A DNA stretch of 64,000 bases, from contig JBAYIZ010000002.1 in assembly GCA_041665405.1 (NCBI GenBank), forward strand, positions 7,300 through 71,299, in the 5' to 3' direction. Position numbers and translations under genes: made by a program. The notes beneath the pieces were generated by a model that worked only from the letters and a program-made list of their open reading frames with translations, was not told where the DNA came from and did no database searches. Source of the DNA: Candidatus Magasanikiibacteriota bacterium. Lineage in GTDB: Bacteria; Patescibacteriota; Patescibacteriia; Magasanikbacterales; GWA2-37-8. Numbering within the stretch: position 1 is the stretch's first letter; each line of letters starts with the position of its first letter. Shown piece after piece: positions 1 through 64,000 of the stretch.

Positions 1-1421
1 AAATTAACCAAATCAGGATTAATATTATACAAAATAGTATATGAACCCCAAGCAATAATCAATCCAACGACAATTTGTCCAATCTTTTTAAAACCATTCA
101 CTCGTTCTTCACCGCCTAGTACAGTTATTTTTATTCCTACTACAATTATCATAACTACTCCGATGATGCTCACTATCACCATCGCCAATTTATAAATTGC
201 TGTCACGTATTCACCTATGTAGGGAAGGTGAAGGTATCCTTCTGAGTCAATATTGTTTTGTACGTCACTGAATTTCAGTTGAGGGATATTGATTTCAAGA
301 ACTGGTTTTTTTATTTGTAAATCAGCAGTAATTCCAGCTAGTTTAGGTAATGAGTTATATTTTTGCATTGATATTTCATCAAACCAACAAAAACCATCTT
401 GGCATATTCCTACGCCACCCAAATTTGCACATTCACTACTATTTTTGCATGATTTATCGGATTTTTTGCATATCTTTCCCTCACATGGAATAGTTGGAAC
501 GCCTTGTGATGCCAACCATGTATCTTGAGTGTATTGGCATGATTTTATAGTATTTGATCCACCACCCATTGGGCCTAAGTTAATTGTCGTAGAAATACAC
601 AAACCTGGTTTTCCATTGAGTATACAATCACTATCCGCGACGCATGTCTTATTGCTATCATAAAGATTGTCTTGGCATTTGTTTTCTAAACATTTTTGAC
701 CAGTTTTACATTGAGTATTGTTAGTGCAAGGTAAATTTTTAAATGATGCCAAGCATTCATTGAAACTGCTAAAAAGTTTATCAGTAGGGCTACATGTAGT
801 TCCTAGTGAGTTAGATAAACAAGTCGTTCCACTTTTGGCAACACAAAATTTTCCGGCCATGACCGTTTGTTTTTCCTGAGTACACAAATTAAAATTATCT
901 GGTTTGGTGTATTCTTTTATGGTATAAAATTGTTTTGGTATGTAATTTGAATTTAAAAATGCACTACACCCATTATTGGTTGGAACTGGAGCACATTCAA
1001 TTTGATTGGTGTTGGGATTAAAACCGAGACAAAAATATGGAATTTGTCCCACAGGAACAGGAAATTCTATGTCTTCTCCATTTGTACTTTGACAATAACT
1101 CAAATTATATGACAAGGCATTTCCACTAGAGCATTTCCAGTTACCACCATCTTTAGGAGGATTATATTGTTCATTACATGAATTTTTTCCTATCAGTGGG
1201 TTGTAGCACGTACAAAAATATTGGGGTTCATTATTTTGTTTTGGCAAAGTACTTTCCTGGCAGTCATGATTAGCACCAACCTCACATTCATCATTTGATG
1301 CCCACTCTGTGCAAGTGTCTCCGATTTCGCTTTTACTATAAGCTAAAGAGATGTTTAAATTAAAACCAAAAATAATAAAAAGTATAAAAAATATTTTAAT
1401 TATATTTTTTTTAAAAATCAT
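1..1421 (-). CDS. Partial (3'-truncated at window edge) cysteine-rich secreted protein; N-terminal signal/TM (MIFKKKNIIKIFFIL...), >40 Cys, C-terminal two hydrophobic helices separated by a short charged loop (VirB2/TrbC-pilin-like topology)
   Basis: Hand translation of the minus strand from ATG at 1419-1421. The frame was verified open at three separated points (1380-1421, 540-600, 1-17). Not in the ORF track because no stop lies inside the window. The only track ORF here (289..528 +) lies inside it. Confidence 0.6.
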   Translation of the reverse strand, partial: MIFKKNIIKIFFILFIIFGFNLNISLAYSKSEIGDTCTEWASNDECEVGANHDCQESTLPKQNNEPQYFCTCYNPLIGKNSCNEQYNPPKDGGNWKCSSGNALSYNLSYCQSTNGEDIEFPVPVGQIPYFCLGFNPNTNQIECAPVPTNNGCSAFLNSNYIPKQFYTIKEYTKPDNFNLCTQEKQTVMAGKFCVAKSGTTCLSNSLGTTCSPTDKLFSSFNECLASFKNLPCTNNTQCKTGQKCLENKCQDNLYDSNKTCVADSDCILNGKPGLCISTTINLGPMGGGSNTIKSCQYTQDTWLASQGVPTIPCEGKICKKSDKSCKNSSECANLGGVGICQDGFCWFDEISMQKYNSLPKLAGITADLQIKKPVLEINIPQLKFSDVQNNIDSEGYLHLPYIGEYVTAIYKLAMVIVSIIGVVMIIVVGIKITVLGGEERVNGFKKIGQIVVGLIIAWGSYTILYNINPDLVN

Positions 1422-1422
1422 A

Positions 1423-2079
1423 TTATTTTGTAATAAGTTTTGTCAGCATTTCAGTAATACTGACGTCATTGTCTAAATTTATTCTTTTATTATTTGCATA
1501 AATTGTTGGCACTTTATCGATTCCAAGGGTATTGGCTGTAGCGAGAGTGTGAGCAATTTTTTGTTTGGCATCTTCGGAATTTACACATTGCCACCAGCTA
1601 GCAGTATCCAATTTCAAATCATTGGCCACTTTCGTAAGACCTGACTCGTTGGAAACATTTTTTTGAGTATATAAAATATCTACATATTGCCAATATTTAT
1701 CTTGTTTACCTGCACAAAAGGCACTACGATGAGCGAGATCGTTGGTTTTAAAAATTAAACTTTGACGAGGTAAATCTTTTAGAAACAATCGTACATCCAA
1801 CGGATGTTCTCTAACAAATTTATTAATCTCAAAATATTTAAGTCTACACGCAGAACAAGAAAAATCACTAAATAATACTAGAGTGAGTGGGGCGCCAGGA
1901 TTTCCTAATATTTGATCATCATTTTCGGTCAAGTTTTCATAGTACCCTTCACTAAAAAGTGGGGTGACGGACGGTTTAACGGTAATTTTTCTAGTTTTTA
2001 TCAATTGCACTGTGAAAATTGACCCAGCGGTGATTACCGCTAACAGCAATAGTAGATAAAATTTATTAGTTGGATGCAT
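1423..2079 (-). CDS. DsbA-like thiol:disulfide oxidoreductase (thioredoxin fold, CxxC = CSAC), N-terminal membrane anchor
   Basis: N-terminal hydrophobic segment followed by a ...LVLFSDFSCSACRLKY... CxxC motif typical of the DsbA/thioredoxin family. It is adjacent to a Cys-rich secreted protein. Confidence 0.7.
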   Translation of the reverse strand: MHPTNKFYLLLLLAVITAGSIFTVQLIKTRKITVKPSVTPLFSEGYYENLTENDDQILGNPGAPLTLVLFSDFSCSACRLKYFEINKFVREHPLDVRLFLKDLPRQSLIFKTNDLAHRSAFCAGKQDKYWQYVDILYTQKNVSNESGLTKVANDLKLDTASWWQCVNSEDAKQKIAHTLATANTLGIDKVPTIYANNKRINLDNDVSITEMLTKLITK

Positions 2080-2096
2080 ATTAGCGATAAATTAAA

Positions 2097-3332
2097 TTAT
2101 AATTTAATTTCAAAGACACCACTTTGGATTGTGTCTGTGAAGAAAACTTTATTTTTTGCTTGATCGTAGTTTATGCTTTTGATGACGTAATCACCGCCCA
2201 AAGAAATATTACTTTTCAAACCAGTTTTCAAATCAATTTTGTACATGTCGTCATTATTGTAAGCCGCAATTTCCGGCATTATACCAGCGCCCTGTTGGAG
2301 CTCACGTGGCACTGCGCAATAGAGTATATTATCACCAGCGAAAGTGCATTTGTCTGCCCAGGTGTTTAATTTGAGCATTTGACGATTACTTCCGATGTTG
2401 TCGCCGTAGGAATCTACCACCCAAAGTTCTGGTTTGAAGTCACTGCGAGTGCTATACACACTGTATAAAAGTTTTTGTCCAGTAGGTGACCATTGTGGTT
2501 GGAAACCAAGGCCTTCGACAACAGTGGACTTAAAATTTTCTCCGTTCAATCCAACAAATAAAACTTCACGTCTTTCTCCACCAAGCGGTTCGCCAGTTTG
2601 AGAAAAGGCAACAGTCTGACGACTGGGGGACCAATCTACTTGCACTTTGCTTGCATTATTTCCCATCGGTTCTACCAAAGTGGTACCACTGCCATCATCA
2701 TTGATGGTGACCAGCCAGCGATTTTCTGGTGATAGCCCAATACTTTTGGCGGCAATTTGATTACTATCTGGTGAAAAAGAAAATTCTGACCAATGTTTTG
2801 GCAAGGTTACTTGTTTTTGTTTTTCAAAGTTATAAATAGTTTTTGATCCGTCGGGATATTCCAATACAGCTTTGTCATTGTTGTTCGCCCAAGTGACGTT
2901 GCTGACATTGTAAAATGTTTGATCGGAAAGAGAGACAATTTTTCCATCACTAGTGAGGCGATAAAATTTGCCGTCGGTAGCATTGTAATATCGCATGTTG
3001 CCAGTTTGATTAAAACCTGGATAACTGACAAATTCTGAAGTCAATTTGACTACCGGTTCTGGTTTTACATATCCGCCCTGAGTGGTTTGAGGAATTGATG
3101 GTGGAGTAGTTTCGATACCGCGGCCGAGTTGTCCACCTGCTGGGATTTCTGTTGAGGGTGTGACAATTCTTTCTCCAGCTCCAGGTAGTTGCCCGGGTGT
3201 CTGGGTAACTACAGTAGTGGTGGTTGGTGCTGTTGTCGTTTTTTTGAAAAGGAAATATAGACCAAAACCAATCATAGCGGCGGTGACCAACAGCGCGATA
3301 ATTAGGAGGATGCGTTTGAGAGCTGGGTTCAT
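2097..3332 (-). CDS. Membrane-anchored TolB-like beta-propeller protein (PD40/WD40-like repeats) with Thr/Pro-rich linker
   Basis: N-terminal TM, TTAPTTTTVVTQTP linker, and repeated ...SPDG/SPDS/SPTG... motifs (FSFSPDSNQIA, DWSPSRQTVAF, QWSPTGQKLLY) characteristic of PD40 propeller blades. Confidence 0.6.
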   Translation of the reverse strand: MNPALKRILLIIALLVTAAMIGFGLYFLFKKTTTAPTTTTVVTQTPGQLPGAGERIVTPSTEIPAGGQLGRGIETTPPSIPQTTQGGYVKPEPVVKLTSEFVSYPGFNQTGNMRYYNATDGKFYRLTSDGKIVSLSDQTFYNVSNVTWANNNDKAVLEYPDGSKTIYNFEKQKQVTLPKHWSEFSFSPDSNQIAAKSIGLSPENRWLVTINDDGSGTTLVEPMGNNASKVQVDWSPSRQTVAFSQTGEPLGGERREVLFVGLNGENFKSTVVEGLGFQPQWSPTGQKLLYSVYSTRSDFKPELWVVDSYGDNIGSNRQMLKLNTWADKCTFAGDNILYCAVPRELQQGAGIMPEIAAYNNDDMYKIDLKTGLKSNISLGGDYVIKSINYDQAKNKVFFTDTIQSGVFEIKL

Positions 3333-3341
3333 ATGTTTAAT

Positions 3342-4967
3342 TTATTTAAGATTTTTATCTTTTATTTCTTTTATAGGTGGTTTTCCCTTCGTTGGATCGT
3401 TTACTTGAATTTTTTTCCAACTATCTGCATCTTCTTTTCTTTCTTGTTTAGTGGCCGAAAGAAGTTGATTGATTTGGACTATTCTTTTTCTCAGTTTAAT
3501 TTTTTTCTTGAGTGGCTCTATCATCTTTTTTATTTTTTCAATCATTGGGTCTATATTATCTTTGATAATTGAGCGTATGGCTTTACTAATTTTTCCAGTG
3601 CCTGCTCCAAATTTAAAGAAAAAAATCGGTATTGCTATGATTGGTGAAAGAATTATAATTATGATACCTACTATTATTTCAACCAACGCGACGCCAATTT
3701 TTATAGCATGGATCACAGATTCTATATAATCTGCGATGGCTATCAGTGCATAAAGAAGAGTCTTGATAGTACGAAGTGTCAGAAGAGCAGCCTTTAACTT
3801 CGCTATTTTTACCACATCTTTTGCATTCGCCTTACCAAAAGTAAGCGAAGTGAGTTGATTGTAAATGGGGCGAGCAAAGGTCCTTAAAATCAGCATTGCT
3901 GGGTTAGTTTTCATTCCCTCAACTGTATTTTCCAGACCAGCTAATTCAGTTCCCAGTTTCTTTCTTTCTTTCTTTAGTTTCTTTTTTCGACTACGATCAC
4001 TTTCCAAATTACTTTTTATTTTATTCATCATTTTTCCAGGTGTCTCCTTTACGCTCTTGACAGTATTATCTACTTTGTTTTTAATTGTTTCTCCTATTCT
4101 ACCGCCTGTTCCTTTATTGGCCCTATCTGAAGCCATATCAGAAGCTGTTTGAGCCTGATTTTGTGGCGCGATCACACCAGGGGTTGTCGATCCAGTTGGA
4201 TGTGGGCCAGTTTCACTGAGAGCACTTTCTGGAACTTTCGGAGGAGTCGTATCTCTCTGTTCAGAAACACTGGATGTTGGTGTTTGATCTGGAGCGGCTG
4301 TGGGTGGTGTTTGTTCAGGAGCAGGTTGGTTTGTGGTCGGTTCTCCAGGTTTGGGTGTTTTTGGTTCTTCTGTGATAGGAGGTTCTTCTGTCGGTTTTTG
4401 TTCCTCTGTTGGTTGCTCAGGTGGTACTTCAGTCGGTGGTTGTTCTGGAGCAGTTTCAGTTGGAGGTGTCGACGGAGTTTGTTCTGGGGTGGGTTGTTTG
4501 GTGTTTGGTTTTCCAGGTTTAGGTGCTTCTGGTTCTCCCACAGTTGGGGTACCTTCTGTTGGTGGTTGTCCTTCGGTTGATTGTTCAGGAGGTGCTTCAT
4601 TCGGTGTCTGTGTCGGAGAGGATTGATTAACAGGTGCTGACTCAACCGGTTTCTCTTCTTCGTCAGGGGCGTCAGATGGTGTGGAATTTTCCTGATTGTC
4701 GTTGACGGCTGATGGTGAAGAAGGTAGACTCCCGAGCTCGTTTGCTTTTTTTGGGAATGGTATAATTTTAGCGTTACCATTAGCCTCAGTGCTGGTTGTT
4801 TTTTTAGTTGGTATTTCTAGTTTTATTACTTCGCCATTTCCAGCTATCTGTGCGCTTCCACCCTCTACTTCTGTTTTTTCAATTTTAAATTTATCACCAT
4901 TAGTTGAGGGTTTGTCACCACCTGATTTTTCCTCTTCTTCAATAGGTTTTCTGGCAAGATTTGCCAT
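3342..4967 (-). CDS. Hypothetical membrane protein with long Pro/Thr/Glu-rich low-complexity repeat region and C-terminal TM helices
   Basis: 541-aa ORF. About 280 aa of PTEEQKPTEEPP / PEQTP-type repeats, encoded by imperfect tandem DNA repeats of about 165-190 bp around 4290-4620. The C-terminal part has hydrophobic helices. No recognisable enzymatic motif. Confidence 0.5.
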   Translation of the reverse strand: MANLARKPIEEEEKSGGDKPSTNGDKFKIEKTEVEGGSAQIAGNGEVIKLEIPTKKTTSTEANGNAKIIPFPKKANELGSLPSSPSAVNDNQENSTPSDAPDEEEKPVESAPVNQSSPTQTPNEAPPEQSTEGQPPTEGTPTVGEPEAPKPGKPNTKQPTPEQTPSTPPTETAPEQPPTEVPPEQPTEEQKPTEEPPITEEPKTPKPGEPTTNQPAPEQTPPTAAPDQTPTSSVSEQRDTTPPKVPESALSETGPHPTGSTTPGVIAPQNQAQTASDMASDRANKGTGGRIGETIKNKVDNTVKSVKETPGKMMNKIKSNLESDRSRKKKLKKERKKLGTELAGLENTVEGMKTNPAMLILRTFARPIYNQLTSLTFGKANAKDVVKIAKLKAALLTLRTIKTLLYALIAIADYIESVIHAIKIGVALVEIIVGIIIIILSPIIAIPIFFFKFGAGTGKISKAIRSIIKDNIDPMIEKIKKMIEPLKKKIKLRKRIVQINQLLSATKQERKEDADSWKKIQVNDPTKGKPPIKEIKDKNLK

Positions 4968-4972
4968 AAATA

Positions 4973-7489
4973 TTATTTAACAAACAGTTGCTTTTCGTTA
5001 ATATCCAAAGTGTACTGTTTTTTATTTTTCTTTTTCAAAATTTCGGTAGCCATTAATTTTTCTATGGCCGTTCGTAGCTCACGGCGAATAGTGCGGGCAT
5101 TGGCGTTGGTAGTCGGAAGGGAAGCAACATAATCTGAAAGTATTTTTTCCTTGGTAATTACCTTGGTGTGATATTGCGCGAGCTGTTCGTTGAATTTCGC
5201 GATTTCTAGTTCGGCAATTTTGGCTAGATCAATGGCAGTCAAAGTATTGAACAAACAAATTTTATCCAAGCGATTGATAAGCTCAGGAGAAAAATATTCT
5301 TTTAGCTTTTCGGTAATTTTTTTATTATAAACTTCACTCTGAGCACCAGTTCCGCCAAAGCCAAAATCGGCACGTTTGGCGACTTCTGCACCCAACGAAG
5401 TGGTTAGTATTATTATAGCATGTTTTAAAGAAATTTTCTTCCCCGTAGAGTCGGTAATTTCCCCATTTTCCAGAATTTGTAATAATAGCTTGGTGACGTC
5501 TCTGTGTGCCTTGTCTATTTCATCAAAAAGCACTACGCAATGTGGGTTGTTTTTTATCTTGTCGGTAAAATTATTACTCTCTTTATAGCCAATATAACCG
5601 GCGGGAGAACCCAAAAGTTTGGACACGCCAAAACTTTCATTGAATTCGCTCATGTCCAATTTTATTAATGAACCTTTGTTTGGGTATAGAGTTTCAGCGA
5701 TAGTTTTGGCCAGTTCGGTTTTGCCCATACCACTTTGGCCGACAAACATAAAAGAGGCTAGTGGTCTATCTGGGTGGTTGAGCCCGAGTCTAGCGCGATT
5801 AATAATTTCGGCGACTTCATGCGTTACATTGTCTTGTCCGATGACTAGCGATTTTAATTTATCTTCCAAATCTAGTAATTCATTTTTTTCTTCCATGATA
5901 AGTTCACTCGGTTTAGATCCAATAATTTTAGCAATTTGTTCTAATACATCATGGTCGGTAATTTCACCGAGAAATTCAGTCTTTTTTTCTTTAGCAATTT
6001 TATTTTCAATATCTATTTCAAGTTTTAATTTTTCTTCTTGTTTTTTGAATTTTACTGCATCGTCAAATTTATCTGAAAGTGCGGCTGCTTCTTTAGCGGA
6101 AATTATTTTTTCTAATTTTTGTTTGAGACGTTCTATTTTTCCCACCCAAGAAGAATTTTTGGAGTTGATTCTTTTCGCGGCGGCAGTTTCGTCTAATATG
6201 TCGATAGCCTTATCTGGTAAAAATTTATTGGTGATGTATCTCTGTGACAGACGAACCGATGCTTCTACCGCAGATTTAGTAATTTTTATACTGTGAAAAA
6301 TTTCGTAGTTGGTTTTAATTCCTTCAAGAATTTTTACTGAATCTTCGGCCGTTGGCTCTTTGACAAAAATAGGTTGGAAGCGACGTTCTAGTGCCGAATC
6401 ACTTTCAATGTGCTTTTTGAATTCATTTAAAGTGGTAGATCCAATACAGCGAATTTGGCCTCGTGCTAGCGCTGGTTTGAGAATATTGGCGGCATCCATA
6501 GTACCTTGGCCACTGCCCGCTCCGACGATGTTGTGCAATTCATCGATAAATAAAATAATATTTGGATTGGCCGCGACGTCATCAATCACCTGGCGCAGAC
6601 GTCCTTCAAATTCACCGCGATAAATAGTACCAGCAATCAGTAACCCCATATCGAGGGCGTAGACTTTTTTGTTTAACAAAATATCTGGTACTTTATTTTG
6701 TAAAATACGTTTGGCTAGACCTTCGACGATAGCAGTTTTACCAACACCAGGTTCACCCAATAGTACCGGATTATTTTTAGTACGGCGACAAAGAATTTGA
6801 ATCAATCTTTCGATTTCGTTTTCTCGTCCGATGATTGGATCAATATTTTTTTGTAATTCCGGATTGGTAAGATTGGTGGCAAAAAAATCCAGAGCCATTT
6901 CTTTTTTACCAGATCGTTTATTATTTTTTGATGAGATAGGGGACTGATGCACATCACTATGTTCTGATCCCAACAAACTATCTTGGATTCTATCTACCGC
7001 TTCCATTACTTCATTTATTTGGGGGAATTGTGAGGCATTGGTAAGTACAATATTTAGTTGTTTGGAAATATCCGTCAACGAAACTTTATTATCTTTTAAA
7101 ATTAAATTAATTTTAGGATCATTTAGTTCGATTGTTCCTTTCAACAAATGCTCTGTGCCAATATAGTTGTGTAAATGTTCTTGAGCGATAGTCATAGCCT
7201 TTTCCACTGCAAATTTTGCGTCAGCGGACAATGCGGTCATTTCTATTTCTGTTGTGTTAGTTGTCTTTTTGATATTAGCAGTCGGCAGTTCCAAAATTAT
7301 TTTTTCCACGTTTTTTAAATCAATTTTTAGACGGTTTAATATTTCAGCCGCCACAGAGCCTTTTTGGTTTTGTAAAATGAAAAACAGATGAACAGGCTCT
7401 ACCTCTTTATTTTCTAGCTTTGTCGCCAATTGAATGCTTTTGCTCAGTACGTCTTTAAGGTGGGTTGAAAATCTATCTAAAATAGACAT
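4973..7489 (-). CDS. clpC: Clp/Hsp100 AAA+ ATPase, ClpC-like (two NBDs, Clp_N domain, putative ClpP-docking FGF loop)
   Basis: Clp N-terminal repeat region. NBD1 Walker A GEPGVGKT and NBD2 Walker A GQSGMGKT. Short middle domain and a ...RADFGFGG... loop resembling the ClpP-interaction tripeptide, favouring ClpC over ClpB. Confidence 0.85.
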
Positions 7490-7571
7490 AATTATCGGAT
7501 TAAGTTGCTTTAAGAATAAGGATATTATATAATGAAAGAGCCTAATTTACAAGCTAAAAAATGATAAAAAT

Positions 7572-8945
7572 ATGTTTCCAAAACAGGTATTTAAAGCCTA
7601 TGATATCCGCGGTTTGGTAGAGGGAGAACTCAACGATGATATAGCCTATCGGATTGGACGTTCTTACGGTGTATTTTTGCGTGATTTTTATAAAGATTGG
7701 AATGGTAAAAGTGTAGTGGTAGGCAGAGATATGCGCGCCACCAGCCCGCAATTTGCCAAAGAAGTCACTAGGGGGCTCAATGACGAAGGGTTGAATGTTG
7801 TTGACATAGGTTTGGCTAGCACTCCATCGTTTAATTTTGCCTGTACATTTTACCCTGAGCATGTGGCTGGGATAATGGTGACCGCTTCCCATAATCCAGC
7901 CGAATATAATGGTTTCAAAATGACTTTGGGAGATGGAACACCAGTAGGAGGCAAAAATGGTATGGATAAAATACGGGATGTAGCAGAGAAAATGGACAAC
8001 ACTGTCATTCCCGCGAAAGCGGGAATCCAAGCAGGCATCACAAAAAAGGATGTGGTATCGGATTATTTAAACAAAATACTTTCAATTGTAAAAGTTGAGG
8101 GAATAAAACCATTAAAAATAGTGATAGATGCAGGCAACGGTATGGCCGATGTGACTTTCCCTAGTTTATTAAAAAAATTGCCAGTGCAGGTAGAGTATTT
8201 ATTTTTGGAACCAGACGGTACTTTTCCAAACCATGAGGCCAATCCATTAAAAACTGAAACATTAAAAGATTTGCAAAAAAAAGTTTTGGAAACTGGAGCG
8301 GATTTTGGTTTTGCTTTGGATGGTGATGTCGATCGTTTTGGTTTGGTAGATGAAAAAGGGGAGGTGGTAGAGGCGTCTTTTGTCGGAGCATTGTGTGGTG
8401 TGGAAATTTTGAGTGAGCACCCAGGGGCACACATGCTCTATGATTTGCGATCAAGCAAAATTTTGAAAGAAACATGGGAGGCCAATGGTGCCACCACCGA
8501 TATGTGTCCGGTCGGGCATGCCAATATCAAGAGGATGATGAAAGAACAAAAAGCAGAGTTTGCTAGTGAACTATCTCTGCACATGTATTTTCATGAAATG
8601 AGCGATGTAGAAAGTACAGATCTAGCACTATTATATTTCTTACGATTGTTGTCGCGTACTGGCAAAAAGATGAGTGAATTGGTGTTGCCATTTAAAAAAT
8701 ATTTTCATGCTGGAGAAATCAATTTTGAAGTGAAGGATAAAGAAAAGGTCTTGAACAATTTACGTGTTCAATATGGTGATGCTAAAATTATTGAGTTGGA
8801 CGGGTTGTCTTTTGAGTATCCAACCTGGTGGTTTAATGTGAGAGCAAGTAACACGGAACCGGTATTGAGGTTGAATTTGGAGGCAAATACAAAAGAGGAA
8901 ATGGAAGAAAAATTAGCTGAGGTCAGGCAAATAATCGAAGGGTAA
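7572..8945 (+). CDS. Phosphomannomutase/phosphoglucomutase (alpha-D-phosphohexomutase family)
   Basis: N-terminal KAYDIRG motif, active-site TASHNPAEYNGFK, four-domain length (457 aa). Contains an in-frame copy of the 27-nt hairpin element (VIPAKAGIQ). Confidence 0.85.
   Translation: MFPKQVFKAYDIRGLVEGELNDDIAYRIGRSYGVFLRDFYKDWNGKSVVVGRDMRATSPQFAKEVTRGLNDEGLNVVDIGLASTPSFNFACTFYPEHVAGIMVTASHNPAEYNGFKMTLGDGTPVGGKNGMDKIRDVAEKMDNTVIPAKAGIQAGITKKDVVSDYLNKILSIVKVEGIKPLKIVIDAGNGMADVTFPSLLKKLPVQVEYLFLEPDGTFPNHEANPLKTETLKDLQKKVLETGADFGFALDGDVDRFGLVDEKGEVVEASFVGALCGVEILSEHPGAHMLYDLRSSKILKETWEANGATTDMCPVGHANIKRMMKEQKAEFASELSLHMYFHEMSDVESTDLALLYFLRLLSRTGKKMSELVLPFKKYFHAGEINFEVKDKEKVLNNLRVQYGDAKIIELDGLSFEYPTWWFNVRASNTEPVLRLNLEANTKEEMEEKLAEVRQIIEG
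8003..8029 (+). repeat. Copy A of 27-nt GNRA-hairpin repeat (tgtcattcccgcGAAAgcgggaatcca), in-frame inside the phosphohexomutase CDS
   Basis: 8-bp stem attcccgc/gcgggaat with GAAA loop. Same element at 12688, 28814 and 39931 with compensatory stem changes. Confidence 0.75.
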
Positions 8946-8960
8946 ATTTGTTAAATAAAC

Positions 8961-9066
8961 AAAATACCGCCAATAGTGACTTTTTAGCTTTCCTCACCCC
9001 GCGAGGGGCTCGGGGATGAACCTCGGTTCATAACCCGCTAAAAAGTAACTATTGGCGGTATTTTTT
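8961..9066. repeat. Copy 1 of ~105-nt palindromic element (A-run...T-run outer inverted repeat, conserved core with GCGA-loop hairpin and 'cataacccgct' motif); probable bidirectional terminator / structured RNA between convergent genes
   Basis: Outer stem aaaataccgccaatagt/actattggcggtatttt. Inner stems gactttttagc/gctaaaaagt and ccccGCGAgggg. Related copies at 22245-22356 and 60336-60412 (reverse). Confidence 0.65.
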
Positions 9067-9076
9067 GCTATAAAAC

Positions 9077-11176
9077 TTATTCAATTATAATTCTCGCATC
9101 CAATATTTTGACACCTTGGCCTTTTGGTAATACCAATAATGGATTGATGTCTAGCTCCTTAATATTTGGAAAATCAATTAGCAGTTGAGATAATCGTCCC
9201 AAACAATCAATCAGCGCCTGAGTGTCCATCACAGCTTGTCCGCGTGCACCATCTAAAATCTTTTTAGATTTTAATTTGTTGATCATTTTTTGAGCATCAT
9301 AAGCAGTGAGTGGAGCAAGCCCAAATGTAACATCTTTGAAAATTTCCACATATGTACCACCGAGCCCGACCATGATAGTATTGCCTAATCCTGGATCTTT
9401 TACACTGCCCAAAATCATTTCCACCCCTTTTTCTTTAATCATTTCCATTACCAATATTCCTTCGATTTTCGCCAATGGAAATTGATTTTTTATCTTTTTC
9501 ATCATCTCGGTAAATTTTGTACCGGCATCATTTGGTTCGATGTTGAGCATTACACCACCAGAATCGGTTTTATGTAATATATCTTGAGATATTATTTTTA
9601 ATACGATCGTTTTGCCAATTTTTTGGGCAATTTCTTGGGCGTCTTGTGCGGTTTTGGCGATTTCACTTTGTACTAAAGGAAAACCATAATCGCGTAAAAT
9701 TGGCAGTGCGTCTGCTTCAGGGAAAATAGTTTGTCCGCGAGTTTTGGCTTGCGTAAAATATTTTTCTGCGGCTTTTTTGTTAGTATTTTTGAAATTAAAT
9801 TTTGTTTTGTATTTGTCTTTACGAATATTGGAAAAGTGGGTGAGCGCGTCTAGTGCTTTGGCTGCTTCTTCGGGAAAACTGAAAGTGGAAACACCGCTAG
9901 CGCGTAACGTCTTGATACTTTGTTCAACTAGTTTACCGCCGATAAAACTAGCAATGATTGGTTTTTTACTTTTTTTCTTGGCGCTTATAATGGCTTGGGC
10001 GGTGAGATCAAATTCGGTCATGGATTGTGGTGTCAAAACTACGATTACACTGTCCACATTTTTATCAGCTATCAAAATATCTATGGCCGCTTTGTATCGG
10101 TCGGCTTTGGCATCACCAAGTACATCGATTGGGTTATGAAAATTGGCAAACGCTGGTAAAACTTTTTTTAATTTTTTTTGTGTGGATTCAGAAATTACCG
10201 CCATTTTTAATCCACTCAAAATAACTTGGTCAGTGGTCAAAACTCCAGGGCCACCAGCGTTGGTCACTATAGCCACGCGATCACCTTTGGGTAATTCGTT
10301 GTTGGTAAAGATGTTTAAATATTGAAATAATTCTGAAATCATTTCTACTCGTAGAATTCCAGCTTGTGAAAATAGTCCTTGGTAGGCACTATCATTGCCA
10401 GCCAGCGCGCCAGTATGAGAGGCGCTTGCTGAAGCACCATCACGAGTGCGTCCAGATTTTATGGCAATAATTGGTTTAGGGTTTTTACCATGAGTAAGTT
10501 TTTTGGCGGCGGCGATTAGAGCAGGGGCGTCGGTAAGTTGTTCTACATACATCGCCACTACTTTTGTTTTTTTATCTTTGGCCAAATATTCAAAAAGATC
10601 CGCTTCGGTCATAGTGGTTTTATTCCCCACGCTCACGAATTTAGAAAAACCGATATCTAATTTTTGGGCATAATCCAAAATGGCGGTGCAGAGTGCGCCA
10701 CTTTGAGAAATGAAAGCAATGTTACCCTCAGCCGGCATAATGTTGGCGAACGACGCATTCATTTTATTTTCGGTGTTTATCACGCCCAGACAATTTGGTC
10801 CCACCAAAGTTATATTATTTTTTTGACAAATATTTTTTACCTGATTTTCCAATTCAATATTTTCCACCTCTTTGAATCCGGCAGAAATAATAATCGCGGC
10901 TTTGATTTTTTTCTTGGCCACAGTTTCCAAAACAGCGGGGACGATGGCGCCAGGTACCACGATAATAGCCAGATCAATTTTTTCTGGTATAATCAAAACA
11001 TCTGGATAGCATTTCAATCCATATAGTTCGGTAGTTTTTGGGTTCACTGGGAAAATTCTGCCTTTGTATCCTTGGGTAGTGAGGTTTTTCAAAATATCAT
11101 TGCCAACTTGCCCAACGACAGTAGAGGCGCCGATGACAGCAATAGATTTGGGGTAGAAGATTGAGTTAAGATCCAT
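9077..11176 (-). CDS. Acetate--CoA ligase (ADP-forming) / NDP-forming acyl-CoA synthetase, fused alpha+beta (CoA-binding + succinyl-CoA-ligase-like + ATP-grasp domains)
   Basis: N-terminal CoA-binding Rossmann (SIAVIGAS...GQVG), ligase-CoA domain, C-terminal ATP-grasp. 699-aa fused architecture typical of ADP-forming acetyl-CoA synthetases. Confidence 0.8.
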   Translation of the reverse strand: MDLNSIFYPKSIAVIGASTVVGQVGNDILKNLTTQGYKGRIFPVNPKTTELYGLKCYPDVLIIPEKIDLAIIVVPGAIVPAVLETVAKKKIKAAIIISAGFKEVENIELENQVKNICQKNNITLVGPNCLGVINTENKMNASFANIMPAEGNIAFISQSGALCTAILDYAQKLDIGFSKFVSVGNKTTMTEADLFEYLAKDKKTKVVAMYVEQLTDAPALIAAAKKLTHGKNPKPIIAIKSGRTRDGASASASHTGALAGNDSAYQGLFSQAGILRVEMISELFQYLNIFTNNELPKGDRVAIVTNAGGPGVLTTDQVILSGLKMAVISESTQKKLKKVLPAFANFHNPIDVLGDAKADRYKAAIDILIADKNVDSVIVVLTPQSMTEFDLTAQAIISAKKKSKKPIIASFIGGKLVEQSIKTLRASGVSTFSFPEEAAKALDALTHFSNIRKDKYKTKFNFKNTNKKAAEKYFTQAKTRGQTIFPEADALPILRDYGFPLVQSEIAKTAQDAQEIAQKIGKTIVLKIISQDILHKTDSGGVMLNIEPNDAGTKFTEMMKKIKNQFPLAKIEGILVMEMIKEKGVEMILGSVKDPGLGNTIMVGLGGTYVEIFKDVTFGLAPLTAYDAQKMINKLKSKKILDGARGQAVMDTQALIDCLGRLSQLLIDFPNIKELDINPLLVLPKGQGVKILDARIIIE

Positions 11177-11241
11177 AAAAAAATCCGAGATAATTAATCA
11201 CGGATATATTTTATCATTTTTTTGGGTTTTTGTCATTTGCT

Positions 11242-12126
11242 TTATGCCATCTCGCGCAATTTTTTTATTCTATCTTCCACCGGTGGGTGAGTAGAGAAAA
11301 GCCCAGATAATTTTTTGCCAGAAAACGGACTGGATATAAATAGGTGAGCGGTAGCCTGAGAAGCTTGAGCCATCGGTCTATTTTCGCTTGCAATTTTTTC
11401 CAGTGCGCGTGCCAATCCTTCTGGGTAGCGCGTGAGTAAAGCGCCACTAGCATCAGCCAAATATTCACGGCGACGAGAAACTGCGAGTTTTATTAATTCA
11501 GCGATAATAGGAGAGAGAATGGCCAAAACAATTCCGACAATCGCAAAAATCGCCATTGCATTTCCGCCTTCGCGATTGTCTCTTTTTCCGCCAATCATTC
11601 CAGTCCGTATAAATATATTGGCCATAATAGAAACCGATCCAACCAGCACCGCCACTAACATCATAAAGCGGATATCATAATTTTTGACATGAGATAATTC
11701 GTGGGCGAGCACACCTTCCAGTTCTTCATTTTGTAACTTTTCAATCGCGCCACGAGTGACCGCCACCGAAGCAGTAGCCGGATTGCGGCCAGTAGCAAAA
11801 GCATTGATTGCCTGATCTTCTATTATATACAATTTCGGCATCGGTACCCCAGCTGTGATGCAAAGATTTTCGAGCATGTTGTAGACATAGCGGTTGTCTT
11901 CTTTGCCAGCTGGTTTGGCACCTGTATTCCAGAGAGCGATTTTATCACCTTGAAAATATGAAATAGCGGTAATCCCAAAAGATAACAAAACACCAATAAA
12001 TAATCCATCAAAACCACTACCACCTCGTGCCATATCAAAAACATAACCCAGACCAACCACCAAAGCGGCGGCGAGCATGAGGAGCAATACGGATTTACGT
12101 TTATTGGAATCTATCTGAGAATACAT
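11242..12126 (-). CDS. htpX: Zinc metalloprotease HtpX (peptidase M48)
   Basis: TM helices plus HELSH (HExxH) motif in LAHELSHVKNYD, typical HtpX length and organisation. Confidence 0.85.
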   Translation of the reverse strand: MYSQIDSNKRKSVLLLMLAAALVVGLGYVFDMARGGSGFDGLFIGVLLSFGITAISYFQGDKIALWNTGAKPAGKEDNRYVYNMLENLCITAGVPMPKLYIIEDQAINAFATGRNPATASVAVTRGAIEKLQNEELEGVLAHELSHVKNYDIRFMMLVAVLVGSVSIMANIFIRTGMIGGKRDNREGGNAMAIFAIVGIVLAILSPIIAELIKLAVSRRREYLADASGALLTRYPEGLARALEKIASENRPMAQASQATAHLFISSPFSGKKLSGLFSTHPPVEDRIKKLREMA

Positions 12127-12201
12127 AATAATATAAAAGTATCATAAAATGAGGGTGTTGTAAAGAATTTGTGTTAGTTGCGGAAGATATAAAATGGGGG
12201 A

Positions 12202-12230
12202 TTGACAAAAATGTAATAAAGTATTACAAT
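12202..12230 (+). promoter_or_regulatory. Near-consensus sigma70-type promoter TTGACA-N17-TACAAT upstream of AbrB-like gene
   Basis: TTGACA at 12202-12207, 17-nt spacer, TACAAT at 12225-12230, 33 nt upstream of ATG 12264. Confidence 0.45.
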
Positions 12231-12263
12231 AAGAAAGTAAGAATTTACTACTAATATTTTAAT

Positions 12264-12494
12264 ATGGAAGCAACCGTACAAAAAACAACTTCAAAGGGGC
12301 AGATTACTTTGCCAAAAGTATGGAGGGGGCAATTTAAAACCACTCATTTTGTGTTGGAATCTAATAGTGATATTATGATTATCCGTCCAATTTTTTTGGA
12401 TGATCCGAATAATTATAAAACCATATTTAATGCAGATAGAGATAATAAAGGCAAAGGAATATCTGCAAAGAAGTTGTTGAAGTGTATAAAATAA
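12264..12494 (+). CDS. AbrB/MazE/SpoVT-family DNA-binding protein (swapped-hairpin beta-barrel), possible regulator/antitoxin-like
   Basis: ...TSKGQITLPKVWRGQF... matches the AbrB/MazE N-terminal motif. 76 aa. No adjacent toxin-like ORF was detected. Confidence 0.55.
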   Translation: MEATVQKTTSKGQITLPKVWRGQFKTTHFVLESNSDIMIIRPIFLDDPNNYKTIFNADRDNKGKGISAKKLLKCIK

Positions 12495-12687
12495 TTTTTT
12501 GGATAATAATAAAATATAACTGGCTATTAAAGTCAGTTTTTTTGTATTAATATCAAATGATAACACAAAGCAAATTCAAGGTTTCACAGCACCACCTCTA
12601 TTTGACACCAACCAAATTTTGTGCTAAGGTAACCAGTTCAAAATCGTTCTTTTTACATATTCTCAGTTTTCTTTTTGGTAATAAAAT

Positions 12688-12714
12688 TGTCATTCCCGTG
12701 AAAATGGGAATCTA
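12688..12714 (+). repeat. Copy B of 27-nt GNRA-hairpin repeat (ttgtcattcccgtGAAAatgggaatct), intergenic
   Basis: Stem attcccgt/atgggaat (G-U wobble retained), GAAA loop. Confidence 0.7.
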
Positions 12715-12821
12715 ACAAATTATCAAAAAGAAGACTGGGAAACGCACACCCAGTCAAGGTAGCAAGCTTTAAGCTCGATAGGTTTCGGGTAAGGAGTAAG
12801 CTAATAAGTTGGAGGTGCGCC

Positions 12822-13646
12822 ATGGCGCGCAAAGACAAGGATCTCAAGGAAGTCCTCGGCAACTGGACGATCGGGTTCGAGGCGCTCAGCGCCCTCGTTT
12901 ACGCCATCCTCAAGAAGGGGGGCGGGATCGAGGATCTGAGTCGGCTCAGCGACAAGGAGGATACGACGGTCGTCGATCAGGTCGCCGATCTGCTCGTTCG
13001 TCCGAAGGTCGTTGCGGAACAGCTCGTGGTTCCGCCGCCCCCGCCCAAGCCCGTCGCCCTTCGGATCGAGGACTTCGTCACGCCGATGAAGGACGATCAG
13101 GTGCCGACCATCTTGCTCGTGTTCGTCAGCATCTGGCGCATGATCGCAAACTGGCTCGGCTACACCGGTCCGATCGCGTGGCGCATTCGTGAGGGCTTCA
13201 CCCTCAAGACGATTGCTCCGCAGGTGGGTCCGTGCCGCAAGGACTTCCAGTATCTCCAGAACTGGAACTTCCCGGACGAGCCGACCAAGGACTGCATCGT
13301 TTTCTGGATTCCGCGCCTCGTGGTCGGAAGTACCAGCAAGTCGGTTTCGGAACAGATGAAGCTCTTGGCAGATCTCCGTAAGCAGTTCAATCTGCCCGAG
13401 CACCACCTGTCCGGGTTCGGTTCGGTCACCGTCCTCGCCGCTCTCATTCTCGCCCATCACAAGCTGACGGGCGAGATGGTCCCGTTGGGCGGCAACTGGA
13501 CCCGCACCGACACCTGCGGTTCGGGCGGCGGTCGCCTCGGCCTGGGCTGGGTCGGGGGCGCTCTCTGCTGCGGCGTCTGGAGCTGGGATGGGGTCAGGTA
13601 CGGTAGTGTCGGCGCCTTCCCGCTGGGGGTGGAACTCGAACACTAG
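12822..13646 (+). CDS. DGR target (variable) protein; C-terminal ~37 codons form the variable repeat (VR); whole gene anomalously GC-rich (~60+% vs ~33% background)
   Basis: GGAGG RBS upstream of ATG. 3' end (13515-13625) matches TR 13981-14091 with all mismatches at TR adenines. The opposite-strand ORF 12801..13643 is a high-GC artefact. Confidence 0.7.
   Translation: MARKDKDLKEVLGNWTIGFEALSALVYAILKKGGGIEDLSRLSDKEDTTVVDQVADLLVRPKVVAEQLVVPPPPPKPVALRIEDFVTPMKDDQVPTILLVFVSIWRMIANWLGYTGPIAWRIREGFTLKTIAPQVGPCRKDFQYLQNWNFPDEPTKDCIVFWIPRLVVGSTSKSVSEQMKLLADLRKQFNLPEHHLSGFGSVTVLAALILAHHKLTGEMVPLGGNWTRTDTCGSGGGRLGLGWVGGALCCGVWSWDGVRYGSVGAFPLGVELEH
13515..13625 (+). repeat. DGR variable repeat (VR) followed by GC-rich IMH-like sequence ggggtggaactcgaacac (13626-13643)
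   Basis: 111 nt aligned codon-by-codon with TR. By hand count 22 differences, all where TR has A (e.g. AAC->GGC/TGC/GTC/AGC/TAC). All non-A positions are identical. Confidence 0.8.
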
Positions 13647-13980
13647 GACACTCGGTCCTTCGTTCGGTCACTCTTGGCAACTTGGACTCTCGTCGGTGGT
13701 ACACTTCATGTGTATCATCGGCGGGGGTCCTTCTTTATTTTATAAAAATTTGATATAATTCTATCGGCTGTATCGATAGTGTTTGCGCCCACGGGTGCAG
13801 GCCGGCAGCACAGGGTATTTATTGATCAGAATAATAAAGCGTACGCGTTTTATTAGCGTATCATTAAATATTTGAACTTCTTTTACACCCCGTGTCAAAC
13901 ATTATTGAGTTTGTGACTCAGAATTATATTCAACCCAAAGAGTATTCAATGGGTGGTGTTTCGGGTGGTGTTTGGCATAT

Positions 13981-14091
13981 AGCGATTCGGACGGCAATCG
14001 CCTCAACCTGAACTGGGTCGAGGGCACTCTCAACTGCGACAACTGGAACTGGGATGAGGACAGGAACAGTAATGTCGGCGCCTTCCCGCTG
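13981..14091 (+). repeat. DGR template repeat (TR), non-coding, AAC-rich (six AAC and two AAT codons in VR frame), followed by IMH*-like atgatgtaaatcgaaaaaac
   Basis: No start codon in frame (preceded by TGA at 13915). Adenine-containing counterpart of VR. Located between the target gene and avd/RT. Confidence 0.8.
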
Positions 14092-14106
14092 ATGATGTAA
14101 ATCGAA

Positions 14107-14134
14107 AAAACATCCTCGCTATTGAGGATGTTTT
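14107..14134. terminator. Perfect 11-bp stem hairpin aaaacatcctc-gctatt-gaggatgtttt immediately 3' of TR and 3' of avd (convergent); terminator and/or DGR RNA 3' structural element
   Basis: Inverted repeat seen directly, flanked by A-run and T-run. Confidence 0.5.
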
Positions 14135-14145
14135 GTTTGTAAATA

Positions 14146-14478
14146 TTATTTTTTCATTTCTTTTATCCACCCACCCATCATTTTACCGGCAGTTATGAGT
14201 TGTCCGGAGAGTTGGGAATATTTATTTGTGTTTAATCCTTTTATTTCCCACAAGATAGTTATGAAATATTTTAATGTGTCCAATTTTTTACTTATTTTTT
14301 CAAGGAATATTATTTTTTCTGTGCGTTGAATATAACTGGCGGTGAGAGTTAATTCAATTATGTCGGTAAAAAGATTGTCAATTTTTGTTCCCAAAGTATG
14401 TTTTGTTAATTTTGGCAAGTGGATTAGAAAACCATGCCACAATTTGTAACTTTCATTAAACTTAGTTAAAATTGGCAA
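14146..14478 (-). CDS. avd: Avd-like DGR accessory variability determinant (four-helix-bundle / '23S rRNA intervening sequence protein' family), TTG start
   Basis: 110-aa small helical basic protein with the general pattern of the four-helix-bundle family to which bAvd belongs. Sits between TR and RT, but on the opposite strand. Confidence 0.6.
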   Translation of the reverse strand: MPILTKFNESYKLWHGFLIHLPKLTKHTLGTKIDNLFTDIIELTLTASYIQRTEKIIFLEKISKKLDTLKYFITILWEIKGLNTNKYSQLSGQLITAGKMMGGWIKEMKK

Positions 14479-14488
14479 ATTTTGCTGA

Positions 14489-14498
14489 GGGGGGGGGG
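14489..14498. repeat. Homopolymeric G10 (C10 on minus strand) tract in the 43-bp divergent avd/RT intergenic region
   Basis: gctgaGGGGGGGGGGttaaaag, highly atypical in ~33% GC DNA. Potential slipped-strand phase-variation site or sequencing artefact. Confidence 0.6.
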
Positions 14499-14521
14499 TT
14501 AAAAGAACCGTTTATATTATT

Positions 14522-15529
14522 ATGAAAATTCAATTGCGTCATAGTTATAAAGAATTAGTTAATTTGGAAAATTTGTTATTTGCTTGGCAAGAGTTTATTG
14601 TTGGTAAAAAGAATAAATTGGACGCGCAAATTTTTAATCGCGATCTCATGGACAATATTGTAGAGCTTCACGAGAGTTTGGTCAATCATACATATTGTCA
14701 TGGTGGATACGAAAGTTTTTATGTCACTGATCCAAAGCGACGACATATTCACAAGGCGAGTGTGAGAGACAGGCTGTTGCATCATGCGATTTATCGGATT
14801 TTGTATCCGTTTTTTGATCGGACTTTTATTTCCGATTCATTTTCGTGTCGCGATGACAAAGGGATGCACAGGGCGTTGGATAGGTTTAGAGCGATGAATT
14901 TTGAGGTTAGTAAAAACCACGCTCGCACCTGCTGGGTTCTCAAATGTGATATTCAAAAATTTTTTGATAGTATTGACCACGGAATTTTATTGAATATTTT
15001 ATCTGAGCATATTTCTGACCGAGACATTTTGAATTTATTAAAAAATGTAATTGATAGCTATAATAGTGAAACAAACGGGGTGGGAGTGGGTTTACCACTT
15101 GGCAACCTCACTTCACAATTATTTTCCAACGTATATATGAATGTGTTTGACCAATTTGTTAAACACAAACTTAAAGTAAAAAATTATATCCGCTATGCGG
15201 ATGATTTTGTATTTCTTTCTCATGATAAACAATATTTAGAAAATTTAATACCTCAAATTCGGGATTTTTTAAGTGAAAAATTAAGATTGACTTTGCATCC
15301 TAGAAAAATATATTTGCAAACCATAGCATCAGGGATTGATTTTCTTGGGTGGAAACATTTTGCCAACCACCGTGTACTGAGAAAGACAACCCAAAAAAGA
15401 ATGATGAGAAATATTGAGATTCATCCGACAAACGAAACTTTACAATCATATTTGGGATTATTGAAACATGGGAATAGTGGAAAGATAAAAAATGAATTAT
15501 TGATTATGTCTTGGGTGTGGAGGATATGA
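14522..15529 (+). CDS. Diversity-generating retroelement reverse transcriptase
   Basis: RT motifs: ...KCDIQKFFDSIDH (motif A), LPLGNLTSQLFSNVYMN (the [ILV]GxxxSQ motif diagnostic of DGR RTs), RYADDFVF (YADD catalytic box), GIDFLGW. 335 aa. TGA stop. Confidence 0.9.
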   Translation: MKIQLRHSYKELVNLENLLFAWQEFIVGKKNKLDAQIFNRDLMDNIVELHESLVNHTYCHGGYESFYVTDPKRRHIHKASVRDRLLHHAIYRILYPFFDRTFISDSFSCRDDKGMHRALDRFRAMNFEVSKNHARTCWVLKCDIQKFFDSIDHGILLNILSEHISDRDILNLLKNVIDSYNSETNGVGVGLPLGNLTSQLFSNVYMNVFDQFVKHKLKVKNYIRYADDFVFLSHDKQYLENLIPQIRDFLSEKLRLTLHPRKIYLQTIASGIDFLGWKHFANHRVLRKTTQKRMMRNIEIHPTNETLQSYLGLLKHGNSGKIKNELLIMSWVWRI

Positions 15530-15593
15530 AAACAAAAACTCCGCCAATGATGGTGGAGTTCTTTTTTTGGTCTATGTAAGGAAAAATGCTTTA

Positions 15594-16160
15594 TTAGAAC
15601 TTCACCTGCACATTTTGTTTTTCATTTTCCGCGGCCAAGAAAAATTCGTATTTGGTGAATTTCAACAACCCTGCAAACATATTAGTAGGGAAGACCTGAA
15701 TTTGAGTATTGAAGTCACGCACATTGCCATTGTAAAATCGGCGACTAGCTTGGATTTTATTTTCTGTGTCCGAAATTTCATCTTGCAATTGCAAGAAGTT
15801 TTGGCTGGCTTTTAGATCCGGATAATTTTCAGTGACCGCAAATAGTGATTTCAAAGTAGAGGACAAAGCGTTTTCTGCCTGTTCGCGTTGAGCCAAGGTC
15901 GCGCCAGTATTATCATGAGTAGCCATAGCGGCAGTGCGAGCTTCGGTGAGTTTTGTCAAAGTTTCGCGTTCGTGGGTCATATAGCCCTTTACTGTCTCAA
16001 CTAGATTTGGAATCAGGTCATAACGGCGTTTGAGTTGGACATCAATGTCACTAAATGCTTCATCTACGCGGTTTTTACTGCGTACCAAACCGTTGAATAT
16101 GACAATGATCCAAACCAATCCTATTGCCAGAACTGCTAAAATAATATAAAATGGATTCAT
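15594..16160 (-). CDS. lemA: LemA family membrane protein
   Basis: N-terminal TM plus ...RRYDLIPNLVETVKGYMTHERETL... and ...NFLQLQDEISDTENKIQASRRFYNGNVRDFN... signature regions of the LemA family. Confidence 0.8.
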   Translation of the reverse strand: MNPFYIILAVLAIGLVWIIVIFNGLVRSKNRVDEAFSDIDVQLKRRYDLIPNLVETVKGYMTHERETLTKLTEARTAAMATHDNTGATLAQREQAENALSSTLKSLFAVTENYPDLKASQNFLQLQDEISDTENKIQASRRFYNGNVRDFNTQIQVFPTNMFAGLLKFTKYEFFLAAENEKQNVQVKF

Positions 16161-16187
16161 AGAATATTAACTTAATTAGCAAAGCCG

Positions 16188-17543
16188 GTGTCGGCTTTAT
16201 TGAGTTATTTTACCTTAATTATAATTATAAATCAAGCAACTATGGCCTCTTTGTTGTATTTTATCATTGTTTTAGCGATACTAGTTATTTCACATGAATT
16301 TGGTCATTTTATCATAGCCAAAAAAACTGGCATGAAAGTGCATGAGTTTGGTTTTGGTTTTCCTCCGCGTCTTTTTGGTATTCAATTTTTAAAAGAAAAA
16401 AAATTAAAGAAAATTGCTGAAGTGGAAACAATAGAAGTAAAAGATGAAATCGTGGCTGGTATAGATGGTGGAGAAATTTTACAAGAAACAATTACTGACA
16501 CAACCAAAGAAATAGATATAATAGAAAATAAAACAAAATGGCGGTTTGTTTTGGGCAATCGCGATCTTAATGAAAGTGATGAACAATATGGTACGGTGTA
16601 TTCTTTGAACTGGTTACCACTTGGTGGATTTGTAAAAATAAAAGGAGAGAACGGCGATGGTGCGGATGATCCACAAAGTTTTGCGGCCAAAAAACCATGG
16701 CAAAAGGCAGTGGTATTGGTAGCGGGTGTGGTGATGAATATTATTTTGGCTGGAGTTTTGTTGATCGCTGGATATATGATTGGCCTGCCACAAACTTTGG
16801 ATAATATGGATGATGTGTCTGCGATAAAAGATCGTCGTATTGAAATTTTGCAAACAATTCCTGGCAAACCAGCCGAAGCGGCCGGGATAAAAGCAGGGGA
16901 TGTAGTTGTGCAGGTTGGTGAGATTGTGAATCCTCGTTTGAAAGAATTACAAAATTATGTAAATGAACACAAGACCGAAGAATTGTTATTGCGTGTAAAA
17001 CGTGGCGAAGAAATTATTGATAAAAAAATTACTCCAGCAGTTTACGCCGATACTGGCAAAGGTGGTTTGGGAATTGCGATCGCTGAACTCGGTACGGTGA
17101 AGTATTCATTTTTCCCAGCTATTTGGGAAGGTATCAAAACTACCGGTTGGTATCTGAAAGAAATTTTAGTGGCTTTTTATTTATTGTTGAAAGGTTTGAT
17201 TACCGGTGGTGGTGCAGCTGAGGCGGTGTCTGGTCCAGTGGGAGTAGCAGTGATGACTGGCCAAGTGGCACGCTTGGGCTTGATTTATCTCATCCAATTT
17301 ACTGCGATGCTATCTTTGAATTTAGCGATATTTAATATTTTACCTATTCCAGCTTTGGATGGTGGTCGTTTATTATTTTTAGCAATTGCCAAGATTCGTC
17401 GCAAACCAGTATCTGAAAAAATTGAAGGTATTTTTCATACGGTTGGATTTATGTTGTTGATGTTGCTAGTGGTAGTGGTGACGGTGCGAGATTTATCTAC
17501 TTTCAAAGAATTGATTATGAATTTTTTTAGTAGATTATTTTAA
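16188..17543 (+). CDS. rseP: RIP site-2 metalloprotease RseP (peptidase M50) with PDZ domain; true start possibly the second Met (16242)
   Basis: HEFGHF (HExxH) in the first TM, PDZ region (GIKAGDVVVQVGE), C-terminal NLLPIPALDGG motif. Confidence 0.85.
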   Translation: MSALLSYFTLIIIINQATMASLLYFIIVLAILVISHEFGHFIIAKKTGMKVHEFGFGFPPRLFGIQFLKEKKLKKIAEVETIEVKDEIVAGIDGGEILQETITDTTKEIDIIENKTKWRFVLGNRDLNESDEQYGTVYSLNWLPLGGFVKIKGENGDGADDPQSFAAKKPWQKAVVLVAGVVMNIILAGVLLIAGYMIGLPQTLDNMDDVSAIKDRRIEILQTIPGKPAEAAGIKAGDVVVQVGEIVNPRLKELQNYVNEHKTEELLLRVKRGEEIIDKKITPAVYADTGKGGLGIAIAELGTVKYSFFPAIWEGIKTTGWYLKEILVAFYLLLKGLITGGGAAEAVSGPVGVAVMTGQVARLGLIYLIQFTAMLSLNLAIFNILPIPALDGGRLLFLAIAKIRRKPVSEKIEGIFHTVGFMLLMLLVVVVTVRDLSTFKELIMNFFSRLF

Positions 17544-17545
17544 AT

Positions 17546-18262
17546 ATGAAAATTAACGGGGAAAGATTTTTAAATGACGAAGCCCTTGAGAAAATGAGTG
17601 GGCAATGGAAAAAAGATGCGGATAAATATGAAAAGAGAACTCCAGATTTTCCTTATTATTATCCTGTAAATAGAATTGAAGGTAAAAAACGCGACGGCGG
17701 ACAAATTGATTTGTTGCATAATGAAAGGTTTATTGAGGAAACAATACCAGTATTAATAAAGAATAATCCTGAAAGGAAAATAAAAATATTAGATGTAGGT
17801 GGTGGTACTGGGTTATTTGCGAAACAAATCCGTGAGATCTTTGGTTCAAAAGTAGAGGTGCTTACCACTGGTTTAGTAAAGCAGTCAGCTAGAGTGGAAC
17901 GAGCTTCAATTGGTGAATCAACTAAACTTCATCAAAATGATTTAAAGTGGCGTTCGGTATTAGAACTTAGCGATTTTCCGGAGTTTGATTTGATTATTGA
18001 TACAATGGGAGAAGGATTATGGGGTGTGGGACTTGAAGAGTTTGAAGAATCAAAAGGTAAGATTGAAAATTATTTAAACGCTGTCGCAAAAAAGTTATTA
18101 CCTGGTGGACATGCCAGTATTACACAATTACATGTGGATGAAACTTCCCCTGATGAATTTAGAAAATTGTTTGATCATATAGAACAGGCTTGTGGTGTGA
18201 AGATAGATCGTAATGAAAAAGGTGGTTCAATAAAAATATATAAGAGTGATAAAAAAATATAA
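17546..18262 (+). CDS. Class I SAM-dependent methyltransferase (hypothetical substrate)
   Basis: Motif I ILDVGGGTGLFA and an acidic residue after beta2. No further specificity is discernible. Confidence 0.55.
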   Translation: MKINGERFLNDEALEKMSGQWKKDADKYEKRTPDFPYYYPVNRIEGKKRDGGQIDLLHNERFIEETIPVLIKNNPERKIKILDVGGGTGLFAKQIREIFGSKVEVLTTGLVKQSARVERASIGESTKLHQNDLKWRSVLELSDFPEFDLIIDTMGEGLWGVGLEEFEESKGKIENYLNAVAKKLLPGGHASITQLHVDETSPDEFRKLFDHIEQACGVKIDRNEKGGSIKIYKSDKKI

Positions 18263-18270
18263 GTTAAATA

Positions 18271-19323
18271 TTGTTTATGCAATCTAAACTTGAACAATTA
18301 AAATCCGAAGCGCTGTTGGCTTTGAAGTCAGTCAAAGACAAAATGCAGTTGGAAGAATTGGAAAATAAATTGTTGGGACGCAAAAATGGCGAGCTCACCA
18401 ATATTATGAAGGGGCTCAAAGATTTGGCCGATGATGCTCGCAAAGTAGCTGGCCAAATTGCCAATGAGGTAAAGATAGAAATCGAGAGTGCTTTGCAATC
18501 CAAAAAACAAGAATTGTCTCAAGCGGATTGGTCTTCTGTTTTGGAAAAAGAACGGATAGATATTTCTCAACCAGCTCTGCCAAAAACAGAGCGTGGACAT
18601 TTTCATCCCAATACTATTATCCAAACTGATTTGGAAGATTTGTTTACCTCTATGGGTTTTATGGTTTTGGATGGACCGGAATTAGAAAGTGATTATTACA
18701 ATTTTACTGCCGTAAATATACCAACCACTCATCCGGCGCGCGATATGCAGGATACTTTTTATATCAAAAACCATGATGTGGGGACAGATAGTCCATGGGT
18801 GATGCGTACGCAGACATCTTCGGTGCAGGTGCGAGCGATGCAAAAATATGGCGCCCCACTACGCGCGATTGTGCCAGGCAAATGTTATCGCAACGAAGGT
18901 ACAGATGTCCGCCACGAACATACTTTTTACCAGTTGGAAGGTTTTGTTATTGATGAAAATATTACTTTTGCCCACATGAAAGGGGTAATGGAATCGGTGG
19001 TGGAGCATCTTTTTGGAGAAGAAACAAAATTAAAACTGAGACCAAAATTTTATCCTTTTGTGGAGCCGGGAGTAAATGGTGAAGTGACTTGTTTCCTATG
19101 CAAAGGAAAAGGATGTCGTGTCTGTAAAAATACTGGATGGTTAGAAATTATTGGCGCGGGTATGATTCATCCAAATGTTTTGCGTGAAGGCAAAATTGAT
19201 CCAAATAAATATCAGGGGTTTGCTTTTGGATTTGGTTTGACTCGTCTAGTTATGTTGAAATATGGTATCGAAGATATTCGTCATCTGGAAAGCGGAGATT
19301 TAAAATTTTTAAAACAGTTTTAA
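18271..19323 (+). CDS. pheS: Phenylalanine--tRNA ligase alpha subunit
   Basis: Class II aaRS motifs, ...FNFTAVNIPTTHPARDMQDTFYI..., typical 350-aa size, directly upstream of pheT. Confidence 0.92.
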   Translation: MFMQSKLEQLKSEALLALKSVKDKMQLEELENKLLGRKNGELTNIMKGLKDLADDARKVAGQIANEVKIEIESALQSKKQELSQADWSSVLEKERIDISQPALPKTERGHFHPNTIIQTDLEDLFTSMGFMVLDGPELESDYYNFTAVNIPTTHPARDMQDTFYIKNHDVGTDSPWVMRTQTSSVQVRAMQKYGAPLRAIVPGKCYRNEGTDVRHEHTFYQLEGFVIDENITFAHMKGVMESVVEHLFGEETKLKLRPKFYPFVEPGVNGEVTCFLCKGKGCRVCKNTGWLEIIGAGMIHPNVLREGKIDPNKYQGFAFGFGLTRLVMLKYGIEDIRHLESGDLKFLKQF

Positions 19324-19324
19324 T

Positions 19325-21766
19325 ATGTTGATTTCTTATAATTGGTTAAAAAATTATGTAAATCTGCCTGCTTCTATTTCTGCTCGCGAAGTAGCGGATA
19401 AATTGATGGCTAGTACTGTAGAGGTAGAGGGGTTGCAAGATCAGGGCGAACTTTTGCAAAATATTGTGGTTGGCAAAGTCGTAAGTGCAGAAAAACATCC
19501 CAATGCCGACAAATTGAAACTATGTAAAGTAGATATTGGTAATGAAGAACTGCAAATAGTTTGTGGTGGTAGTAATGTGGGCGAAGGCATGCTCGTGGCT
19601 GTCGGAAAAATTGGCGCCAAAGTGCAGTGGCACGGCGAAGGGGAGTTGGTAGAATTGAAACCAACTAAAATTCGCGGTGAAGAATCTTTTGGTATGATTT
19701 GCGCATCTACCGAGATTGGTTTGGGAGAATTATTTCCAATAAAAGATGAAAAAGAAATTTTGGATTTGACTGACAAAAATTTTCAAGTAGGCATGCCGTT
19801 GGCACAGGCGCTAGGTCTTAATGATGTGGTGATTGAAATAGATAATAAATCACTGTCTCATCGTGGCGATTTGTGGGGTCATTATGGTATGGCGCGCGAG
19901 GTGGCGGTTTTGTACAATCGCGATTTGAATAAATATGAGACCAAAAAAATAAATGCCGGTAAAGATTTTAAATTAAAGGTGGAAGTAAAAGACGCCAAAT
20001 TGTGTCCACGCTATATGGCGGTGGCAGTGGGTGGTATCAAAGTAGGTCCATCACCGATTTGGTTGCAAGAAAAATTGATGGCTCTTGGCCATCATCCGAT
20101 AAATAATATTGTGGATATTACCAACTATGTGATGTTAGATTTGGGGCAGCCACTACACGCTTTTGATGCTATTAAAGTGGAAGAAAAAATAATTGTTCGC
20201 AATGCATTAAAAGGAGAAACATTGGTCGCTTTGGATAAAAATGAATACAAGCTAAATGAAAGCGACCTGGTAATTGCCGATAACAAAAAAGCTTTGGCGA
20301 TAGCTGGTGTGATGGGAGGAATGGAAAGTGCTATTTCAGATAGTACTACCACTATTATTTTTGAGTCAGCAAATTTTGATGCGGTGAGTGTCCGCAAAAC
20401 CTCCACTCATTTGAATTTGCGCTCCGATTCATCTATGCGTTTTGAAAAAAGTTTGGATCCAAATACTTGTGAGGTTGCTTTGCAAAAAGCAGTAGAATTG
20501 GTATTGCAATGTTGTCCAGACGCCAAAGTGGTGAGCAAAGTTATGGATGAGAAAAAGTTTTCTTTGGCTGTTGGTCCGATAGAAATGCCAGCGAATATTT
20601 TTGAGAAAAAATTGGGAGTGCAAATTCCCCAAAAAGATATTTTAAATATTTTGAACAAACTCGGTTTTGAAGTAAAAGCCAAAAAAGAAAAACTGTTGGT
20701 CACCATCCCAACTTGGCGTGCTACCAAAGATATTTCTATTGCTGAGGATGTAGTGGAAGAAGTGGCTCGTTTCTTTGGCTTTGATAATATTCCATCTGTG
20801 CTACCTTGGATGCCAATTAATCCACCACAAAAAAATGCTTTGCGTAATTTGGAAAGAATAGTATCTGAAACATTTGTAAAAGAATTGGGTTATAACGAAG
20901 TATATAATTATAGTTTTGTTAGTGAAGATCAAATTGTCAAAATGCAAGATGATTTGAGTAAATATATTGAGTTAGAAAATCCACTTTCCAAAGAGCGTCC
21001 ATATTTGCGTCGCAATCTGTTGCCGAATTTGTTGGAAAATGTAAAAAATAATATTGAAAATTATCCGGAAGTAAAAATTTTTGAGATTGGCAAAGTATTT
21101 TCAATACATGAAAATGGTGTACGAGCGGACCTCAATGGTGACGGACTATTGCCCCGTCAAGATACTTGGTTGGCGACTGCCTTTGTATGCAAAAAAGATA
21201 ATGCGCCATATTGGCAGGTACGACGCGCGTTGGAAACAGTTTTTGGTGTGTTAAATGAACAATTTGAAATTGTGGTGGCGGATGTTGTGAAATCATGGGA
21301 ACACCCGACTCGTTTGGCTCTGGTTTCTGTATTTGGAAAAACAGTAGGAGTTATTTGCGAAATTAATCCTACTGTATCTGAAAGTTTGGGGGTTGAACAA
21401 CGTGTAGGCGTATTGCAATTAAATTTGTCTGAGCTGTCCGCGTTGTTGGAAAATAAAAATTTTGTTTCTAATTATCAACCAGCTTCAATTTATCCAGAAG
21501 TTGTCCGTGATTTGGCCTTTTTGGTAAAAAAAGAAGTTGAGCATAAAGAAATTTTGGTTTCGTTATTAAAAAGCGCGACGTTATTGGTTAAAGCCGAATT
21601 GTTTGATATATACGAAGGTAATAATATCGGTGAGGGATACAAGAGTATGGCTTATCGACTGACTTATGCCGACCCAAAACGCACTTTGACCACTGCGGAG
21701 GTAGATTCATCATTAGAAAAAGCGCAAAAAGAATTGAAAAAAGAGTTTGGTGCGGAAATTAGATAA
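19325..21766 (+). CDS. pheT: Phenylalanine--tRNA ligase beta subunit
   Basis: N-terminal MLISYNWLKNYV... tRNA-binding domain, B3/B4, B5, FDX-ACB domains. 813 aa. Confidence 0.92.
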   Translation: MLISYNWLKNYVNLPASISAREVADKLMASTVEVEGLQDQGELLQNIVVGKVVSAEKHPNADKLKLCKVDIGNEELQIVCGGSNVGEGMLVAVGKIGAKVQWHGEGELVELKPTKIRGEESFGMICASTEIGLGELFPIKDEKEILDLTDKNFQVGMPLAQALGLNDVVIEIDNKSLSHRGDLWGHYGMAREVAVLYNRDLNKYETKKINAGKDFKLKVEVKDAKLCPRYMAVAVGGIKVGPSPIWLQEKLMALGHHPINNIVDITNYVMLDLGQPLHAFDAIKVEEKIIVRNALKGETLVALDKNEYKLNESDLVIADNKKALAIAGVMGGMESAISDSTTTIIFESANFDAVSVRKTSTHLNLRSDSSMRFEKSLDPNTCEVALQKAVELVLQCCPDAKVVSKVMDEKKFSLAVGPIEMPANIFEKKLGVQIPQKDILNILNKLGFEVKAKKEKLLVTIPTWRATKDISIAEDVVEEVARFFGFDNIPSVLPWMPINPPQKNALRNLERIVSETFVKELGYNEVYNYSFVSEDQIVKMQDDLSKYIELENPLSKERPYLRRNLLPNLLENVKNNIENYPEVKIFEIGKVFSIHENGVRADLNGDGLLPRQDTWLATAFVCKKDNAPYWQVRRALETVFGVLNEQFEIVVADVVKSWEHPTRLALVSVFGKTVGVICEINPTVSESLGVEQRVGVLQLNLSELSALLENKNFVSNYQPASIYPEVVRDLAFLVKKEVEHKEILVSLLKSATLLVKAELFDIYEGNNIGEGYKSMAYRLTYADPKRTLTTAEVDSSLEKAQKELKKEFGAEIR

Positions 21767-21839
21767 TTGTTTTGGTAGTTTTTTGTTTGTTTTCCTTTTT
21801 TGTGTTATACTATATGTATAATTTTTAAAAGAGGGTAAT

Positions 21840-22226
21840 ATGTTTGAAAATTCAAAAGATATTTTATATTTAGTAATTTCATTTTGTGTTTTGTGGGTGA
21901 CTTTTTTCTTATGTTGGATGTTTTATTATCTGATGAGATTATTGCGCAACGCCAATCAGATAGTAGAAGAATTTAGAGTGCGATTACAGGCGCTGACCGA
22001 GGCCATAAATTATGTGCGTGGAAAAGTGGAGCATATGTCTGGGCTTTTGACATTGATTACCGAGGGAGCTTCTGGTTTGGTAAAAAAAGTGATTTCCAAA
22101 AAGACAGACGAATGGATGAATGCTGGATCAGACAAATTTAATAATAGTGCGAAGGAAGCGGTAGCTAGGGCGGTCGCTGAAACAGCACAGCAGATGAAGA
22201 AGGCGACTAAAGCAATTAAAAAATAA
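21840..22226 (+). CDS. Hypothetical small membrane protein (N-terminal TM + coiled coil; DUF948/YtxH-like)
   Basis: Hydrophobic N-terminus then Ala/Lys/Glu-rich helical region. No catalytic motifs. Confidence 0.4.
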   Translation: MFENSKDILYLVISFCVLWVTFFLCWMFYYLMRLLRNANQIVEEFRVRLQALTEAINYVRGKVEHMSGLLTLITEGASGLVKKVISKKTDEWMNAGSDKFNNSAKEAVARAVAETAQQMKKATKAIKK

Positions 22227-22244
22227 TATAATAAAATAGGATAA

Positions 22245-22356
22245 AAAATACAGCGACAATAATGACTTTTGAGCTTTCCTCACCTCGCGAGAGGTTCAGG
22301 GAATCGCCTGCGGGCTCATAACCCGCTCAAAAGTAATTATTGTCGCTGTATTTTTT
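22245..22356. repeat. Copy 2 of ~105-nt palindromic element (outer IR aaaatacagcgacaataat/attattgtcgctgtatttt; conserved core)
   Basis: Between convergent genes. The core aligns with 8961-9066 with compensatory changes (ttttTagc/gctAaaaa vs ttttGagc/gctCaaaa; ccCcGCGAgGgg vs ccTcGCGAgAgg). Confidence 0.65.
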
Positions 22357-22360
22357 GATT

Positions 22361-23053
22361 TTATTTTTTTATGTTGTTTTCATGTTCCCAGCGTGTACCG
22401 ATAAATATGGTCAGTGCGAACAACAATGCAAAATGACAGAGTATGGAAGGGAATTGATAATTTAATGCTGGGAAAAGTATCATTAAAATATAGGTAGGGA
22501 AAGCCATCAGGAAAACTCCCAACGGAAACATCAAGTATATTTTTTGTTTTTTCTGGTTAGCTTCTTTGAGATATGCTCGGATGCCGATTAGACAGGCAAT
22601 TAATATAAATGCAAAATAATAAGCAGTGTAGATTCCAAATCGGATTGAGGAAAGAGGTGAACTAACATCAGAAAAAATATTGTGTGCAGTTATAAAGATA
22701 TTGTGGCATTGTCCATTGACTAAAAAGATAGGTGCAGTTGTGGCCATGATGATGTATATGACGGGTATAATATAAAGCCAAATTAAATTTAGTTTTATCT
22801 TGAAATATTTTATTATACTATGTAACCCAATAGCTGGTAGTAGAGTGTAGGAGCAAAAACCGATTCGCATCCACAGGTCAGGATTGGTGGATTTGCAGAA
22901 CATAAATTCGGTGAGTTGATATAATCCTAAAAGAAATAGTACTGCACTAGAATAATAACGAATTCGTGTTTTTGAATATTTTATTGGTAGTATGATTGCT
23001 AGTGTCCATTCTATAATTGCGGTGGTCAAGGAGATGGTCGGATTATAACACAT
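22361..23053 (-). CDS. Hypothetical polytopic membrane protein
   Basis: 230 aa with multiple hydrophobic helices. No recognisable motif. Confidence 0.4.
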   Translation of the reverse strand: MCYNPTISLTTAIIEWTLAIILPIKYSKTRIRYYSSAVLFLLGLYQLTEFMFCKSTNPDLWMRIGFCSYTLLPAIGLHSIIKYFKIKLNLIWLYIIPVIYIIMATTAPIFLVNGQCHNIFITAHNIFSDVSSPLSSIRFGIYTAYYFAFILIACLIGIRAYLKEANQKKQKIYLMFPLGVFLMAFPTYILMILFPALNYQFPSILCHFALLFALTIFIGTRWEHENNIKK

Positions 23054-23115
23054 AATTTTGAATAGTTATTAAAGTAGCTTTATTATACACTAAAAACAGA
23101 CACGGTGTATCCACT

Positions 23116-23144
23116 TTGACTGGGGATATGATTTGGAGTATGAT
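23116..23144 (+). promoter_or_regulatory. Sigma70-like promoter TTGACT-N17-TATGAT upstream of gdhA
   Basis: TTGACT 23116-23121, 17-nt spacer, TATGAT 23139-23144, about 30 nt before ATG 23175. Confidence 0.45.
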
Positions 23145-23174
23145 TTATTAGTATATTTTTAATTATTTACATAT

Positions 23175-24401
23175 ATGCAAAATCCGTTTGAAAATGCGAT
23201 GGCTCAATTGGAAAAAGCAGCCAAAACAATGGGGCTGGATAAAAGTATCCATGAAATTTTGAAACAGCCAGATAGAGTTTTGACAGTATCAGTACCAGTA
23301 AGGATGGATAGTGGCGAAGTAAAGGTGTTCACCGGTTATAGAAGTCAATTTAATAATGCCCTTGGCCCATATAAAGGTGGTATTCGTTATCATCAAAATG
23401 TGACTCTAGATGAAGTAAAGGCATTGTCTTTTTGGATGATGGTCAAATGTGCGACGGTAAATATTCCAATGGGTGGAGGTAAAGGTGGAATTATCGTAGA
23501 TTCAAAATCTTTGTCTGAGGGGGAAACTGAAAGATTATCACGCGAATATATCCGAAAAATTTGGCGTGAAATTGGTTCGGACAAAGATGTGCCAGCGCCA
23601 GATATGTATACTACTCCAAAGATTATGGGGTGGATGCGTGATGAGTTTGAAAAACTTTTGGGTCATGCTGATCCGGGAGTGATTACCGGTAAGGCAATTG
23701 CCGATGGTGGTAGTGCCGGACGCGAAACCGCAACGGCTCAAGGTGGAGTATATGTGGTACGCGAATTGGCCAAAAAATTGAACCTGAACCCAAAAGAAAC
23801 AAAAGTAATAATCCAAGGCATGGGGAATGTGGGTGGTTTTATGGCCAAAATTTTGAGTGCTGACGGGTATATCATTGTGGCTATTAGTGACTCAAAAGGT
23901 GGTATATATAATGAAGCTGGGTTGGATGTATCAGCGGTGTTTGCCCACAAAGAACAAACTGGATCGTTGGCAAATTTTGCTGGTGCTAAAATAGTAACCA
24001 ATGCAGAATTGTTGGAATTGCCAGGAAATATTTTGGTACCATCGGCAATGGAAAATCAGATTACTGCCGAAAATGTAAATAATATAAAAGTCCAAGCGAT
24101 TGTAGAGATGGCCAACGGTCCTACCACTCCAGAAGCAGATGAAATTTTGGTTCAACGTGGTATTGTGGTGGTGCCAGATGTATTGGCCAACGCTGGGGGT
24201 GTGACAGTAAGTTGTTTTGAATGGGAACAAAATAATAAAAATGAAAAGTGGACAGAAGAACAAGTGTTTGCGAAGTTGGAACCAATGATGATCACTGCGT
24301 TCAATGAAGTGTGGGAAACAAAAGAAAAATATTCTACTACTATGCGCGTCGGGGCTTTTGTGAAAGCGATTGAGCGAGTGGCGAGTAAAATGAAGGTATA
24401 A
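23175..24401 (+). CDS. gdhA: Glutamate dehydrogenase (Glu/Leu/Phe/Val dehydrogenase family)
   Basis: ...GPYKGGIRYH... and ...KCATVNIPMGGGKGGI... active-site region. NAD(P)-binding GMGNVGG. Confidence 0.9.
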   Translation: MQNPFENAMAQLEKAAKTMGLDKSIHEILKQPDRVLTVSVPVRMDSGEVKVFTGYRSQFNNALGPYKGGIRYHQNVTLDEVKALSFWMMVKCATVNIPMGGGKGGIIVDSKSLSEGETERLSREYIRKIWREIGSDKDVPAPDMYTTPKIMGWMRDEFEKLLGHADPGVITGKAIADGGSAGRETATAQGGVYVVRELAKKLNLNPKETKVIIQGMGNVGGFMAKILSADGYIIVAISDSKGGIYNEAGLDVSAVFAHKEQTGSLANFAGAKIVTNAELLELPGNILVPSAMENQITAENVNNIKVQAIVEMANGPTTPEADEILVQRGIVVVPDVLANAGGVTVSCFEWEQNNKNEKWTEEQVFAKLEPMMITAFNEVWETKEKYSTTMRVGAFVKAIERVASKMKV

Positions 24402-24402
24402 T

Positions 24403-25272
24403 ATGCCAGAATTGCCGGAAGTGGAAACTATCCGCCGTGATTTGGAAAAAAAGATTGCTGGCAAAAAGATAAAGGTGATTGAAATTTTGGCATCAAAAAG
24501 TGTACACAATAAAAGCGCGGATTTTCTGTGCTTTTTGGTTGGTAATAATTTCAGTCATATTGAAAGACGGGGGAAATTATTAATGTTTGCTTTGAAAAAA
24601 ACAGATAAGTTTGCATATTTATTGGTCCATTTGAAAATGACTGGTCAATTAATTTTTAAACAAAAAAATAAACTGTTGGTCGGTGGTCATAATGTTTCAG
24701 TGAAAGATTTGGATTTGCCAAATAAATTTACCCGCGTAATTTTTTATTTTGCAGACGGTAGCCAGTTGTTTTTCAACGATATGCGTCGGTTTGGTTATCT
24801 GAAATTGGTTAGTAAAGAAGAAAAAGAAAAGATAGTGAAAAATAATTTTGGCATTGAACCTTTAACAACAGATTATACTCTGGAAGCTTTTACTGCTTTG
24901 TTTAAAAAGAGAAAAACAAATATAAAAGCCTTGCTTTTGAATCAAAAATTAATTTCTGGGATTGGAAATATTTATGCGGACGAGGTGTGTTTTTGCGCTC
25001 GCGTCTTACCATTTCGTTCTGTCCAAAGCTTAACCAAATTAGAAATAAAAAAATTATTTAGTTGTGTCGAACATGTATTAAAGATTGCTATTAATAATCG
25101 CGGTACTACTTTTAGTGATTATGTAGATAGTGAGGGAAATATTGGCAAGCATGTGGATTTTTTAAATGTGTATGGACGTAACAGAGAAAAATGTAAGCGT
25201 TGTAAACATATTATCCTAAAGAAAAAACACGCAGGACGAGGCACGCACTATTGTTCTAGCTGTCAGAAATAA
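24403..25272 (+). CDS. mutM: Formamidopyrimidine-DNA glycosylase
   Basis: N-terminal MPELPEVETIRRDL (catalytic Pro2/Glu3), H2TH domain, C-terminal zinc finger CKRC...CSSC. Confidence 0.9.
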   Translation: MPELPEVETIRRDLEKKIAGKKIKVIEILASKSVHNKSADFLCFLVGNNFSHIERRGKLLMFALKKTDKFAYLLVHLKMTGQLIFKQKNKLLVGGHNVSVKDLDLPNKFTRVIFYFADGSQLFFNDMRRFGYLKLVSKEEKEKIVKNNFGIEPLTTDYTLEAFTALFKKRKTNIKALLLNQKLISGIGNIYADEVCFCARVLPFRSVQSLTKLEIKKLFSCVEHVLKIAINNRGTTFSDYVDSEGNIGKHVDFLNVYGRNREKCKRCKHIILKKKHAGRGTHYCSSCQK

Positions 25273-25275
25273 TTT

Positions 25276-26178
25276 ATGAATTTTCCCGGATGTACTATTA
25301 CTCTATGTACTTATAATCGACTTGAATCTTTAAAGAGAAGTTTGGCTTCTTTGTTGGCTCTAGATTATCCTGAATTTGAAATTATAATCATCAATGATGC
25401 ATCTGTAGACGGCACTAGTAAATATCTGACTACTCTAAGAGATCCAAAAATAAAAGTAGTAGAACATCAAAAAAATCTTGGTCTCAGTGAGGCGAGAAAC
25501 AGCGGTATCAAAGCCGCTCGTTATAATTTTGTTGCTTCGGTTGATGATGACTGCGTAGTAGACAAAAATTGGTTAAAAAATTTAATGGTTGGTTTTACTT
25601 CAGAAAATATTGCTTTTGTATTTGGTCAAGTAAATTTCGTAGCGGAAAATTATCATGGATATTTTCCAGACAGATTGGTGCGCAATATTGGTGCTTTTTG
25701 GCCAATGGGTGGAAATATTGTTTATCGCAAGAAAGTATTTGATAAGATTGGATATCTGAATTCAGATTTTTTTTATTTTAATAATGAAGATAGTGAAATA
25801 GCGATTCGAGCGGTAGCCAATGGTTTTGAATATGCACGTGCTCCACAGGCGATAGTGACCCATGAGCCAGCGATTTGGAATGTAAAATCACTTTGGAGGT
25901 CAGCTCGCAATGGAGCGGTGTGGCCGAAATTAAAAAAACTTTACCCAAAAGATTATTTACATTTTCACCCCAAAGTACTATGGGGGATGGTTGTGTTGCC
26001 TTTGGATTATTTATTTTTATTGTCCTTACCAATTTGCGTCCCGATATTGTTAGTTCGCTATTTATGGCACGGCAAAAGAGGTTTAAAGATATTTTTTGCT
26101 AAGTGGCCTATACTGTTGTTTTTACGTCGTTATTATATTTGGAAGGAAGCCATTAAGAATAGGGTTTGGATGTTTTAG
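25276..26178 (+). CDS. Family 2 glycosyltransferase with C-terminal membrane helices
   Basis: ITLCTYNR...IIIINDASVDGT and a DDD motif region (VDDDC) typical of GT-A fold GT2 enzymes. Confidence 0.8.
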   Translation: MNFPGCTITLCTYNRLESLKRSLASLLALDYPEFEIIIINDASVDGTSKYLTTLRDPKIKVVEHQKNLGLSEARNSGIKAARYNFVASVDDDCVVDKNWLKNLMVGFTSENIAFVFGQVNFVAENYHGYFPDRLVRNIGAFWPMGGNIVYRKKVFDKIGYLNSDFFYFNNEDSEIAIRAVANGFEYARAPQAIVTHEPAIWNVKSLWRSARNGAVWPKLKKLYPKDYLHFHPKVLWGMVVLPLDYLFLLSLPICVPILLVRYLWHGKRGLKIFFAKWPILLFLRRYYIWKEAIKNRVWMF

Positions 26179-26246
26179 TAATTTATTTGTCTATCCTTGC
26201 AATTTTTGATCAATTTAGTTAAAATATAGCGGTAATTACTATAAAT

Positions 26247-29200
26247 ATGTCTAAGTATAACCATAAAGAAGTAGAGAAGAAATGGAAGAAAAATTGGGAG
26301 AAAAGCGAGATATACAAAACAAAGGAACCATCCTTCGCCAAGGCTACGGCGGGCAAGGCGAAATACTATGTTTTGGATATGTTTCCATATCCGTCTGGGG
26401 CAGGTTTGCATGTTGGTCATCCAAAAGGATATATTGCGACCGATATCGTGGCTCGTATGAAAATGATGCAGGGATTCAACGTTCTTCACCCTATGGGTTG
26501 GGATGCTTTTGGTTTGCCAGCCGAAAATTATGCTTTGAAAAATAAAGTTCACCCTTCTGATGGAACAGCAAAAAATGTAGCTACTTTTAAAAAACAATTG
26601 GGCTTGCTTGGTTTTACTTATGATTGGGACAGGGAAGTGAATACCACTGATCCGAAATATTATAAATGGACACAGTGGATTTTTTTACAGATGTTTAAAA
26701 AAGGTTTGGCTTTTGAATCCTTCGCGCCAATCAATTGGTGTCCAGATTGCAAAACTGGTTTGGCCAATGAAGATTTAGAGGGTGGGTTGTGTGAACGCTG
26801 TGGTAGTGAGATCGAGCGCAAACCAATGCGCCAATGGGTATTACGTATTACCGATTATGCGGAAAAATTATTATCTGGGTTAGATACTTTGACCGCTTGG
26901 CCAGAACATATTAAAAAAATGCAAAGTGATTGGATTGGAAAGAGCGAGGGGGCGTTGGTAGATTTTAAAATAAAGGACAGTGACCAAACCCTAAAAGTAT
27001 TTACCACTCGTCCAGATACTTTATTTGGTGCGACTTATATGGTAGTTGCACCTGAGCATCCATTGATTTCCGAAAATTTAGACAAAATTTCCAATAAAAA
27101 AGCCGTTCAAGAATATATTGAAGTCGCCAAAAGTAAAAGTGATTTGGAACGTACCGAATTACAAAAAGAAAAAACCGGTGTGGAATTGAAAGGGCTGAAA
27201 GCAATTAATCCACTCACCAATGAAGAGCTGTCAATTTTTATGGCGGATTATGTTCTATTTGGTTATGGCACAGGCGCTATTATGTCTGTACCAGGACACG
27301 ATGAACGCGATTGGGAGTTTGCCAAAAAATATAAATTACCGATTGTGGATGTGGTCTTACCGGTAAACGAAAAAGGTGATGTTTTGTTTGATGCTAATAA
27401 TCTCAGTGACAAACCTTTTACCGAAGACGGTGTAGCGGTGAATTCTGATTTTATAAATAATTTACCCACTCCACAAGCCAAAGAAAAAATGCTTAGTTAT
27501 TTGGAAGAAAAGGGAATTGGACAGAGAAAAATACAATATAAATTGCGTGACTGGGTGTTTTCTAGGCAACGTTATTGGGGTGAGCCAATTCCATTGGTGC
27601 ATTGTGAACAATGTCAAAATAAAAAATATAATTATATAATTTTGCATGGATTCAGCGGTACGGCTGATAAGAATGGACCAAACCGAGGGGAAAGTAATAA
27701 TTGGAGGCCGTGGATAAAGTCAAAATTAGAAGATAAGGGAAATAAAGTATTTTGTCCCAATTTACCTAATACATTTGAACCAAATATCGAAGAACAGGTT
27801 CAGTATGTTATAGATAATGTGGGTTTCGAGATTAATGATGGCACTATTATCGTTGGACATAGTTTGGGTGCGGTCGTTATTTATAGATTATTAGAAAAAT
27901 TAAATAAAAAAGTTGGTAAAGTAGTTTTGGTTGACCCAGTAGTTACGGATAATTTTGTTGATCATGAAAGACCGAAAGTTACAAAAAGTTGTAATTGGAA
28001 ATTTAATTTTGAAAAAATTAAAAAATTGAGCAAAGAATTTATTGTGTTAGGTGATTCTGATTTTGGTGTAATTTTTGAAAAGGATATAAAGGATTTAGTT
28101 GAAAATTTAACTGCAAAATTAATTTTGTCTAAACCAAGCGCGGGTCATTTTACAGCCGAACAAGAGCCATCAGTGTGGGGTGTGTTAGATCAAAATGGTT
28201 GGGTGCCAGTGCCTGAAAAAGATTTACCACTTGAATTACCAAAAGTAAAAAATTATGAACCAAGCGGTACTGGTGAATCGCCATTGGCTACCATTTCAGA
28301 TTGGGTAAATACCAGCTGTCCGCAGTGTGGTGGTCCTGCTAAGCGTGAAACCAATACCATGCCACAATGGGCAGGGAGTTGTTGGTATTATTTGCGCTAT
28401 GAAGATCCGCACAATACCAAAGAATTGGTTAGTAAAGAAAAAGAAAAATATTGGTCACCGATTGATTTGTATGTGGGCGGGGCTGAACATGCTACTCGTC
28501 ATTTGATATACGCTCGTTTTTGGCATAAGTTTTTATTTGATATTGGCATGGTCAATTATGATGAACCATTTACTCGTTTGCAAAATGTCGGTTTGATTTT
28601 GGCCGAAGATGGTCGCAAGATGAGTAAACGTTGGAACAATGTTATTAATCCAGATGATGTGGTAGAGGAGTACGGTGCCGATGCGATGCGTTTGTATGAA
28701 ATGTTTATGGGGCCATTTGATCAACCGTGTGCTTGGAGCACCAAAGGGGTAGTGGGTGTACGCAGATTTTTGGAGAGAGCGTGGACATTGGCAGAGAAAG
28801 TGAAATCTGATATTGTCATTCCCGTGAAAACGGGAATCCACGGTGTTGGATCCCCAATCAAGTCGGGGATGACAACTGTGTTACATCAGACGATCAAAAA
28901 AGTTTCTGAGGATATTTTGGCGTTGCATTTCAACACCGCTATTTCATCAATGATGGAATTGGTCAATGAAATGAATAAAGTGCCGAATGTATCCAAAGAA
29001 GATTTTGTTTTGTTGTTACAATTATTATCTCCATTTGCGCCTCATATTACCGAAGAATTATGGTCTCAAGTTGGTAATAAAGGCAGTATTTTTGAATCTG
29101 TTTGGCCACAACATAATGCCGAGCTGGCCAAAGACACTGAAATTACTTTAGCTATTCAAATAAATGGTAAATTGAGAGATACTATTTTGGTCTCAGCAGA

Positions 29201-29324
29201 TATAAGTGAAGAAGAAGCGAAACAAGCATCGTTAAATTCAGAAAAAGTACAAAAATGGTTGGAAGGAAAGACACCGAAAAAAGTAATTTATGTAAAAAAT
29301 AAATTAGTTAGTATAGTAGTTTAG
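26247..29324 (+). CDS. leuS: Leucine--tRNA ligase carrying a ~230-aa alpha/beta-hydrolase (RBBP9/YdeN-like serine hydrolase) domain inserted in the zinc-knuckle/leucyl-specific region, plus an in-frame copy of the hairpin repeat
   Basis: HIGH-type PYPSGAGLHVGHPKGY, KMSKRW (KMSKS), CP1 editing region. The insertion ILHGFSG...GHSLGA...LGDSD...AGHF sits between HCEQCQ and CPQCGGPAKRE. Hairpin repeat at 28814-28840 encodes VIPVKTGIH. Confidence 0.9.
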   Translation: MSKYNHKEVEKKWKKNWEKSEIYKTKEPSFAKATAGKAKYYVLDMFPYPSGAGLHVGHPKGYIATDIVARMKMMQGFNVLHPMGWDAFGLPAENYALKNKVHPSDGTAKNVATFKKQLGLLGFTYDWDREVNTTDPKYYKWTQWIFLQMFKKGLAFESFAPINWCPDCKTGLANEDLEGGLCERCGSEIERKPMRQWVLRITDYAEKLLSGLDTLTAWPEHIKKMQSDWIGKSEGALVDFKIKDSDQTLKVFTTRPDTLFGATYMVVAPEHPLISENLDKISNKKAVQEYIEVAKSKSDLERTELQKEKTGVELKGLKAINPLTNEELSIFMADYVLFGYGTGAIMSVPGHDERDWEFAKKYKLPIVDVVLPVNEKGDVLFDANNLSDKPFTEDGVAVNSDFINNLPTPQAKEKMLSYLEEKGIGQRKIQYKLRDWVFSRQRYWGEPIPLVHCEQCQNKKYNYIILHGFSGTADKNGPNRGESNNWRPWIKSKLEDKGNKVFCPNLPNTFEPNIEEQVQYVIDNVGFEINDGTIIVGHSLGAVVIYRLLEKLNKKVGKVVLVDPVVTDNFVDHERPKVTKSCNWKFNFEKIKKLSKEFIVLGDSDFGVIFEKDIKDLVENLTAKLILSKPSAGHFTAEQEPSVWGVLDQNGWVPVPEKDLPLELPKVKNYEPSGTGESPLATISDWVNTSCPQCGGPAKRETNTMPQWAGSCWYYLRYEDPHNTKELVSKEKEKYWSPIDLYVGGAEHATRHLIYARFWHKFLFDIGMVNYDEPFTRLQNVGLILAEDGRKMSKRWNNVINPDDVVEEYGADAMRLYEMFMGPFDQPCAWSTKGVVGVRRFLERAWTLAEKVKSDIVIPVKTGIHGVGSPIKSGMTTVLHQTIKKVSEDILALHFNTAISSMMELVNEMNKVPNVSKEDFVLLLQLLSPFAPHITEELWSQVGNKGSIFESVWPQHNAELAKDTEITLAIQINGKLRDTILVSADISEEEAKQASLNSEKVQKWLEGKTPKKVIYVKNKLVSIVV
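28814..28840 (+). repeat. Copy C of 27-nt GNRA-hairpin repeat (tgtcattcccgtGAAAacgggaatcca), in-frame inside leuS; possibly extended by a second small hairpin atccccaatcaagtcggggat and outer tgtcat/atgaca inverted repeat (to ~28873)
   Basis: Stem attcccgt/acgggaat, GAAA loop. Same frame usage (V-I-P-x-K-x-G-I) as the pgm copy. Confidence 0.75.
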
Positions 29325-29328
29325 TGGT

Positions 29329-30828
29329 ATGCTCAAGGAGGGGATAAATTTGATTGTAGAATCAAAAAGCAGGTCTTTTTTGGGCCTGTGTTTTTGTTTT
29401 ATTTTAGGGGTAGCGATATTTTCTTTAAATAATACTAATTATTGGCAAATATATTTATTTGTAATTTTGTTTATAACATTGTTTTTCCTAATTATTTATT
29501 GGAGCAATAAAATTGTAAGATATTGTTTGTTATGCGGGTTGTTTTTTATATCGGGTGGCTTGCGTTTTTTTCTTTCTATACCGAGTAATAATGACAATAA
29601 TATAAGTTATTATAATGGTCATACAATAAATTTTGTTACCAAAGTATCTCAGGAAGTGGTATCCAAAGAAAATAGCACCCAGGTCGTTGTTTCATCTGAA
29701 AAAATACAGAATAAAAATGTGAGTGGAAAAGTTTTGTTATACTTGCCACCATATAGTGATTTGAAATTTGGTGATAAAATTAGTGTGGAGTGTTTATTAA
29801 AGAAGCCGGAAGGTTCGGAAACATTTATAAATTATGATAAATATTTGGCACGTAATGGTGTGTGGTCTCAATGTAGTTGGCCCAAAATATTAAAATTATA
29901 TTCGAAACCGTCATGGATAGAAAATATTATTAATAATTTCTATAATTTTAAACAGCAAGTTCAATCAAAAGTTGATGAATTATGGGTAGAACCGGAAAGC
30001 GCCTTGATGTCTGGTCTACTCTATGGTGCGCGAGCAAGTTTTAGCGCAGAAGTAAGTAATGATTTTAGTCGAACTGGGATCACTCATATTGTGGCAATTT
30101 CCGGATATAATATTAGTATTATTGCCAATATTTTAATGGGTGGATTATTGATGATCGGATTAAATCGGCGTCGTGCATTTTGGTTTGCGATAATTGGGAT
30201 AATTTTATTTGTGCTGTTTACTGGAGCATCGGCCTCGGTAGTCCGAGCGGGGATTATGGGTGTGATAGTATTATTAGCTACTCAAATGGGTAGATTGTCT
30301 CGCATTGGCAATGTTTTAGTATTTACGGCAGCCCTAATGTTATTACTCAATCCATTTGTTTTAGTTTGGGATGCTGGATTTCAGTTATCATTTTTATCAA
30401 CAATTGGATTGATCTATTTAGCGCCTATCATTAATGCTCATTTTGCTAATAATATCAAAAATAAGTGGCTGGCTAGTTTAAAGGAAAATTTTATTTCAAC
30501 AATATCAGCGATTGTTATAACATTGCCACTAATTTTGTTTCAATTTGGGCGATTATCCATTGTAGCACCGCTAGCCAATATGATTATTATTTGGATTATT
30601 CCGTATTTGATGTTAGTTGGTTTTGTATCTATAATTTTAAGTTTCATATTCTTTCCTTTAGCTCAGCTAGTTGCATGGGTGGCCTATTTAGGTTTAAAAT
30701 ATGTTATAATAATGTCACATACATTGGCTAGTTGGTCATTGGCTAGCGTTAAGTTTTCGGTGTCGTTTGTTGTAATGATATTTTTATACGGTTTAATATT
30801 GTTATGGATATATAAAAAATCTGAATAA
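29329..30828 (+). CDS. comEC: ComEC/Rec2 competence protein, N-terminal (DUF4131 + competence channel domain) portion
   Basis: Multi-TM, ...FSRTGITHIVAISGYNISII... competence domain signature. The MBL-fold domain is encoded separately at 31588..32442. Confidence 0.75.
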   Translation: MLKEGINLIVESKSRSFLGLCFCFILGVAIFSLNNTNYWQIYLFVILFITLFFLIIYWSNKIVRYCLLCGLFFISGGLRFFLSIPSNNDNNISYYNGHTINFVTKVSQEVVSKENSTQVVVSSEKIQNKNVSGKVLLYLPPYSDLKFGDKISVECLLKKPEGSETFINYDKYLARNGVWSQCSWPKILKLYSKPSWIENIINNFYNFKQQVQSKVDELWVEPESALMSGLLYGARASFSAEVSNDFSRTGITHIVAISGYNISIIANILMGGLLMIGLNRRRAFWFAIIGIILFVLFTGASASVVRAGIMGVIVLLATQMGRLSRIGNVLVFTAALMLLLNPFVLVWDAGFQLSFLSTIGLIYLAPIINAHFANNIKNKWLASLKENFISTISAIVITLPLILFQFGRLSIVAPLANMIIIWIIPYLMLVGFVSIILSFIFFPLAQLVAWVAYLGLKYVIIMSHTLASWSLASVKFSVSFVVMIFLYGLILLWIYKKSE

Positions 30829-30973
30829 ATATTAATTTTCGCCGCGCGAATTGTTTGAAGTGGCGAGAACCAACAAAGCTGTCAGCAAAACGATAAATTC
30901 GCCACAAGTCTGAGCGCAAGAAAATTCATATTTATGAAGCTGTTTCATGGTTTTACGTTTGATAATATAAATT

Positions 30974-31579
30974 ATGTCAAAAATTAAAATTTTAAATTCG
31001 GTGAGTGGGTATGATTTGGCGGCATTTGATTATGATAAAAAAGAAAAATATTTAAATAGTTTTGAACAAAATAAAGTTTTGCCTTTATTTGGGGATATCA
31101 ATAAAAAAAATATTTTAGATGTGGGAGCGGGTACTGGGCGGTTGGCCACAATACTTTTTAATGCTGGAGCGGAAGTAACGGCGTTAGATGTTTCATCTGA
31201 AATGCTACAGCAGTTGGTTAAAAAAAACCAGAAAATTAAAACAGTTGTAGGCGACGCCGAAGAGCTTCCATTTCCAGATAGTACATTTGATTTTGTGACA
31301 GCTGCTTTTTTAGTTGTTCATCTGAAAGACCCGTCATCTTTTTTTGACGAAGCTTATCGAGTGTTAAGAGATGGTGGTAAGCTTATTATTACTAATATCA
31401 ACCAAAAAGAACCACCAGAGGTAAAAACCAAAGAAGGTAAAATAAAAATTGAATCATTTTATCACCGCCCTGAAAGAATTATTGAGCAGTTAGAGAGCTT
31501 GGCTTTTAAAATTAAAAAAAATATTTTTGTTTACGAAAAAGATATTTGGATTAACCAAATAGTCGTGGCCAGTAAATAG
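30974..31579 (+). CDS. Class I SAM-dependent methyltransferase (UbiE/COQ5-like)
   Basis: ILDVGAGTGRLATIL motif I, ...ALDVSSEML..., DFVTAAF region. 201 aa. Confidence 0.6.
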   Translation: MSKIKILNSVSGYDLAAFDYDKKEKYLNSFEQNKVLPLFGDINKKNILDVGAGTGRLATILFNAGAEVTALDVSSEMLQQLVKKNQKIKTVVGDAEELPFPDSTFDFVTAAFLVVHLKDPSSFFDEAYRVLRDGGKLIITNINQKEPPEVKTKEGKIKIESFYHRPERIIEQLESLAFKIKKNIFVYEKDIWINQIVVASK

Positions 31580-31587
31580 AATAAATT

Positions 31588-32442
31588 ATGGAGGGGATAG
31601 ATAGGAAAAAAATAATTATTGCTATTGTTTTGTTGTTAGTAGTCTTAGCAACAATTTTTTATTTTCAAAATAATAAAGCAAATAATTTTAATTCAGTCAC
31701 ATATTTTGATGTCGGACAAGGAGATTCGGCGCTAATTAAATTTGATAATGGTCAAAAAATGTTGGTGGATTGTGGTATTAATCGTAATATTTTATCCAAA
31801 CTCGGTTCGGCATTATCATTTTTTGATCGGACCATTGATTATTTGGTAATTTCCCATCCCGATGGAGATCACTATGGTGGCTGTCCAGCAGTATTACAAA
31901 GATATCAAGTTAAAAATATCATTACCAATGGTGCCCAAAAAACCAATGACCCATTTTGGAAAGCTTGGCAGAAATATTCACAGTTGGAGCAAGCGCAAAA
32001 TAAAGTTATTTCTGGGCATGAAATTTTGACAATTGGAGCTAGCCGGATTGAATTTTTGGCGCCAGATGAAAGTTTGGGAGCTGACTTCAATAAAGCAGGT
32101 GGTAATAATCAATCGATAGTGTTTTTGCTTAAAAATAATTTGGGAAAATATTTATTTACGGGTGATATGGAAATTTTACTTGAAGAAGCTTTGATTAAAA
32201 AATACTGCGCCGGCGCAGTCTATTGTCCCGCTCTTCAAGCAGATTTTTTGAAGGTTGGGCACCATGGTAGTGACAGTTCGTCAGGAGATCTATTTTTACA
32301 GGCAGTAAATCCTAAATTTTCTGTTATTTCAGTTGGTCAAAATTCATATGGGCACCCATCATTGCGTACATTGCGCAAATTAGATCGTGAAGGAAGTGAG
32401 ATATGGCGCACCGATCAAAAGAATGATATAATAGTGAAATGA
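31588..32442 (+). CDS. ComEC-type metallo-beta-lactamase-fold domain protein (ComEC C-terminal/ComA-like), N-terminal TM
   Basis: MBL motif ISHPDGDHYGG (HxHxDH) and downstream His/Asp ligands (KVGHHGS). Confidence 0.7.
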   Translation: MEGIDRKKIIIAIVLLLVVLATIFYFQNNKANNFNSVTYFDVGQGDSALIKFDNGQKMLVDCGINRNILSKLGSALSFFDRTIDYLVISHPDGDHYGGCPAVLQRYQVKNIITNGAQKTNDPFWKAWQKYSQLEQAQNKVISGHEILTIGASRIEFLAPDESLGADFNKAGGNNQSIVFLLKNNLGKYLFTGDMEILLEEALIKKYCAGAVYCPALQADFLKVGHHGSDSSSGDLFLQAVNPKFSVISVGQNSYGHPSLRTLRKLDREGSEIWRTDQKNDIIVK

Positions 32443-33050
32443 AAAAGATTATTTTTTTATTAGTGTTATTGTTTATATTTTTTGCCCACCAAGTGTCTGC
32501 GGCAGAGATTGTTGATACCGACACGGATGGTCTCATTGATGATTTGGAAATAAAAATTGGTACAGACACTAAAAATCCAGATACAGATGGTGATGGCTAT
32601 AAAGATGGAGAAGAAGTGACCAATGGATATAATCCGTTGGTAGGTAATTTGGACAATAAAGTTAGTCGTAGAGTAGAAGTAGACCTCAGTACACAAAAAT
32701 TAAAATATTATTTCAATAACATTTTAATTGGTACTGCTCCAGTTTCGACTGGCAAGATTGGTACCGATACCCCAACTGGGAATTTTAATATTATTCGAAA
32801 GTTACCAGTTTATCGCTATGTTGGTCCAGGGTATAATTTACCAAATACCAAATGGAATTTAGAGTTCAAGCGCAGTTATTTTTTGCACGGTGCTTATTGG
32901 CATAATCAGTTTGGTATACGTCCGATGAGTCACGGTTGTGTGAATATTGGTTATGTAGATGCCGAAAAGATTTATAAATTTTTGAAAGTGGGAGACAACG
33001 TTAAAGTGGTAGGAAAAACGCCGCGAAAGGCGCTAGCCAAAAGCATTTGA
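32439..33050 (+). CDS. L,D-transpeptidase (YkuD domain) with N-terminal signal peptide and thrombospondin type-3-like Ca-binding repeats
   Basis: Catalytic ...HGAYWHNQFGIRPMSHGCVNI... (His/Cys). DTDTDGLIDD...DTDGDGYKDGEE repeats. Confidence 0.8.
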   Translation: MKKIIFLLVLLFIFFAHQVSAAEIVDTDTDGLIDDLEIKIGTDTKNPDTDGDGYKDGEEVTNGYNPLVGNLDNKVSRRVEVDLSTQKLKYYFNNILIGTAPVSTGKIGTDTPTGNFNIIRKLPVYRYVGPGYNLPNTKWNLEFKRSYFLHGAYWHNQFGIRPMSHGCVNIGYVDAEKIYKFLKVGDNVKVVGKTPRKALAKSI

Positions 33051-33090
33051 CATCTTTTTGAAAAAATGGTATATTGACATACAGAGTATG

Positions 33091-33118
33091 AAGCACTTCT
33101 GTAGAGGGTGCTTTTTTT
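33091..33118 (+). terminator. Rho-independent terminator-like hairpin + T-run downstream of L,D-transpeptidase gene
   Basis: aagcac...gtgctt stem followed by TTTTTTT. Confidence 0.45.
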
Positions 33119-33143
33119 AATAAGTTAATATAAATATACATTT

Positions 33144-34358
33144 ATGTCAGACATTACAAAGGCCATTCAGTTACTTTGCGACGAGAAAAATTTGTCTTTT
33201 GAAGCCGTCATGGAAACTATCGAAACTGCGCTAGCCGCCGCTTATCGTAAGGATTTTGGTAATAAACAACAAAATATCAAAGTAAAATTTGATCCTGAAA
33301 CTGCCGACATGAAGGCTTGGGATATCAAAACTGTGGTAGAGGATATTGATGAAGAAGTTTTAAAAAACGCTCAGGAAGAAATGACCGCTCGTCGCGAAAA
33401 AGCGCGTGCAGAAAATCGTGAATTAACCGAAGAAGAAACTGCCGATTTGCCTCATTTCAACCCAAAAACAGAACTGATGCTTTCTGAAGCCAAAAAAATA
33501 AATAAAAAAACTAAAGTAGGTGAGGTGTTGGAAATCGTTTTGGAGATCCCGGGGGCTTTTGGACGTATGGCTGCTCAGACCGCCAAACAAGTAATTATCC
33601 AAAAAGTTCGTGAAGCTGAGCGTAATATGGTGTTTGGTGATTTCAAAGGACAAGAAGGGCAGATCATCATGGGTACTATTCAACGCGCAGAGGGACACAA
33701 GGTCTTGGTTGATTTGGGAAAAGTGACTGGTTTATTATTGGGCGAACAACAAATCAAGCGCGAACATTACCGTCCGGGCGCTCGTATGAAATTTTTTGTA
33801 TTGTCTGTCAATATGGGTCCTCGCGGTCCGGAAGTTTTATTGTCTCGTTCTTCCAGTCGTTTGGTAGAAGAAATTTTTAAACAAGAAATTCCAGAAATCG
33901 AAAGTGGTGTGGTAAAAATAAAAGGTGTAGCTCGCGATGCTGGTTATCGCAGTAAAGTGTCAGTGCAAACCGACGACGAAGCTATCGATCCAGTTGGTGC
34001 ATGTATTGGTCAACGTGGTAGTCGTATTAATACTATTATTGAAGAGTTGGGTGGAGAAAAAATCGATATTATAGAATTCAAAGATGACGCGTCTGCATAT
34101 ATTTCCAAAGCACTTTCTCCAGCGAAGGTTTCTTCGGTGGAGCTAAATGATGCTGAAAAAACAGCAGACGTATTGGTAACCTCTGATCAATTTTCATTGG
34201 CGATTGGTCGCAATGGACAAAATGTACGCTTGGCTAGTGAAATGACCGGTTGGAGGATCAATCTAAAAGATTTGGGTGGAGCACAAGAAATTAGTAGTGA
34301 TGAAATACCAGTTGAAGGCGAAACTGCTCCAGAATCAGTAGAATCAAAAGAAGAATAA
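33144..34358 (+). CDS. nusA: Transcription termination/antitermination factor NusA
   Basis: N-terminal domain, S1 domain, two KH domains (GACIGQRGSRINTIIEELGGEKIDII). Confidence 0.9.
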   Translation: MSDITKAIQLLCDEKNLSFEAVMETIETALAAAYRKDFGNKQQNIKVKFDPETADMKAWDIKTVVEDIDEEVLKNAQEEMTARREKARAENRELTEEETADLPHFNPKTELMLSEAKKINKKTKVGEVLEIVLEIPGAFGRMAAQTAKQVIIQKVREAERNMVFGDFKGQEGQIIMGTIQRAEGHKVLVDLGKVTGLLLGEQQIKREHYRPGARMKFFVLSVNMGPRGPEVLLSRSSSRLVEEIFKQEIPEIESGVVKIKGVARDAGYRSKVSVQTDDEAIDPVGACIGQRGSRINTIIEELGGEKIDIIEFKDDASAYISKALSPAKVSSVELNDAEKTADVLVTSDQFSLAIGRNGQNVRLASEMTGWRINLKDLGGAQEISSDEIPVEGETAPESVESKEE

Positions 34359-34368
34359 AAAATATATT

Positions 34369-35148
34369 ATGTTTTCAACTCTTTTTCATGTAGTTTTGTA
34401 TCAACCATTATTCAACCTGTTTGTAGGATTGTATAATATTTTACCAGGGCATGATGTTGGTTTGGTAATTATTGTGATAACAATTTTATTGCGCTTATTA
34501 GTTTATCCTTTGACAGCTTCATCTATAAAAGCCCAACGATCATTGCAAGAACTTCAACCAAAACTTGAAGCCTTGAAAAAACAATACGCCGGTGATCAAC
34601 AAAAAATCGCTCAGGCGACTATGGAGATGTATAAAACCAACAAAGTAAATCCATTGGCTTCTTGTTTGCCTCTGTTGGTACAGTTACCAATTTTGATTGC
34701 TCTTTATTGGGTGATGCAAGATGGTTTGGCTTCCACGAATTTGGCCAAATCTCTTTATTCATTTATAGGTAATCCTGGAATTATCAATCCAACGTCGTTT
34801 GGTTTCCTGAATTTATCAAAACCAAATGTAATTTTGGCAATTTTGGCAGGTGGCGCCCAGTATTTGCAGGCGAAGACTATGAATCGTCAAACGCCGCCGA
34901 AATCTGCCGGTGCAGGTGGCAAAGATGAGAATATGATGGCCATGATGAATAAACAAATGTTGTACATGATGCCAGCGATGACGGTATTGATTGGTTTTAG
35001 TTTGCCGGCTGGGTTAACTCTTTACTGGTTCTGGAGTACAATTTTGATGGCTGGCCAGCAATATTATATGGCCAAGAAAAATCCTATTCCAACAGTAAAT
35101 AATTTATTAGATAATAAAGTAATCGAAGGTGAAGTAGTTAAAAAATAA
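34369..35148 (+). CDS. yidC: Membrane protein insertase YidC/Oxa1 family (short Gram-positive-type)
   Basis: ...MYKTNKVNPLASCLPLLVQLPILIALYWV... conserved insertase core. 259 aa. Confidence 0.85.
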   Translation: MFSTLFHVVLYQPLFNLFVGLYNILPGHDVGLVIIVITILLRLLVYPLTASSIKAQRSLQELQPKLEALKKQYAGDQQKIAQATMEMYKTNKVNPLASCLPLLVQLPILIALYWVMQDGLASTNLAKSLYSFIGNPGIINPTSFGFLNLSKPNVILAILAGGAQYLQAKTMNRQTPPKSAGAGGKDENMMAMMNKQMLYMMPAMTVLIGFSLPAGLTLYWFWSTILMAGQQYYMAKKNPIPTVNNLLDNKVIEGEVVKK

Positions 35149-35155
35149 AATTTAT

Positions 35156-35458
35156 ATGATCATCAATTTGCATCAATTAAAAAGTTTGCCGGTAGAGACT
35201 AAATCGGGAATGAAATTGGGCAAAATAAGTGAAATAAATTTTTTGGTAGAGACACAATCAGTTCATCAATATATTGTGCGGCCGTCTTTTTTAAGCGGTC
35301 GTATTTTTTTAATTTCTACCAATCAAGTTTTGGAAATAAATGATAAAATAATAGTGGATGATGCAGTGATGACTGAAAAAAATGTCCAAGCAGAAAAGTC
35401 TAATAAATTTGTCGATAGTAAGGTGTTAGGAGGAGTAGCAACTCGAGAACTAAGATAG
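35156..35458 (+). CDS. Small PRC-barrel-like domain protein (hypothetical)
   Basis: 100 aa, beta-rich pattern resembling YlmC/YmxH PRC-barrel proteins. Weak. Confidence 0.3.
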   Translation: MIINLHQLKSLPVETKSGMKLGKISEINFLVETQSVHQYIVRPSFLSGRIFLISTNQVLEINDKIIVDDAVMTEKNVQAEKSNKFVDSKVLGGVATRELR

Positions 35459-35462
35459 TAAT

Positions 35463-36416
35463 ATGGACAAACTGGATCTTAAAAAGGCGGTCTTGCGCAC
35501 TCTGGCTTATTTTGATTTGAGCGATTATCCGCTGACTGTTACTGAAATAAAAAATTGGTTATATCATTATGAGGTGCAAGATTATTTTGATTTGTTGACA
35601 GTTTTGGAAGAAATGAAAAATCAAAAACAGGTTGAAGAAAAATTTAGTTATTTTTATTTGCCCAACAGAGAAATGGTGGTAGAAAACAGAAGGCAAAATT
35701 TGGTAATTGCCGAATTGAAATTAGGAAAAGCACGACGAGCCGCCAAATTTATTCGTAGTGTTCCATTTTTGAAGGCAATTTTTGTTTGTAATACTGTCGC
35801 GGCGGGCACAGCCGCTGGGAAAAGTGACATTGATTTTTTTATTATTGCTCAAGCCAAGCGTGTTTGGTTGGTAAGATTTTTTACTAACTTGATTTTACGT
35901 TTGTTTAATTTGCGTACATACGGAGACAATAATCGTGATAAGATTTGTTTATCATTTTTTGTAGATGACAATAATCTGAACTTGCAAAAATTGAAAGCTT
36001 GCGAAGAAGATATTCATTTTGCTTATTGGATAACCCAAATGGTGCCGATTTTTGATCTCAATAATTATTGGAAAAGTTTTTTGTCAGCGAATTATTGGTT
36101 AAAAGATTATTTTCCAAATTTGTTAAATAATTTTATTTTTCAGAATTTGGTTGAGCCGGGCAGTTTCGCAATGGTTTGGAAAAAAACCTGGGAAATAATG
36201 TGGTTTGGTGCTTATGGTGATTTGTTGGAAAAGCAGGCGCGTGATTGGCAAATGCTGAAAATGAAATTGAGTACTAAAGAAAAAGCAGGACAGGGAGATA
36301 ATGGCATAGTACTAAATGAAGGGGTAATAAAATTGCATGAAAACGACACTCGTATAGAATGTGCGAAGCAGTGGGAAGAAAAATCAACAGAAATTTTGAA
36401 TATGTTATGCAAATAA
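35463..36416 (+). CDS. Hypothetical nucleotidyltransferase-fold protein
   Basis: ...CNTVAAGTAAGKSDIDFFII... resembles the G[ST]...D.D motif of minimal nucleotidyltransferases. No further assignment. Confidence 0.35.
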   Translation: MDKLDLKKAVLRTLAYFDLSDYPLTVTEIKNWLYHYEVQDYFDLLTVLEEMKNQKQVEEKFSYFYLPNREMVVENRRQNLVIAELKLGKARRAAKFIRSVPFLKAIFVCNTVAAGTAAGKSDIDFFIIAQAKRVWLVRFFTNLILRLFNLRTYGDNNRDKICLSFFVDDNNLNLQKLKACEEDIHFAYWITQMVPIFDLNNYWKSFLSANYWLKDYFPNLLNNFIFQNLVEPGSFAMVWKKTWEIMWFGAYGDLLEKQARDWQMLKMKLSTKEKAGQGDNGIVLNEGVIKLHENDTRIECAKQWEEKSTEILNMLCK

Positions 36417-37690
36417 ATGTTTCAAGAATTAAAGATTTTTTGCTTTTAGTATTATTATTTGTTTTGCCTTGGCAAACTAGGTTGATTTATCAAACTGCAT
36501 ATTTGGGTGAAAATTTTTGGGAGTTCGGGAGTTTGTCTTTATATGGTGTTGAAATTTTATTGGGTGTTACAGTTTTGTTTTTTTTGGTGGACAAAATTAG
36601 AAGTGACTTTCACAGTCTGTTAATAAAACATTTTAACAAAAAACGTCTGGCAATAATATTGGCCAGTATTTTTGGTATATTCCTTTTATATCTATTGACT
36701 AGTGCACATTGTGCCATAACCTGGCAATATTTAAACTGGTTTATATATGGGTTGTGTCTTATTTTTATTACATTGGAAAGCCAGTTAAGTTTAAAAAAAT
36801 TATTATTGGCAGTTTGGGCTGGCGGCTTTTTGCAAGGCGTTTTAGCAATATGGCAATTTTTTAATCAGTATATCCCCGCCAATAAGTGGTTGGGTATGGC
36901 GGTGCAAGATCCTCGCCAATTGGGAGTAGCGGTAGTGGAGTTTGGTGATGAACGTTGGTTGCGAGCGTATGGGAGTTTTGGTTGGCCCAATTCATTGGGT
37001 ATATATCTGGCCGTGGTGTTTTTATTAGGTATAATTTTAATTGAAATCGAGAATATAAAAAAATATCGAATTATGTTGTTGGTAGGGCAGTTGTTTATTA
37101 TTATTGGTCTTTTCTTTTCCTTTGCACGTGGTGCGTGGTTGGCTGGAGTAGTGGGTTTGTGTATTTTTGGTATTAAGAAATATAAAGATAGAATTTTTTG
37201 GCAACAGATTGGTGTTTACGCTGTAACTACTTTGATGTTGTTAATAATTTTTAAACCATTAGTTATTTCGAGGTTTGATTTGCAAAATAGGTTGGAAAAA
37301 AATTCAATTTCTCAACGTATTGATCAAGGTGTAGAGTTTAAAAAAATATTTTATTCAAATTATTTGGTAGGAACAGGGCCCGGTAATTATACCGCTGTTT
37401 TGCACAATCTTTTTCCGCAGTATTTTGCATATGATTTAAAGCCAGTTCATAATATTTATTTATTGTTTGTGGCTGAGTTTGGATTATTTGGATTGTTTTT
37501 GTTAGTTATATTTTTGTTTAGGAATATAAAATTGGTATATTTATATTTTGCGCCACTGGTAGCTCTATTAGTTGCTGGGCTATTTGATCATTGGAGCATG
37601 AGTACATTTACTGGACTAACATTTCTTTGTTTAATGATTGGTTTGTCTGTTAAATATTTCGCCATTGACACAAAAGTATCCCCAGAGTAA
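36359..37690 (+). CDS. O-antigen ligase/polymerase-like (Wzy_C) polytopic membrane protein; true start probably downstream (ATG ~36404, first three nt of ATGTTATGC at 36404-36412)
   Basis: About 10 TM helices with central ...FSFARGAWLAGVVGL... loop motif typical of the O-antigen ligase family. The 5' end overlaps the previous gene by 58 nt. Confidence 0.55.
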   Translation: MCEAVGRKINRNFEYVMQINVSRIKDFLLLVLLFVLPWQTRLIYQTAYLGENFWEFGSLSLYGVEILLGVTVLFFLVDKIRSDFHSLLIKHFNKKRLAIILASIFGIFLLYLLTSAHCAITWQYLNWFIYGLCLIFITLESQLSLKKLLLAVWAGGFLQGVLAIWQFFNQYIPANKWLGMAVQDPRQLGVAVVEFGDERWLRAYGSFGWPNSLGIYLAVVFLLGIILIEIENIKKYRIMLLVGQLFIIIGLFFSFARGAWLAGVVGLCIFGIKKYKDRIFWQQIGVYAVTTLMLLIIFKPLVISRFDLQNRLEKNSISQRIDQGVEFKKIFYSNYLVGTGPGNYTAVLHNLFPQYFAYDLKPVHNIYLLFVAEFGLFGLFLLVIFLFRNIKLVYLYFAPLVALLVAGLFDHWSMSTFTGLTFLCLMIGLSVKYFAIDTKVSPE

Positions 37691-37707
37691 ACTTTATAGG
37701 CTAAGAA

Positions 37708-37823
37708 GCCAGAGTTGGGGACAGACTCTCTCGCACGCCATAGTTCCGAGCTAGACCATAGACAGGCATAGTTCGGACAATAAGTGGACGGCGAGCAAAG
37801 TTCGTTCCCAACTCTGGTTTTTT
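37708..37823 (+). other. GC-rich ~115-nt extended hairpin (11-15-bp outer stem ccagagttggg/cccaactctgg + T6) downstream of ligase-like gene; long terminator or small structured RNA
   Basis: Inverted repeat seen directly. Internal imperfect pairing (ctctcgc/gcgag...). Local GC ~50% versus ~33% background. Confidence 0.4.
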
Positions 37824-37969
37824 ATTATTTTGGCTAAAAAATGATGTGGATATTTGGAAGATGATGGCATCTTGACAAAATCATAAAATTGGTTAAAATG
37901 GTATAGTAATTATCACTCAAATCTAGCGAGTGATAAATCAATAAGTTAATTAATCTAATATATTTATAT

Positions 37970-38275
37970 ATGAACATCAAACCATTGGGAGACCGAGTTG
38001 TGGTCAAACCAGCCAAAGAAGCCGAAGTAACTGCTTCGGGTATTTTGTTGCCTTCTAGTGCAGACAAAGAAAAAAAAGCAGAAGGTGAAATCGTGGCTAT
38101 AGGAAACGGCGAGGCAATTGCTAAATTGGATTTGAAGGTAGGGGATAAAGTTTTGTATAAAAAATGGGGTGGGGAGGAAATTAAAATTGGTTCTGGGTCT
38201 AGTGAAGAGACATATAAGATTTTGTATGTGGGATCTGGTGAAGACAAAAATGACATTGTCGCAACTATTTCTTAA
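37970..38275 (+). CDS. groES: Co-chaperonin GroES
   Basis: MNIKPLGDRVVVKP...ASGILLP..., 101 aa, immediately upstream of groEL. Confidence 0.85.
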   Translation: MNIKPLGDRVVVKPAKEAEVTASGILLPSSADKEKKAEGEIVAIGNGEAIAKLDLKVGDKVLYKKWGGEEIKIGSGSSEETYKILYVGSGEDKNDIVATIS

Positions 38276-38282
38276 TTAATAA

Positions 38283-39926
<1,644 letters not shown>

Positions 39927-39930
39927 AAAC

Positions 39931-39962
39931 TTGTCATTCCCACGAAAGTGGGAATCCAAAAC
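39931..39962 (+). repeat. Copy D of 27-nt GNRA-hairpin repeat (ttgtcattcccacGAAAgtgggaatccaaaac), 5 nt after groEL stop
   Basis: Stem attcccac/gtgggaat, GAAA loop. Confidence 0.75.
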
Positions 39963-39988
39963 AGCCTGTGCAAACGGGCTGTTTTTTG
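39959..39988 (+). terminator. Rho-independent terminator after groEL (cagcc-tgtgcaaac-gggctg + T6)
   Basis: GC stem followed by TTTTTTG. Confidence 0.55.
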
Positions 39989-40167
39989 TTATAATACATT
40001 TCAATTAGATGTGGATGTAAAATTGACTATCCACACGGATGCTTGACAATCATATTAGTCTGTGGTTGGCTATATACATAGCTTTCAATATTTTTTTGCA
40101 TTTATGCCTAAAATTAGAGAAAAATTTTGCTTAATTATCACATTTTGTCCAGCGTATCTTTGTGTCT

Positions 40168-40196
40168 AAACTCCTCATTTTGAGGAGTTTTTTGTT
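40168..40196 (+). terminator. Hairpin aaactcctca-tttt-tgaggagttt + T-run about 40 nt upstream of the 1502-aa gene start (possible attenuator or orphan terminator)
   Basis: Perfect 9-10-bp inverted repeat followed by TTTTTG. Confidence 0.4.
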
Positions 40197-40233
40197 TATT
40201 TACAACTAAAATATAAAAAAATAAATTAAAAAT

Positions 40234-43200
40234 ATGAGGAAAAATAGCATTTGGTTAAAAATGATCATTGGTTTAGTGGTGTTTCAAATGGTAGTTATGC
40301 CGATTGCCCCAGTATTTGCTGAAGAAATATCTAGTAGCACTGTTGAAACTATCCAACCAGATGAATCTGCTATCGGTGAATCGATTTTACCAGTTACTAA
40401 TGTTGAACCGGTTACTAATGATAGTTCGACAACAATAGGTACTCCAGTAGAAAATTTGCCAGTAGTGCAACCAGAAGTGCCTGTTATTGTGGATGCTGCT
40501 ATTTCACCAATAATTGAAAATACTCCAGAAAATATTTTATCTACCACCACTCCGGTAGTAAATCAAAATTTAGCAAATAAAAATTACAATGTAATAATGC
40601 GTCGTCTTAATAATTTAGATAAAGAAAGTGTAAATGGCGCTCAATTTGATAGTTTTATTCAATCAGAAAAAGATAAATTGGATAAATTAGGAATAGATGG
40701 TTCCAAAAAAGCGGATTATTTAAATTTTTTAGAAAAACAATCACGTAAATTAAATAATGAACCAACTCCGTTAAAGGAAAGAATAATAAATAAAGTCAAA
40801 GATATACTTGGTATTGATGAGAAAAAATCCACAATAGAAAAAGCGGAATTTCGTATTCCACAAAAACCAGCTTCTTTTCAATTTAATAATAACCCAGTTG
40901 AATTAAAAAATTTGTCAGATAGGAACGAGAAAGACGCCATAGTAAATCTGAAGGATATGTTTGGGCAGGTATTTAAAATGGATCAGGTTTCGGCCGATAG
41001 TCAATATTTACCTACTGTAGATGATATCAAAGCAGACGGCGTAGAAGTGCAGATAAATAACGAGATACAGGATTTGGCTGTTAGTTTAAATAATAATCCG
41101 GTAAATATTTTGAATTTTGTCCGTACGAATATTTCTTATGAACCATATTTTGGTGCCAAGAAGGGTAGTGTAGGATGTTTGCATGAAGGGGTTTGTAATG
41201 ATGTTGATGCTAGTTCTCTGACCATTTCATTGTTGCGCGCTGCTGGTATTCCAGCTAGATACAAAAGTAGTGTTGTGCAAATGAGTGCTGATCAGTTGAA
41301 AAATTTGTTAGGAGTGGATGAATTGAAAACTGTGTATATTGCTTTGGCACAAAATAAAGTACCAGTATATGTAATTTCTTCGTCCACTATACCATCTGGC
41401 AAAGCGATTGATTATGATTTTTCTGGTGAAACTTCTTTGGGTTTAGAGTGGATGTTTGTGGAAGCTTTTTATGATTATGATGAGCGGGGAGCAAATTTTA
41501 GTAATTTATTATCGTTTAATAATGCATCCACCACAGCCGATGTTCAAAATATTTTACAAACATATAATAATAAACAGTGGATTCCAATGGATGCGGTAGT
41601 CAAAAATTATAATCGTACCAAGAATGAAATTGTGCATGATACTGCCAATTTTAACATGCAGAATTTTTGGAATAATTTTCTTCAATATCAAGGCGCTTTA
41701 TCTCCAGTCCAAAAATATGTTCAAGATTTAAAGACAGCAACTGGCAAAGATATTAATAATGCTTCTTTTCAATCTAGTTTAGTTGGAGCTGATAAAACTT
41801 TTCCAATTTTACCTCCGACATTGCCATATTATACTCACACTGGTGAAGTCGGTGGCGTTTTGATTCAGCCAACTGCGTATTCACTGTTACCAGATAGTCA
41901 TCGTCCACAAGTAAAAATTTCTTTATTGAAAGAATCCGACAATAGTGTAGTTTTGGAAAATACTTTTTATGCTAGTCAGGTAAATAATGTGGATATAAAT
42001 TTGTTTTATGAAGGTGCTACTGATGCGGATAAACAAATAATAGAAAGTTATGGCGGTATTCATGCCACTCCGGCATCATTGGTAGATATTACGCCATATT
42101 TTGTTGGTGATAAATTCAAATATTCAACAAATAATAAAATTAAAATTGGAGATCAATTAATTTTGGCTTTTGAATATAAATCTAATGGGGAAATAATTAA
42201 TGAAGATGAAAAATTTTCGATTGCTGGAAATAGTGAAGGTATAGTAATATCCTTGTCTAAAATATTATCAGATCCAGATTTAACTAATAATTCAGAAATA
42301 TTATTGCAAGGTAATACTGGTTTGGCGAGAAAGTATTTGGAACATTTGCAAACCACTGGTGAATTGTTACAAAAATCTTTGGATTATAGATTCAACACAG
42401 TTTTTTCACGTGCTGTAATTACACAGAATCGTATTTTATCCGAAGTAGACGGTGTACCTACAACTTTTGATTTCAAGGGTTTGTCTATTGATTCCGGAAC
42501 CTATATCAACGATTGGTCCAATCGCGGATTGGTAACAAACCACCGCAAGGATTTCCGTTTGATTTGGGGACAAGATGCTTCGTATTATGAAGGTCAACTT
42601 TTTGATGATATTACCGGTTTAACGGGAATTTCTACAGTAAAAGGTTTGCAATTTGCGTATGCTCATCCAGAAACTTATACCGTGCATACTATAACTTCAA
42701 ACAATGAAAATGAAATTGATGGTTTGAATCTTTCTGATAATACCAAAATTAATATGCATTTGGCTGTACAAGAGGGGAACACTGTTATCACCCCAGATAA
42801 AGCCATAGTTGATGGTGCCTGGAATGGATTATTGTATATTATTTTACTTCCAGAGGGATGTGGTACTTATGCGATTGGAGAACAGACACAACAGAATGGA
42901 GGTATGACAGTAGATGAAGCTCAATATTTAGCATATAATGATACGATTTCGGAGTTGCTTAAGTATACCTATTATTTTGATCAGGATTCTCAATATTATG
43001 CTTTTGAAGATGGTAGGTCGGTAGATAGTATTCAATGTGTAATTCAAAAGCCTCAATATGAAGATATCAAAAATAATTCTGGTTGGAATTCTTCATATGG
43101 ATTTCCGTGCGTAAAAAATATCGTAAATTTCGGTTCAGTTCAGCATGTGTATATTTTAGCTTCTAATGGAGCCAAGTTTTTTAGCTCTGATAAATACAAT

Positions 43201-44742
43201 AAATGGTATTCTAAAACAGAAGTAGAAAACAAAGTTAATGTGTATATAAATAATATTGGTTCAGTAACAGATAAATATGTTTTAAAATTTTCTAGTACAC
43301 TTGGTATTTATCGTCAGTCAATTTGTACTGGTAGTGGATGGAATAATTGTAATAATGGTAAATACGAAACTGTGTATTTTGTTCCAGATAACAATAGTGG
43401 GCAGGTTTATAGACTTAAGACAGAATTTCTAGATAAAGCTGCCAATAATAGCAATGAAATTATAAAAATTGTAGGTTTTCCAACCAACGATCAAGCGTCT
43501 GCCGCCACCAGTAAATATGGCACTAGTGGTAATTATCAGAACTTCGTTAATGGACAAATGTATTCTTATAAACGATGGGGTTGGACTTGGGTATATTATA
43601 CCCAAGGTAAAATAACGGAAGCTCATAATGCTAACGGAGGCACAAATGGTAATCTTGGTTTTCCTGAAAATGATCCTAAAAATCGTAATGGTGTGATTTA
43701 TCAAGAATTTGAAGGTGATCAAGAAATTGGTTGGAATTTGTCTACTGGATCTACGGCTATTGAAACTTTTAAGAAATATCGTTGCGAATTGTATAAAGAT
43801 ATAAAAAATTCAACAATTCTAAAATTAATAATGGCGCAAGGAGTCTTCGATACTGTAGTTCAGACAGTTGATGATGTTTTTTCTCTTATAATGCCAGTTA
43901 TAAAAGGAGTGATAAACATTGGAGATACTGCCGATAGTGCCTATGAGTTAGCACAAGACGCAGCTAAGATTAATGTAAATGATATAACTAACTTTCTTAA
44001 ATCTACTGGTAGTGCAGCGTACAATTATTTGATAGATGAATATAATACATCTATTGGTCCAAATGGGTGTTCGGCTAGAGCTAATTATGTGAGTGGGAGA
44101 ATTGTGGGTGAAATATTATTGATTTATGTACCAGTAAACAAGTTGAAAGCAGTCAGTAAAGTAAAATTAACTAGTAAGTTGAGCGAAGATGTTAAAATTA
44201 TTTCCAAGTTGGGTGATGTCACAGAAAATACAGTAGAAACTCTTAACGGGTTGGCTAAGGTAGGTAAATTTAAAGGAAAACCAATATTTGGTATATTTAA
44301 AAAATATATTGATAGCGGAGAATATATCTGGTACAAAACACCTCTTGATGATTTATCTGGTTTTGGTCTTAAACAGGCATTAGAGAGTGGCTACTTAAAA
44401 GGAGATCTAAAGAATGGTTTTTATAGTTTACAGAAAGCGATCAATGACGATTATCTTATAGGTCTAACTCAAAAAGGAGATGAAATAATCTATGTACTTC
44501 AGCAAGATGGAAAAATGATTATTTCACCTCGTGGCGCCTATAAGCTCCCTCATCCAATTCTAAGCGAAGGAGAAAGTGTTCGGTCTGCTGGTACTATAAA
44601 ATTCACTTCAAAGGATGTGGTGGAAATAGATAATAGTTCAGGTCATTTTTGGGCTAGTTCTGAAAGTCTTGATGATGTAAAGGCAACAATTCAAAATTCT
44701 TTTTCAAATGTAAAAGTTAATGTAATTAAAAAATATGAATAA
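40234..44742 (+). CDS. Large (1502 aa) secreted/membrane-anchored protein with transglutaminase-like cysteine-protease core and a C-terminal divergent domain
   Basis: N-terminal TM/signal. ...GSVGCLHEGVCNDVDASSLTISLLRAAGIPARY... matches the transglutaminase-like Cys...His...Asp core region. About 900 further residues of unknown function. Confidence 0.65.
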   Translation: MRKNSIWLKMIIGLVVFQMVVMPIAPVFAEEISSSTVETIQPDESAIGESILPVTNVEPVTNDSSTTIGTPVENLPVVQPEVPVIVDAAISPIIENTPENILSTTTPVVNQNLANKNYNVIMRRLNNLDKESVNGAQFDSFIQSEKDKLDKLGIDGSKKADYLNFLEKQSRKLNNEPTPLKERIINKVKDILGIDEKKSTIEKAEFRIPQKPASFQFNNNPVELKNLSDRNEKDAIVNLKDMFGQVFKMDQVSADSQYLPTVDDIKADGVEVQINNEIQDLAVSLNNNPVNILNFVRTNISYEPYFGAKKGSVGCLHEGVCNDVDASSLTISLLRAAGIPARYKSSVVQMSADQLKNLLGVDELKTVYIALAQNKVPVYVISSSTIPSGKAIDYDFSGETSLGLEWMFVEAFYDYDERGANFSNLLSFNNASTTADVQNILQTYNNKQWIPMDAVVKNYNRTKNEIVHDTANFNMQNFWNNFLQYQGALSPVQKYVQDLKTATGKDINNASFQSSLVGADKTFPILPPTLPYYTHTGEVGGVLIQPTAYSLLPDSHRPQVKISLLKESDNSVVLENTFYASQVNNVDINLFYEGATDADKQIIESYGGIHATPASLVDITPYFVGDKFKYSTNNKIKIGDQLILAFEYKSNGEIINEDEKFSIAGNSEGIVISLSKILSDPDLTNNSEILLQGNTGLARKYLEHLQTTGELLQKSLDYRFNTVFSRAVITQNRILSEVDGVPTTFDFKGLSIDSGTYINDWSNRGLVTNHRKDFRLIWGQDASYYEGQLFDDITGLTGISTVKGLQFAYAHPETYTVHTITSNNENEIDGLNLSDNTKINMHLAVQEGNTVITPDKAIVDGAWNGLLYIILLPEGCGTYAIGEQTQQNGGMTVDEAQYLAYNDTISELLKYTYYFDQDSQYYAFEDGRSVDSIQCVIQKPQYEDIKNNSGWNSSYGFPCVKNIVNFGSVQHVYILASNGAKFFSSDKYNKWYSKTEVENKVNVYINNIGSVTDKYVLKFSSTLGIYRQSICTGSGWNNCNNGKYETVYFVPDNNSGQVYRLKTEFLDKAANNSNEIIKIVGFPTNDQASAATSKYGTSGNYQNFVNGQMYSYKRWGWTWVYYTQGKITEAHNANGGTNGNLGFPENDPKNRNGVIYQEFEGDQEIGWNLSTGSTAIETFKKYRCELYKDIKNSTILKLIMAQGVFDTVVQTVDDVFSLIMPVIKGVINIGDTADSAYELAQDAAKINVNDITNFLKSTGSAAYNYLIDEYNTSIGPNGCSARANYVSGRIVGEILLIYVPVNKLKAVSKVKLTSKLSEDVKIISKLGDVTENTVETLNGLAKVGKFKGKPIFGIFKKYIDSGEYIWYKTPLDDLSGFGLKQALESGYLKGDLKNGFYSLQKAINDDYLIGLTQKGDEIIYVLQQDGKMIISPRGAYKLPHPILSEGESVRSAGTIKFTSKDVVEIDNSSGHFWASSESLDDVKATIQNSFSNVKVNVIKKYE

Positions 44743-45424
44743 AGAAGATGTTGTTAGTGAAGGATTGAAAATTCTGTCAGGATGGAAAACTACCAATCCT
44801 AGTTTAATTGATAATTTAATAAATCGATTTAATAAGCAAATAGAATATTTTACACAAAATAACAAGAGGTGGAATATTACTATTGAGCCATATATTGTTT
44901 ATGTTGATAATTATCAATTGTTGTTAGAGACTTTGATTTCTCAGATTGGTAGAGAAGGAATTGAAAAACTTATAATATATTTATTGGAAAATGATAGTCG
45001 TTTGCACAGTAAAATGATAAAACCTGTATATCCACCTTATTTAGTTCAGTTTGCTTATTTATTATTATATATTTTACCAAAAGGATTCAGAACACGTCGA
45101 TTGTTTGAATCATTTTGGGATCATCAAGCAAAAATATTTCCAGGGATTGATGAGCAGTTCGCTAGGAATTTTTTCAACCCATTCATCGAAGAGGATATAA
45201 CAAACGTAAAAGAAATACAAAAATTATTGATTAGAGATTGGTGGCGTTGGCAAGAGGCTTCGATGGATTCCTTATATTATGGAGTTTCAATTGGTTTAAG
45301 TGCAGTTTATTTTGTAGATTTTGAACAGGAAGATAGTAAGAAAATAAATTGGGAATTGAAAGAAAAAGAACTTGAGATAGATTGGAAAGAAAAAACAGGA
45401 AAAGAACCAAAAAAATGGTTTTAA
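44735..45424 (+). CDS. Hypothetical cytoplasmic protein translationally coupled (start overlaps stop of the 1502-aa gene); candidate partner/immunity-like protein
   Basis: ATGAATAAAG... start at 44735 overlaps the TAA stop at 44740-44742. 229 aa with no signal peptide. Trp-rich C-terminus. Confidence 0.4.
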   Translation: MNKEDVVSEGLKILSGWKTTNPSLIDNLINRFNKQIEYFTQNNKRWNITIEPYIVYVDNYQLLLETLISQIGREGIEKLIIYLLENDSRLHSKMIKPVYPPYLVQFAYLLLYILPKGFRTRRLFESFWDHQAKIFPGIDEQFARNFFNPFIEEDITNVKEIQKLLIRDWWRWQEASMDSLYYGVSIGLSAVYFVDFEQEDSKKINWELKEKELEIDWKEKTGKEPKKWF

Positions 45425-45465
45425 ACGGAGTGTTTACCTAAAAAATAAATATTTAATAAAAAAAT

Positions 45466-48400
45466 ATGTTATTCAAGCGCATGCTAGTCTATTTGACCAT
45501 CGTTAGTATGATAGGCGGAAATTTTATCCCGTTTGTTGGGGTATCGGCAGCGAATAATTCCAAGGTACCCAAGAAAAAGGATATTACTCCGGTAGCTTCG
45601 GCGGCGATTCCAGAAACAGACTGGTCGGCGGTGGATTGGAATGAAGAATTGGTATTGCCAGAAGATCAGATGGAATACCAAAGACAGGTGAAAGAATTGC
45701 AAGATAGTGGACGGGATTCTGAAATTAAAAATTTGGTTGTTAAAAAACACAAATTGAGTGATGATGATATAATGGCGCGTTCGAATGTACCAAAAGATAT
45801 TCGGGAAATGGTAGATGATTATAAAAATGTGGTTTCATCACTTGGAAAACAAGTGGATGTAAAAAGACTGGAAGCCGAAAAACTTTTATTATCAGAAAGA
45901 ATTGCGTCTGAACATCCTTTTGTTGGTGATAAAAAATTAAATTTAGATATTAATGTCGATCAGATTATAGATGTTAAAAGTGCAGCCAAATTGAAACCAA
46001 AAAAGTTAATTCCATATACACCAAATATTCCAACTGTGGTTGAGATAAAACCAAAAATAAAATCTCAAACAAAAGAAAAACAATCAAATTTTGATTTATA
46101 CAATGTTACATCTCGTGGTTTGAGAGATAAAGCAGATAAAATAGAAAAAGATATTCGTCAAAAAAATGATAAACGATCAGTTAGTGATTTGGGATCGAGT
46201 ATCCGAAAGTTTTTTGGAATTGAATCAGCTAGCGCCAGTACTCCAATAATTAATTATTATTCTGGTATAGAAAAATATTCTTCTGACAATGCTCTGTATT
46301 ATATTTCCAATCAACAAAATGCAGATGGCAGTTTTGGTGATACGAGCTTATATGAAAATACAGCTCAGGTGGTATGGGCATTGAGTGAATATGGGCGCAC
46401 CAATAATGATCAATATACAGCAGCGGTAAATTACTTAAAAAATACTGCACCAGAAAATATTCGTGAACAGGCAGTTAAGGCTCGTGTTTTGTATGGTTTA
46501 GGTTTGCCTTATCAGTCAATTTTGGATGATATTATTGCTAATAGAAATAAAGATGGAGGATATGGTTTACAAAAAGGATATGTCAGTGATGTTATCACTA
46601 CTGGCGAAGTAGTTACTACACTTTGGGCTGGTAATTATTCTATTCAAGATGCCTTACCAAAGGGTCTGTTGTTTATATCAAGTCAGATTCCAAGCGATGG
46701 CGGGATGCGTTTTACAGCCAACAGCAATCCAAGTTATTTTTTAATAAATTTTACCGCTCAGTATTTATATCCATTTAAATCATTTACCTTAGCGAATGAC
46801 AGTGGTGTTTCGATTCCGCTTCAACCAAAAATAAATAGTTTATTAAATTATTTAAGTTTACAATTTGATAGTAGCGCAGAACGATTGTTAGGTGCAGAAT
46901 CGTCTTTGGATGAATCAGCCACTATTAATACTTGGAATATTTATCAGACCGATTTGGATAAAGCAAAATTATTAACAAGTAGTTTACAAGAGAAACAATT
47001 TATTGATGGAAGTTTTGATCAAAGTAATTTGGCAACACTGTCAGCTCTTAAGGTGATAGCTAAACCAGATTTAATATTAACAAACTTGGTAAGTACTGGT
47101 AGTTTGATAAATAAGAGCCAGGCAAGTTTTAGTTTGACTATTCAAAATAGGGGATATGCTCCAGCAGTGACCACCACGATTTATTTATTTGCAGAAAGTT
47201 ATAATACTGGTATTAAAATAAATCTCAAAGATTTAGTTTCAGCCATTGAACCAAATGAAACCATAACAATTAATTTTAATATCTCTGATACCATTAGTTA
47301 TTTTGGTGATGTGGAAATTAAAATGTATGCTGAAGATGATGGTGATATAAATTATGATGATAATTGGATAGCAAAAACTTTTACTTTTGCTAGTGCTGCT
47401 AATAATTCACCAGCATTGCAAATGTTTTATATGGCTGGTAAACATGTAATAGCTGGTAATCCAAGTTTAAATGTTCGTTGGGCCAAACCAAAAGTTGATC
47501 CAAATCGTCTTAATTATGTTATAATGTGGCGTCAAAAAGGTACTACGGATTGGAGTTTTTATGGTATAAACACAACATGGAATGGCGCATTTTTGGGTGG
47601 TGGATTTGTTGATGGCACAACTTACGAAGTGACTGCTGGTGTATTGTATAATGATGAACAGACTGTAACTTATTTTTCAAATACAACTGATGTAAAAACC
47701 GGTGCTGTTGAAAATATGTACATGGGAAATTTGTCTGGCTATATTACTTTAGATAATCAGCCGCTGCCCAATGTTAGTATTTCTGGTTTTGGGGTCAACG
47801 GTAAGTCTGACTCTAATGGTAATATAAATTTATCCAGTATTCCTAACGGCTCTTCAATGTCTAAAGTGCAAACTTATCAGTACGATGAATTGTACTCGAC
47901 CCGTTTTCCAATAGCTATTAACGCGACCACTACTGGTGTTCGATTTCTCACTCATTTAAAAGATGATGTTACTACCCCAACAATCTCCAATACTGAATTA
48001 CGTTGGGCATCAAATTATAAAGTTAAAAATCAAAAAGAATATCAACTGCTTACTTGGGGTGCAGATAATGTGGCGATAAAAGAAGGTGATTTTTATTTGT
48101 GGAATCCGAATACTCAGATGTGGACGTTTTTGAGTACATCGCCGGTAAATAGTTCAGGAGGAAATTATACAGAATTAAAATGGTATATTCCTACCGATTT
48201 ACCTTTGGGCGCAGGATATAAGATCAAAGGCAATTTGCGAGATTATCGAGGTAATGAATCTGTTTTTAAAGAATGGGGTCCGTTTGAAATTATTGATGGA
48301 ACCGCTCCGCAATTTACCGTTTTGTTTCCTAATGGTGGAGAAGAGCTAGTGTTAGGGACAACCAACACCATTAAATGGACGACCACTTCCACCAACCCAG

Positions 48401-51400
48401 TAAACACTGTCAGTTTCGCGATTGAATATCCAGATGCGTATAGTACGTTATTTAGCAATAAACCCAATACAGGTTCGTTTGATTGGTTTATTCCATTTCA
48501 TCCAAATTTTATTGGTAATAAATTTAAAATTAGAGTATCGGGTGCTGATAGTGTGAACAATGAATATAGTACGGATAGTAGTGATAATTATTTTACTATT
48601 AAAGACCCATCTCCCAAACCAGCTGATCCATGGGCTATGCCACAATATTTGTTTGATGCTATTACGTCTACCGCGCAAATTATTTCTCGTGGTAATTACC
48701 AAATTGATTACGACCAAAACGGCGTCGCACATATGGTATATAAATATACCGAAGATTATTTAAGTTTAAGTCCACGTGTAATCAATGAAAAATTGATGTA
48801 TACAAAATTTGAAAATGATGCTTGGACAATGCCAATATCGATTTATGAAAAAAGATGGGAAACAGATAGTAACTTAAACGGTTATCAACCAATAGTTAAT
48901 CTTAAAATGAAATTATTTAATGGTTATCCGCAGTTACTTTGGCAGAGTAGTTATTCGGGTGGTTGTATAAATTTTAATACTCAAGAAATTTATCATTATT
49001 ATTTTGATGGTAATAACTGGATTGGACCGACAAATTTATCAAATAACAATACCGAATCTCGCGACCCTGATTTTACCATAGATAAAAATGGCAATGTGAG
49101 CGCGGTGTGGAGTGATGGTTATACTTGGAACGATACCTGTGATCCTGTTGGTGACAGAACATCATTATTTACTAGTAAATTTTTAAGTGGTGGATGGGCC
49201 AATCCAACAACTTTAAGTTTAGATCAATACACCGGTTATCTTTTGTTGGCCACTACTGCTGATAATAAATTACATCTTGTGTTTCGTTCTGGAAGTGATG
49301 AAAAGATAAAGCATACCATGAAAAATGGTTCAACTTGGTCTACTCCAGTTGCTTTGGCCAATGGTTTTATTGATAATCCAAGCTTGCAATCGTTTGGCAA
49401 CAAGTTACACTATGTTTATCGTGAGAGGTATACAGATCCCACAACTAATATAAATAGAACAAGAGCGATGTACACGGGTTATGATAGTTCGGTTTGGAAT
49501 ACTCCAGAAGAAGTATCTTTAATAGCAGATAAATTAAGCGCGGAAATTCCACGCGTGACTGTGTCTAGCAACGGCCAACCGCAGATTATTTTTCAGAGTT
49601 ATAATAGTGTTTCCAATAAAGCACAATTAGTATGGACTACAAAATTACCAAATAATAAATGGTTAACACCTCAAAATATTGCTTTTGATAGTCAAAGTTA
49701 TTTTGATGGTAGCGGCGTAGTTTATGGTGGGTTAAATAATAATTTGCTAGCCGTATGGACTGGAACTTATTCTTATAAACCACAAATTATTTTTAATACC
49801 GCTGATTTAAATATTGACTATATCTGGCCAGAGGTGGTAGTTGGCATTAGCGCAACTTCTACAAAGCAAATAGTAAAAGTTCAATGGTCTAAATATGATA
49901 ATATTGATGATGATTTTGATCATTTTAATATTTATCGTTCCGTTACCACTAGTTTAAACGGATTAAACCCAATTGGGACAGTCAGTAATATTTCATCGAC
50001 TGAATATACTGACGGCGGACTTAAATCTAGTAGTATTTATTATTATTCTGTAACTATAGTTGATAAAAGTGGCCATGAAAGTACGGCAACTACTTGGTCA
50101 AATGGGGTAGATGTTGTGCAGGATACTAGTTCGATAGTAGACTTATTATTCGAAGAAAGTGGTAATGGCGCAGGAATTGATTATTCTGGCAATGGCAACA
50201 ATGCTACTTGTAGTGTTGGGTTGTGTCCTGTTGTTGGTATTAAGGGTGTAGAGGGTAACACTATAAATTTTAACGGCAAAGATCAATCAATGAGTGTAGC
50301 CAATAATTCTTCACTTAATCTTGTTAATGCAGTGTCAGTAGAAGCTTGGATCAAACCAAAAAATAATAATAGTGATGCTAGTCCTTATGAAGTAGTAGCA
50401 ACAAAAAATTTGAATTATGAATTATCTATTTCAAAATATGGAGCGGTAAGGTATGGGATTATTAATGAGAATAATATTAGACAAGTCAAAGATTCTCCAA
50501 ATGTTTTGGCTTTTGATTCTTGGAATTATGTAGTGATGACTTATGATGGTGCTTTCGTTCGAGCATATGTTAATGGTGAATTGGTTAGTAGCTTGGCGCA
50601 AACTGGTAAAATTCGCAATGATAATACTGCATTAACTATCGGTCAATGGGATAACTTTTACCATTTTAATGGTGACATGGATCAAGTGACTGTATACAAC
50701 AAAACTTTGAGTTTGCAAGAAATAGAAACTTATTATGCTAAATTTACCAAACAAGAATTTGGATTGTTGACTTACTATAAATTGGACGATAGCGTGGGCT
50801 CAAATAATTTTGTTGATAGTTCTGGAAATTTAATCAACAGTGTGTCTTGTACAGGAAATGGTTGCCCAATTAGTGGTGTACTAGGTCGCAAAGATACAGC
50901 TGTTTTATTTGATGGTAAAGATGATTATTTAAAATTGAATGATAATAATTTTATTAACCCCTCTAAACAAATAACTATAGAGGCTTGGATAAAACCATCT
51001 TTCAAAATAACTGATCCGATTTATCAAGTAGTAGCTACAAAAAATTTGAATTATGAGTTATCGGTGTCCAAATATGGTGCCTTGCGATGTGGAATTATAA
51101 ATTCTGCAGGACAAAGATTAGTAAAAGATATTCCTAATGTCGTTGTCAATAATAGATGGAATCATATTGCTATGATTTATGATGGTGCCAAAATTGATTA
51201 TTATGTTAATGGTGAGAAAGTCGGCACTCTACCACAGGTTGGTCTTATAAGAAGTGACACGACCCCTCTTTTAATTGGTCAGTTTGATAATTATTATTGG
51301 TTTGATGGCGTAATTGATGAATTGAAGATTTATGATAATGCTTTGTCTGCTGCAGATATTAAGAGTCATTATGACGAATTTCCTTTAGCGGTTGGTGTAG

Positions 51401-52020
51401 ATATGCCGTTGAATTTGAATTTGGATGAAAATGTCGGAGCTACATTATTTGTTGATCAATCTGCTAATAACAATAATGCAATTTGCGTTGGAGGTTTTTG
51501 CCCGACAGCGGGAGCAGAGGGTAAGGTAAATTTTGGCTTGAATTTTGATGGTTTGAATGATTATTTATCAGTTACTAGTAGTGATGCCATTAATCTCATA
51601 AAATCTGTATCCATCGAGGCCTGGATAAACCCAAATTTTGCTCCTAATGATATGTATTATCAAGTTGTTTTGACCAAAGATTTAAATTATGAGTTAACGG
51701 TGACAAGGGATGGTTCTTTAAGAACTGGTATTACTAATCAGCTGGGTAGTCGAGTGGTATTTAATAGCCCCGGGGTAATTATTAACAATCAATGGAGTCA
51801 TATAGTTATGACTTACGACGGTTTTAAAATTCGTGCTTATGTTAACGGAGTGAAAGTGGGCGAACAATCCCAAACCGGTCTTATCAATATTAATGATAAG
51901 CTACTCTCTATTGGTAATCTAAATAATTATTATTGGTTCCATGGTTTGATGGATAATGTAAAATTATACGGTGTTGTACTTTCTGACGCTGAAATTTTGG
52001 ATCACTACAACAATCTTTAG
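45466..52020 (+). CDS. Giant (2184 aa) secreted surface protein: signal peptide; prenyltransferase/squalene-oxidase-like alpha-alpha toroid repeats; CARDB/Ig-like and propeller-like regions; three C-terminal LamG/concanavalin-A-like lectin domains
   Basis: Repeats QNADGSFGD / NKDGGYGLQ / PSDGGMRF. The CARDB-like segment is LILTNLVSTGSL...FSLTIQNRGYAPA. Three LamG-like repeats each contain ...EAWIKP...YQVVATKNLNYEL...YDG...YVNGE... Confidence 0.7.
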   Translation: MLFKRMLVYLTIVSMIGGNFIPFVGVSAANNSKVPKKKDITPVASAAIPETDWSAVDWNEELVLPEDQMEYQRQVKELQDSGRDSEIKNLVVKKHKLSDDDIMARSNVPKDIREMVDDYKNVVSSLGKQVDVKRLEAEKLLLSERIASEHPFVGDKKLNLDINVDQIIDVKSAAKLKPKKLIPYTPNIPTVVEIKPKIKSQTKEKQSNFDLYNVTSRGLRDKADKIEKDIRQKNDKRSVSDLGSSIRKFFGIESASASTPIINYYSGIEKYSSDNALYYISNQQNADGSFGDTSLYENTAQVVWALSEYGRTNNDQYTAAVNYLKNTAPENIREQAVKARVLYGLGLPYQSILDDIIANRNKDGGYGLQKGYVSDVITTGEVVTTLWAGNYSIQDALPKGLLFISSQIPSDGGMRFTANSNPSYFLINFTAQYLYPFKSFTLANDSGVSIPLQPKINSLLNYLSLQFDSSAERLLGAESSLDESATINTWNIYQTDLDKAKLLTSSLQEKQFIDGSFDQSNLATLSALKVIAKPDLILTNLVSTGSLINKSQASFSLTIQNRGYAPAVTTTIYLFAESYNTGIKINLKDLVSAIEPNETITINFNISDTISYFGDVEIKMYAEDDGDINYDDNWIAKTFTFASAANNSPALQMFYMAGKHVIAGNPSLNVRWAKPKVDPNRLNYVIMWRQKGTTDWSFYGINTTWNGAFLGGGFVDGTTYEVTAGVLYNDEQTVTYFSNTTDVKTGAVENMYMGNLSGYITLDNQPLPNVSISGFGVNGKSDSNGNINLSSIPNGSSMSKVQTYQYDELYSTRFPIAINATTTGVRFLTHLKDDVTTPTISNTELRWASNYKVKNQKEYQLLTWGADNVAIKEGDFYLWNPNTQMWTFLSTSPVNSSGGNYTELKWYIPTDLPLGAGYKIKGNLRDYRGNESVFKEWGPFEIIDGTAPQFTVLFPNGGEELVLGTTNTIKWTTTSTNPVNTVSFAIEYPDAYSTLFSNKPNTGSFDWFIPFHPNFIGNKFKIRVSGADSVNNEYSTDSSDNYFTIKDPSPKPADPWAMPQYLFDAITSTAQIISRGNYQIDYDQNGVAHMVYKYTEDYLSLSPRVINEKLMYTKFENDAWTMPISIYEKRWETDSNLNGYQPIVNLKMKLFNGYPQLLWQSSYSGGCINFNTQEIYHYYFDGNNWIGPTNLSNNNTESRDPDFTIDKNGNVSAVWSDGYTWNDTCDPVGDRTSLFTSKFLSGGWANPTTLSLDQYTGYLLLATTADNKLHLVFRSGSDEKIKHTMKNGSTWSTPVALANGFIDNPSLQSFGNKLHYVYRERYTDPTTNINRTRAMYTGYDSSVWNTPEEVSLIADKLSAEIPRVTVSSNGQPQIIFQSYNSVSNKAQLVWTTKLPNNKWLTPQNIAFDSQSYFDGSGVVYGGLNNNLLAVWTGTYSYKPQIIFNTADLNIDYIWPEVVVGISATSTKQIVKVQWSKYDNIDDDFDHFNIYRSVTTSLNGLNPIGTVSNISSTEYTDGGLKSSSIYYYSVTIVDKSGHESTATTWSNGVDVVQDTSSIVDLLFEESGNGAGIDYSGNGNNATCSVGLCPVVGIKGVEGNTINFNGKDQSMSVANNSSLNLVNAVSVEAWIKPKNNNSDASPYEVVATKNLNYELSISKYGAVRYGIINENNIRQVKDSPNVLAFDSWNYVVMTYDGAFVRAYVNGELVSSLAQTGKIRNDNTALTIGQWDNFYHFNGDMDQVTVYNKTLSLQEIETYYAKFTKQEFGLLTYYKLDDSVGSNNFVDSSGNLINSVSCTGNGCPISGVLGRKDTAVLFDGKDDYLKLNDNNFINPSKQITIEAWIKPSFKITDPIYQVVATKNLNYELSVSKYGALRCGIINSAGQRLVKDIPNVVVNNRWNHIAMIYDGAKIDYYVNGEKVGTLPQVGLIRSDTTPLLIGQFDNYYWFDGVIDELKIYDNALSAADIKSHYDEFPLAVGVDMPLNLNLDENVGATLFVDQSANNNNAICVGGFCPTAGAEGKVNFGLNFDGLNDYLSVTSSDAINLIKSVSIEAWINPNFAPNDMYYQVVLTKDLNYELTVTRDGSLRTGITNQLGSRVVFNSPGVIINNQWSHIVMTYDGFKIRAYVNGVKVGEQSQTGLININDKLLSIGNLNNYYWFHGLMDNVKLYGVVLSDAEILDHYNNL

Positions 52021-52206
52021 TGTTTATTTGTCAGAGTTGAATCATTTAGTCCCTCTCTATTTTAAAAAGAGAGAGGCTAAATTAGTAGATTTGGATGTAA
52101 GGAAAATTGTTAACTGTTCTAGAACTGAAGAGATTGAAGAATATTTTCGAAGCTGGTAATAAAAAAATAATTTCAAATATTTTTGTCATTGTGTATGACT
52201 TAAAAT

Positions 52207-52557
52207 ATGAACAAAAAAATACTGAGAAAACAAGAAATAATGTGTGATAAATATGGGGTAAAATGGATAGAATCACCAGATTCTATGAAAGTTGGTATAA
52301 GTAAAAATATTAAGGAAGGAAAGTTGCCAATCAATGGGATGAGACATCCAATATCGGGCGACACTACAGGTTGGTATATTTGGGGCGGCGAAGACATAAC
52401 AAAAGACAAAGATTTTTTTGTGCCATTGCATGTAAATCATTTAGAAGAATGGTGTCCACAGGTTTTGAAATATTTAGGATTGCCACCAGGTAGTAGGTTT
52501 CAAATAGCCGATAATTATGAGGATGTGTGGACGGATAAGAGCTTGTTAATTGCCTAA
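52207..52557 (+). CDS. Hypothetical small cytoplasmic protein (116 aa; immunity-protein-like fold suspected)
   Basis: No signal peptide. ...GDTTGWYIWGGEDI... reminiscent of small immunity-type proteins. Weak. Confidence 0.3.
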   Translation: MNKKILRKQEIMCDKYGVKWIESPDSMKVGISKNIKEGKLPINGMRHPISGDTTGWYIWGGEDITKDKDFFVPLHVNHLEEWCPQVLKYLGLPPGSRFQIADNYEDVWTDKSLLIA

Positions 52558-52569
52558 TTAAAAAACCAA

Positions 52570-53634
52570 TTGTATATGCGAAATCAAAAACACATTTTAT
52601 TCATCACGATAGTATTTATTGTATTTTTGTTTTCCTATTCAAACAAAGTTTCAGCTGATACCGTTGTACCTATATTGTTGCCATTTTCGGCTGGAAACTC
52701 TTCAAACGTAGTTCTAGAAAAGAAATACAATCCAGCCAAATTCGAACTGGGAGTAAAGGCAGAGGAAAAAAGCGAACAGGAAATTAAAAAATTAATCAAA
52801 ACAGATCCATATAAAAAAGATGACGGTGAGGTAGGCAACTTATATTTGAAAGGTGACGATCTAAATCGTTTACCAAATATTTCAAAATTGCTAAAAAGTT
52901 ATCCTCATTTACAAATCAATGATGTGAACGCCAAAGGAGATTATGTCGGTTGTCTTTCTCGAAGTGATTATGATGTTAAACGAGCATTTGCAAATATCAA
53001 AGGCAAACAATATATTATTGGTTCGGTCGCTGGTATTTTTGCCTGTGCTACTGGTATTAATGACAATGGGGATGTAGTGGGATATTACGATTATAGAGAA
53101 GGAGTGTCACGAGGTTTTTTATGGAAGAAAAACAAATTAACAAAGTTACCATTACTGAAAATAAACGAAAGTGCAATGCCAGAAAGGATTAATAATAAAG
53201 GTATAATTGTTGGTATGGCTAGTGTGGGACGACCAAATGGTATATCTGAAGAATCTCACGCGGTTCAGTGGGTAAATGTAAAAATAAAAGATCTTGGCAT
53301 TCCGGAAGATAGTGATATTAAATATTGTGGTTGGGCGTTTGATATAAATAATTACGGGCAAGTATTAGTAGATTGCGGTGGCAGGCCGGCAATGTGGTAT
53401 ATGGATAAAATGTATTATTTTGACGATTTGGTTTCTGATTTGGAAATAGGGGAGCGTTTTGATACTTTTATTGAGGATGAATTTAATAGAAACTTTTTTT
53501 CTGATAATTCATTATTTTTTAGAGCAGTAAAATGTTCTTATAAGCCGCAAAAACCTAATGAAGAAGGAATGACGTATTCTTGTGATTATAGGCGTTTGAA
53601 AGTGTCTATTCCAAGAGTACCACCTCATTATTGA
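52570..53634 (+). CDS. Secreted protein with HAF-family-like extracellular repeats
   Basis: Signal peptide. Repeated ...A.GINDNGDVVGYY...GVSRGFLW...L..LP... / ...INNKGIIVGMA... units resembling HAF repeats. Confidence 0.5.
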   Translation: MYMRNQKHILFITIVFIVFLFSYSNKVSADTVVPILLPFSAGNSSNVVLEKKYNPAKFELGVKAEEKSEQEIKKLIKTDPYKKDDGEVGNLYLKGDDLNRLPNISKLLKSYPHLQINDVNAKGDYVGCLSRSDYDVKRAFANIKGKQYIIGSVAGIFACATGINDNGDVVGYYDYREGVSRGFLWKKNKLTKLPLLKINESAMPERINNKGIIVGMASVGRPNGISEESHAVQWVNVKIKDLGIPEDSDIKYCGWAFDINNYGQVLVDCGGRPAMWYMDKMYYFDDLVSDLEIGERFDTFIEDEFNRNFFSDNSLFFRAVKCSYKPQKPNEEGMTYSCDYRRLKVSIPRVPPHY

Positions 53635-53756
53635 CAAAAAAGCCATTCTATAGTATGTTGACTGTATAATCAAAAGGTTATATGTTAAGTGTTATATACA
53701 GTACTGGCATATTTGAATACGAGATTATCGCGTTAAGTTTACGTTTATCCTAATAG

Positions 53757-53777
53757 CTCCCCAAAAGGGAGTTTTTA
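53757..53777 (+). terminator. Rho-independent terminator (ctccc-caaaa-gggag + T5)
   Basis: Hairpin plus T-run in the intergenic region after the HAF-repeat gene. Confidence 0.45.
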
Positions 53778-53821
53778 TTATATTTATTAATTTTTTTAAG
53801 AAATAATTAACGTATATCCAT

Positions 53822-56098
53822 ATGAAATTTTGGCAAAACAACAAATTCGTGAATATCCCAATGGGAATATTCCTAATAGTCGGAACACTTATTGTAGGTT
53901 TGGGTGCTTTTTTAAATATCGCGAAAGCACAAACTCCTTGGTATGATTCAGCTTGGCAGTATCGCTCCGTGGTTACTGTAGATAATTCTGCAGTTTCGTC
54001 TGTAACGAATTTACCAATAAAATTTATTTTAGACACAGCTACCTTGATAACAGATAATAAATTAAAATCAGATTGTAGTGATATCCGGTTGACTGATAGC
54101 GACGGAGTGACTTTGTTGCCTGTATATATGGAAACCAATTCTTGTAATTCAGTAGCGTCTGTTTTTTATGGTAAAGTTCCTTCGATTGCTTCTGCTTCCA
54201 CCACGACTATTTATCTATACTATGGAAACCCATCCGCATCCGCAAATTTTTCTTGGGACAATGTATTTTTACCATATAGCGAACAATCAATTGTAAGTTC
54301 TAATATTCCGGGAGCTCGTTATGAACATAAATCTATTTTTTGGAATAATAAATTTTGGGTAATAGGTGGTAGAGTTACACCAAGCACGGATATCGGTTAC
54401 AAAAATGATGTCTGGAGTAGTGAAGATGGAAAAAATTGGACTTTGGTAACTAATAACGGTGATTTTCCCGCGCGTGCCAATTTTGCAATTTATAATTTTC
54501 AAGATAAACTTTGGATTGCGGGTGGTCATGTCGGTATAAGTGTTGATGGTGTGGCAGTAGATGTAAAATTTAGCGATGTCTGGAATACTAGTGATGGTAT
54601 TACTTGGACAAAAGTCACCGAAAATGCTCCTTGGGGTCTTCGTGATAATATGGCTTTCGGTGTTTTTAATAATAAAATGTGGTTAATCGGTGGAACTGTG
54701 AGTGTTGGTGGTGTGAATCAATATGGTAGTGATATTTGGAGTAGTAGTGATGGGGTAAGTTGGAATCAAGAAGTCGTAGTTGCTGATTGGGGGACTCGTT
54801 CATTTGCCAGTGCTTTGACTTTTAATAATAAAATGTATTTGATGGCTGGGTATGGTGCTAATGTAGGTACTACTACAAAAGCATATAAAAATGATGTTTG
54901 GTCTAGTTCTGATGGTATAAATTGGACTGAGGAAACATCTTCATCCGGTTGGAGTCAACGACAGTATGCGGCCACTGCTGTGGCTATGGATAAAATGTGG
55001 ATTTCTGCTGGAAATAGAGGTGCAAGTTTTTTTGATGATTTGTGGTATAGCTCAGATGGTATTACTTGGACAGAAGTTACTGAAACAGCTATTCCTACTC
55101 GTACTAGACACGCTTTGGTTAGTGATGGTACGCGATTACTTTTGATTGATGGTTTGGGATTAGGAAGTTCGTTGTTGTCTGATCGTTGGCAGTTGGTTCG
55201 TCCGTTTGTTGCGCCTGAGCCAATAATTTCTGTAATGGTTGGTAAAGTATATGATATTACAGCCCCTGTGATTACCTTAAATGGCGGTAATGTTTCTGTG
55301 ACAGTAGATTCGGTGTATATTGATGCTGGCGCGACTGCTTTGGATAATGTTGATGGCGATTTAACTTCTAAAATAATTATTAATAATTTGGTAAATACTG
55401 CAGTAACCGGTACTTATGCTGTTACATATGATGTAGTTGATGATGCTGGCAATAATGCTATTCAAATGACAAGGACAGTCACTGTAGTGACGGTTCCAGA
55501 GGCGAATTATAGTCATGTTATTGAATTAAAATCCGGATGGAATGTAATTTCCACACCTCGTATAGTTGCATCACACTTATTTTCAACTTCGGAAACAGTA
55601 GAAAATTTTTCTGTTTATGTTTTGGATCCAACCAATATTTCTGGTTGGTCTACAATGTCTGAAATTGGGCAGACCGAATTTACTCCATTGTATGGATATT
55701 TTATTTATAATAAAACTGGTAGCAATCAAACATTAACATTGAATTATAAAACGGATGTCTCTCCAGCACAACAATTATTTGATCGTATTCTCAAAGCTGG
55801 GTGGAATGTGGTCGGTGTAGCAAATCCAGATTATGCCTTAAAACAGAATGAAACAAATGGCGCTGATACAAATAATGTCAGTAGTATTTTGAATAGTTTG
55901 TCCAGTTGTGTTTCTACGGTATTGGATTTTACTGCTGGTGAAACGGAAAAAAATTCAGTAAAAATTAGTGATGTTTGGGCTAATAAAATTTGGACCGGAG
56001 CGAATTTATTGAATGATTTTCGTGAAACAAAAGCGTATGGTGTATATGTAACATCTGATTGTAATTATGCCGGTTTGCAGAATAATAATTCAATTTAA
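53822..56098 (+). CDS. Surface protein: N-terminal TM, DUF2341-like domain, Kelch/propeller-like W-rich repeats, bacterial Ig-like (DUF5011/HYR-like) domain
   Basis: ...WYDSAWQYRSVVTVDN...LPIKFILDT...DCSDIRLTDSDG... (DUF2341 pattern). Repeated DVWSS.DG..W. blades. ...APVITLNGGNVSVTVDSVYIDAGATALDNVDGDLT... Ig-like. Confidence 0.55.
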   Translation: MKFWQNNKFVNIPMGIFLIVGTLIVGLGAFLNIAKAQTPWYDSAWQYRSVVTVDNSAVSSVTNLPIKFILDTATLITDNKLKSDCSDIRLTDSDGVTLLPVYMETNSCNSVASVFYGKVPSIASASTTTIYLYYGNPSASANFSWDNVFLPYSEQSIVSSNIPGARYEHKSIFWNNKFWVIGGRVTPSTDIGYKNDVWSSEDGKNWTLVTNNGDFPARANFAIYNFQDKLWIAGGHVGISVDGVAVDVKFSDVWNTSDGITWTKVTENAPWGLRDNMAFGVFNNKMWLIGGTVSVGGVNQYGSDIWSSSDGVSWNQEVVVADWGTRSFASALTFNNKMYLMAGYGANVGTTTKAYKNDVWSSSDGINWTEETSSSGWSQRQYAATAVAMDKMWISAGNRGASFFDDLWYSSDGITWTEVTETAIPTRTRHALVSDGTRLLLIDGLGLGSSLLSDRWQLVRPFVAPEPIISVMVGKVYDITAPVITLNGGNVSVTVDSVYIDAGATALDNVDGDLTSKIIINNLVNTAVTGTYAVTYDVVDDAGNNAIQMTRTVTVVTVPEANYSHVIELKSGWNVISTPRIVASHLFSTSETVENFSVYVLDPTNISGWSTMSEIGQTEFTPLYGYFIYNKTGSNQTLTLNYKTDVSPAQQLFDRILKAGWNVVGVANPDYALKQNETNGADTNNVSSILNSLSSCVSTVLDFTAGETEKNSVKISDVWANKIWTGANLLNDFRETKAYGVYVTSDCNYAGLQNNNSI

Positions 56099-56101
56099 TG
56101 T

Positions 56102-57028
56102 ATGAAAAGAGTGTTTATTTTCTGCGCGATTTTACTTTTGCCGGTATCAGTTTATGGGGCGAATAATAGTTTTCCATCATTTCCAATGTCGTTTTATGGC
56201 ACAGTATCTGCCGATGGGAGCTCATTGTCTAGTGGCACAAAAGTACGCGCCTATTGTAATGGCGATATAGTTGGTGAAACTACAGTAGCTGGTGGCGGTA
56301 TTTATGGCACATTCGATGTTACGGGCTCAAAATTATTGGTAAAAGAAAATAATTGTTCAGAAATTGTTTTCAAATTTTTTGATGGACAAACAGAAAAAAC
56401 CGGTTTAGAAAAAGTATCGTACAGTGGATCTTTTTCTGCTGGTATGTCTGTTAGTAAAAATTTAAATTTCAAAATTACGGCTGAGCCGGTAATTAATGTG
56501 GGGCAACCATCATCTGGTGGTGGTGGATCTAGCTACCAACCTCCTGTGGTTATTCTTCCTATTGTTACCACAACAATCAAACCAATTATTGAACCAATCA
56601 AAACAACCTCAACCGTCGGTCAAGTTCTTGGTGTCAAAATTACCCGTCTAGATGAATTGGCGGCTAAGTTGAAACAAGGACAGAGCAATAAAGAAGTGAA
56701 TGAATTGCAAAAAGAATTACAAAAACTCGGATTTTTTGCAAAGAATTTTAAGACCACAAATTATTATGGTCCTATGACCGCCGCCGCAGTGAAAAAATAT
56801 AAAGCTAGTATAAAAATTGTTTCAAATGTCGGGCAAGTTCTTGGTGTTAAAGTTACTCGTGTAGATGAATTGATTGCCAAATATAAACTTGGCCAAAGCA
56901 ACAAGGAAATTAATGAAATACAAAATGAAATGCAACGACTTGGTTTCTTTAGAAAGAATTTCAAGACCACAAACTATTATGGTCCTATGACTGCCGCCGC
57001 AGTGAAAAAATATCAGGCCAGTAAATAA
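56102..57028 (+). CDS. Secreted protein with two tandem peptidoglycan-binding (PG_binding_1-like) repeats
   Basis: Signal peptide. Near-identical ~67-aa units ...LQKLGFFAKNFKTTNYYGPMTAAAVKKYKAS... encoded by a ~200-bp tandem DNA duplication (56608-56810 and 56826-57028). Confidence 0.6.
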   Translation: MKRVFIFCAILLLPVSVYGANNSFPSFPMSFYGTVSADGSSLSSGTKVRAYCNGDIVGETTVAGGGIYGTFDVTGSKLLVKENNCSEIVFKFFDGQTEKTGLEKVSYSGSFSAGMSVSKNLNFKITAEPVINVGQPSSGGGGSSYQPPVVILPIVTTTIKPIIEPIKTTSTVGQVLGVKITRLDELAAKLKQGQSNKEVNELQKELQKLGFFAKNFKTTNYYGPMTAAAVKKYKASIKIVSNVGQVLGVKVTRVDELIAKYKLGQSNKEINEIQNEMQRLGFFRKNFKTTNYYGPMTAAAVKKYQASK

Positions 57029-57064
57029 AATGGAGTGGCTTTTGGAGAATATTTATGGTAAAAT

Positions 57065-58033
57065 ATGGATAATATGCGTAAGACATTAAAAAAATATTTC
57101 ATTCCTCACGAGGAGAACAATTATCATCCGCATATTTTGCATACCAAAAGAGCGGTATTTTATGGTTTGGTTTTTTTCTTGGCAAAAGTAGTGTTGGTGA
57201 CATTTGTGATATTTTTACCTAATGAAGTATTTGTTTTACCAGATGTATTGGCCGAAGAACAAAAACAGATTATCGCCTTGACCAATGAAGTGCGTGCAGA
57301 AAATGGCTTGCCCACATTGGACGTCGCCACAAAATTAAATACCTCAGCACAATACAAAGCCGATGATATGTCTGCTAAAGAGTATTTTGCTCATACCGAA
57401 AATAACGTCACCGTGTCTACTTGGCTTCAATCTGCTGGATACAAATATGAAACGGCTGGTGAAAATTTGGCGGTAGGGTATAGCACTGCGCAAGATATTG
57501 TAGAGGCATGGAAAAATAGCCCAACTCATTATGCGAATTTGATTGATTTAGATTTTAAGGATTTTGGTGTTGGGTTGTCTGGTGGTATGTATGATGGGCA
57601 GGCGACGGTTTTTATTGCTCAGCATTTGGCATCACCATTGGTAGTAGTTGAAAGTGAATCTGTACCAGCGGTCGCACAAACAAAAGTTGAAAAAACTATA
57701 GTTAAAAAAGAAATAGAACAAAAAATAGTAGAAATAGCCGCAACCACTTCCTCGGTGTTATCCGCCAAGGTAGAAAATGTTTCACCTACCGTCGCTCCCG
57801 TAATAAATCTTAAAGCCCCAACCCCAGTAGACAAATATATCCAAGCCAAAAGTGTTTTATCGCCGGTGACCAATATTTTTGCAGTGTCAAAGAATATTTA
57901 TTTGGTCGCCATATTTTTCTTTGCTTTTGTGTTGATTCTCAATATTATCATTGAAGTTCGTAGGCAACATCCTCATGTTATAATGCAGACGACTGGATTG
58001 ATTGCGCTACTGGTTGCGTTTTGGAAGTTTTAA
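57065..58033 (+). CDS. CAP/SCP (PR-1-like, YkwD-type) domain protein flanked by TM helices
   Basis: ...EQKQIIALTNEVRAENGLPTL...YFAHTENNV...GENLAVGYSTAQDIVEAWKNSPTHYANLI... CAP-domain signature motifs. Confidence 0.65.
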   Translation: MDNMRKTLKKYFIPHEENNYHPHILHTKRAVFYGLVFFLAKVVLVTFVIFLPNEVFVLPDVLAEEQKQIIALTNEVRAENGLPTLDVATKLNTSAQYKADDMSAKEYFAHTENNVTVSTWLQSAGYKYETAGENLAVGYSTAQDIVEAWKNSPTHYANLIDLDFKDFGVGLSGGMYDGQATVFIAQHLASPLVVVESESVPAVAQTKVEKTIVKKEIEQKIVEIAATTSSVLSAKVENVSPTVAPVINLKAPTPVDKYIQAKSVLSPVTNIFAVSKNIYLVAIFFFAFVLILNIIIEVRRQHPHVIMQTTGLIALLVAFWKF

Positions 58034-58053
58034 AATATTTTATAGCTAATAAG

Positions 58054-58081
58054 ACAGTTTGCACCTGCAAGCTGTTTTTTG
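58054..58081 (+). terminator. Rho-independent terminator (acagtttgca-cc-tgcaagctgt + T6)
   Basis: 10-bp stem (one G-U) followed by TTTTTT, after the CAP-domain gene. Confidence 0.55.
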
Positions 58082-58149
58082 TTGTATTATTGCATTTTAG
58101 TTTGTTTTAAGATAAAATACACTTATTCAAAAAATAGTAATTAATATTT

Positions 58150-58641
58150 ATGATGCATGGCTTAGTAAACTTTTTTTCCAGTTTTCCTCCCCAATTAGCA
58201 ACATTATTTTTGGCTATGACACCAGTGGGAGAACTGCGTTTGTCTATACCGGTCGCTTTGTTGGTGTATCATTTGTCATTATTTGAGGCGATGTTTTGGT
58301 CAATTCTCGGAAATATGATTCCGGCACTCATTATATTATATTTTTCGGATTTGTTTCATATTTGGATTCAAAAACAATCTGGGTATTTTTCCAAAAAATG
58401 GGTCAATGCTTTGGCTCGTGCACAGTCCAAATTTTCTGGTAATTATGCCAAATATGGTTTGATTGGTTTGATGATTTTTATTGGCGTTCCTATCCCCGGC
58501 ACTGGCGCGTTTACTGGAGCGTTGGCCGCATTTGTATTTGGTATTCCATTTAAAAAATCCTGGCCTTATGTTTTGGGTGGTGTTTTTATTGCCGCTTGTA
58601 TTACTTCTGCGGTGACATTAGGGTTAGGAAAGATTTTTTAA
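58150..58641 (+). CDS. Small multidrug-export-like membrane protein (COG2426 family)
   Basis: 163 aa, 4 TM. ...LAMTPVGELRLSIPVAL... pattern of that family. Confidence 0.45.
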   Translation: MMHGLVNFFSSFPPQLATLFLAMTPVGELRLSIPVALLVYHLSLFEAMFWSILGNMIPALIILYFSDLFHIWIQKQSGYFSKKWVNALARAQSKFSGNYAKYGLIGLMIFIGVPIPGTGAFTGALAAFVFGIPFKKSWPYVLGGVFIAACITSAVTLGLGKIF

Positions 58642-58642
58642 T

Positions 58643-59719
58643 ATGACTTTGGAAAAATTACAAGAACTGAATAAAAAGATTGAGGAGGCGATGAATCTTT
58701 TGAAATTGTCTGATTTAAAAATAAAAGCCCAACAGCTCGAAGAACAGATGAATGTGTCTGATTTTTGGTCTGACCAAAAACGGGCACAAAATATTTCTCA
58801 AGATTATCAGAATATAAAAAGTGAAGTAGAAAAGTGGGAGGAAATAAAAAAACAGGCGGGTGATCTTTTAGAGTTGGCACAATCTGGTGATGAGAGTTTG
58901 GAAAAGGAAATTGAAACCCAGACAACTGTATTGGAAAAAAAATTTGAAGAGTATGAATTATTTTTATTACTCAATGGACCATACGATCAAAATAATGCTA
59001 TCGTAGCGATTCATGCTGGTAGTGGTGGCACTGAAGCTCAGGATTGGGCAGAGATGCTTTTGAGGATGGTGACTAGATTTTGTGAAAAAGAAAATTGGCG
59101 GATAGAAATTTTGGATGAAAGTCGTGGGGCGGAAGCGGGATACAAATCTATTACTTTTCGCGTGAGTGGTCGTTATGCTTTTGGATATCTCAAATCCGAG
59201 CACGGTGTTCATCGCTTGGTGCGTATTTCTCCGTTTGATGCCGAGAAGATGCGCCACACTTCTTTTGCTTTGATGGAAGTATTACCTGAGCTTGATGAAA
59301 AAATAGAAGTTGAAATTGATCCAAAAGATTTGCGTATTGATACTTTTATGAGTGGTGGCAAAGGTGGACAAAGTGTAAACACTACTTATAGTGCCGTGCG
59401 TGTGGTGCATATTCCGACTGGCATTAGTGTGTCTTGTCAAAATGAAAGATCGCAAACACAAAACAAAGAAACAGCGATGAAAATTTTGCGAGCAAAACTT
59501 CATTTGATTGAAGAAGAAAAAAAAGAAAAAGAACATTTGGAATTACGCGGTGAATATAAATCGGCTGAATGGGGGAATCAAATTCGCAGTTATGTTTTAC
59601 ATCCATATCATCTAGTAAAAGATCATCGCACGGATTATGAAAGTACCGATCCCGAGGGTGTACTGGAAGGGGATCTGTTGCCACTATGTGAAGCATATTT
59701 AAAATGGAAGAAAAAATAA
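58643..59719 (+). CDS. prfB: Peptide chain release factor 2 (intact, no programmed frameshift)
   Basis: GGQ motif (GGKGGQSVNTT) and SPF tripeptide (RISPFDA) specific to RF2. Contiguous 358-aa ORF. Confidence 0.9.
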   Translation: MTLEKLQELNKKIEEAMNLLKLSDLKIKAQQLEEQMNVSDFWSDQKRAQNISQDYQNIKSEVEKWEEIKKQAGDLLELAQSGDESLEKEIETQTTVLEKKFEEYELFLLLNGPYDQNNAIVAIHAGSGGTEAQDWAEMLLRMVTRFCEKENWRIEILDESRGAEAGYKSITFRVSGRYAFGYLKSEHGVHRLVRISPFDAEKMRHTSFALMEVLPELDEKIEVEIDPKDLRIDTFMSGGKGGQSVNTTYSAVRVVHIPTGISVSCQNERSQTQNKETAMKILRAKLHLIEEEKKEKEHLELRGEYKSAEWGNQIRSYVLHPYHLVKDHRTDYESTDPEGVLEGDLLPLCEAYLKWKKK

Positions 59720-59720
59720 T

Positions 59721-60323
59721 ATGCAAATAATGTCTGAATGCAATTTAGCAAAAATTGTGATTGAAATTTTGTCTGGTAAAGTAATGGTTTTTCCGACGGA
59801 AACTTCTTATGCGATAGGGTGTGATGCTACCAATCAAGCGGCGGTGGATCGTATTTTTGATATCAAAGGACGAGAAGGGAACAAACCATTATTGATAGTA
59901 GTAGATAGCACAGAAACAGCCAAAAAATATTTACATTGGAGTGAAAATTTACAAAAATTGGCGGATAAATATTGGCCCGGGGCGGTGACAGTAGTAGGGG
60001 AATCTATTGAGGATCATTTGGCCAAAGGGGTAATCAAACGCGATGGTACTGTTGGTCTGCGAGTATCTGCCTATCCATTATTAAAATCCATTACCGAAAA
60101 AATTGGCCGACCACTGGTGGCTACTTCAGCCAACATTGCTGGTGAAGAAAATCTGTATGATGCCAAAAAAATTATCGAAGTTTTTTTCAAACAAAAAAAT
60201 CAACCAGACATAATTTTAGATTACGGAATGTTACCAACAAAACCACCGACAACAGTAGTTAGTGTCATCGGTGATGATATAAAAATATTAAGACAGGGCG
60301 AGTTATTAATTAACCTGAACTAG
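59721..60323 (+). CDS. tsaC: L-threonylcarbamoyladenylate synthase (YrdC/Sua5 family)
   Basis: ...VMVFPTETSYAIGCDATNQAAVDRIFDIKGR...KPLLIVV... YrdC domain signatures. 200 aa. Confidence 0.85.
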   Translation: MQIMSECNLAKIVIEILSGKVMVFPTETSYAIGCDATNQAAVDRIFDIKGREGNKPLLIVVDSTETAKKYLHWSENLQKLADKYWPGAVTVVGESIEDHLAKGVIKRDGTVGLRVSAYPLLKSITEKIGRPLVATSANIAGEENLYDAKKIIEVFFKQKNQPDIILDYGMLPTKPPTTVVSVIGDDIKILRQGELLINLN

Positions 60324-60335
60324 ATATTTGACAGG

Positions 60336-60412
60336 TTGTATTGAGCGGGTTATGCGCCGAGGCGCATCCTTTTGCCCTCGCGGGCAAAAAAAGCGAAATA
60401 CAATCTGACAAA
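60336..60412 (-). repeat. Copy 3 (reverse orientation, more divergent) of the ~100-nt palindromic element; overlaps the annotated TTG start region of ksgA
   Basis: Reverse complement contains gcccGCGAgggc hairpin, atgcgcc-tc-ggcgcat stem (compensatory to atgaacc-tc-ggttcat in copy 1) and cataacccgctc motif. Confidence 0.55.
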
Positions 60413-61283
60413 TATCGTCACTGACTTTATGAACGAAAAACTTTTTAACATAGACTATCTCAAACATCTTTGTAATAAGTTTGGTTTGCGCCCATCCAAG
60501 GAATACGGTCAAAATTATTTGATCAATCCAGAAGTGATAGACACGATGATAGCAGTAAGTGGCGTTAATAAAAAAGACACAGTGGTCGAGGTTGGTCCTG
60601 GTTTTGGTATTCTCACGTTGGATCTCGCGGCCAAAGTAAAAAAGTTATTAGCTTTTGAAATTGAAATAAAATTAAAACCATATTGGGAGGAAATTAGTAC
60701 GCGTTTGTCCCAGAGTAAAGAAAATAATTTTGAAATTATTTGGGGCAATGTATTGCGTACTGATCCAGCCATTTTTCCCAAAAGCTATAAAGTGGTAGCC
60801 AATTTACCATATCAAATCACCTCGCCGGTATTAAAATTTTTTCTCGAAGATCTGGAAAACAAACCAAAAGAGATGACCTTGATGGTGCAAAAAGAAGTTG
60901 CTCAAAGAATCTGTGCTAAACCAGGGGAGATGTCGGTATTGGGTCTGTCGGTGCAATATTTTGGTCAGGCAGAAATCGTGGGTGAAGTAAAAAATAATAA
61001 TTTTTGGCCAGTACCTCAGGTAGATTCGGCGATAATCAAAATAATTTTGTCCAAACGCGCTACCATCAGAATGGAAGATCAAGCATTTTTCAAATTAGTC
61101 AAAATCGGCTTCGCTCAAAAACGAAAATTATTAATAAAAAACATTTTGCCAACAATAGGCAAGGAACATAAAGAAAAATTCCTCTCAGAGCTGAAAAAAA
61201 TGGGTTTTACTGAGACGGTACGCGCCCAAGAACTCAGTGTCGCCAACTGGCAACAACTAGTGAAGATATCCACATTACTCTAA
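60372..61283 (+). CDS. rsmA: 16S rRNA (adenine1518/1519-N6)-dimethyltransferase RsmA/KsgA; track start is TTG at 60372, ATG at 60429 is the more likely start
   Basis: ...YGQNYLINPEVID...VVEVGPGFGILTLDLA...NLPYQITSPVL... canonical KsgA motifs. Confidence 0.85.
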   Translation: MPSRAKKAKYNLTNIVTDFMNEKLFNIDYLKHLCNKFGLRPSKEYGQNYLINPEVIDTMIAVSGVNKKDTVVEVGPGFGILTLDLAAKVKKLLAFEIEIKLKPYWEEISTRLSQSKENNFEIIWGNVLRTDPAIFPKSYKVVANLPYQITSPVLKFFLEDLENKPKEMTLMVQKEVAQRICAKPGEMSVLGLSVQYFGQAEIVGEVKNNNFWPVPQVDSAIIKIILSKRATIRMEDQAFFKLVKIGFAQKRKLLIKNILPTIGKEHKEKFLSELKKMGFTETVRAQELSVANWQQLVKISTLL

Positions 61284-61324
61284 TGTGGATTTTTGTGCTA
61301 TAATAATAAAAAAGAATTGGGCTT

Positions 61325-61969
61325 ATGGTAGATGTCGAACAACCCACTGAAACCGGCTTATCCAAAGAGCAGAAGATAGGTTTTGTCTTACTGTCTGCTT
61401 TTGCTATTCTCGCGATTGGTTTGGGAGTAATTCAAATTCGCAATACGATGTACAGTCATTTTGCTTTAAACAATCAAATCCCGAATGTAATAAAAGATCA
61501 GGTAAATACAGTAGACGCATTGCGTTTTCGAGATACTGACAAAGATAGTCTTACCGATTTTGATGAATTATATGTATATGGTACTAGTCCCTATTTAGCC
61601 GATACTGATAGTGATGGTATCCCAGATGGAGAAGAAATAAATCGTGGTCTTAATCCTATTTGTGCTGAAGGCACAGATTGTTCATTCACTTTAGAGGCGG
61701 CGGCGGTAGCGGTAGTTGGTAGCAGTACTTTGGAGTCAACACTGATTGTTCCAGCCGAGCAACCAGCAATGGATTTGGGTGAAGCGATTAAAGATCCGGT
61801 GCAAGTGCGCAAAATGTTAATCAGCGCTGGAGTAAGTAGCGAAGTGGTGAATAAATTTTCGGACACAGAATTAATGAAGATGATTACTGAAATCATGAGC
61901 CCGTCTTCTACTGTTGATAATATAAAAACTTTAAATACAAATTTGTCCGCGACTGGGACGAAAAAATAA
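61325..61969 (+). CDS. Hypothetical membrane-anchored protein with thrombospondin-type-3-like Ca-binding repeats
   Basis: N-terminal TM. DTDKDSLTDFDE...DTDSDGIPDGEE repeats. Confidence 0.45.
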   Translation: MVDVEQPTETGLSKEQKIGFVLLSAFAILAIGLGVIQIRNTMYSHFALNNQIPNVIKDQVNTVDALRFRDTDKDSLTDFDELYVYGTSPYLADTDSDGIPDGEEINRGLNPICAEGTDCSFTLEAAAVAVVGSSTLESTLIVPAEQPAMDLGEAIKDPVQVRKMLISAGVSSEVVNKFSDTELMKMITEIMSPSSTVDNIKTLNTNLSATGTKK

Positions 61970-61982
61970 TTTCCACTAAAAT

Positions 61983-64000
61983 ATGTTTTTTCAAAAAATG
62001 AGAAAGTTGACGATTGGATTTTTATTATCGATTTTAATTTTTTCTTCAGTCGCTGGTTTTCTGGTCTCGGCGCAACCAGCCAATGCTCAGTTGGCGGTAC
62101 TGGTGACTGGAGATATTCAAGCTCAGGCCAATAGTATCGTGGACATGATCAAAAACGGTTGGAAGATAGCCGTGCTCAATGCCGCTCAACAAGCTGTGTC
62201 GTATTTTTTGCGCAAATTAGCTTATGATAGTGCGGTGTGGTTGGCGTCTGGTGGTAAAGGACAGAGTCCATATGCTCAAACCAAAGGATTCGGAGATTAT
62301 ATGGCATCAGTTGGTTCGGATGCCGCTGGTACGGCGATTGAACAACTTGGCAAGGGGTTTGGTTTGGATCTTTGTAAGATTCCGGACGTGCAAATAGATT
62401 TAGCTTTGCGTATTGGTTTGCATTACAATTACAATTTGGATGGTGGAAATAGTCCTGCGGCACCAGCTTGTAATTTGGCCACTTTTCAAGAAAATTGGAG
62501 TGGAAATGCTTGGGCTACCAAATATGGTGATGGCCAAGGCGGTTTTGATGTAAACAAAGTATTTAATAAAACCCTTACTGTTGAGGATGCTCCATTAGGT
62601 ATAGCTCTAAAGACTACTCAAAAAATTGATCGTCTAGTACTTGCCCAAACTAATGCAGCTCAAGCTGATCGTTTAGAGGGTCAAGGATATAAGGCGGCTA
62701 CAAGATTGATTTCTGGAGAGACAATGATACCGTCACAAACAATCAAAAAAGAAGCTGAAGCAAATACACCAAGTGAACAAACCAAAAAAAGTGAAGCTCA
62801 AATCGCGGCGGCTATGGGTTCAGGAGCTTGGGAAATTATTCCTTCGACCCTGTCTTTATTTTTGAATACTTTGTCTGGCCAGATGTTAAAGAATTTCAAA
62901 GATAATGGCATGTTGCCAGGTGGTTTATGTGTTGGTGGTTATGGTGATCCTTCTTGTAAAACTAAAAGTGGAAGTTCAGCACAAAACTTCGTTGCCGACA
63001 CCTCAGTATCAGGACGAGCCGTGGCTGAGGCGGCCTTTAGTGAATTTTTGATAACAAAATTAGACGCTTTATCAAACTATGACATATTGCGTGAACTTAA
63101 TAGTTGCGAATCACGTGGCTTATACAATTGTCGTGCCGATAGTTATTTAGTACAGGCAATTCAAGAAGAAAAACAATCTGCCCCAGTAACCGTCAAAGAG
63201 GCTATGAACAAAGGTTGGTTGCATCGTTCATGGAAACTGATTCCACCATCACGCACTGTCGATAATTCTTCTGCCCAATGTTATAATTCTGCTTATTGTT
63301 ATAGTAATATTCAAGTGCTTCGTCAACTGAGAATTCTTCCTCTTGGTTTTGAAATTGCGGCAAAAAACAGTGATCCAGATAGTCCATGGACGTTGGAAGA
63401 TGTAGTTAACGGATTTTATGATTGTAATTATAATAAAGACGCCAAAGGCAACATAGTTGGTATCACTTATGATCCAGTCAATAAACCGTTTTGTCATTTG
63501 ATAGATCCAAATTGGGTAATAAAATTATCTCAAGCTCGTTGTGATGCAGAAGCATATAGCGGTGTTCCGTTGAACGCAGGGGTACCAAATAGAGTTAAGG
63601 AATGTGTAGATGTAAAAACATGTGTTGGTTATGATAAAGAAGGTAACTGTGCCAGTTTTGGCAATTGCGTTCGTGAAAAAAATGTTTGGAAGTTTGACGC
63701 TACCAAATGTGATGCACAATATACGACTTGTAGGGCATTTACCGATAGTGTTGGCAAAGATGTATCTTATTTGTATCGTACATTGGACACTGGAGATTGT
63801 AATCAGGATACAGCCGGTTGTACGGCTTATAGTTTGGAACAAGATGACAAAGGTTGGAAAGAAGTATCCAAGACAGATTATGGAAGTTATTCTACTGGTA
63901 TTTATCTAAATAAAAATGTTTCGACTGCGAATGTTTGTAATGCGGATGCTGTTGGTTGTAGTGCTTTTAAATTATCAAATGATGCCAATTCAAATAATAT
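61983..64000 (+). CDS. Partial (3'-truncated at window edge) large cysteine-rich secreted protein with N-terminal signal peptide
   Basis: ATG at 61983. The frame was verified open at three points to the window end (>670 codons, >35 Cys). Absent from the ORF track only because no in-window stop. Minus-strand track ORFs in this span are spurious. Confidence 0.65.
   Translation, partial: MFFQKMRKLTIGFLLSILIFSSVAGFLVSAQPANAQLAVLVTGDIQAQANSIVDMIKNGWKIAVLNAAQQAVSYFLRKLAYDSAVWLASGGKGQSPYAQTKGFGDYMASVGSDAAGTAIEQLGKGFGLDLCKIPDVQIDLALRIGLHYNYNLDGGNSPAAPACNLATFQENWSGNAWATKYGDGQGGFDVNKVFNKTLTVEDAPLGIALKTTQKIDRLVLAQTNAAQADRLEGQGYKAATRLISGETMIPSQTIKKEAEANTPSEQTKKSEAQIAAAMGSGAWEIIPSTLSLFLNTLSGQMLKNFKDNGMLPGGLCVGGYGDPSCKTKSGSSAQNFVADTSVSGRAVAEAAFSEFLITKLDALSNYDILRELNSCESRGLYNCRADSYLVQAIQEEKQSAPVTVKEAMNKGWLHRSWKLIPPSRTVDNSSAQCYNSAYCYSNIQVLRQLRILPLGFEIAAKNSDPDSPWTLEDVVNGFYDCNYNKDAKGNIVGITYDPVNKPFCHLIDPNWVIKLSQARCDAEAYSGVPLNAGVPNRVKECVDVKTCVGYDKEGNCASFGNCVREKNVWKFDATKCDAQYTTCRAFTDSVGKDVSYLYRTLDTGDCNQDTAGCTAYSLEQDDKGWKEVSKTDYGSYSTGIYLNKNVSTANVCNADAVGCSAFKLSNDANSNN

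Follow-up and report, generated by a model that had tools for sequence, protein, structure and literature searches.

The REP/BIME sequences (REPIN) of Enterobacteria and Pseudomonas are short, abundant extragenic palindromes, often located behind genes or between convergent genes, that form hairpins in the mRNA, persist at orthologous sites and are homogenised within a genome; their stem is conserved with a 5' GTAG, their tip varies, and they are tied to a RAYT transposase gene. Rickettsia palindromic elements (RPE) are palindromes of approximately 100-150 bp from a small, host-dependent genome, conserved over their full length and present inside genes by the dozen; they can sit in frame within essential genes (PMC10969869). 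SPRITE are terminator-like repeats, and Correia elements invert and are cleaved by RNase III (PMC10969869). Elements of this latter type are interspersed and conserved throughout, their transcripts form stable hairpins that are terminator-like or act as terminators, and they possess either defined terminal inverted repeats with target duplications or modular boxes. An ordinary bidirectional terminator is a hairpin of only about 25-40 nt.

The palindromic repeat described here for the Magasanikbacteria lineage resembles the REP/BIME sequences in their general properties, but the relation between tip and stem is the opposite one: the tip is conserved and the stem varies. Conservation of the arms or ends is common to all of these known families. 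It falls outside the REP/REPIN-RAYT family, its stems not being conserved between copies, and there was no RAYT gene within approximately 8 kb of each copy. Size and host biology recall the RPE, with which there is no sequence relationship; the RPE-like behaviour of being carried inside a gene was found at a single locus, the ksgA gene of L056 and L071, i.e. one gene insertion in about 110 copies. Interspersion and stable, terminator-like transcript hairpins are shared with the SPRITE/Correia-type elements, none of which carries a covarying three-way-junction tip on locus-specific arms. Two copies have the A-run, G+C-rich stem base, T-run and convergent gene neighbours of an ordinary bidirectional terminator, yet a copy measures about 100 nt and contains a conserved apex insert of 51-56 nt. 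Retrons, DGRs, attC sites, group II introns, hammerheads, K-turns and TIGR-arrays were also considered as relatives and rejected (no adjacent reverse transcriptase or integrase, wrong junction anatomy, dispersed instead of tandem copies).

The window, a stretch of 64,000 nucleotides from contig JBAYIZ010000002.1 of a Candidatus Magasanikiibacteriota bacterium, contains three look-alike hairpins that are members of one family sharing a covarying three-way-junction tip. With a probability of roughly 0.65, this is a new family of interspersed palindromic repeats of the REP/RPE/SPRITE kind, built of a conserved tip and a variable stem and doubling as a terminator. The family covariance model identified exactly three copies in the window (E-values of 1e-27 to 3e-17; the next-best match reached 13.6 bits), and the 11-mer CATAACCCGCT likewise occurs there exactly three times. 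All three have a common core, as an earlier note on this DNA had recognised; it reads GC-UUU-[P2 hairpin, GCGA loop]-GG-AUG..[P3 hairpin]..CAU-AA-CC-C-GC, and the copies score 58.2-87.8 bits.

Copy 1 (8961..9066, plus strand; 70.4 bits) is composed of A-run, 5' arm, core, 3' arm and T-run, with a folding energy of −56.7 kcal/mol (z −9.6); its core, a type B three-way junction at 8987..9039, consists of GC, UUU, P2 (CCUC-A-CCCC GCGA GGGG-CUC-GGGG), P3 (AUGAAC CUCG GUUCAU), an AA bulge and CCC-GC. It is located between a phosphoglucomutase-family gene on the plus strand (stop at 8945) and an ADP-forming acyl-CoA synthetase-like gene on the minus strand (stop at 9077). Copy 2 (22243..22356 including A-run and T-run, plus strand; 58.2 bits; −56.5 kcal/mol, z −10.7) also contains a type B core (22273..22327), with the rarer P3 variant AAUCGCC UGCG GGCUCAU; its neighbours are convergent hypothetical genes without Pfam match, ending at 22226 (plus) and 22361 (minus), and it was found identical in three other metagenome contigs encoding the protein that adjoins it. 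The arms of copies 1 and 2 (28 and 32 nt) are 96-97% complementary, and shuffled sequence folds approximately 10 standard deviations weaker than either copy. Both were correctly described before as lying between convergent genes; indeed, they fill the spacers between these open reading frames almost entirely.

Copy 3 (60323..60416, minus strand; 87.8 bits) has neither A-run nor T-run, and its arms (60323-60343 and 60395-60416) contain two mismatches; the type A core at 60344..60394 comprises P2 (UUUUGCCC GCGA GGGCAAAA) and P3 (AUGCGC CUCG GCGCAU). It is flanked by tsaC (Sua5/YrdC, 59721-60323) and ksgA/rsmA, both on the plus strand, with the core antisense to both. The earlier note had placed this copy over the 5' end of ksgA, which is wrong: in the list of open reading frames the gene begins with a TTG at 60372, yet the start conserved among orthologs (MNEKLF...) lies at 60429, an ATG in the same frame. 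The hairpin ends at 60416, 12 nt upstream of this codon and without overlap. The hairpin is more stable on the transcribed (window plus) strand than on the other one (−36.4 versus −31.9 kcal/mol). A copy at the same position and in the same orientation is present in three other MAGs (L075, L084, L087). The nearest homolog of the window TsaC is 71% identical, a distance too great to reveal a recent insertion; the named relatives of this protein belong to the same Magasanikbacteria-type group.

Throughout the family, copies are about 95-115 nt long with a core of 51-56 nt. Read from the outside inwards on the 'element +' strand, defined as the strand bearing the GCGA loop, a copy consists of locus-specific arms, a mismatch or small internal loop approximately 8-10 bp from the tip, and a semi-conserved, A/U-rich inner stem (e.g. 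ACUUUUU / AAAAGU); then follow a 2x2 UC/UC internal loop (exceptionally within the family, this position is paired in window copies 1 and 2), a GC/GC clamp and three U. P2 is a helix of 8 bp with a GCGA cap, directly succeeded by P3, which is made up of GG, AUG plus three to five variable pairs, the loop, the complement ending in CAU, an AA bulge and CC; a single C then leads to the clamp. Two core types are distinguished by the lower part of P2, UUUN.../...NAAA in type A and CC-UC-.../...-UC-GG in type B, the latter forming a second UC/UC loop.

The conserved, covarying fold of the core is strongly supported by the alignment of 104 distinct copies: pairing cells amounted to 92.9% versus 78.3% after shuffling, and the covariation score was 0.395 compared with 0.127 for shuffled alignments and at most 0.155 for slid partners. 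In the same alignment 358 double-sided changes were counted versus 87 in the shuffles, and the covariation first noticed among three copies therefore persists in a larger sample. The particular compensatory changes noted earlier are real as well: beside the closing GC, T-A is exchanged for G-C, the GCGA hairpin shows C-G or T-A, and the second hairpin has either AA/TT or CG/CG. Copies detected by the model only add compensation in pairs that the search pattern had frozen: in rare variants the otherwise invariant AUG/CAU is replaced by ACG/CGU or UGG/CCA, GG/CCC by GGG/CCCC and the loop-closing C-G by U-A. Of 111 copies, 110 have GCGA as the P2 loop; the P3 loops include CUCG (29), UCG (14), CUUG (12), UUCG (11), UGCG (6) and UGUG (6). 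The unpaired core nucleotides are invariant, even between orthologs of different species; together with the RNA-type tetraloops, this argues for selection on RNA and not only for selfish spread.

For the family census, one genome per species was scanned with the pattern GCTTT-N5-10-CGCGAG-N12-40-CATAACCCGCT, which yielded more than 105 loci among the matches listed; in total, the core is present in more than 110 copies in about 17 Magasanikbacteria-type MAGs. The loci listed derive from MAGs named Candidatus Magasanikbacteria/Magasanikiibacteriota, Patescibacteria or 'uncultured Gammaproteobacteria', with the exception of five chance matches in unrelated bacteria. Since the flanks in the 'Gammaproteobacteria' MAGs are orthologous to Magasanikbacteria loci (up to 89% identity), these MAGs are assigned to the same lineage, and, judged from these sequences, their label looks wrong. 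The family covariance model built from the 104 copies (the earlier note had proposed one from the three copies, with a scan of the genome and relatives) gave 111 matches at 56-97 bits in 732 kb of fetched loci. Copies occur once every 20-45 kb, and their dispersal is MITE-like, with three copies in the 64-kb window and at least 16-17 copies in each of two MAGs.

The comparison with Rfam, likewise proposed beforehand, revealed no known family: in Rfam 15 the whole window had no match at gathering thresholds, none of the families (including hammerhead, twister, pistol, hatchet, Y RNA, 6S and SRP) reaching its threshold, and the E-value mode applied to the window and to copies 1 and 3 returned only generic hairpins far below threshold (miRNA precursors; CRISPR-DR57 with 21 versus 39 bits). 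A scan for tRNA and tmRNA found none, the family pattern had no match in viral contigs, and the literature searched contained no description of this element. The best reading is that of a previously undescribed repeat family specific to the Magasanikbacteria lineage (Patescibacteria/CPR).

The tips follow genomes and the arms follow loci. In six MAGs the counts of type A and type B cores were 16A/1B, 16A/1B, 1A/9B, 0A/6B, 7A/0B and 6A/0B, and orthologous copies carry the core type of their respective genome; in a rank test, the core of an ortholog resembled its counterpart no more closely than did a random copy of that genome (mean rank fraction 0.43, 0.5 corresponding to the absence of a locus signal). 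At one locus, L064 and L079 have near-identical arms combined with the other core type in opposite orientation to the flanking genes, and the arms of L005 and L090 are one compensated pair apart while P2 differs at three of the four variable pairs. The arms, measured from the clamp outward, have a median length of 26 nt (quartiles 21-31); orthologous copies have related arms, in which the differences are compensated. The inner stem of 8-10 bp is shared within a genome and is genome-specific. The outer stems had been considered completely different in each copy, which applies to the long stems, but not to the inner 8-10 bp (ACTTTTTN / NAAAAGTAA), which the copies have in common. The outer ends of the palindromes differ between copies except, in part, in MAG CAZHYJ, where the arms of different copies can still be aligned (GGATTT.TGGGTTTGATAATTTTTTC and its mirror). 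For the variable outer helix, the best explanation is that the arms of such a repeat evolve rapidly with compensation; the related arms of orthologs and of the CAZHYJ copies, taken together with the other evidence for a repeat, indicate the whole palindrome as the copied unit.

The copies are complete: in 796 kb, 108 half-motifs lay inside complete copies versus four to five scattered outside, mostly chance-like and including one apparent 3'-end fragment (L022) and two in complete variant copies that the regular expression had missed; half or split elements were not found in this sequence. All copies but three are intergenic. With '>' denoting a neighbouring gene on the strand of the core, the gene contexts were >> in 31 copies, >< in 30, << in 17 and <> in 10. 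The orientation is not random, as in 68 copies versus 28 the core points the same way as the upstream gene; approximately 30% of the copies, the conserved copy 3 among them, are antisense to local transcription.

Orthologous sites can be filled or empty. Upstream of tsaC a copy is present in L075, in L028 and, inverted, in L006, with mutually unrelated arms, and the same site is empty with a spacer of 1-9 nt in the window (59720), L084 and L087. A copy separates the glutamate dehydrogenase and fpg genes of L085, and these two genes adjoin directly in L034 and the window (24402); groES and groEL have a copy between them in L075 and none in L006 or the window (38276-38290). At the site orthologous to copy 2, L034 and L089 have an element and L085 a plain bidirectional terminator without core. 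All of these comparisons are between species with flanks of 65-89% identity, at which loss is inseparable from gain and the exact ends cannot be fixed; a recent insertion was not seen among the filled/empty site pairs. The ksgA reading frame of L056 and L071 continues through the element (...SCSLFSRASAKGCDCGRITRSQE...), which adds 36-42 residues between two conserved KsgA blocks relative to the window KsgA. This is the only in-frame gene insertion among about 110 copies, and a peptide search with a short query (the three open frames concatenated) against 5.8 billion sequences yielded no other in-frame carrier. The family is considered a repeat and not a conventional RNA gene because it is multicopy, complete and present in both orientations, has filled and empty sites, occurs in frame in ksgA and forms genome-specific subtypes. 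The former description as a structured RNA rather than a MITE is therefore only half right: the conserved covarying fold exists, but it belongs to an interspersed repeat that is gained and lost.

The terminator layout was assessed by simple counting of A- and T-runs, the calling of arm ends and runs from MFE folds being unreliable in A+T-rich flanks. Both runs were present in 28 of 31 convergent copies, 22 of 33 in context >>, 7 of 21 in context << and 2 of 11 divergent copies; about 40% of the family members have no U-tract. The layout of an intrinsic terminator on both strands is found in copies 1 and 2 and is absent from copy 3, so that the statement in the earlier note of an A-run and a T-run bounding every copy holds for the former two only, while its terminator idea for convergent pairs agrees with the frequency of this architecture there. 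In view of the 28 of 31 convergent copies with both runs, copies 1 and 2 are best read as putative bidirectional intrinsic terminators of their gene pairs, each capped by the tip of the repeat. Without a U-tract and as part of a co-directional gene string, copy 3 and its orthologs would be intra-operon hairpins. Termination, RNase III cutting and mRNA stabilisation by the repeat would be in keeping with its anatomy and with the precedents of SPRITE, Correia and REP (PMC10969869).

Concerning the acting strand, the loops of the element + strand are classic stable RNA tetraloops. On the element − strand, the conserved UC/UC loops correspond to tandem G-A pairs, and the C-A mismatches both of type B and of the arms to U-G pairs; hairpins formed by the flanks only fold better on the strand opposite to the GNRA loop (74 versus 24 copies), regardless of gene context. 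This folding preference contradicts the evidence of the loops, and either strand may act, as RNA or as single-stranded DNA. Orientation relative to GC skew was weakly biased (54 versus 37), less so than relative to the upstream gene (68 versus 28). Immediately 5' of the palindrome, 53 of 104 copies carry a C (background 0.20, p ~2e-12), against only 14 with the mirrored G on the 3' side, an asymmetry that tracks the orientation of the core; this C may be a target preference or a part of the element. TC...TC flanks were found in 11 of 104 copies, with approximately five expected by chance. Neither a transposase nor a parent element turned up in the ~8 kb around each copy, nor did clear terminal inverted repeats or target-site duplications; crude scans revealed no HUH...Y / Y1 transposase motif in 796 kb and no RAYT-like open reading frame in the fetched loci, and GTA(G/A)...(C/T)TAC ends occur in few copies only.

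According to the favored reading, the palindrome would be copied to new, mostly intergenic sites by an enzyme, by recombination or by template switching during replication, and the tips would be exchanged or homogenised among the copies of one genome. The arms would drift fast and yet stay paired, either under a constraint on pairing only or through palindrome correction. Transcribed with the neighbouring mRNAs, a long hairpin bordered by a U-tract would provide the stem for Rho-independent termination, in both directions between convergent pairs (copies 1 and 2); one that lacks the U-tract (copy 3) might, within the operon, be a hairpin for 3' ends or mRNA stability. The tip, very stable with its GNRA and UNCG-type loops, would allow the arms to close despite the long insert.

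Another explanation, possible if rather unlikely, regards the repeat as a functional cis-acting RNA module, i.e. a tag at mRNA 3' ends and operon junctions that is recognised by a protein or RNase and serves as punctuation, processing or stability signal; spread and homogenisation would then follow incidentally from selection for a match to a single trans-acting partner. The invariant unpaired nucleotides and covarying stems, retained even between orthologs, and the GNRA and UNCG-type loops are in line with this explanation, as is the bias towards gene 3' ends (30 convergent versus 10 divergent copies; 68 versus 28 co-oriented with the upstream gene), and a switch of whole genomes between the A and B subtypes is what co-evolution with a partner might produce. 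RNase III would, furthermore, have a sufficiently long substrate in arms of 20-30 bp. Cleavage by this enzyme has a precedent in the Correia elements (PMC10969869). However, a tag of this kind is difficult to reconcile with the roughly 30% of copies that are antisense to local transcription, including the conserved copy 3, with the dispensability of individual copies at orthologous sites that can be empty, with the translation of one copy within ksgA, and with mismatch patterns that favor the strand opposite to the loops; a partner was not identified. A further explanation would be independently transcribed small RNA genes, a new self-cleaving ribozyme or a SINE-like retro-element, with the outer helix as a freely covarying P1, which comes closest to the structured RNA of the earlier note. 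The compact three-way junction with its conserved junction nucleotides, the lack of any matching known family and the tandem UC/UC on one strand, equivalent to the tandem GA/GA on the other that is a common RNA motif, speak in its favor, but it is highly improbable in view of the locus-specific flanks without a conserved promoter-like sequence, the occurrence in both orientations and, once, in frame within a gene, the dissimilarity of the junction strands (UUU / none / C) to the cores of hammerhead, twister and other Rfam ribozymes, and the fact that no reverse transcriptase was seen nearby.

The discordance of tips and arms would also fit a different division of the element, in which only the tip of approximately 75 nt (core and inner 8-10 bp) would be mobile and home into the apices of resident terminators, moved as single-stranded DNA by an HUH-type (IS200/IS605 or RAYT-like) enzyme or in the manner in which IS1397 targets REP loops. 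Indeed, the cores show no tie to the locus, the inner stem differs from genome to genome, the same arms carry the other core type and orientation at one locus (L064/L079), and the ortholog of copy 2 in L085 is a core-less terminator; a conserved mismatch or 2x2 loop marks the boundary between shared sequence and locus-specific arms, and the C just 5' of the palindrome is linked to orientation. On the other hand, at empty sites with 1-nt spacers the arms are missing too, the related arms within CAZHYJ point to the whole palindrome as the copied unit, the orientation bias versus GC skew is weak (54 versus 37), and neither an HUH/Y1 gene (crude scan of 796 kb) nor half elements were detected, which makes such a cassette quite improbable. 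The interspersed palindromic repeat copied as a whole, with a probability near the value given above, is accordingly retained as the preferred reading.

A further and doubtful proposition is that the three-way junction itself is an active module, either as an RNA or single-stranded DNA cassette that a dedicated enzyme would copy into the tips of hairpins and keep uniform per genome, or as a tag read by a CPR-specific protein or RNase that punctuates polycistronic transcripts. The invariant unpaired bases, the GCGA loop, the UC/UC (GA/GA) loops, the subtype switching and the orientation-linked 5' C are features that favor a specific module. If true, this would represent a new kind of element or system, beyond another palindromic repeat.

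The genomes of Patescibacteria are tiny (about 1 Mb), and mobile DNA and known regulatory RNAs are usually said to be scarce in them. The evidence for the fold documented here is unusually strong, and this poorly understood phylum gains a new family, although the general phenomenon is familiar. The covariance model is ready for use in the annotation of MAGs and flags hairpins that gene callers may misread as the start of open reading frames, as with the TTG of ksgA; the family may, in addition, serve as a lineage marker. The combination of a conserved tip with a variable stem and the concerted evolution of the tips raise the question of what copies or homogenises a structured cassette of 55 nt under a minimal recombination machinery. 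A repeat that supplies many terminators and is tolerated inside an essential rRNA methyltransferase gene points to an undescribed force shaping these genomes.

At four points in the window (59720, 24402, 38276-38290 and 31575), genes abut or nearly abut each other, and the orthologous points in other MAGs hold a copy of the interspersed palindromic element. These four points are empty sites for the element and may represent insertion hot spots; the tsaC-ksgA region comprises three sites of this empty/filled kind. In one fetched locus (L022), a fragment similar to the 3' end of the element, TTTTTTAACCCGCTCGGAAAATA (L022:4400-4440), follows a complete copy on its downstream side, at a distance of 46 nt, and may represent the decayed remains of a second one.

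The latter locus derives from one of the MAGs titled 'uncultured Gammaproteobacteria' (CAYZHG, CAZXEV, CAZHYJ, CAZXFG, CAZBWU, CAYXJO and CAYHBZ; loci L007-L009, L018-L020, L022, L024 and others). The element's repeat family is present in all of them, and the loci fetched from several, e.g. CAYZHG and CAZXEV, are orthologous to those of Magasanikbacteria MAGs at a nucleotide identity of up to 89%; judged by these sequences, the gammaproteobacterial label looks wrong. In the window itself, the GC skew between positions 16000 and 64000 is uniformly and strongly positive (0.14-0.27 in 4-kb windows) and the long ORFs of this region lie mostly on the plus strand, which together suggest from base composition and gene orientation that the window is situated within one replichore with plus as the leading strand.

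Another long hairpin is present at 37702-37824 (plus strand), 3' of a Wzy_C/O-antigen-ligase-like gene (36359-37690) and 5' of groES; it has a T-run and an interior of approximately 80 nt unlike the element's core. This hairpin is single-copy, has no match in Rfam and is kept at the orthologous site in two other MAG loci (L075:871-1009, 88% identity; L006:1-90, 82%). It may be an elaborate terminator or a separate structured RNA.

With regard to coding sequences, the mechanical ORF of ksgA begins at a TTG within the hairpin of copy 3 (60323-60416, minus strand), 60372-60428 being the extra stretch upstream of the conserved start, ATG 60429; gene callers could extend ksgA too far, into the repeat. 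A second repeat family, TGTCATTCTGAGC...GAAGAATC, shares MAGs with the element: it has 17 matches among the fetched loci (L056, L044, L085, L028, L058 and others) and none in the 64-kb window. In the KsgA of L056 (3799-4944), an insert of about 70 residues holds two in-frame copies of this family (...HVCHSEPCLPTGRQSEESP...CHSERSPADWRGG...). Two of its copies, those at L044:4332 and L085:4273, enclose ACCCGCTT(T)CGCGAGTATAAA, which resembles motifs of the element's core.

The Magasanikbacteria homologs of the window TsaC (P0057, P0059, P0061, P0075 and P0103) exceed the latter by 20-60 residues, the extra residues being low-complexity inserts at a single surface position (e.g. ...SLRAKRSNLPVMAIGSESRGIATSPDANRAPRNDT...). 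These inserts look like translated repeat elements of families other than the one studied here, and in-frame insertion of repeats may therefore be common in the Magasanikbacteria lineage.

Follow-up and report, generated by a model that had tools for sequence, protein, structure and literature searches.

Our best reading of the GC-rich island of about 1 kb in this AT-rich genome, to which we give a probability of roughly 55%, is that it corresponds to the gene for the variable protein of an active CPR diversity-generating retroelement (DGR) on the chromosome, and that this gene is kept GC-rich by a conserved, gene-specific force acting in place and not by its origin. The compositional observation itself was confirmed on the 64-kb stretch of DNA analysed here (the window), and the interpretation placed upon it in a preliminary description of the sequence was partly supported. 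GC richness is general to the targets of the Patescibacteria DGR clade and was observed in nearly all of the approximately 80 related genes that were checked.

Results

Composition of the island and of the target gene

The window as a whole contains 36.7% GC. The island (Table 1) was the only one of its kind across the 64 kb, other 920-nt windows having a mean GC content of 36.4% (sd 3.1, maximum 45.4), which places the island at z=8.6; its tetranucleotide distance gave z=12.3. The contrast reported in the preliminary description therefore persisted on exact calculation in sliding windows. The 3' limit of the island coincided exactly with that of the hairpin which follows the target gene.

As had been noted, the third codon positions of the target ORF are mostly G or C. 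GC1, GC2 and GC3 were 0.63, 0.43 and 0.83, compared to host gene averages of 0.44, 0.34 and 0.31 (GC3 sd 0.05), and GC3 was even over the ORF (0.81–0.88 across four segments). The codon AAG had a share of 15/16 in the target ORF (host 16%) and TTC a share of 10/10 (host 14%). The excess reached all three codon positions, with a symmetric shift from AT to GC. The protein is moderately enriched in G, P, R and W; however, when it was back-translated with host codon usage only 43.7% GC was obtained, compared to 63.1% for the actual ORF, indicating that most of the GC excess is synonymous. Amino-acid composition was rejected as the cause on these figures.

The claim that all six frames are open over the gene was wrong. 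There are 5, 3, 5 and 12 stops in the +1, +2, -1 and -2 frames respectively, which leaves two frames open, the sense frame and the antisense frame in phase with it; the latter is open throughout the gene (12801-13643, 280 aa). The ENA annotation of the source contig places a gene on this antisense strand. An overlapping antisense gene was rejected as the frame was fully open in only 12 of 69 targets.

A Pfam search of the target protein returned no family at E<=1, FGE-sulfatase and other CLec families included, and the precomputed Pfam field was blank for all 67 homologues, in agreement with the earlier statement that the product has no obvious family assignment. The C-type-lectin/FGE-like fold that had been expected was confidently predicted by a structure model of the sense protein that places the VR on C-terminal strands, and the protein is apparently cytoplasmic. 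In a search of 5.8 billion proteins the nearest homologue was 56% identical, and no near-identical copy from a high-GC donor was found. The majority of the matches were metagenome proteins carrying no label, and all of those with a taxon name were of Patescibacteria type.

Table 1. Features of the DGR cassette and its surroundings (window positions unless given as residues)
Feature	Position	Strand	Details
GC island	12811-13730	+	920 nt, 62.7% GC; maximal-scoring GC segment; target ORF plus 84-nt 3' tail
DGR target (variable protein) gene	12822-13646	+	274 aa, GC3 0.83
N-terminal four-helix region	aa 1-60 of target protein		
C-type-lectin/FGE-like domain (predicted)	aa ~80-274 of target protein		
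Variable repeat (VR)	13516-13640	+	125 nt, 72.8% GC, 9 adenines
Hairpin, ~20-bp stem then T-tract	13684-13730	+	Terminator-like scan; candidate post-IMH inverted repeat and/or target-gene terminator
AT-rich VR-TR spacer	13731-13981	+	39% GC
TGATATAAT	13751-13759	+	Putative extended -10 element by sequence reading; in VR-TR spacer
Template repeat (TR)	13982-14106	+	125 nt, 55% GC, 33 adenines
Hairpin with T-runs on both strands	14107-14134	.	Terminator scan (- strand); + strand from sequence reading
Accessory variability determinant (bAvd)	14146-14478	-	Pfam PF22296 bAvd E=3.4e-11; 29.7% GC
G10 homopolymer	14489-14498	+	Within 43-nt avd/RT intergenic region
DGR reverse transcriptase (RT)	14522-15529	+	335 aa; Pfam RVT_1 E=1.9e-24; YADD motif; 33.8% GC, GC3 0.32
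Upstream flank genes			AbrB/MazE-like ORF, HtpX, acetyl-CoA synthetase
Downstream flank genes			LemA, RseP, PheST

The DGR cassette

To our knowledge, DGRs are the only natural targeted protein-hypermutation machines in prokaryotes. Identification of the GC-rich gene as a DGR target was correct, as the VR and TR were 79% identical and 24 of the 26 mismatches fell on TR adenines. Read in the frame of the VR, the TR has eight AAC/AAT codons in addition to other adenine-containing codons, and the VR ends 6 nt upstream of the target stop codon. Homology between the two repeats begins at 13516/13982 with none further upstream, and they part ways after a common GTCGGCGCCTTCCCGCTG, the hairpin with a ~20-bp stem lying 38 nt past the stop. 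The DNA fold of 13620-13745 was calculated at -23.9 kcal/mol (z=-6.4). The AT-rich composition ascribed to the TR, avd and RT alike held for avd and RT but not for the TR (Table 1), whose non-A positions are 75% GC. The window thus contains a DGR-type RT, a TR/VR pair differing at adenines, a VR at the 3' end of its gene matched by AAY codons in the TR, and an Avd. No second VR was found within the 64-kb window.

More than 8000 relatives of the RT were found; the best 120 were 58–77% identical, and the source-named ones were of Patescibacteria type. By tblastn the window RT matched annotated RTs of DGR-carrying phages at 23–38% identity, including those of Bacteroides phage p00 (DGR repeats annotated in the record) and Bordetella phage BIP-1. 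The avd gene runs antiparallel to target, TR and RT. Of 80 cassettes, 66 had a run of at least 6 G in the 100 nt preceding the RT, its length varying. From sequence reading, TGATATAAT in the spacer could be the promoter of the TR RNA, and a consensus promoter scan gave no report of it; the hairpin that follows the TR may terminate transcription in both directions, of the TR RNA (+) and of avd (-).

An independent JGI contig, Ga0376277_0056275, covers 13590-19111 at 99.89% identity, with 6 differences from the window over 5522 positions. Of these six, four are in the VR, all templated by TR adenines, and differences between assemblies that fall in the VR only at TR-adenine sites indicate that the DGR is active. 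The contig also spans the junction at 13.7 kb, where a chimera is refuted, while for the 5' junction (12.8 kb) the one support is the family-wide pattern described below. An assembly chimera, one of the possibilities raised previously, was not supported since the VR of the island has its template, the TR, in AT-rich DNA.

Target genes of related cassettes

The survey took in cassettes, part of the CPR/DPANN DGRs, whose RT was at least 53% identical to the window RT (58–66% in the metagenome set), the start and frame of each ORF in the retrieved loci being set by a simple purpose-made ORF caller. A gene homologous to the window target was GC-richer than its own flanks in 32 of 33 genomes. Target GC3 exceeded host GC3 at 32 of the 33 homologous loci (sign test 8e-9) and was above that of every neighbouring ORF at 29 of them. 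VR-bearing ORFs beside related RTs had a higher GC3 than the RT in 45 of 45 cases (mean GC3 0.73, with 0.40 for the RT and 0.43 for the host). None of these 45 ORFs matched the HMM of the window family and therefore at least three sequence families have the trait. It also extends to a remote target: the TR of L004 matches the 3' end of L001, which lies on a second contig from the MAG that carries L004; 19 of the 21 mismatches are at adenines, and the GC3 of L001 is 0.825.

When reduced to 60 non-redundant targets, 59 exceeded the GC3 of their host. In high-GC hosts target and genome GC3 were 0.905 and 0.70 (L010), 0.88 and 0.70 (L016), and 0.74 and 0.67 (L020). The lowest positive excess, 0.116, was that of the decayed cassette L006 and of locus L014. 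Two family members, L028 and L032, had a low GC3 (0.41–0.43), which counts against a set-point explanation. Several genomes contained two or three paralogous targets, some in tandem (L001/L004/L033, L022/L027, L069, L082), and the order target(+)-TR(+)-avd(-)-RT(+) was recurrent among the related cassettes. The contig of P0069, one of the closest RT relatives, lacked the target gene, and the targets of P0069 and P0070 were outside the comparison.

The window shared no flanking gene with any other locus compared, and positions were seldom syntenic. Pairwise RT and target distances were uncorrelated, star-like and uninformative as to co-phylogeny; the only correlated pair was Avd and target (rho 0.50).

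A whole-ORF island was absent from all seven phage or prophage DGRs tested, so that a GC island as a universal property of DGRs was rejected. The repeat finder did not detect a TR/VR pair in crAss cr55_1, LBR48, Javan5 or the Methanosarcinales virus, and these were excluded from the seven. A search of viral contigs gave a single distant match, L034, with a small GC3 excess.

Level and limits of the enrichment

Target genes had a GC3 of approximately 0.74 and a GC content of approximately 59% regardless of the host. Regressing target on host GC3 over the 60 non-redundant targets gave a logit slope of 0.12±0.16, which differs from 1 at p=5e-7, and the deviation had the same sign and absolute level over hosts with GC3 from 0.20 to 0.70. 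Within 32 cassettes both RT GC3 (r=0.74, p=2e-6) and VR-TR spacer GC (r=0.63, p=1e-4) followed the host, whereas target GC3 was independent of it (slope -0.13±0.15). The spacer averaged 44% GC over 42 cassettes and was below the ORF in every one. As medians, the edges of the island were found at -4 nt from the ORF start and +69 nt past the stop, and there was no gradient of GC with distance from the VR in the targets.

A and T were depleted alike at synonymous sites. In two-fold codons of targets the share of C among Y-ending codons was 0.68 (0.35 in other ORFs) and that of G among R-ending codons was 0.69 (0.33), and at four-fold sites A/(A+T) was equal to that of GC-matched ordinary ORFs (p=0.86). 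Compared with synonymous-codon permutations, target ORFs had a mean mRNA structure z of -1.90 (n=67) and controls -1.12 (n=64); the extra structure of target ORFs is real but modest, and control genes share the tendency.

Two comparisons between cassettes bear on how the composition persists. In the L007 and L023 cassettes, where change at four-fold sites of the RT and the flanks has reached saturation, the hosts have a GC3 of 0.64 and 0.33, yet the targets are still at 0.79 and 0.82. In L025/L029 and L024/L025 the four-fold similarity of targets was 0.63–0.70 compared to 0.27–0.50 for syntenic flanks, a likeness which fits allele exchange and synonymous constraint equally.

Discussion

A force acting on the gene in place would hold the ORF, together with the ~70 nt that carry the post-VR hairpin, at ~59% GC and a GC3 of ~0.74. 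It would act on synonymous sites and less on amino-acid choice, and the RT, avd and non-coding VR-TR spacer of the same cassette would drift with the host genome. The host-independent GC3 supports the "unusual selection" that the preliminary description had listed among its options, or at least a persistent gene-specific force; its argument that A-to-N mutagenesis explains no GC outside the VR also stood, A and T being depleted alike. By elimination, the force that we favour would be stabilising selection, acting on nucleic-acid composition throughout the target transcription unit, and we rank it above gene conversion or repair with a bias. High GC content and strong structure in the mRNA and duplex, matching the necessarily A-poor VR and TR, might shield the part of the gene outside the VR from the RT or from recombination; alternatively, it might be required for homing.

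Among the alternatives, GC-biased conversion or repair accounts for several features of the data but we consider it unlikely. Retrohoming into the VR, or conversion between paralogues, would create heteroduplexes or repair synthesis resolved toward G/C, with the high GC3 as a by-product. The symmetric shift at all three codon positions is indeed like that of a genome-wide pressure, paralogous targets are available in several genomes, and the trait goes with DGR targeting, the target in trans included, with the smallest positive excess in the decayed cassette L006 and in L014. A constant bias, however, would add to that of the host and give a logit slope of ~1 and not the slope observed. Because the homology of the TR cDNA is confined to the VR, no heteroduplex is expected 700 nt upstream, and GC content does not fall away from the VR. 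The borders of the island follow the ORF start and not a fixed tract length, the spacer stays host-like from 100 nt past the stop codon, and the seven phage DGRs also home into their VR but have no island. Lassalle et al. in 2015 reportedly found GC3 to be raised by GC-biased gene conversion in bacteria. Effects reported for this process in bacteria amount to a few percent of GC3 and not to 40–50 points. Conversion and the window-type targets have in common a symmetric synonymous AT-to-GC shift in a gene receiving repeated non-reciprocal transfer; the targets differ in that the shift is of 30–50 GC3 points, host-independent, limited to the ORF and without a gradient from the conversion site.

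A continual turnover of modules, in which target plus TR from a high-GC reservoir (e.g. Uhrbacteria-like, 55–58% GC) replace residents faster than amelioration proceeds, is in our view quite improbable. In the model of Lawrence and Ochman, acquired islands are said to have an atypical GC content and later to ameliorate. The island is like such islands in its sharp compositional break and its foreign-looking codon usage and tetranucleotide signature, but unlike them it is a single ORF free of mobility genes, the spacer and the co-inherited RT are host-like, and targets deviate with the same sign and to the same absolute level across hosts of GC3 0.20–0.70. Turnover would agree with the rarity of synteny and the unique flanks of the window, with the absence of correlation between RT and target distances, with the L025/L029 and L024/L025 targets being closer than their syntenic flanks in protein as well as in four-fold sites, and with a target lying nearest to its compositional home in the highest-GC hosts (L020). 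Atypical GC was reported by Wu et al. 2018 (PMC5758913) for about 20% of DGRs and read there as an indication of transfer. On the other hand, the spacer inside the module is host-like and would need to have ameliorated while four-fold sites 100 nt off stayed as they were. The target is still above the genome in most high-GC hosts (L010, L016), the excess over the host in 59 of 60 targets spans three sequence families, and the nearest homologue of the window protein is only 56% identical. Housekeeping genes flank the window cassette, beside which neither an integrase nor a transposase was called, and a repeat search found no direct repeats at the island borders apart from TR/VR. Recent horizontal acquisition of the target, as first suggested, was not supported given the presence of the island at 32 of 33 homologous loci and a GC3 above that of the RT in all 45 RT-adjacent targets, and acquisition of the whole cassette fared no better, as RT and spacer track the host and the target does not.

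Spill-over of adenine mutagenesis, whereby long or mis-templated cDNAs (for example from target mRNA) overwrite the whole gene and adenines are purged or avoided, is very improbable. A3 was below T3 in 33 of 33 family targets (3.3% in the window target), and target and TR are on one strand ~340 nt apart. However, T is depleted nearly as much as A, Y-ending codons move to C as strongly as R-ending codons move to G, four-fold A/(A+T) is that of GC-matched ORFs, and TR-VR homology stops at the start of the repeats; spill-over outside the VR was rejected since A and T are equally depleted. An artefact or trivial cause (assembly chimera, amino-acid composition, or an antisense gene keeping the region stop-free) is hardly credible, as the open antisense frame called by the ENA gene caller and the somewhat G/P/R/W-rich protein are outweighed by the TR match in the AT-rich flank, the JGI contig, dozens of independent assemblies with the same pattern, the synonymous nature of the excess, the rarity of the open antisense frame and the confident CLec-fold model from the sense protein.

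The window target can be set against what is described for other variable proteins. TvpA of Treponema denticola (PDB 2y3c), Mtd of a Bordetella phage (1yu0) and TaqVP of Thermus (5vf4), DGR variable proteins of C-type-lectin/FGE-like fold, resemble the window protein in that a CLec-type domain carries the VR at its very C-terminal end and the TR has AAY codons. The window protein differs from them in being without a Pfam family, small (274 aa) and apparently cytoplasmic, with a four-helix N-terminal region, and its ORF is a whole-gene compositional island, unlike the seven phage or prophage targets tested. With known CPR DGRs it shares a chromosomal cassette, small targets of no known family, trans and multiple targets, RT relatives at 58–77% identity and the architecture target(+)-TR(+)-avd(-)-RT(+). 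A survey of Patescibacteria/CPR DGRs was reportedly made by Paul et al. in 2017. We found no published account of the GC-rich target trait, the papers on CPR DGRs that we compared being Wu et al. 2018 (PMC5758913), where they form the "CPR set", and Roux et al. 2021 (PMC8144416), where they form "DGR clade 2". The former treats GC for whole DGRs only, as a sign of transfer, GC is absent from the text of the latter, and a host-independent GC set point confined to the target is described in neither.

A more specific proposal, which we put forward tentatively and with the odds against it, is that retrohoming in the Patescibacteria DGR clade, or else protection against retrohoming, requires the nucleic acid of the whole target transcription unit, beyond the VR, IMH and hairpin, to meet a condition, namely that the ORF be GC-rich and strongly structured. 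In one version a GC-rich structured ORF would stop the RT-Avd from copying target mRNA and would stop recombination outside the VR; in a second version the homing machinery would recognise a GC-rich duplex within AT-rich DNA. On this proposal the same system would be switched on and off by phase variation of the conserved G8-12 tract upstream of the RT.

Composition-based detectors of HGT will mark such CPR target genes as foreign, and the genes are prone to be called on the wrong strand, as in the ENA annotation of the source contig, and can upset the binning of contigs. Conversely, DGR targets, remote ones included, can be predicted cheaply from a GC island that consists of one ORF within an AT-rich CPR genome. 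For the biology of these elements, a host-independent composition of the whole gene, which one large DGR clade has and phage DGRs lack, sets constraints on the mechanism by which the cDNA locates and replaces the VR.

Base composition of the target gene

Exact calculation of GC, GC3 (GC at codon third positions) and tetranucleotide composition bore out the sharp contrast between a GC-rich target gene and AT-rich surroundings given in the preliminary description. The GC of the island had a z-score of 8.6 relative to the remaining 920-nt windows (mean 36.4%, sd 3.1, maximum 45.4) and its tetranucleotide distance a z-score of 12.3, and no second comparable island was found in the rest of the 64-kb window. 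The third codon positions of the target were dominated by G and C, as had been stated, while the 45 other ORFs in the window had mean GC1/2/3 values of 0.44/0.34/0.31 (GC3 sd 0.05). Target GC3 was even along the gene (0.81–0.88 across four segments), the poorly conserved N-terminal part included. Encoded in host codon usage, the same protein would give 43.7% GC and a GC3 of 0.33 compared with the observed 63.1% and 0.83, and the GC excess is therefore mainly synonymous; lysine was encoded by AAG in 15 of 16 cases (host 16%), phenylalanine by TTC in 10 of 10 (host 14%) and glutamine by CAG in 8 of 8 (host 26%). Two earlier statements required correction: the template repeat (TR), which had been called AT-rich, is 55% GC (75% at non-A positions), and of the six reading frames described as open only the sense and in-phase antisense frames are, the remaining four holding 3–12 stops. 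In the ENA annotation of this contig a 280-aa in-phase antisense ORF (12801-13643, minus strand) stands in place of the target, and NCBI calls the 274-aa sense gene; such wrong-strand calls are a risk for GC-rich targets of diversity-generating retroelements (DGRs) in AT-rich genomes.

Features of the DGR cassette and GC island in the window
Feature	Position	Strand	Properties
GC island	12811-13730		920 nt, 62.7% GC; log-odds maximal segment (whole window 36.7% GC)
Target ORF	12822-13646	+	GC1/2/3 = 0.63/0.43/0.83
Variable repeat (VR)	13516-13640		79% identity to TR
Hairpin	13684-13730		~20-bp stem + T-tract, after VR; last base is exact island end
AT-rich spacer	13731-13981		between post-VR hairpin and TR
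TR	13982-14106		AAC/AAT codons in frame
Second hairpin	14107-14134		between TR and 3' end of avd
bAvd	14146-14478	-	Pfam PF22296, E=3.4e-11
G10 homopolymer	14489-14498		in 43-nt avd/RT intergenic region (avd start 14478 on -; RT start 14522)
Reverse transcriptase (RT)	14522-15529		Pfam RVT_1, E=1.9e-24; YADD motif

The cassette and its current activity

The window contains a complete DGR, in which TR adenines account for 24 of the 26 VR-TR mismatches, and as a cassette it is unremarkable among the DGRs of Patescibacteria (CPR). Housekeeping genes surround it (HtpX, ADP-forming acetyl-CoA synthetase, LemA, RseP, PheST), and the DGR is therefore chromosomal; the target protein corresponds to NCBI WCV83_00820 on a 104-kb contig of a Candidatus Magasanikbacteria MAG. 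Immediately upstream of the target, a short ORF (12264-12494, plus strand) gave a weak MazE/AbrB-type antitoxin match (PF04014, E=7e-4, short of the Pfam threshold), with no obvious cognate toxin beside it.

In 66 of 80 related cassettes, six or more consecutive G residues were present within 100 nt upstream of RT. The tract was of variable length, 8–12 G in the cassettes listed, in a context of roughly cgttG(n)aTTAaA. These features suggest either phase variation by strand slippage or a conserved element that regulates expression of RT and avd. In this upstream region locus L048 has (GT)12 and locus L055 a C9 run.

An independent JGI assembly of the same population (L128; sample 3300037810, 5523 bp) aligned to 13590-19111 with 99.89% identity. 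This contig begins within VR, a break expected because the site is hypervariable, and it runs across the GC-to-AT junction. Of the six positions at which it differs from the window, four fall in VR (13594, 13599, 13600, 13605), opposite TR adenines 14060, 14065, 14066 and 14071, and outside VR it differs at 2 sites in ~5.4 kb. The VR differences are direct evidence of recent diversification by a currently active DGR. An assembly chimera, one of the explanations first offered for the island, was not supported by these data, as the JGI contig crosses the junction and the TR, inside AT-rich DNA, templates a VR inside the island.

The variable protein

A Pfam search with the target protein found no family, in agreement with the initial impression, and sequence-family membership was not confirmed by this route. 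There were 66 homologues of 35–56% identity; those with names were all labelled as Patescibacteria-type and the others were unlabelled metagenome proteins. An AlphaFold2 model built on the homologue alignment was confident (pLDDT 88.5), with four N-terminal helices followed by a compact domain from approximately residue 80 to the end. Foldseek alone gave a marginal result. At the level of predicted structure the anticipated C-type-lectin/FGE-like fold was recovered, and on this model the protein represents a new family of CLec-fold variable proteins that Pfam does not cover.

The N-terminal helical region (12822-13000, aa 1–60, MARK...GGG(I/D)(E/D)D...) is apparently common to targets whose C-terminal variable domain is of a different sequence family. 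L043_0, an ORF of another locus (L043 4526-5131), matches P0002 over a short segment only, apparently this region. These similarities suggest that the variable proteins are modular and have an N-terminal adaptor in common.

GC-rich targets across the DGR clade

Taking one genome per species, 33 loci encoding target homologues were obtained. The gene was GC-richer than the remaining locus in 32 of these, by 6 to 28 points, and its GC3 exceeded host GC3 in 32/33 (p=8e-9) and that of every neighbouring ORF in 29/33. A local RT or TR was present in only ~8 loci. MAG JBAZUI01 carries three target paralogues on three contigs (L001, L004, L033), and the L004 TR (11100-11224) matches the 3' end of the L001 gene (333-1139); of 21 mismatches, 19 fall at adenines. 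One DGR thus diversifies remote targets in trans, and unlinked copies can be trans targets. The smallest or no GC3 excess was found in L006, L014, L028 and L032. L006 has a degraded TR-like repeat (2988-3079 / 3376-3467) with non-adenine mismatches and no RT, L014 is similar, and no DGR component lies within 10 kb of the gene in L028 or L032. These cases hint at a relaxation of the GC set point once the DGR decays.

An RT-centred metagenome scan gave 80 cassettes with RTs 58–66% identical to that of the window. Clear TR/VR pairs were identified in 46, with target and VR ~350–620 nt upstream of TR on the same strand in every case. GC3 of the VR-bearing ORF was higher than that of RT in 45/45 (means 0.73 vs 0.40; host ORFs 0.43). 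None of these 45 ORFs was detected by the window-family HMM, all falling in other sequence clusters, yet they are GC-rich, so the trait belongs to targets of the DGR clade and not to one protein family. In seven phage or prophage controls (BalMu-1, Saumur, Bacteroides p00, proACA1-A, Bacteroides F2, Butyrivibrio Idris and a Helicobacter canis prophage) target GC3 was within the neighbouring-gene range in 7/7 and the GC-rich part was VR alone.

A host-independent set point

GC3 was above host in 59 of 60 non-redundant targets, and bin means stayed at 0.69–0.78 for hosts from 0.29 to 0.63. GC-biased gene conversion (gBGC), acting as a constant directional push on target GC, predicts a logit slope of 1 for target on host GC3; the observed slope was 0.12±0.16 (bootstrap CI -0.27 to 0.48; vs 1, p=5e-7). 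Across 32 complete cassettes, RT GC3 (slope 0.55, r=0.74, p=2e-6) and the VR-TR spacer (slope 0.54, r=0.63, p=1e-4) followed the host, while target GC3 was independent of it (slope -0.13±0.15).

Means over 42 cassettes were 59% GC for the ORF (GC3 0.74), 49% for the first 100 nt past the stop, 40% upstream, 44% for the spacer and 55% for TR (73% at non-A positions), with spacer GC below ORF GC in 42/42. The median island start lay 4 nt upstream of the ORF start as called (IQR -64 to +42), and the median end 69 nt past the stop (IQR 27–100). No GC gradient with distance from VR was seen; gBGC most simply predicts one from the conversion site, and it also leaves the absence of the trait from phage DGRs unexplained.

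In the syntenic loci L007 and L023, four-fold sites have reached saturation in flanking genes and RT, and the hosts differ in GC3 (0.64 vs 0.33); target GC3 is nonetheless 0.79 and 0.82. For L025/L029 and L024/L025, target four-fold-site similarity was 0.63–0.70 and that of syntenic flanks 0.27–0.50, which is compatible with either synonymous constraint or allele exchange between relatives.

Wu et al. 2018 (PMC5758913) took GC deviation of a whole DGR as a sign of transfer, and reported GC richness only as short segments around the mutagenised TR/VR part. Roux et al. 2021 (PMC8144416) defined DGR clade 2, restricted to Patescibacteria, with no mention of GC. Full-text literature searches found no description of GC-rich target ORFs; an earlier mention may exist, but a clade-wide, host-independent set point appears to be undescribed so far.

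Origin of the GC richness

Horizontal acquisition, also proposed at the outset, found no support, given a host-independent GC3 level, a host-like spacer and RT, and a clade-wide trait. Import would bring a GC-rich spacer and RT, or synonymous GC loss at the rate of the spacer, and is thus disfavoured; the set-point and spacer/RT results argue strongly against a high-GC donor, whether used once or repeatedly. The AT-to-GC shift in targets is symmetric: A/(A+T) at four-fold sites was 0.37–0.41, no different from ordinary ORFs matched for GC (p=0.86), and two-fold codons ending in Y shifted to C (0.68 vs 0.35) as strongly as those ending in R shifted to G (0.69 vs 0.33), with an extra preference of C over G (p=1.5e-6). 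This symmetric depletion excludes adenine avoidance as well as any spill-over from adenine mutagenesis. A conserved antisense gene was likewise excluded as the cause.

With these candidates set aside, stabilising selection on the composition of the target transcription unit is the remaining cause, which we hold with modest confidence. A weak positive sign is the extra folding stability of target ORFs relative to synonymous-codon permutations (mean z -1.90, n=67; p=3e-16 against zero), compared with -1.12 for control ORFs from the same loci (n=64). The "unusual selection" of the preliminary description is supported in a far more general form, as a clade-wide GC level independent of the host. 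Selection would favour high GC and structure in the target RNA or duplex, in a role linked to the retroelement; this role may be to insulate the target from RT and recombination or, alternatively, to serve in recognition for homing.

Follow-up and report, generated by a model that had tools for sequence, protein, structure and literature searches.

Gene content of the locus

The window, meaning the whole 64,000-nucleotide stretch of DNA that was analysed, comes from a Ca. [quoted passage not shown] Within 2.7 kb it contains all four parts of a diversity-generating retroelement (DGR): a target gene carrying a variable repeat (VR), a template repeat (TR), an accessory variability determinant gene (avd), and a gene for a reverse transcriptase (RT). 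Each part was found at the position given in a first-pass annotation, which had proposed a complete DGR here; that annotation is corrected in one respect, as avd lies on the minus strand, divergent from the RT gene. The genes and repeats are as follows.

12822-13646, + strand: target gene, 274 aa; helical domain at the N terminus, then a PPPPP linker, then a C-terminal domain modelled as a C-type-lectin fold
13516-13626, + strand: VR, 111 nt, the final 37 codons ahead of the C-terminal tail of the target
13982-14092, + strand: TR, 111 nt with 27 adenines, non-coding (in-frame TAA at 14098-14100)
14146-14478, - strand: avd, 110 aa, TTG start
14489-14498, + strand: run of ten G residues (G10) within the 43 nt that separate avd from the divergently transcribed RT gene
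14522-15529, + strand: DGR reverse transcriptase, 335 aa
15537-15560, + strand: predicted terminator of the RT gene (terminator scan)

No tRNAs were found. Features of the locus were compared with those of approximately 50-70 related cassettes, the number varying by feature; the related loci were found with an alignment of 10 target-protein sequences.

Template and variable repeats

A repeat search pairs 13516-13640 with 13982-14106, and ungapped alignment at an offset of 466 gives 111 nt with 22 mismatches between TR and VR, confirming that the TR is a near-copy of the last ~37 codons of the upstream gene. All 22 mismatches are located at TR adenines (hypergeometric P 8.5e-19), and the first mismatch at any other base, a T->G change at 13627, lies past the VR. 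The A-bias check proposed with the original description has thus been carried out, and the differences are confined to TR adenines. The diversified sites (13519-13606 plus 13626) fall in 19 variable codons. TR adenines occupy codon positions 1, 2 and 3 in 12, 15 and 0 cases, respectively, and the TR contains nine AAY codons and no stop-capable codons, giving a theoretical VR diversity of ~10^16. No second VR or target for this TR is present in the 64-kb window.

Reverse transcriptase and Avd

Both motifs that had been read in the RT (LGxxxSQ and YADD) are present in its translation, as LGNLTSQ (residues 193-199, nt 15098-15118) and YADD (residues 225-228, nt 15194-15205). The protein matches RVT_1 at 1.9e-24 and the PHROG RT at 4.7e-106, is 53-75% identical among the 11 cassettes compared, and has more than 567 relatives in metagenomes. 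Its best match among solved structures is the Bordetella bRT (8ub7; 152 bits, E 1.5e-43), compared with at most 75 bits (4e-20) for group II RT structures and at most 31 bits for retron RTs. The RT is therefore nearer to the DGR enzyme than to those of group II introns or retrons, an outcome on which the first-pass annotation had made its reading depend. Its neighbours are Avd and the VR-bearing target.

The gene between TR and RT, previously described as Avd-like, is recognised as Avd by three profile libraries: Pfam bAvd (3.4e-11; 44 bits, above the 40-bit gathering score), the PHROG "Avd protein of DGR" (6e-17) and NCBIfam DivGenRetAVD (2.7e-18), where the match covers model positions 1-104 of 104 with a score of 66 bits, under the 80-bit cutoff. 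In the spacer that separates avd from the RT gene, a G/C run of at least 6 nt occurs in 62 of 73 related cassettes, the printed examples ranging from G8 to G14, and the flanks of the tract are conserved: GTTG(n)ATTAAAGG.

An ordinary partial gene duplication lying beside an unrelated RT (from a group II intron, a retron or a defence-associated system) might be suggested by the top NCBIfam match by name, a group II intron RT/maturase (TIGR04416), and by weak Drt and retron matches, but both the adenine test and the comparison of RTs refute it: the mismatches are adenine-only, Avd is adjoining, bRT leads the other solved relatives by 77 bits, the competing matches are far under their curated cutoffs (150 vs 300 bits for TIGR04416; 84 vs 200 bits) with generic RT models as the best PADLOC matches, and Rfam finds no intron, retron or other RNA family in the region or the whole window.

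Relationship to other DGRs of CPR bacteria

The locus is very probably a chromosomal DGR of the CPR (Patescibacteria) type, with the order target-VR / TR / (avd, reverse strand) / RT. The arrangement of TR, reverse-strand avd and RT is that of architecture B3, "TR-(avd)-RT", which accounts for 90% of CPR DGRs (Wu et al. 2018, PMC5758913). Because this layout has already been described as typical of CPR DGRs, the locus represents a known type of element, and a DGR clade restricted to Patescibacteria is known as clade 2 of Roux et al. 2021 (PMC8144416). The locus has in common with these groups the order and orientation of its genes, the phylum of its host, Avd, a chromosomal non-phage setting, and a small and uncharacterised target protein whose VR lies at the C terminus; there is no essential difference, and the locus belongs among them. 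Identical gene order and adenine-biased TR/VR pairs are found in 50 related cassettes.

The DGR is one more well-resolved member of a class that is known and very large. It lends itself to further work because it is compact, has clean boundaries and evidence of recent activity, and can be set beside at least 50 comparable cassettes, which expose its conserved non-coding parts. Four features go beyond the core DGR, namely a leader RNA, CTYGG repeats, the G8-14 tract and a GC excess in the target genes. These were not found described in the literature open to searching.

Apparent recent activity

A contig from a second sample (L123) differs from the window at 6 bases over 4.9 kb, and its RT is identical. 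Five of the six differences are located in the VR, of which the overlap includes 17 nt before the contig ends, and a single SNP is found in the remaining ~4.9 kb. Four of the VR differences are at TR-A sites (13594, 13599, 13600 and 13605); the fifth (13589), at the extreme end of the contig, falls on a TR base other than A. Since the two sequences differ mainly in the VR, and there at TR-A sites in four cases out of five, the DGR is apparently still active or has been active recently.

It is highly improbable that the locus is instead a fossil, with recognisable parts, TR/VR differences that are historical and a target that is no longer diversified. Remnants of this kind do exist in the family. 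For example, one locus (L011) lacks both avd and RT and retains a decayed TR-like copy in which 7 mismatches are not at adenines, and for ~25 of 41 target homologs no cassette lies within 5 kb. Here, by contrast, every ORF is intact, the catalytic YADD is retained, there are no non-A mismatches over the 111-nt TR/VR, and two samples that are otherwise near-identical differ at four TR-A sites in 17 nt of VR.

Sequences at the 3' end of the VR

Three features are found where the VR ends:

13608-13645, + strand: IMH-like end of the VR, a shared GC block followed by divergence from the TR
13650-13685, + strand: CTYGG array just past the stop codon (CTCGG at 13650; CTTGG at 13673 and 13681)
13684-13740, + strand: imperfect GC-rich hairpin (20 pairs) and T-run, predicted terminator of the target gene (terminator scan)

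An 18-nt GC-rich block, GTCGGCGCCTTCCCGCTG, is identical in the VR (13608-13625) and the TR (14074-14091). After this block the VR continues as GGGGTGGAACTCGAAC and diverges from the IMH*-like ATGATGTAAATCGAAA of the TR; a single T->G difference recurs at the same spot in related cassettes. The hairpin at 13684-13740, which has counterparts in related loci, occupies the place of the Bordetella inverted repeat downstream of IMH. One hairpin (13684-13730) follows the VR and a different, terminator hairpin follows the TR, as would be expected of an IMH / IMH* pair, and by analogy with the Bordetella IMH (PMC5758913) we infer that the VR end might serve in this role.

Across 50 cassettes, CTYGG repeats are enriched ~9-fold in the 130 nt surrounding the 3' end of the VR (2.34 vs 0.25 per 130 nt). 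The enrichment is strand-specific, the reverse complement being found at 0.06 per 130 nt, and the preferred spacing is 8 or 16 nt. The repeats are a candidate marker of the acceptor site.

A structured RNA upstream of the TR

The region between the target gene and avd contains, in addition to the TR, the following elements:

13751-13759, + strand: extended -10 promoter (TGATATAAT), predicted from alignment conservation, for a TR-containing RNA
13766-13981, + strand: structured leader RNA, ~215 nt, directly 5' of the TR
13781-13802 (P1), 13819-13867 (P2) and 13832-13855 (P3), + strand: leader helices (RNAalifold)
13892-13978 (P4), 13907-13919 (P5) and 13933-13954 (P6), + strand: leader helices (RNAalifold)
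13885-13894, + strand: leader junction motif ACACCCCGTG
14096-14101, + strand: tail segment UGUAAA, pairable with leader positions 13882-13887 (UUUACA)
14107-14134, both strands: predicted bidirectional intrinsic terminator (A-run, CATCCTC/GAGGATG stem, T-run)

The putative promoter has the consensus TGnTAnAAT, which is kept at the same alignment position in 50 cassettes. Covariation demonstrates the structure of the leader: RNAalifold gives 48 pairs, 43 of them with compensatory changes, and paired cells amount to 91%, compared with 65% after shuffling and ~40% when the partners are slid. The covariation score is 0.749 vs 0.265, and none of 500 shuffles reaches the observed value. A covariance model of the leader 3' domain matches the window at 85.9 bits, and no Rfam family matches the leader. 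Those matches on viral contigs that were examined against TRs (e.g., L124) lie directly 5' of a TR, and all belong to CPR-type DGRs. Homology of the leader to the phage Spacer was considered and rejected, as a search of 60+ phage-type DGRs with the covariance model gave no match (their RTs are 34-39% identical and their order is mostly target-avd-TR-RT; BPP-1 itself is not among them).

The leader and the tail can pair, and the resulting duplex would bracket both the P4-P6 domain and the TR. In both sub-clades, a leader pairs more stably with its cognate tail than with non-cognate tails (-8.7 vs -5.2 and -6.7 vs -4.6 kcal/mol; permutation p<0.0002), and the duplex in the window itself is weak at -4.7 kcal/mol. 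The hairpin at 14107-14134 is predicted to terminate both the TR RNA (+) and avd (-). The scan lists it on the minus strand, a T-run is visible on both strands, and equivalent hairpins are present in all related cassettes.

Target protein and its GC content

The sequence of the target has no match in Pfam, NCBIfam, PDB, PADLOC or PHROGs. It belongs to a family of 67 homologs that has neither a Pfam domain nor a name, and all of the homologs found sit in Patescibacteria-type contigs. The modelled protein has as its best structural match TvpA of Treponema denticola, a lipoprotein with 13% sequence identity to the target, and display of the VR on a C-type-lectin fold is supported by this model. 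The earlier suggestion of an adaptive surface or host-interaction system stands in part: the modelled fold is consistent with ligand binding, but surface display is at most putative, no signal peptide, membrane anchor or other export signal being obvious by eye.

The target gene stands out as a GC island (63% GC and GC3 0.83, vs 37% GC for the genome), with codon usage in the order C3 > G3 >> T3 >> A3. Nothing relevant to GC-rich DGR targets emerged from a literature search. Atypical GC was taken as an indicator of DGR transfer by Wu et al. (PMC5758913), and recent horizontal acquisition of the target from a GC-rich donor would account for a codon usage that resembles that of an ordinary gene in a genome of ~63% GC, and for an island whose boundaries are those of the ORF and in which GC shows no gradient away from the VR. 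Nevertheless, we consider such an origin of the island unlikely. The target is richer in GC than the RT in 50/50 cassettes, whose RTs are only 53-75% identical, and richer than its flanks at all 41 family loci, including those of the most GC-rich hosts; the GC of avd, RT and TR in the same cassette resembles that of the host, the homologs are on Patescibacteria-type contigs as noted above, and the divergence of target and RT is positively correlated (r 0.44, p 0.017). A persistent force specific to the target gene fits these observations better than horizontal acquisition. Adenine mutagenesis spreading upstream of the VR was rejected as the source of the island, since there is no gradient and T depletion equals or exceeds A depletion in the gene body. 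The GC excess is thus a consistent, unexplained compositional signal, and could offer an inexpensive way to spot DGR targets in the genomes of CPR bacteria.

In an ENA assembly of the locus (L122), an antisense gene of 280 aa is annotated at 12801-13643 on the minus strand. This gene was rejected, as the frame is open over its full length in only 13 of 40 family members, is never longer than under synonymous shuffling, and has a GC3 of 0.62 vs 0.83 in the sense frame. The choice of the wrong strand by gene callers in this one public assembly is attributed to the GC excess of the target.

Proposed mechanism and comparison with known systems

We suggest that an RNA initiated at the extended -10 promoter would run from the ~215-nt leader through the 111-nt TR into a short tail, ending at the hairpin at 14107-14134; the ends of this transcript are predicted, and the leader structure is that established by covariation. 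Given the homology to Bordetella bRT-Avd, an RT-Avd complex would probably reverse-transcribe the TR, misincorporating opposite adenines, and the cDNA would then take the place of the VR in the 3'-terminal part of the target. Homing might be guided by the GC-rich IMH-like block, and perhaps also by the downstream CTYGG repeats and hairpin. Behind the proposed replacement of the VR stand two observations, the adenine-only TR/VR pattern and the variation between samples. The outcome would be up to ~10^16 variants of the ligand-binding face on a small C-type-lectin-fold protein.

More tentatively, and with some doubt, we raise the possibility that CPR-type DGRs operate by a permuted and differently regulated form of the Bordetella mechanism. 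The ~215-nt 5' leader, with its leader-tail duplex, might position RT-Avd and prime the cDNA in place of a 3' Spacer; CTYGG repeats spaced at 8 nt might mark the acceptor; the conserved but length-variable poly-G tract might set the expression of avd and RT; and target GC might be held 12-27 points above that of the genome by a gene-specific force (e.g., biased gene conversion among target paralogs, or mRNA/DNA selection). If the 5' leader proves necessary for cDNA synthesis, the RNA scaffold of a DGR can occupy the other side of the template, and this would bear on the evolution of priming and on the engineering of DGR-based mutagenesis tools.

The TvpA DGR of Treponema denticola differs from the locus in more than the low sequence identity of its target. 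It has architecture C, with an HRDC accessory gene (Wu et al., PMC5758913) that has no equivalent here. The DGR of Bordetella phage BPP-1 (mtd-avd-TR-Sp-brt) shares with the locus the homologous RT (the 152-bit match to 8ub7), Avd, adenine-specific transfer from TR to VR, a C-terminal VR on a C-type-lectin fold, and a hairpin downstream of a GC-rich IMH-like block. It differs in that avd at the locus is inverted and placed between TR and RT, and in that the locus is chromosomal and its target is not a tail fibre. Furthermore, a 140-nt Spacer lies 3' of the TR in BPP-1, whereas the locus has its large structured RNA on the 5' side of the TR, and the TR is followed by only ~40 nt and a terminator. 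The potential pairing across the TR is comparable to the "cPRT Stop" duplex of the phage system (bioRxiv 10.1101/2023.10.23.563531).

Organization of the retroelement

All the components of a diversity-generating retroelement (DGR) are present in the window, as the first-pass annotation had claimed, and the template repeat (TR) is a near-copy of the 3' end of the target gene, where the variable repeat (VR) lies. That observation and its interpretation are correct, barring the strand of the avd gene and the putative "surface" role of the target protein.

Features of the DGR and its flanks (window coordinates)
12822-13646, plus strand: target gene, with the VR at 13516-13626
13650-13685, plus strand: three CTYGG motifs, just past the target stop codon
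13684-13740: imperfect hairpin of 20 pairs with a T-run, 3' of the VR (terminator scan)
13751-13759, plus strand: extended -10 box, TGATATAAT, conserved in the cassette alignment
13766-13981: leader RNA directly 5' of the TR, a segment of about 215 nt alignable over 50 cassettes
13982-14092: TR
14107-14134: bidirectional terminator hairpin; only a short tail and this hairpin lie 3' of the TR
14146-14478, minus strand: avd, 110 aa
14489-14498: G10 homopolymer, within the 43-nt spacer separating the divergent avd and RT
14522-15529, plus strand: reverse transcriptase (RT), with LGNLTSQ and YADD

A repeat search of the window returned the direct repeat 13516-13640/13982-14106, in which VR and TR align ungapped over 111 nt (offset 466) with 22 mismatches. 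When these were checked for restriction to adenines, all 22 were found at TR adenines, of which there are 27 (hypergeometric P 8.5e-19); the first non-adenine difference is a T to G at 13627. In the frame of ORF 12822-13646, 12 TR adenines fall on codon position 1, 15 on position 2 and none on position 3, with nine AAY codons and no variable codon capable of becoming a stop, and the theoretical protein repertoire is about 10^16. The TR copy itself is non-coding, having an in-frame TAA in place of the GAA of the VR. Both repeats close with the same GC-rich block of 18 nt, GTCGGCGCCTTCCCGCTG, which is followed by related but differing sequences, the IMH/IMH* arrangement of DGRs (PMC5758913).

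The proposed grouping of the RT with DGR enzymes was borne out by comparison with solved structures, of which Bordetella bRT 8ub7 is the closest (152 bits, E 1.5e-43, residues 9-312 aligned), whereas no group II intron RT scores above 75 bits and no retron RT above 31. The NCBIfam maturase, retron and Drt models all scored far under their cutoffs, and assignment to any of these groups was rejected. Among PHROGs, the RT matches a phage RT family (4.7e-106). The identity of the avd gene also stands, given matches to Pfam bAvd (above the gathering score) and the PHROG "Avd protein of DGR", but it is encoded on the minus strand. The NCBIfam DGR Avd model matches over its full length at 2.7e-18, with a score under the model cutoff.

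Indications of recent activity

The exact RT sequence was found on two further public contigs, L122 and L123. L122 is the same as the window over 7 kb, with no differences. L123, from a different JGI sample, spans window positions 13589-18529 and differs at six of them. Outside the VR there is a single SNP, at 18286; the other five differences (13589, 13594, 13599, 13600 and 13605) lie in a VR overlap of only 17 nt. Four of the five are at TR-adenine sites, and codons 258, 260 and 262 are altered. The difference at 13589 is at the first base of L123 and may be a contig-end error. The end of this contig falls within the VR, as expected had the assembly broken on a hypervariable stretch. Because the overlap is so short, this variation is suggestive of recent DGR activity, not conclusive.

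Relatives and classification

A 100% identical counterpart of the target protein, annotated as hypothetical, occurs in a Candidatus Magasanikbacteria MAG. Its family has 67 members in a collection of 5.8 billion proteins; none of the 67 contains a Pfam domain, and all those with a source name are from Patescibacteria. Family loci were counted as 37 from GTDB species representatives, 4 from an exact-protein look-up, and the window. In about one third of them avd (minus) and RT (plus) are directly downstream in the same order, and at the remaining two thirds or so no cassette was found within 5 kb. In one MAG (JBAZUI01), when adenine differences are tolerated in the scoring, the cassette TR of locus L009 (6100-6226) also matches a second VR, that of the remote paralogous target L006 (1000-1126), so "orphan" copies lacking a cassette can be trans targets. 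Two family loci (L019, L022) have tandem duplicate targets, and another (L011) a decayed TR without RT.

An RT-based scan of metagenomes returned more than 567 relatives. In all 50 loci with a findable VR, the TR lies immediately upstream of avd, itself on the reverse strand, and the VR shows an adenine bias; in most cases the VR is 230-470 nt 5' of the TR. [quoted passage not shown] A Patescibacteria-restricted DGR clade has also been described (Roux et al., PMC8144416). The DGR in the window therefore belongs to a known kind and is ordinary for its phylum. Its interest lies in conserved RNA and DNA elements and a compositional anomaly, which are common to the whole clade and not specific to the window.

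Leader RNA

The leader RNA is predicted to form 48 pairs in eight helices, with compensatory changes in 43 (RNAalifold). Pairing is retained in 91% of alignment cells, compared with 65% after column shuffling and roughly 40% with slid partners. Covariation scores 0.749 (shuffles 0.265), a value that none of 500 shuffles reached. Immediately 5' of the ACACCCCGTG/ATACTTGGTG junction, the leader has a segment that can pair with the tail immediately 3' of the TR, in a duplex that would enclose the TR. Cognate leader-tail duplexes are stabler than non-cognate ones in both sub-clades (permutation p<0.0002), that of the window being weak.

A covariance model of the leader 3' domain recovered the window (85.9 bits) as well as 10 viral-contig matches, each in a locus whose RT shares about 46-60% identity with that of the window; where compared with a detected TR (e.g., on L124), the match ends directly 5' of it. 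There were no matches in more than 60 phage-type DGRs (RT 34-39% identical). Judged by this distribution, the leader RNA is specific to CPR-type DGRs. Several of the IMG/VR contigs classified as viral (L124-L135) carry CPR-type DGRs (RT 44-60% identical), most of them with the leader RNA; L132 and L134 gave no match.

In Bordetella, the 140-nt Spacer is essential; it contains the priming adenosine, is located 3' of the TR and base-pairs with a short segment further upstream (bioRxiv 10.1101/2023.10.23.563531). Here the structured RNA is 5' of the TR, and the layout looks reversed. By analogy, the leader RNA may be a permuted, functionally equivalent counterpart of the Bordetella Spacer; homology is unsupported, because the covariance model does not match the phage-type DGRs searched.

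GC content of the target gene

The GC content is 30-44% along the whole window except for a single island at 12.8-13.7 kb, the target gene, which has 63% GC (vs 37% in the genome), GC3 of 0.83 and A3 of 0.03. GC3 in the remaining 41 long ORFs is 0.31 +/- 0.05 (maximum 0.41). The target exceeds its flanks by 5-27 points in 41 of 41 family loci, with or without an adjacent cassette, and is higher in GC than the RT in all 50 RT-clade cassettes (median difference 17 points), most of whose targets are not recognised by tblastn as the window target family. The excess forms a plateau matching the ORF, without a gradient, and is higher still in the VR. Targets are 3 points above their surroundings in 47 phage-type DGRs versus 12 in the CPR clade, and in both groups the RT lies some 4.5 points under its surroundings.

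Candidate causes are biased gene conversion among the often multi-copy targets, selection on mRNA or on DNA pairing strength, and repeated replacement from a GC-rich pool. Recent transfer is disfavoured as a general cause, since target and RT divergence are modestly correlated (r 0.44, p 0.017) and the excess is universal across old divergences.

An antisense ORF of 280 aa (12801-13643, minus) was rejected as a conserved gene and is a by-product of high GC: only 13 of 40 homologs have it open, and its length does not exceed that in synonymous shuffles. As a practical consequence, in L122, the ENA assembly of the locus, this ORF is annotated instead of the target.

CTYGG repeats and poly-G tract

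Across the 50 cassettes, CTYGG is about 9-fold enriched near the VR 3' end, strand-specifically and with copies 8 or 16 nt apart, and the repeats are absent 3' of the TR. In 62 of 73 cassettes the avd-RT spacer contains a run of six or more G/C (G8-G14 among the examples listed) between conserved flanks. The tract, equally long in the window and L123, could act as an expression switch prone to slippage. No description of the leader RNA, CTYGG repeats or poly-G tract was found in the accessible DGR literature.

Genomic surroundings

No phage genes were seen. The DGR neighbours are housekeeping genes, for a Clp-type AAA+ ATPase, phosphoglucomutase, ADP-forming acetyl-CoA synthetase, M48 peptidase (HtpX-type), LemA, M50 peptidase (RseP-type) and PheS. 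Scans of the whole window returned no tRNA genes and no Rfam match, the leader RNA included. A 76-aa ORF just 5' of the target (12264-12494) is weakly AbrB/MazE-antitoxin-like (Pfam 7e-4, which is under the cutoff). The minus strand at 3342-4967 encodes a 541-aa low-complexity protein, rich in Pro, Thr and Glu, without a Pfam match and with a hydrophobic C-terminal segment; this gene accounts for the strong AT skew of -0.44 at 4-5 kb.

Follow-up and report, generated by a model that had tools for sequence, protein, structure and literature searches.

The locus and its genes

The window, that is, the whole 64-kb stretch of DNA that we analyzed, contains all the parts of a diversity-generating retroelement (DGR) at one locus: a target (variable-protein) gene, a template repeat (TR), an inverted avd gene, and a reverse transcriptase (RT) gene. 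In such elements, which are a known kind of system, error-prone reverse transcription alters the sequence of the tip of one protein. The target gene (12822 to 13646, plus strand) encodes 274 amino acids and has a GC content of 0.63 and a GC3 of 0.83. The variable repeat (VR; 13515 to 13625, plus strand) falls, in frame, in the last 44 codons of this open reading frame (ORF), and TR (13981 to 14091, plus strand) follows the gene.

The RT gene (14522 to 15529, plus strand) encodes 335 amino acids with LPLGNLTSQ and YADD motifs. The protein matches RVT_1 at an E value of 1.9e-24 and is 32% identical to Brt of BPP-1 over 305 amino acids (E value of 6e-52); its top match in the PDB is the 8ub7 series (E value of 1.5e-43). 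The assignment of the RT to the DGR clade rests on these motifs and on the similarity to Brt, NCBIfam being without a DGR-specific RT profile. Between TR and the RT gene, on the strand opposite to both, lies avd (14146 to 14478, minus strand; 110 amino acids). Its product matches Pfam PF22296 (bAvd) with 44 bits, over a cutoff of 40, and NCBIfam DivGenRetAVD (NF033474) with 66 bits, below the cutoff of 80; BLAST revealed no similarity to the Avd of BPP-1. Most DGRs, though not all, have an Avd.

This layout is widespread among relatives. Of 80 loci with related RTs, 70 contain avd, in every case on the minus strand and immediately 5′ of the RT gene; in the remaining 10, less than 60 nt of sequence precedes the RT gene. 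The inverted arrangement of avd and RT also appears in 7 cassettes of the same target family, and A-biased TR/VR pairs with the same layout were present in 44 of the 80 cassettes with related RTs. The order of target, TR, minus-strand avd, and RT in a “Candidatus Magasanikbacteria” host corresponds to the B3 architecture; this layout, TR-(avd)-RT, makes up 90% of the DGRs of CPR (Wu et al. 2018, PMC5758913). We consider it very probable that the locus is a chromosomal DGR with the B3 layout typical of CPR (target-TR-(avd)-RT) and that it operates by the mechanism proposed below.

The target protein begins with a helical region, continues through a Pro-rich linker, and ends in a C-type-lectin/FGE-like domain that bears VR. 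The closest matches of its structural model are the DGR variable proteins TvpA, Mtd, and TaqVP, and the fold, as modeled, is a TvpA-like C-type-lectin fold. Neither FGE-sulfatase nor DUF1566 of Pfam matched the protein. Its family comprises ∼340 clusters, is without a Pfam model, and has known homologues in Patescibacteria-type records only; in 7 to 8 cassettes of this family, we observed the same architecture and A-only spectra. An ORF antisense to the target gene (12801 to 13643; 280 amino acids) was considered as a second gene and rejected, since stops interrupt it in 11 of 20 homologues; it is a by-product of the low A3 of the target gene.

An adenine-only spectrum separates VR from TR

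VR and TR align without gaps at an offset of 466, with 22 mismatches. Every one of these has an adenine on the TR side (17 A>G, 5 A>T, and 0 A>C). Among the 111 positions of TR are 27 adenines, 22 of which are changed in VR, and the remaining 84 positions are the same in both copies (84/84). The probability that all 22 mismatches would land on the 27 adenines among 111 positions by chance is 8.5e-19. Because the first mismatch (13515/13981) sits exactly at the homology edge, the count within the repeat may be given as 21 or 22; the mutagenized sites span 13515/13519 to 13606, and they are followed by an A-free invariant block (13607 to 13625) that equals TR. The pair was also recovered by an independent repeat search, and the TR/VR pattern with N at the TR adenines occurs in only two copies in 64 kb, with 0 expected by chance.

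Read in the frame of VR, TR runs AGC GAT TCG GAC GGC AAT CGC CTC AAC CTG AAC ... and contains 6 AAC and 2 AAT codons, with no A at third codon positions; 17 codons are altered in the present VR copy. An earlier, sequence-only reading of this DNA had counted 22 differences by hand, had placed all of them at adenines of TR with the C, G, and T positions identical, and had described TR as rich in AAC codons. An exact alignment of the kind that it proposed, run on 13515 to 13625 against 13981 to 14091 with substitutions tabulated by TR base, bears out each of these points, and its codon examples (AAC to GGC, etc.) are correct.

Could the pair be an ordinary duplication, its differences due to chance, deamination, RNA editing, or a sequencing artifact, with no retroelement involved? 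Such a process would explain that a repeat exists and nothing further. It is contradicted by the all-adenine spectrum (P of ∼8e-19), by the presence of both A>G and A>T changes, of which A>T is not a deamination signature, and by the location of the changes at the first and second positions of AAC/AAT-type codons. The adjacent RT and Avd and the recurrence of the same pattern in ∼50 independent cassettes likewise argue against it. We regard ordinary duplication as vanishingly improbable and effectively refuted, and we interpret the pair as the TR and VR of a DGR.

The 3′ boundary and flanking elements

Beyond the 19-nt block that they share (13607 to 13625), VR continues into IMH (GGGGTGGAACTCGAA; 13626 to 13640, plus strand) and TR into IMH* (ATGATGTAAATCGAA; 14092 to 14106, plus strand), which lies directly 3′ of it. 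The two segments match at 10 of 15 positions. From the TR side to the VR side, the mismatches are A>G, T>G, A>G, T>G, and A>C; hence, unlike those between TR and VR, they are not adenine-specific. The IMH core, GGGGTG (13626 to 13631), also codes for a conserved G-V-E at the C terminus of the target protein. The difference between ...CTG GGGGTG after VR and ...CTG ATG(A/G)TG after TR is repeated in 8 other cassettes of the target family. That the two flanks form an IMH versus IMH* pair had been proposed from the sequence, with both 3′ sequences quoted correctly; this interpretation is upheld by the persistence of GGGGTG versus ATGATG in relatives and by the complementarity of the VR version to RNA encoded 5′ of TR (see below).

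A GC-rich inverted repeat just 3′ of IMH is found in about one-third of DGRs, and efficient homing of BPP-1 needs it. At the present locus, there is no strong GC-rich inverted repeat straight after IMH of the kind seen in BPP-1. Near the 3′ side of IMH is only a 5-bp hairpin (AGGAC/GTCCT, 13645 to 13659), partly kept in relatives, and a long hairpin (13684 to 13730), which depends on G-U pairs, lies at a distance of 40 nt. The 5-bp hairpin is located inside an array of CTNGG units (13643 to 13685, plus strand; CTAGG at 13643, CTCGG at 13651, CTTGG at 13673, and CTTGG at 13681) that covers the target stop codon and 3′ untranslated region. Arrays of CTNNG units with a spacing of 7 to 8 nt follow VRs throughout the clade; among cassettes inspected by eye, we saw no covariation of the CTNGG array with the primer strand described below.

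The target gene ends in a terminator-like hairpin (13684 to 13745, plus strand) of ∼20 pairs followed by a T-run; several of the pairs are G-U, which makes the hairpin specific to the plus-strand RNA. Just downstream is an extended −10-like element, TGATATAAT (13751 to 13759, plus strand), a putative promoter of the TR RNA as judged from its sequence. A consensus promoter scan made no call at this position because there is no −35 element; similar TGnTATAAT/TATACT elements occupy the same place in other cassettes (L004, L008, L014, L010, and L018). On the other side of TR, the segment between TR and the convergent avd stop (14105 to 14140) contains an A-run, a 7-bp hairpin (CATCCTC/GAGGATG), and a T-run. 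It resembles a bidirectional terminator and likely marks where the TR RNA ends; all 9 family cassettes retain this structure, although its sequence varies.

A structured leader RNA upstream of TR

The sequence that abuts TR on its 5′ side (13892 to 13978, plus strand) forms a three-helix junction RNA. P1 pairs 13892 to 13903 with 13967 to 13978; P2 pairs 13907 to 13911 with 13915 to 13919; and P3 pairs 13933 to 13937 with 13950 to 13954, plus 13940 and 13941 with 13946 and 13947. RNAalifold identified compensatory changes at 21 of 24 leader pairs, and 95.4% of cells in the leader alignment are paired, compared to 33 to 50% in slid controls. A covariance model built for the leader matches 13844 to 13994 with 105.5 bits and an E value of 3.6e-22, the sole credible match in the window. 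The model also matches 59 related loci and was found only beside DGR cores. A search of 13400 to 14600 against Rfam 15 returned no relevant family even at an E value of ≤5.

P1 is preceded by CUUUUACACCCC (13880 to 13891, plus strand), the putative primer (P0) strand of the TR RNA, which can pair with both the TR 3′ flank and the IMH of VR. UUUACA (13882 to 13887) pairs with UGUAAA (14096 to 14101) just 3′ of TR, and CACCCC (13886 to 13891) is complementary to the GGGGTG core of IMH. In the present cassette, P0 and the TR flank form only a short duplex of 6 contiguous pairs, UUUACA:UGUAAA. Across cassettes, the leader complements the base unique to VR close to the junction (position 7, 27 versus 2; position 5, 19 versus 5) and the base unique to TR at the more distant positions 11 to 20 (231 versus 74). 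Leader and IMH match contiguously over 4.06 nt on average, versus 1.79 ± 0.23 nt with permuted cassettes; in two cassettes (L080 and L082), the leader fits the flank of TR more closely than that of VR. In ∼50 independent cassettes, the RNA strand adjoining TR covaries with the IMH of the target. The TR RNA appears to work as in Bordetella but in a permuted order, with the structured domain and the primer strand 5′ of TR.

Target genes are GC rich across the clade

The GC3 of the target gene (0.83) contrasts with values of ∼0.31 for avd, RT, and all neighbors and of 0.30 for the genome. The gene is the highest-GC stretch of the window, and the GC-rich island ends at the terminator-like hairpin (13684 to 13745). 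All 20 family loci that we compared, together with 38 of 43 other cassettes, show the same excess in target GC3. Several explanations could be rejected. The excess sits at third codon positions and is therefore not caused by amino acid composition. Whole-gene adenine mutagenesis and retro-copying of mRNA are rejected because both A and T are depleted; A3/(A3+T3) is 0.37 in targets versus 0.40 to 0.47 in other ORFs, and C3 exceeds G3. Nor is the excess a general property of DGRs, as target GC3 in six phage DGRs is within 0.00 to 0.09 of that of the neighbors.

Alternatively, the GC-rich target could be foreign DNA, brought in by a recent transfer from a high-GC source or by chimeric assembly, and its composition would then not be intrinsic to the system. 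The position of the target at the top of the GC range of the 64 kb would fit this explanation, as would homologues in high-GC CPR hosts with host-matched GC3 (L012 and L016); moreover, related RT cores carry differing target modules, so module exchange does occur. Against this stand the excess itself, which recurs in all family loci and most other cassettes as given above, and the restriction of known homologues to Patescibacteria-type records. RT, Avd, and target are similarly diverged among relatives, and the single close pair is close for all three. In a close trio (L008, L011, and L014), four-fold sites are 22 to 30% diverged, yet GC3 is still near 0.92. Target changes between L008 and L014 are mostly C↔G (9 S-S, 6 S-W, and 1 W-W), unlike those in the RT of the same pair (10 S-S, 37 S-W, and 5 W-W). 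Chimeric assembly is excluded because TR, which lies beside the AT-rich avd, matches VR. We thus consider a foreign origin unlikely; high target GC3 appears to be actively maintained throughout the clade. The stable split within one cassette (0.83 versus 0.31) suggests that target genes in their entirety are subject to a force, either selective or conversion-like, that is not predicted by any current model of DGRs.

Proposed mechanism and activity

Our model builds on the demonstrated repeat pair with its pure adenine spectrum, protein parts, covarying RNA helices, and complementarities. A transcript of ∼370 nt would start near 13766, end with the hairpin and U-run at ∼14140, and contain the 5′ leader, TR, and a short 3′ flank; we infer the ends of this transcript, as well as the priming site. 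The leader strand (13880 to 13903) would pair with the TR 3′ flank through P0 and with the TR 5′ flank through P1, and because one strand pairs both flanks, TR would be looped out with both of its ends at a single junction. By homology, RT and Avd would begin to copy at the 3′ end of TR, with misincorporation at adenines, and P1 would probably serve as the stop. The strand composed of primer RNA plus cDNA would be colinearly complementary to VR and IMH but not to TR and IMH*, so the cDNA would replace 13515 to 13625 and information would flow from TR to VR only. As a result, up to 27 adenine-templated positions would vary, and the variation would be displayed on the ligand-binding face of a protein with a predicted C-type-lectin fold.

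Is the element active today? The sequence-only reading had taken the spectrum as direct evidence of active or recent retrohoming. The sequence shows that retrohoming took place, with 0 substitutions at 84 non-A positions since then; that it continues today is our inference. The DGR could instead be a relic that retrohomed formerly but no longer does so, with the differences in VR having become fixed. In line with this, the exact IUPAC TR/VR pattern (N at adenines) gave 0 matches in metagenome contigs, with no second copy, and the 90% identity cluster of the target protein has a single member. Among relatives, L002, L005, and L006 contain orphan targets without a nearby RT, and L007 has a decaying pair with non-A mismatches and neither avd nor RT found downstream of TR. 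However, the obvious non-A mismatches of the decayed L007 indicate that decay would show in the present cassette, where none of the 84 non-A positions differs between TR and VR. In addition, all ORFs are intact, the catalytic motifs are kept, and the score of the leader RNA is similar to the scores in other cassettes. A relic is therefore very unlikely, and the DGR is complete and apparently working.

Comparison with known systems

The locus itself is an ordinary, clean CPR DGR, which adds one more hypervariable lectin-fold protein to a phylum known to be rich in DGRs. It shares gene order, orientation, and host phylum with the B3 DGRs of CPR, the host being indicated by 100% protein identity to a protein from a “Candidatus Magasanikbacteria” MAG; no feature of the locus argues against its membership in this group, and, as in B3 DGRs, the target is small, lacks a Pfam domain, and has a VR class outside CLec1-3 and Ig1-2 (Wu et al. 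2018, PMC5758913). The target differs from TvpA of Treponema denticola and FGE-type proteins, with 12% identity and a different N-terminal helical region, and its VR motif, RLxLxW...C..W.W...R...G.FPLGVE, is distinct from those of TvpA/FGE-type variable proteins.

The leader resembles the Rfam motifs RT-1 to RT-19 (Weinberg et al. 2017) in being a structured RNA beside an RT gene. A role in DGRs or retrons has been proposed for those motifs, and RT-10 lies between TR and brt of BPP-1. Unlike them, the present motif is upstream of TR and has no match in Rfam, in which we found no upstream primer/stop-helix RNA, target GC3 excess, or CTNNG arrays. Neither the leader RNA and its match to IMH nor the GC3 split between target and RT/avd nor the arrays after VR are mentioned in the literature that we examined, which excludes Paul et al. 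2017. On balance, we lean slightly toward the view that the CPR B3 clade has a circularly permuted DGR RNA, with the Sp equivalent 5′ of TR, together with high-GC3 targets and CTNNG arrays, the latter two perhaps being requirements for homing. The Sp equivalent would consist of a primer strand complementary to IMH, a P1 stop helix abutting the 5′ end of TR, and the three-helix junction. If this is true, the GC3 excess and the CTNNG arrays may be unrecognized homing requirements in AT-rich, reduced genomes.

The prototype is the DGR of Bordetella phage BPP-1 (mtd-avd-TR-brt). Both systems show adenine-specific transfer from TR to VR, an RT (32% identical) with an Avd partner, and a difference between IMH and IMH* that comes after an invariant GC-rich block. 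In both, a primer RNA strand is more complementary to IMH than to IMH*: we recomputed the primer strand of BPP-1 (Sp 48 to 56) and found it complementary to VR at 9 of 9 positions versus 6 of 9 for TR. Pairing of primer with IMH, with the leader guiding target choice, was proposed for BPP-1 by Naorem et al. 2017 (PMC5703328), and one RNA strand of BPP-1 bridges the TR ends through priming and “cPRT stop” duplexes (bioRxiv 10.1101/2023.10.23.563531); a single strand that bridges both ends of TR is a feature of the present RNA as well.

The differences concern location, order, and composition. Unlike phage BPP-1, the present element is chromosomal, its avd is inverted and placed between TR and RT, and IMH is followed by a CTNGG array instead of an evident GC-rich cruciform. 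In the present VR, 81% of adenines are changed, compared to ∼50% per event in BPP-1 (PMC6182149). Target GC3 is far above that of the neighbors, whereas mtd of BPP-1 is level with its own (0.86 versus 0.85). Finally, the bridging/primer strand and the structured domain are upstream of TR, whereas in Bordetella, Sp is 140 nt downstream; here, only ∼45 nt (IMH*, A-run, and hairpin) separate TR from the avd stop codon. That the bridging RNA may lie on either side of TR matters for the annotation of DGR RNAs and for the engineering of compact DGRs.

Cassette organization and class

The view that this locus has undergone mutagenic retrohoming, first proposed in a sequence-only reading, is supported: the repeat pair, avd (accessory variability determinant), and reverse transcriptase (RT) gene of a diversity-generating retroelement (DGR) are all present. 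The target gene, which carries the variable repeat (VR; 12822 to 13646, plus strand), is followed by the RNA region of the template repeat (TR; ∼13766 to 14140, plus), avd (14146 to 14478, minus; above the Pfam bAvd cutoff and below the NCBIfam DivGenRetAVD cutoff), and the RT gene (14522 to 15529, plus). The RT has an RVT_1 domain with LPLGNLTSQ and YADD motifs; its closest solved structure is the 8ub7 series, and it is 32% identical to Brt, the RT of the prototype DGR of Bordetella phage BPP-1. According to Wu et al. (PMC5758913), the "B3" architecture, TR-(avd)-RT, accounts for 90% of CPR DGRs, and the element is a further member of this known class.

A hypothetical protein encoded by a Candidatus Magasanikbacteria MAG has 100% identity to the target protein, for which neither Pfam nor NCBIfam gave a match. 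The target family comprises 67 close homologues and 340 clusters at 50% identity; in the alignment, the columns that vary are those of the VR, and a C-terminal FPLGVE is conserved. Directly upstream lies a small ORF (12264 to 12494, plus; 76 amino acids) with a weak AbrB/MazE-antitoxin-like match (E value of 7e-4, under the Pfam cutoff).

Adenine-specific differences between the repeats

The VR (13515 to 13625), in frame with the target ORF, aligns without gaps to the TR (13981 to 14091) at an offset of 466 nt. All 22 mismatches fall on TR adenines, as had been claimed (17 A>G, 5 A>T, and 0 A>C; P = 8.5e-19 for all 22 landing on the 27 adenines among 111 positions); one lies at the extreme edge of homology (13515), so that the count within the repeat is 21 or 22. 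Thus, 22 of the 27 TR adenines (81%) are altered, and tabulation of the exact alignment by TR base found all 84 non-adenine positions identical. When adenines were replaced by N, the pattern occurred in only two copies in the window, these two. The expected enrichment of AAC was borne out: in the VR frame, the TR has six AAC and two AAT codons and no third-position adenines.

The repeats share an adenine-free 19-nt block at their 3′ ends (13607 to 13625 in the VR). Beyond it, the next 15 positions (IMH, 13626 to 13640; its TR counterpart IMH*, 14092 to 14106) match at 10 of 15, forming the distinct IMH/IMH* pair that had been predicted; two of the differences are T>G, and therefore this tail does not derive from adenine mutagenesis. 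We argue that homing was recent relative to the pace of point substitution, since the genes and the RNA motif are intact and non-adenine differences are absent. One related locus (L007), with non-adenine TR/VR mismatches, exemplifies decay.

Related cassettes

Target homologues are encoded at 19 genome loci (L001 to L019), seven of which share the target-TR-(avd)-RT arrangement. Essentially adenine-only TR/VR pairs occur at seven or eight of these loci (151 adenine changes versus 2 others). RTs with 45 to 65% identity identified 80 metagenome loci (L020 to L099), whose target proteins are not homologous to the window's family. avd is present in 70 of the 80, always inverted and directly upstream of the RT gene; in the 10 loci without an avd call, the sequence ends <60 nt upstream of the RT gene. 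An A-biased TR/VR pair, with the VR 380 to 590 nt upstream of the TR, was found in 44 of 80. A>G changes make up 66% of substitutions in the target family and 60% in the clade, and ∼70 to 80% of TR adenines differ in the VR (window, L001 to L018, and L020 to L099). These fractions, and the 81% in the window, exceed the ∼50% of adenines per event reported for BPP-1 (PMC6182149).

Two metagenome cassettes have unusual layouts. L052 has two leader/TR cores (matches at 440 to 597 and 2809 to 2957), one beside a truncated RT gene. L053 is a multi-target cassette, as its single TR is matched by two VRs on opposite strands (314 to 444, plus; 2457 to 2587, minus). Eight target-homologue loci (L003, L004, L006, L008, L011, L014, L016, and L018) with a Patescibacteria-type target gene come from MAGs titled "uncultured Gammaproteobacteria bacterium," several of which also have a full CPR-type DGR cassette; these labels are probably pipeline defaults and not true taxonomy.

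High GC content of the target gene

The target gene (GC content of 0.63; region with its 3′ UTR, 12790 to 13735) is richer in GC than any other stretch of the window (mean, 0.37; standard deviation, 0.054), and the GC-rich island begins at the start codon and ends at the target terminator. GC content at third codon positions (GC3) is 0.83 in the target, 0.31 in avd, 0.32 in the RT gene, and 0.22 to 0.38 in 37 other ORFs. In all 20 family loci, target GC3 exceeds that of the host, and the values of RT and avd are close to the host's or below it; in the wider clade, 38 of 43 cassettes have a higher GC3 in the target than in the RT gene (mean excess, 0.19; some ORF calls are approximate). None of six phage DGRs had a target GC3 excess.

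Divergence between cassettes is similar for RT, Avd, and target. In a close trio (L008, L011, and L014), four-fold sites of the target are 22 to 30% diverged, and GC3 is still ∼0.92. Between L008 and L014, target changes are mostly C<->G (9 S-S, 6 S-W, and 1 W-W), versus 10 S-S, 37 S-W, and 5 W-W in the RT gene. As most synonymous changes in close relatives exchange C and G, the high GC3 of the target is apparently under active maintenance and not the waning trace of a transfer. Its cause may be selection acting on DNA or RNA, or else biased conversion; neither adenine avoidance nor amino acid composition accounts for the excess. An antisense ORF (12801 to 13643, minus; 280 amino acids) spans the entire target, but it is broken in 11 of the 20 homologues; it is not a gene, was rejected as a cause of the high GC3, and arises only because third codon positions almost lack adenine.

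CTNNG arrays downstream of VRs

Downstream of each VR, from the stop codon on, lie CTNNG motifs (CTTTG, CTTGG, CTTAG, CTAGG, and CTCGG), enriched there with z scores of 9 to 21. Their spacing peaks at 7 to 8 nt (117 of 206 spacings), and 15 of the 25 clusters with ≥4 units in 535 kb (both strands) lie directly after VR ends. Orphan targets of the window's family have such arrays too. The window's own array is modest, with four motifs in 13643 to 13685. It lies between the IMH and the target terminator, as in most related cassettes, where BPP-1 has its stem-loop.

A conserved leader RNA upstream of the TR

A stretch of ∼100 nt abutting the 5′ end of the TR is conserved throughout the clade and folds as a three-helix junction that includes helix P1 (13892 to 13903 with 13967 to 13978). 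RNAalifold revealed compensatory changes at 21 of 24 pairs; pairing holds in 95.4% of cells versus 33 to 50% with slid partners, and double changes number 215 versus 23 to 47. A covariance model had a single match in the window (13844 to 13994; 105.5 bits) and matched 59 of the related loci (L001 to L099), each match adjoining a DGR core; target-only loci had no match, and Rfam contained no matching family. Farther 5′ (13766 to 13880), a conserved block, GGCUG(C/U)(G/A)UCG...GCCGGCAGCACAGGG, folds into a hairpin that has compensatory changes in L001, L004, L007, L008, L010, L012, L014, and L018; a long AT-rich hairpin comes next. This block seems to be sub-family specific.

The strand 5′ of P1 is complementary to the RNA directly 3′ of the TR (positions 10 to 18 are paired in 74 to 86% of cassettes versus 41 to 48% when slid), so a single leader strand would pair with both TR flanks and loop out the TR. 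Only ∼45 nt follow the window's TR, ending in an A-run, a hairpin, and a T-run, conserved in structure and not in sequence.

Leader complementarity to the IMH and comparison with Bordetella

Over the six junction-proximal positions, a stretch in which IMH and IMH* differ, it is the VR version that the leader complements. In the window's target family, leader CACCCC (13886 to 13891) pairs with IMH GGGGTG (13626 to 13631), the TR counterpart being ATGATG or ATGGTG; most other cassettes pair leader UACUUG with CAAGTA and carry CAACTC in the TR. Single leader/IMH compensations occur in L058, L062, L077, L026/L078, L086, L034, and L069. At position 7, the leader complements the VR-only base in 27 cases and the TR-only base in 2; the corresponding counts for position 5 are 19 and 5. 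At positions 11 to 20, it complements the TR-only base 231 times versus 74 for the VR-only base. The mean contiguous leader match is 4.06 nt to IMH versus 1.42 nt to IMH*; with permuted cassettes, the leader-IMH match is 1.79 ± 0.23 nt (maximum, 2.60; 2000 permutations). L080 and L082 are exceptions, in which the leader fits the TR flank (CGACTAATCT) better than the VR flank.

Three properties are clade-wide, namely, the permuted order of the RNA, the split in GC3, and the CTNNG arrays, and we found no prior description of them in the literature covered, which excludes Paul et al. 2017. Primer complementarity as the basis of the role of IMH in directionality was proposed by Naorem et al. 2017 (PMC5703328), and thus this idea is already known; our analysis adds comparative support and the permuted position of the leader. 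The preprint on the Bordetella RNA (bioRxiv 10.1101/2023.10.23.563531) looked no farther from the TR than 40 nt upstream and 100 nt downstream, a range that would have missed the upstream leader element.

Our reanalysis of BPP-1 shows the same relation as in the window's clade: the primer strand, carried by the RNA spacer Sp, favors the VR over the TR flank (the reverse complement of Sp 48-56 matches VR at 9/9 and TR at 6/9 positions). The pairings in Bordetella are Sp 53-56 with TR 118-121 and Sp 59-70 with a segment upstream of the TR (bioRxiv 10.1101/2023.10.23.563531). The topology is equal, but the bridging strand lies upstream of the TR here and downstream in Bordetella. From this comparison, the leader RNA looks like an equivalent of the Bordetella Sp that is located upstream of the TR.
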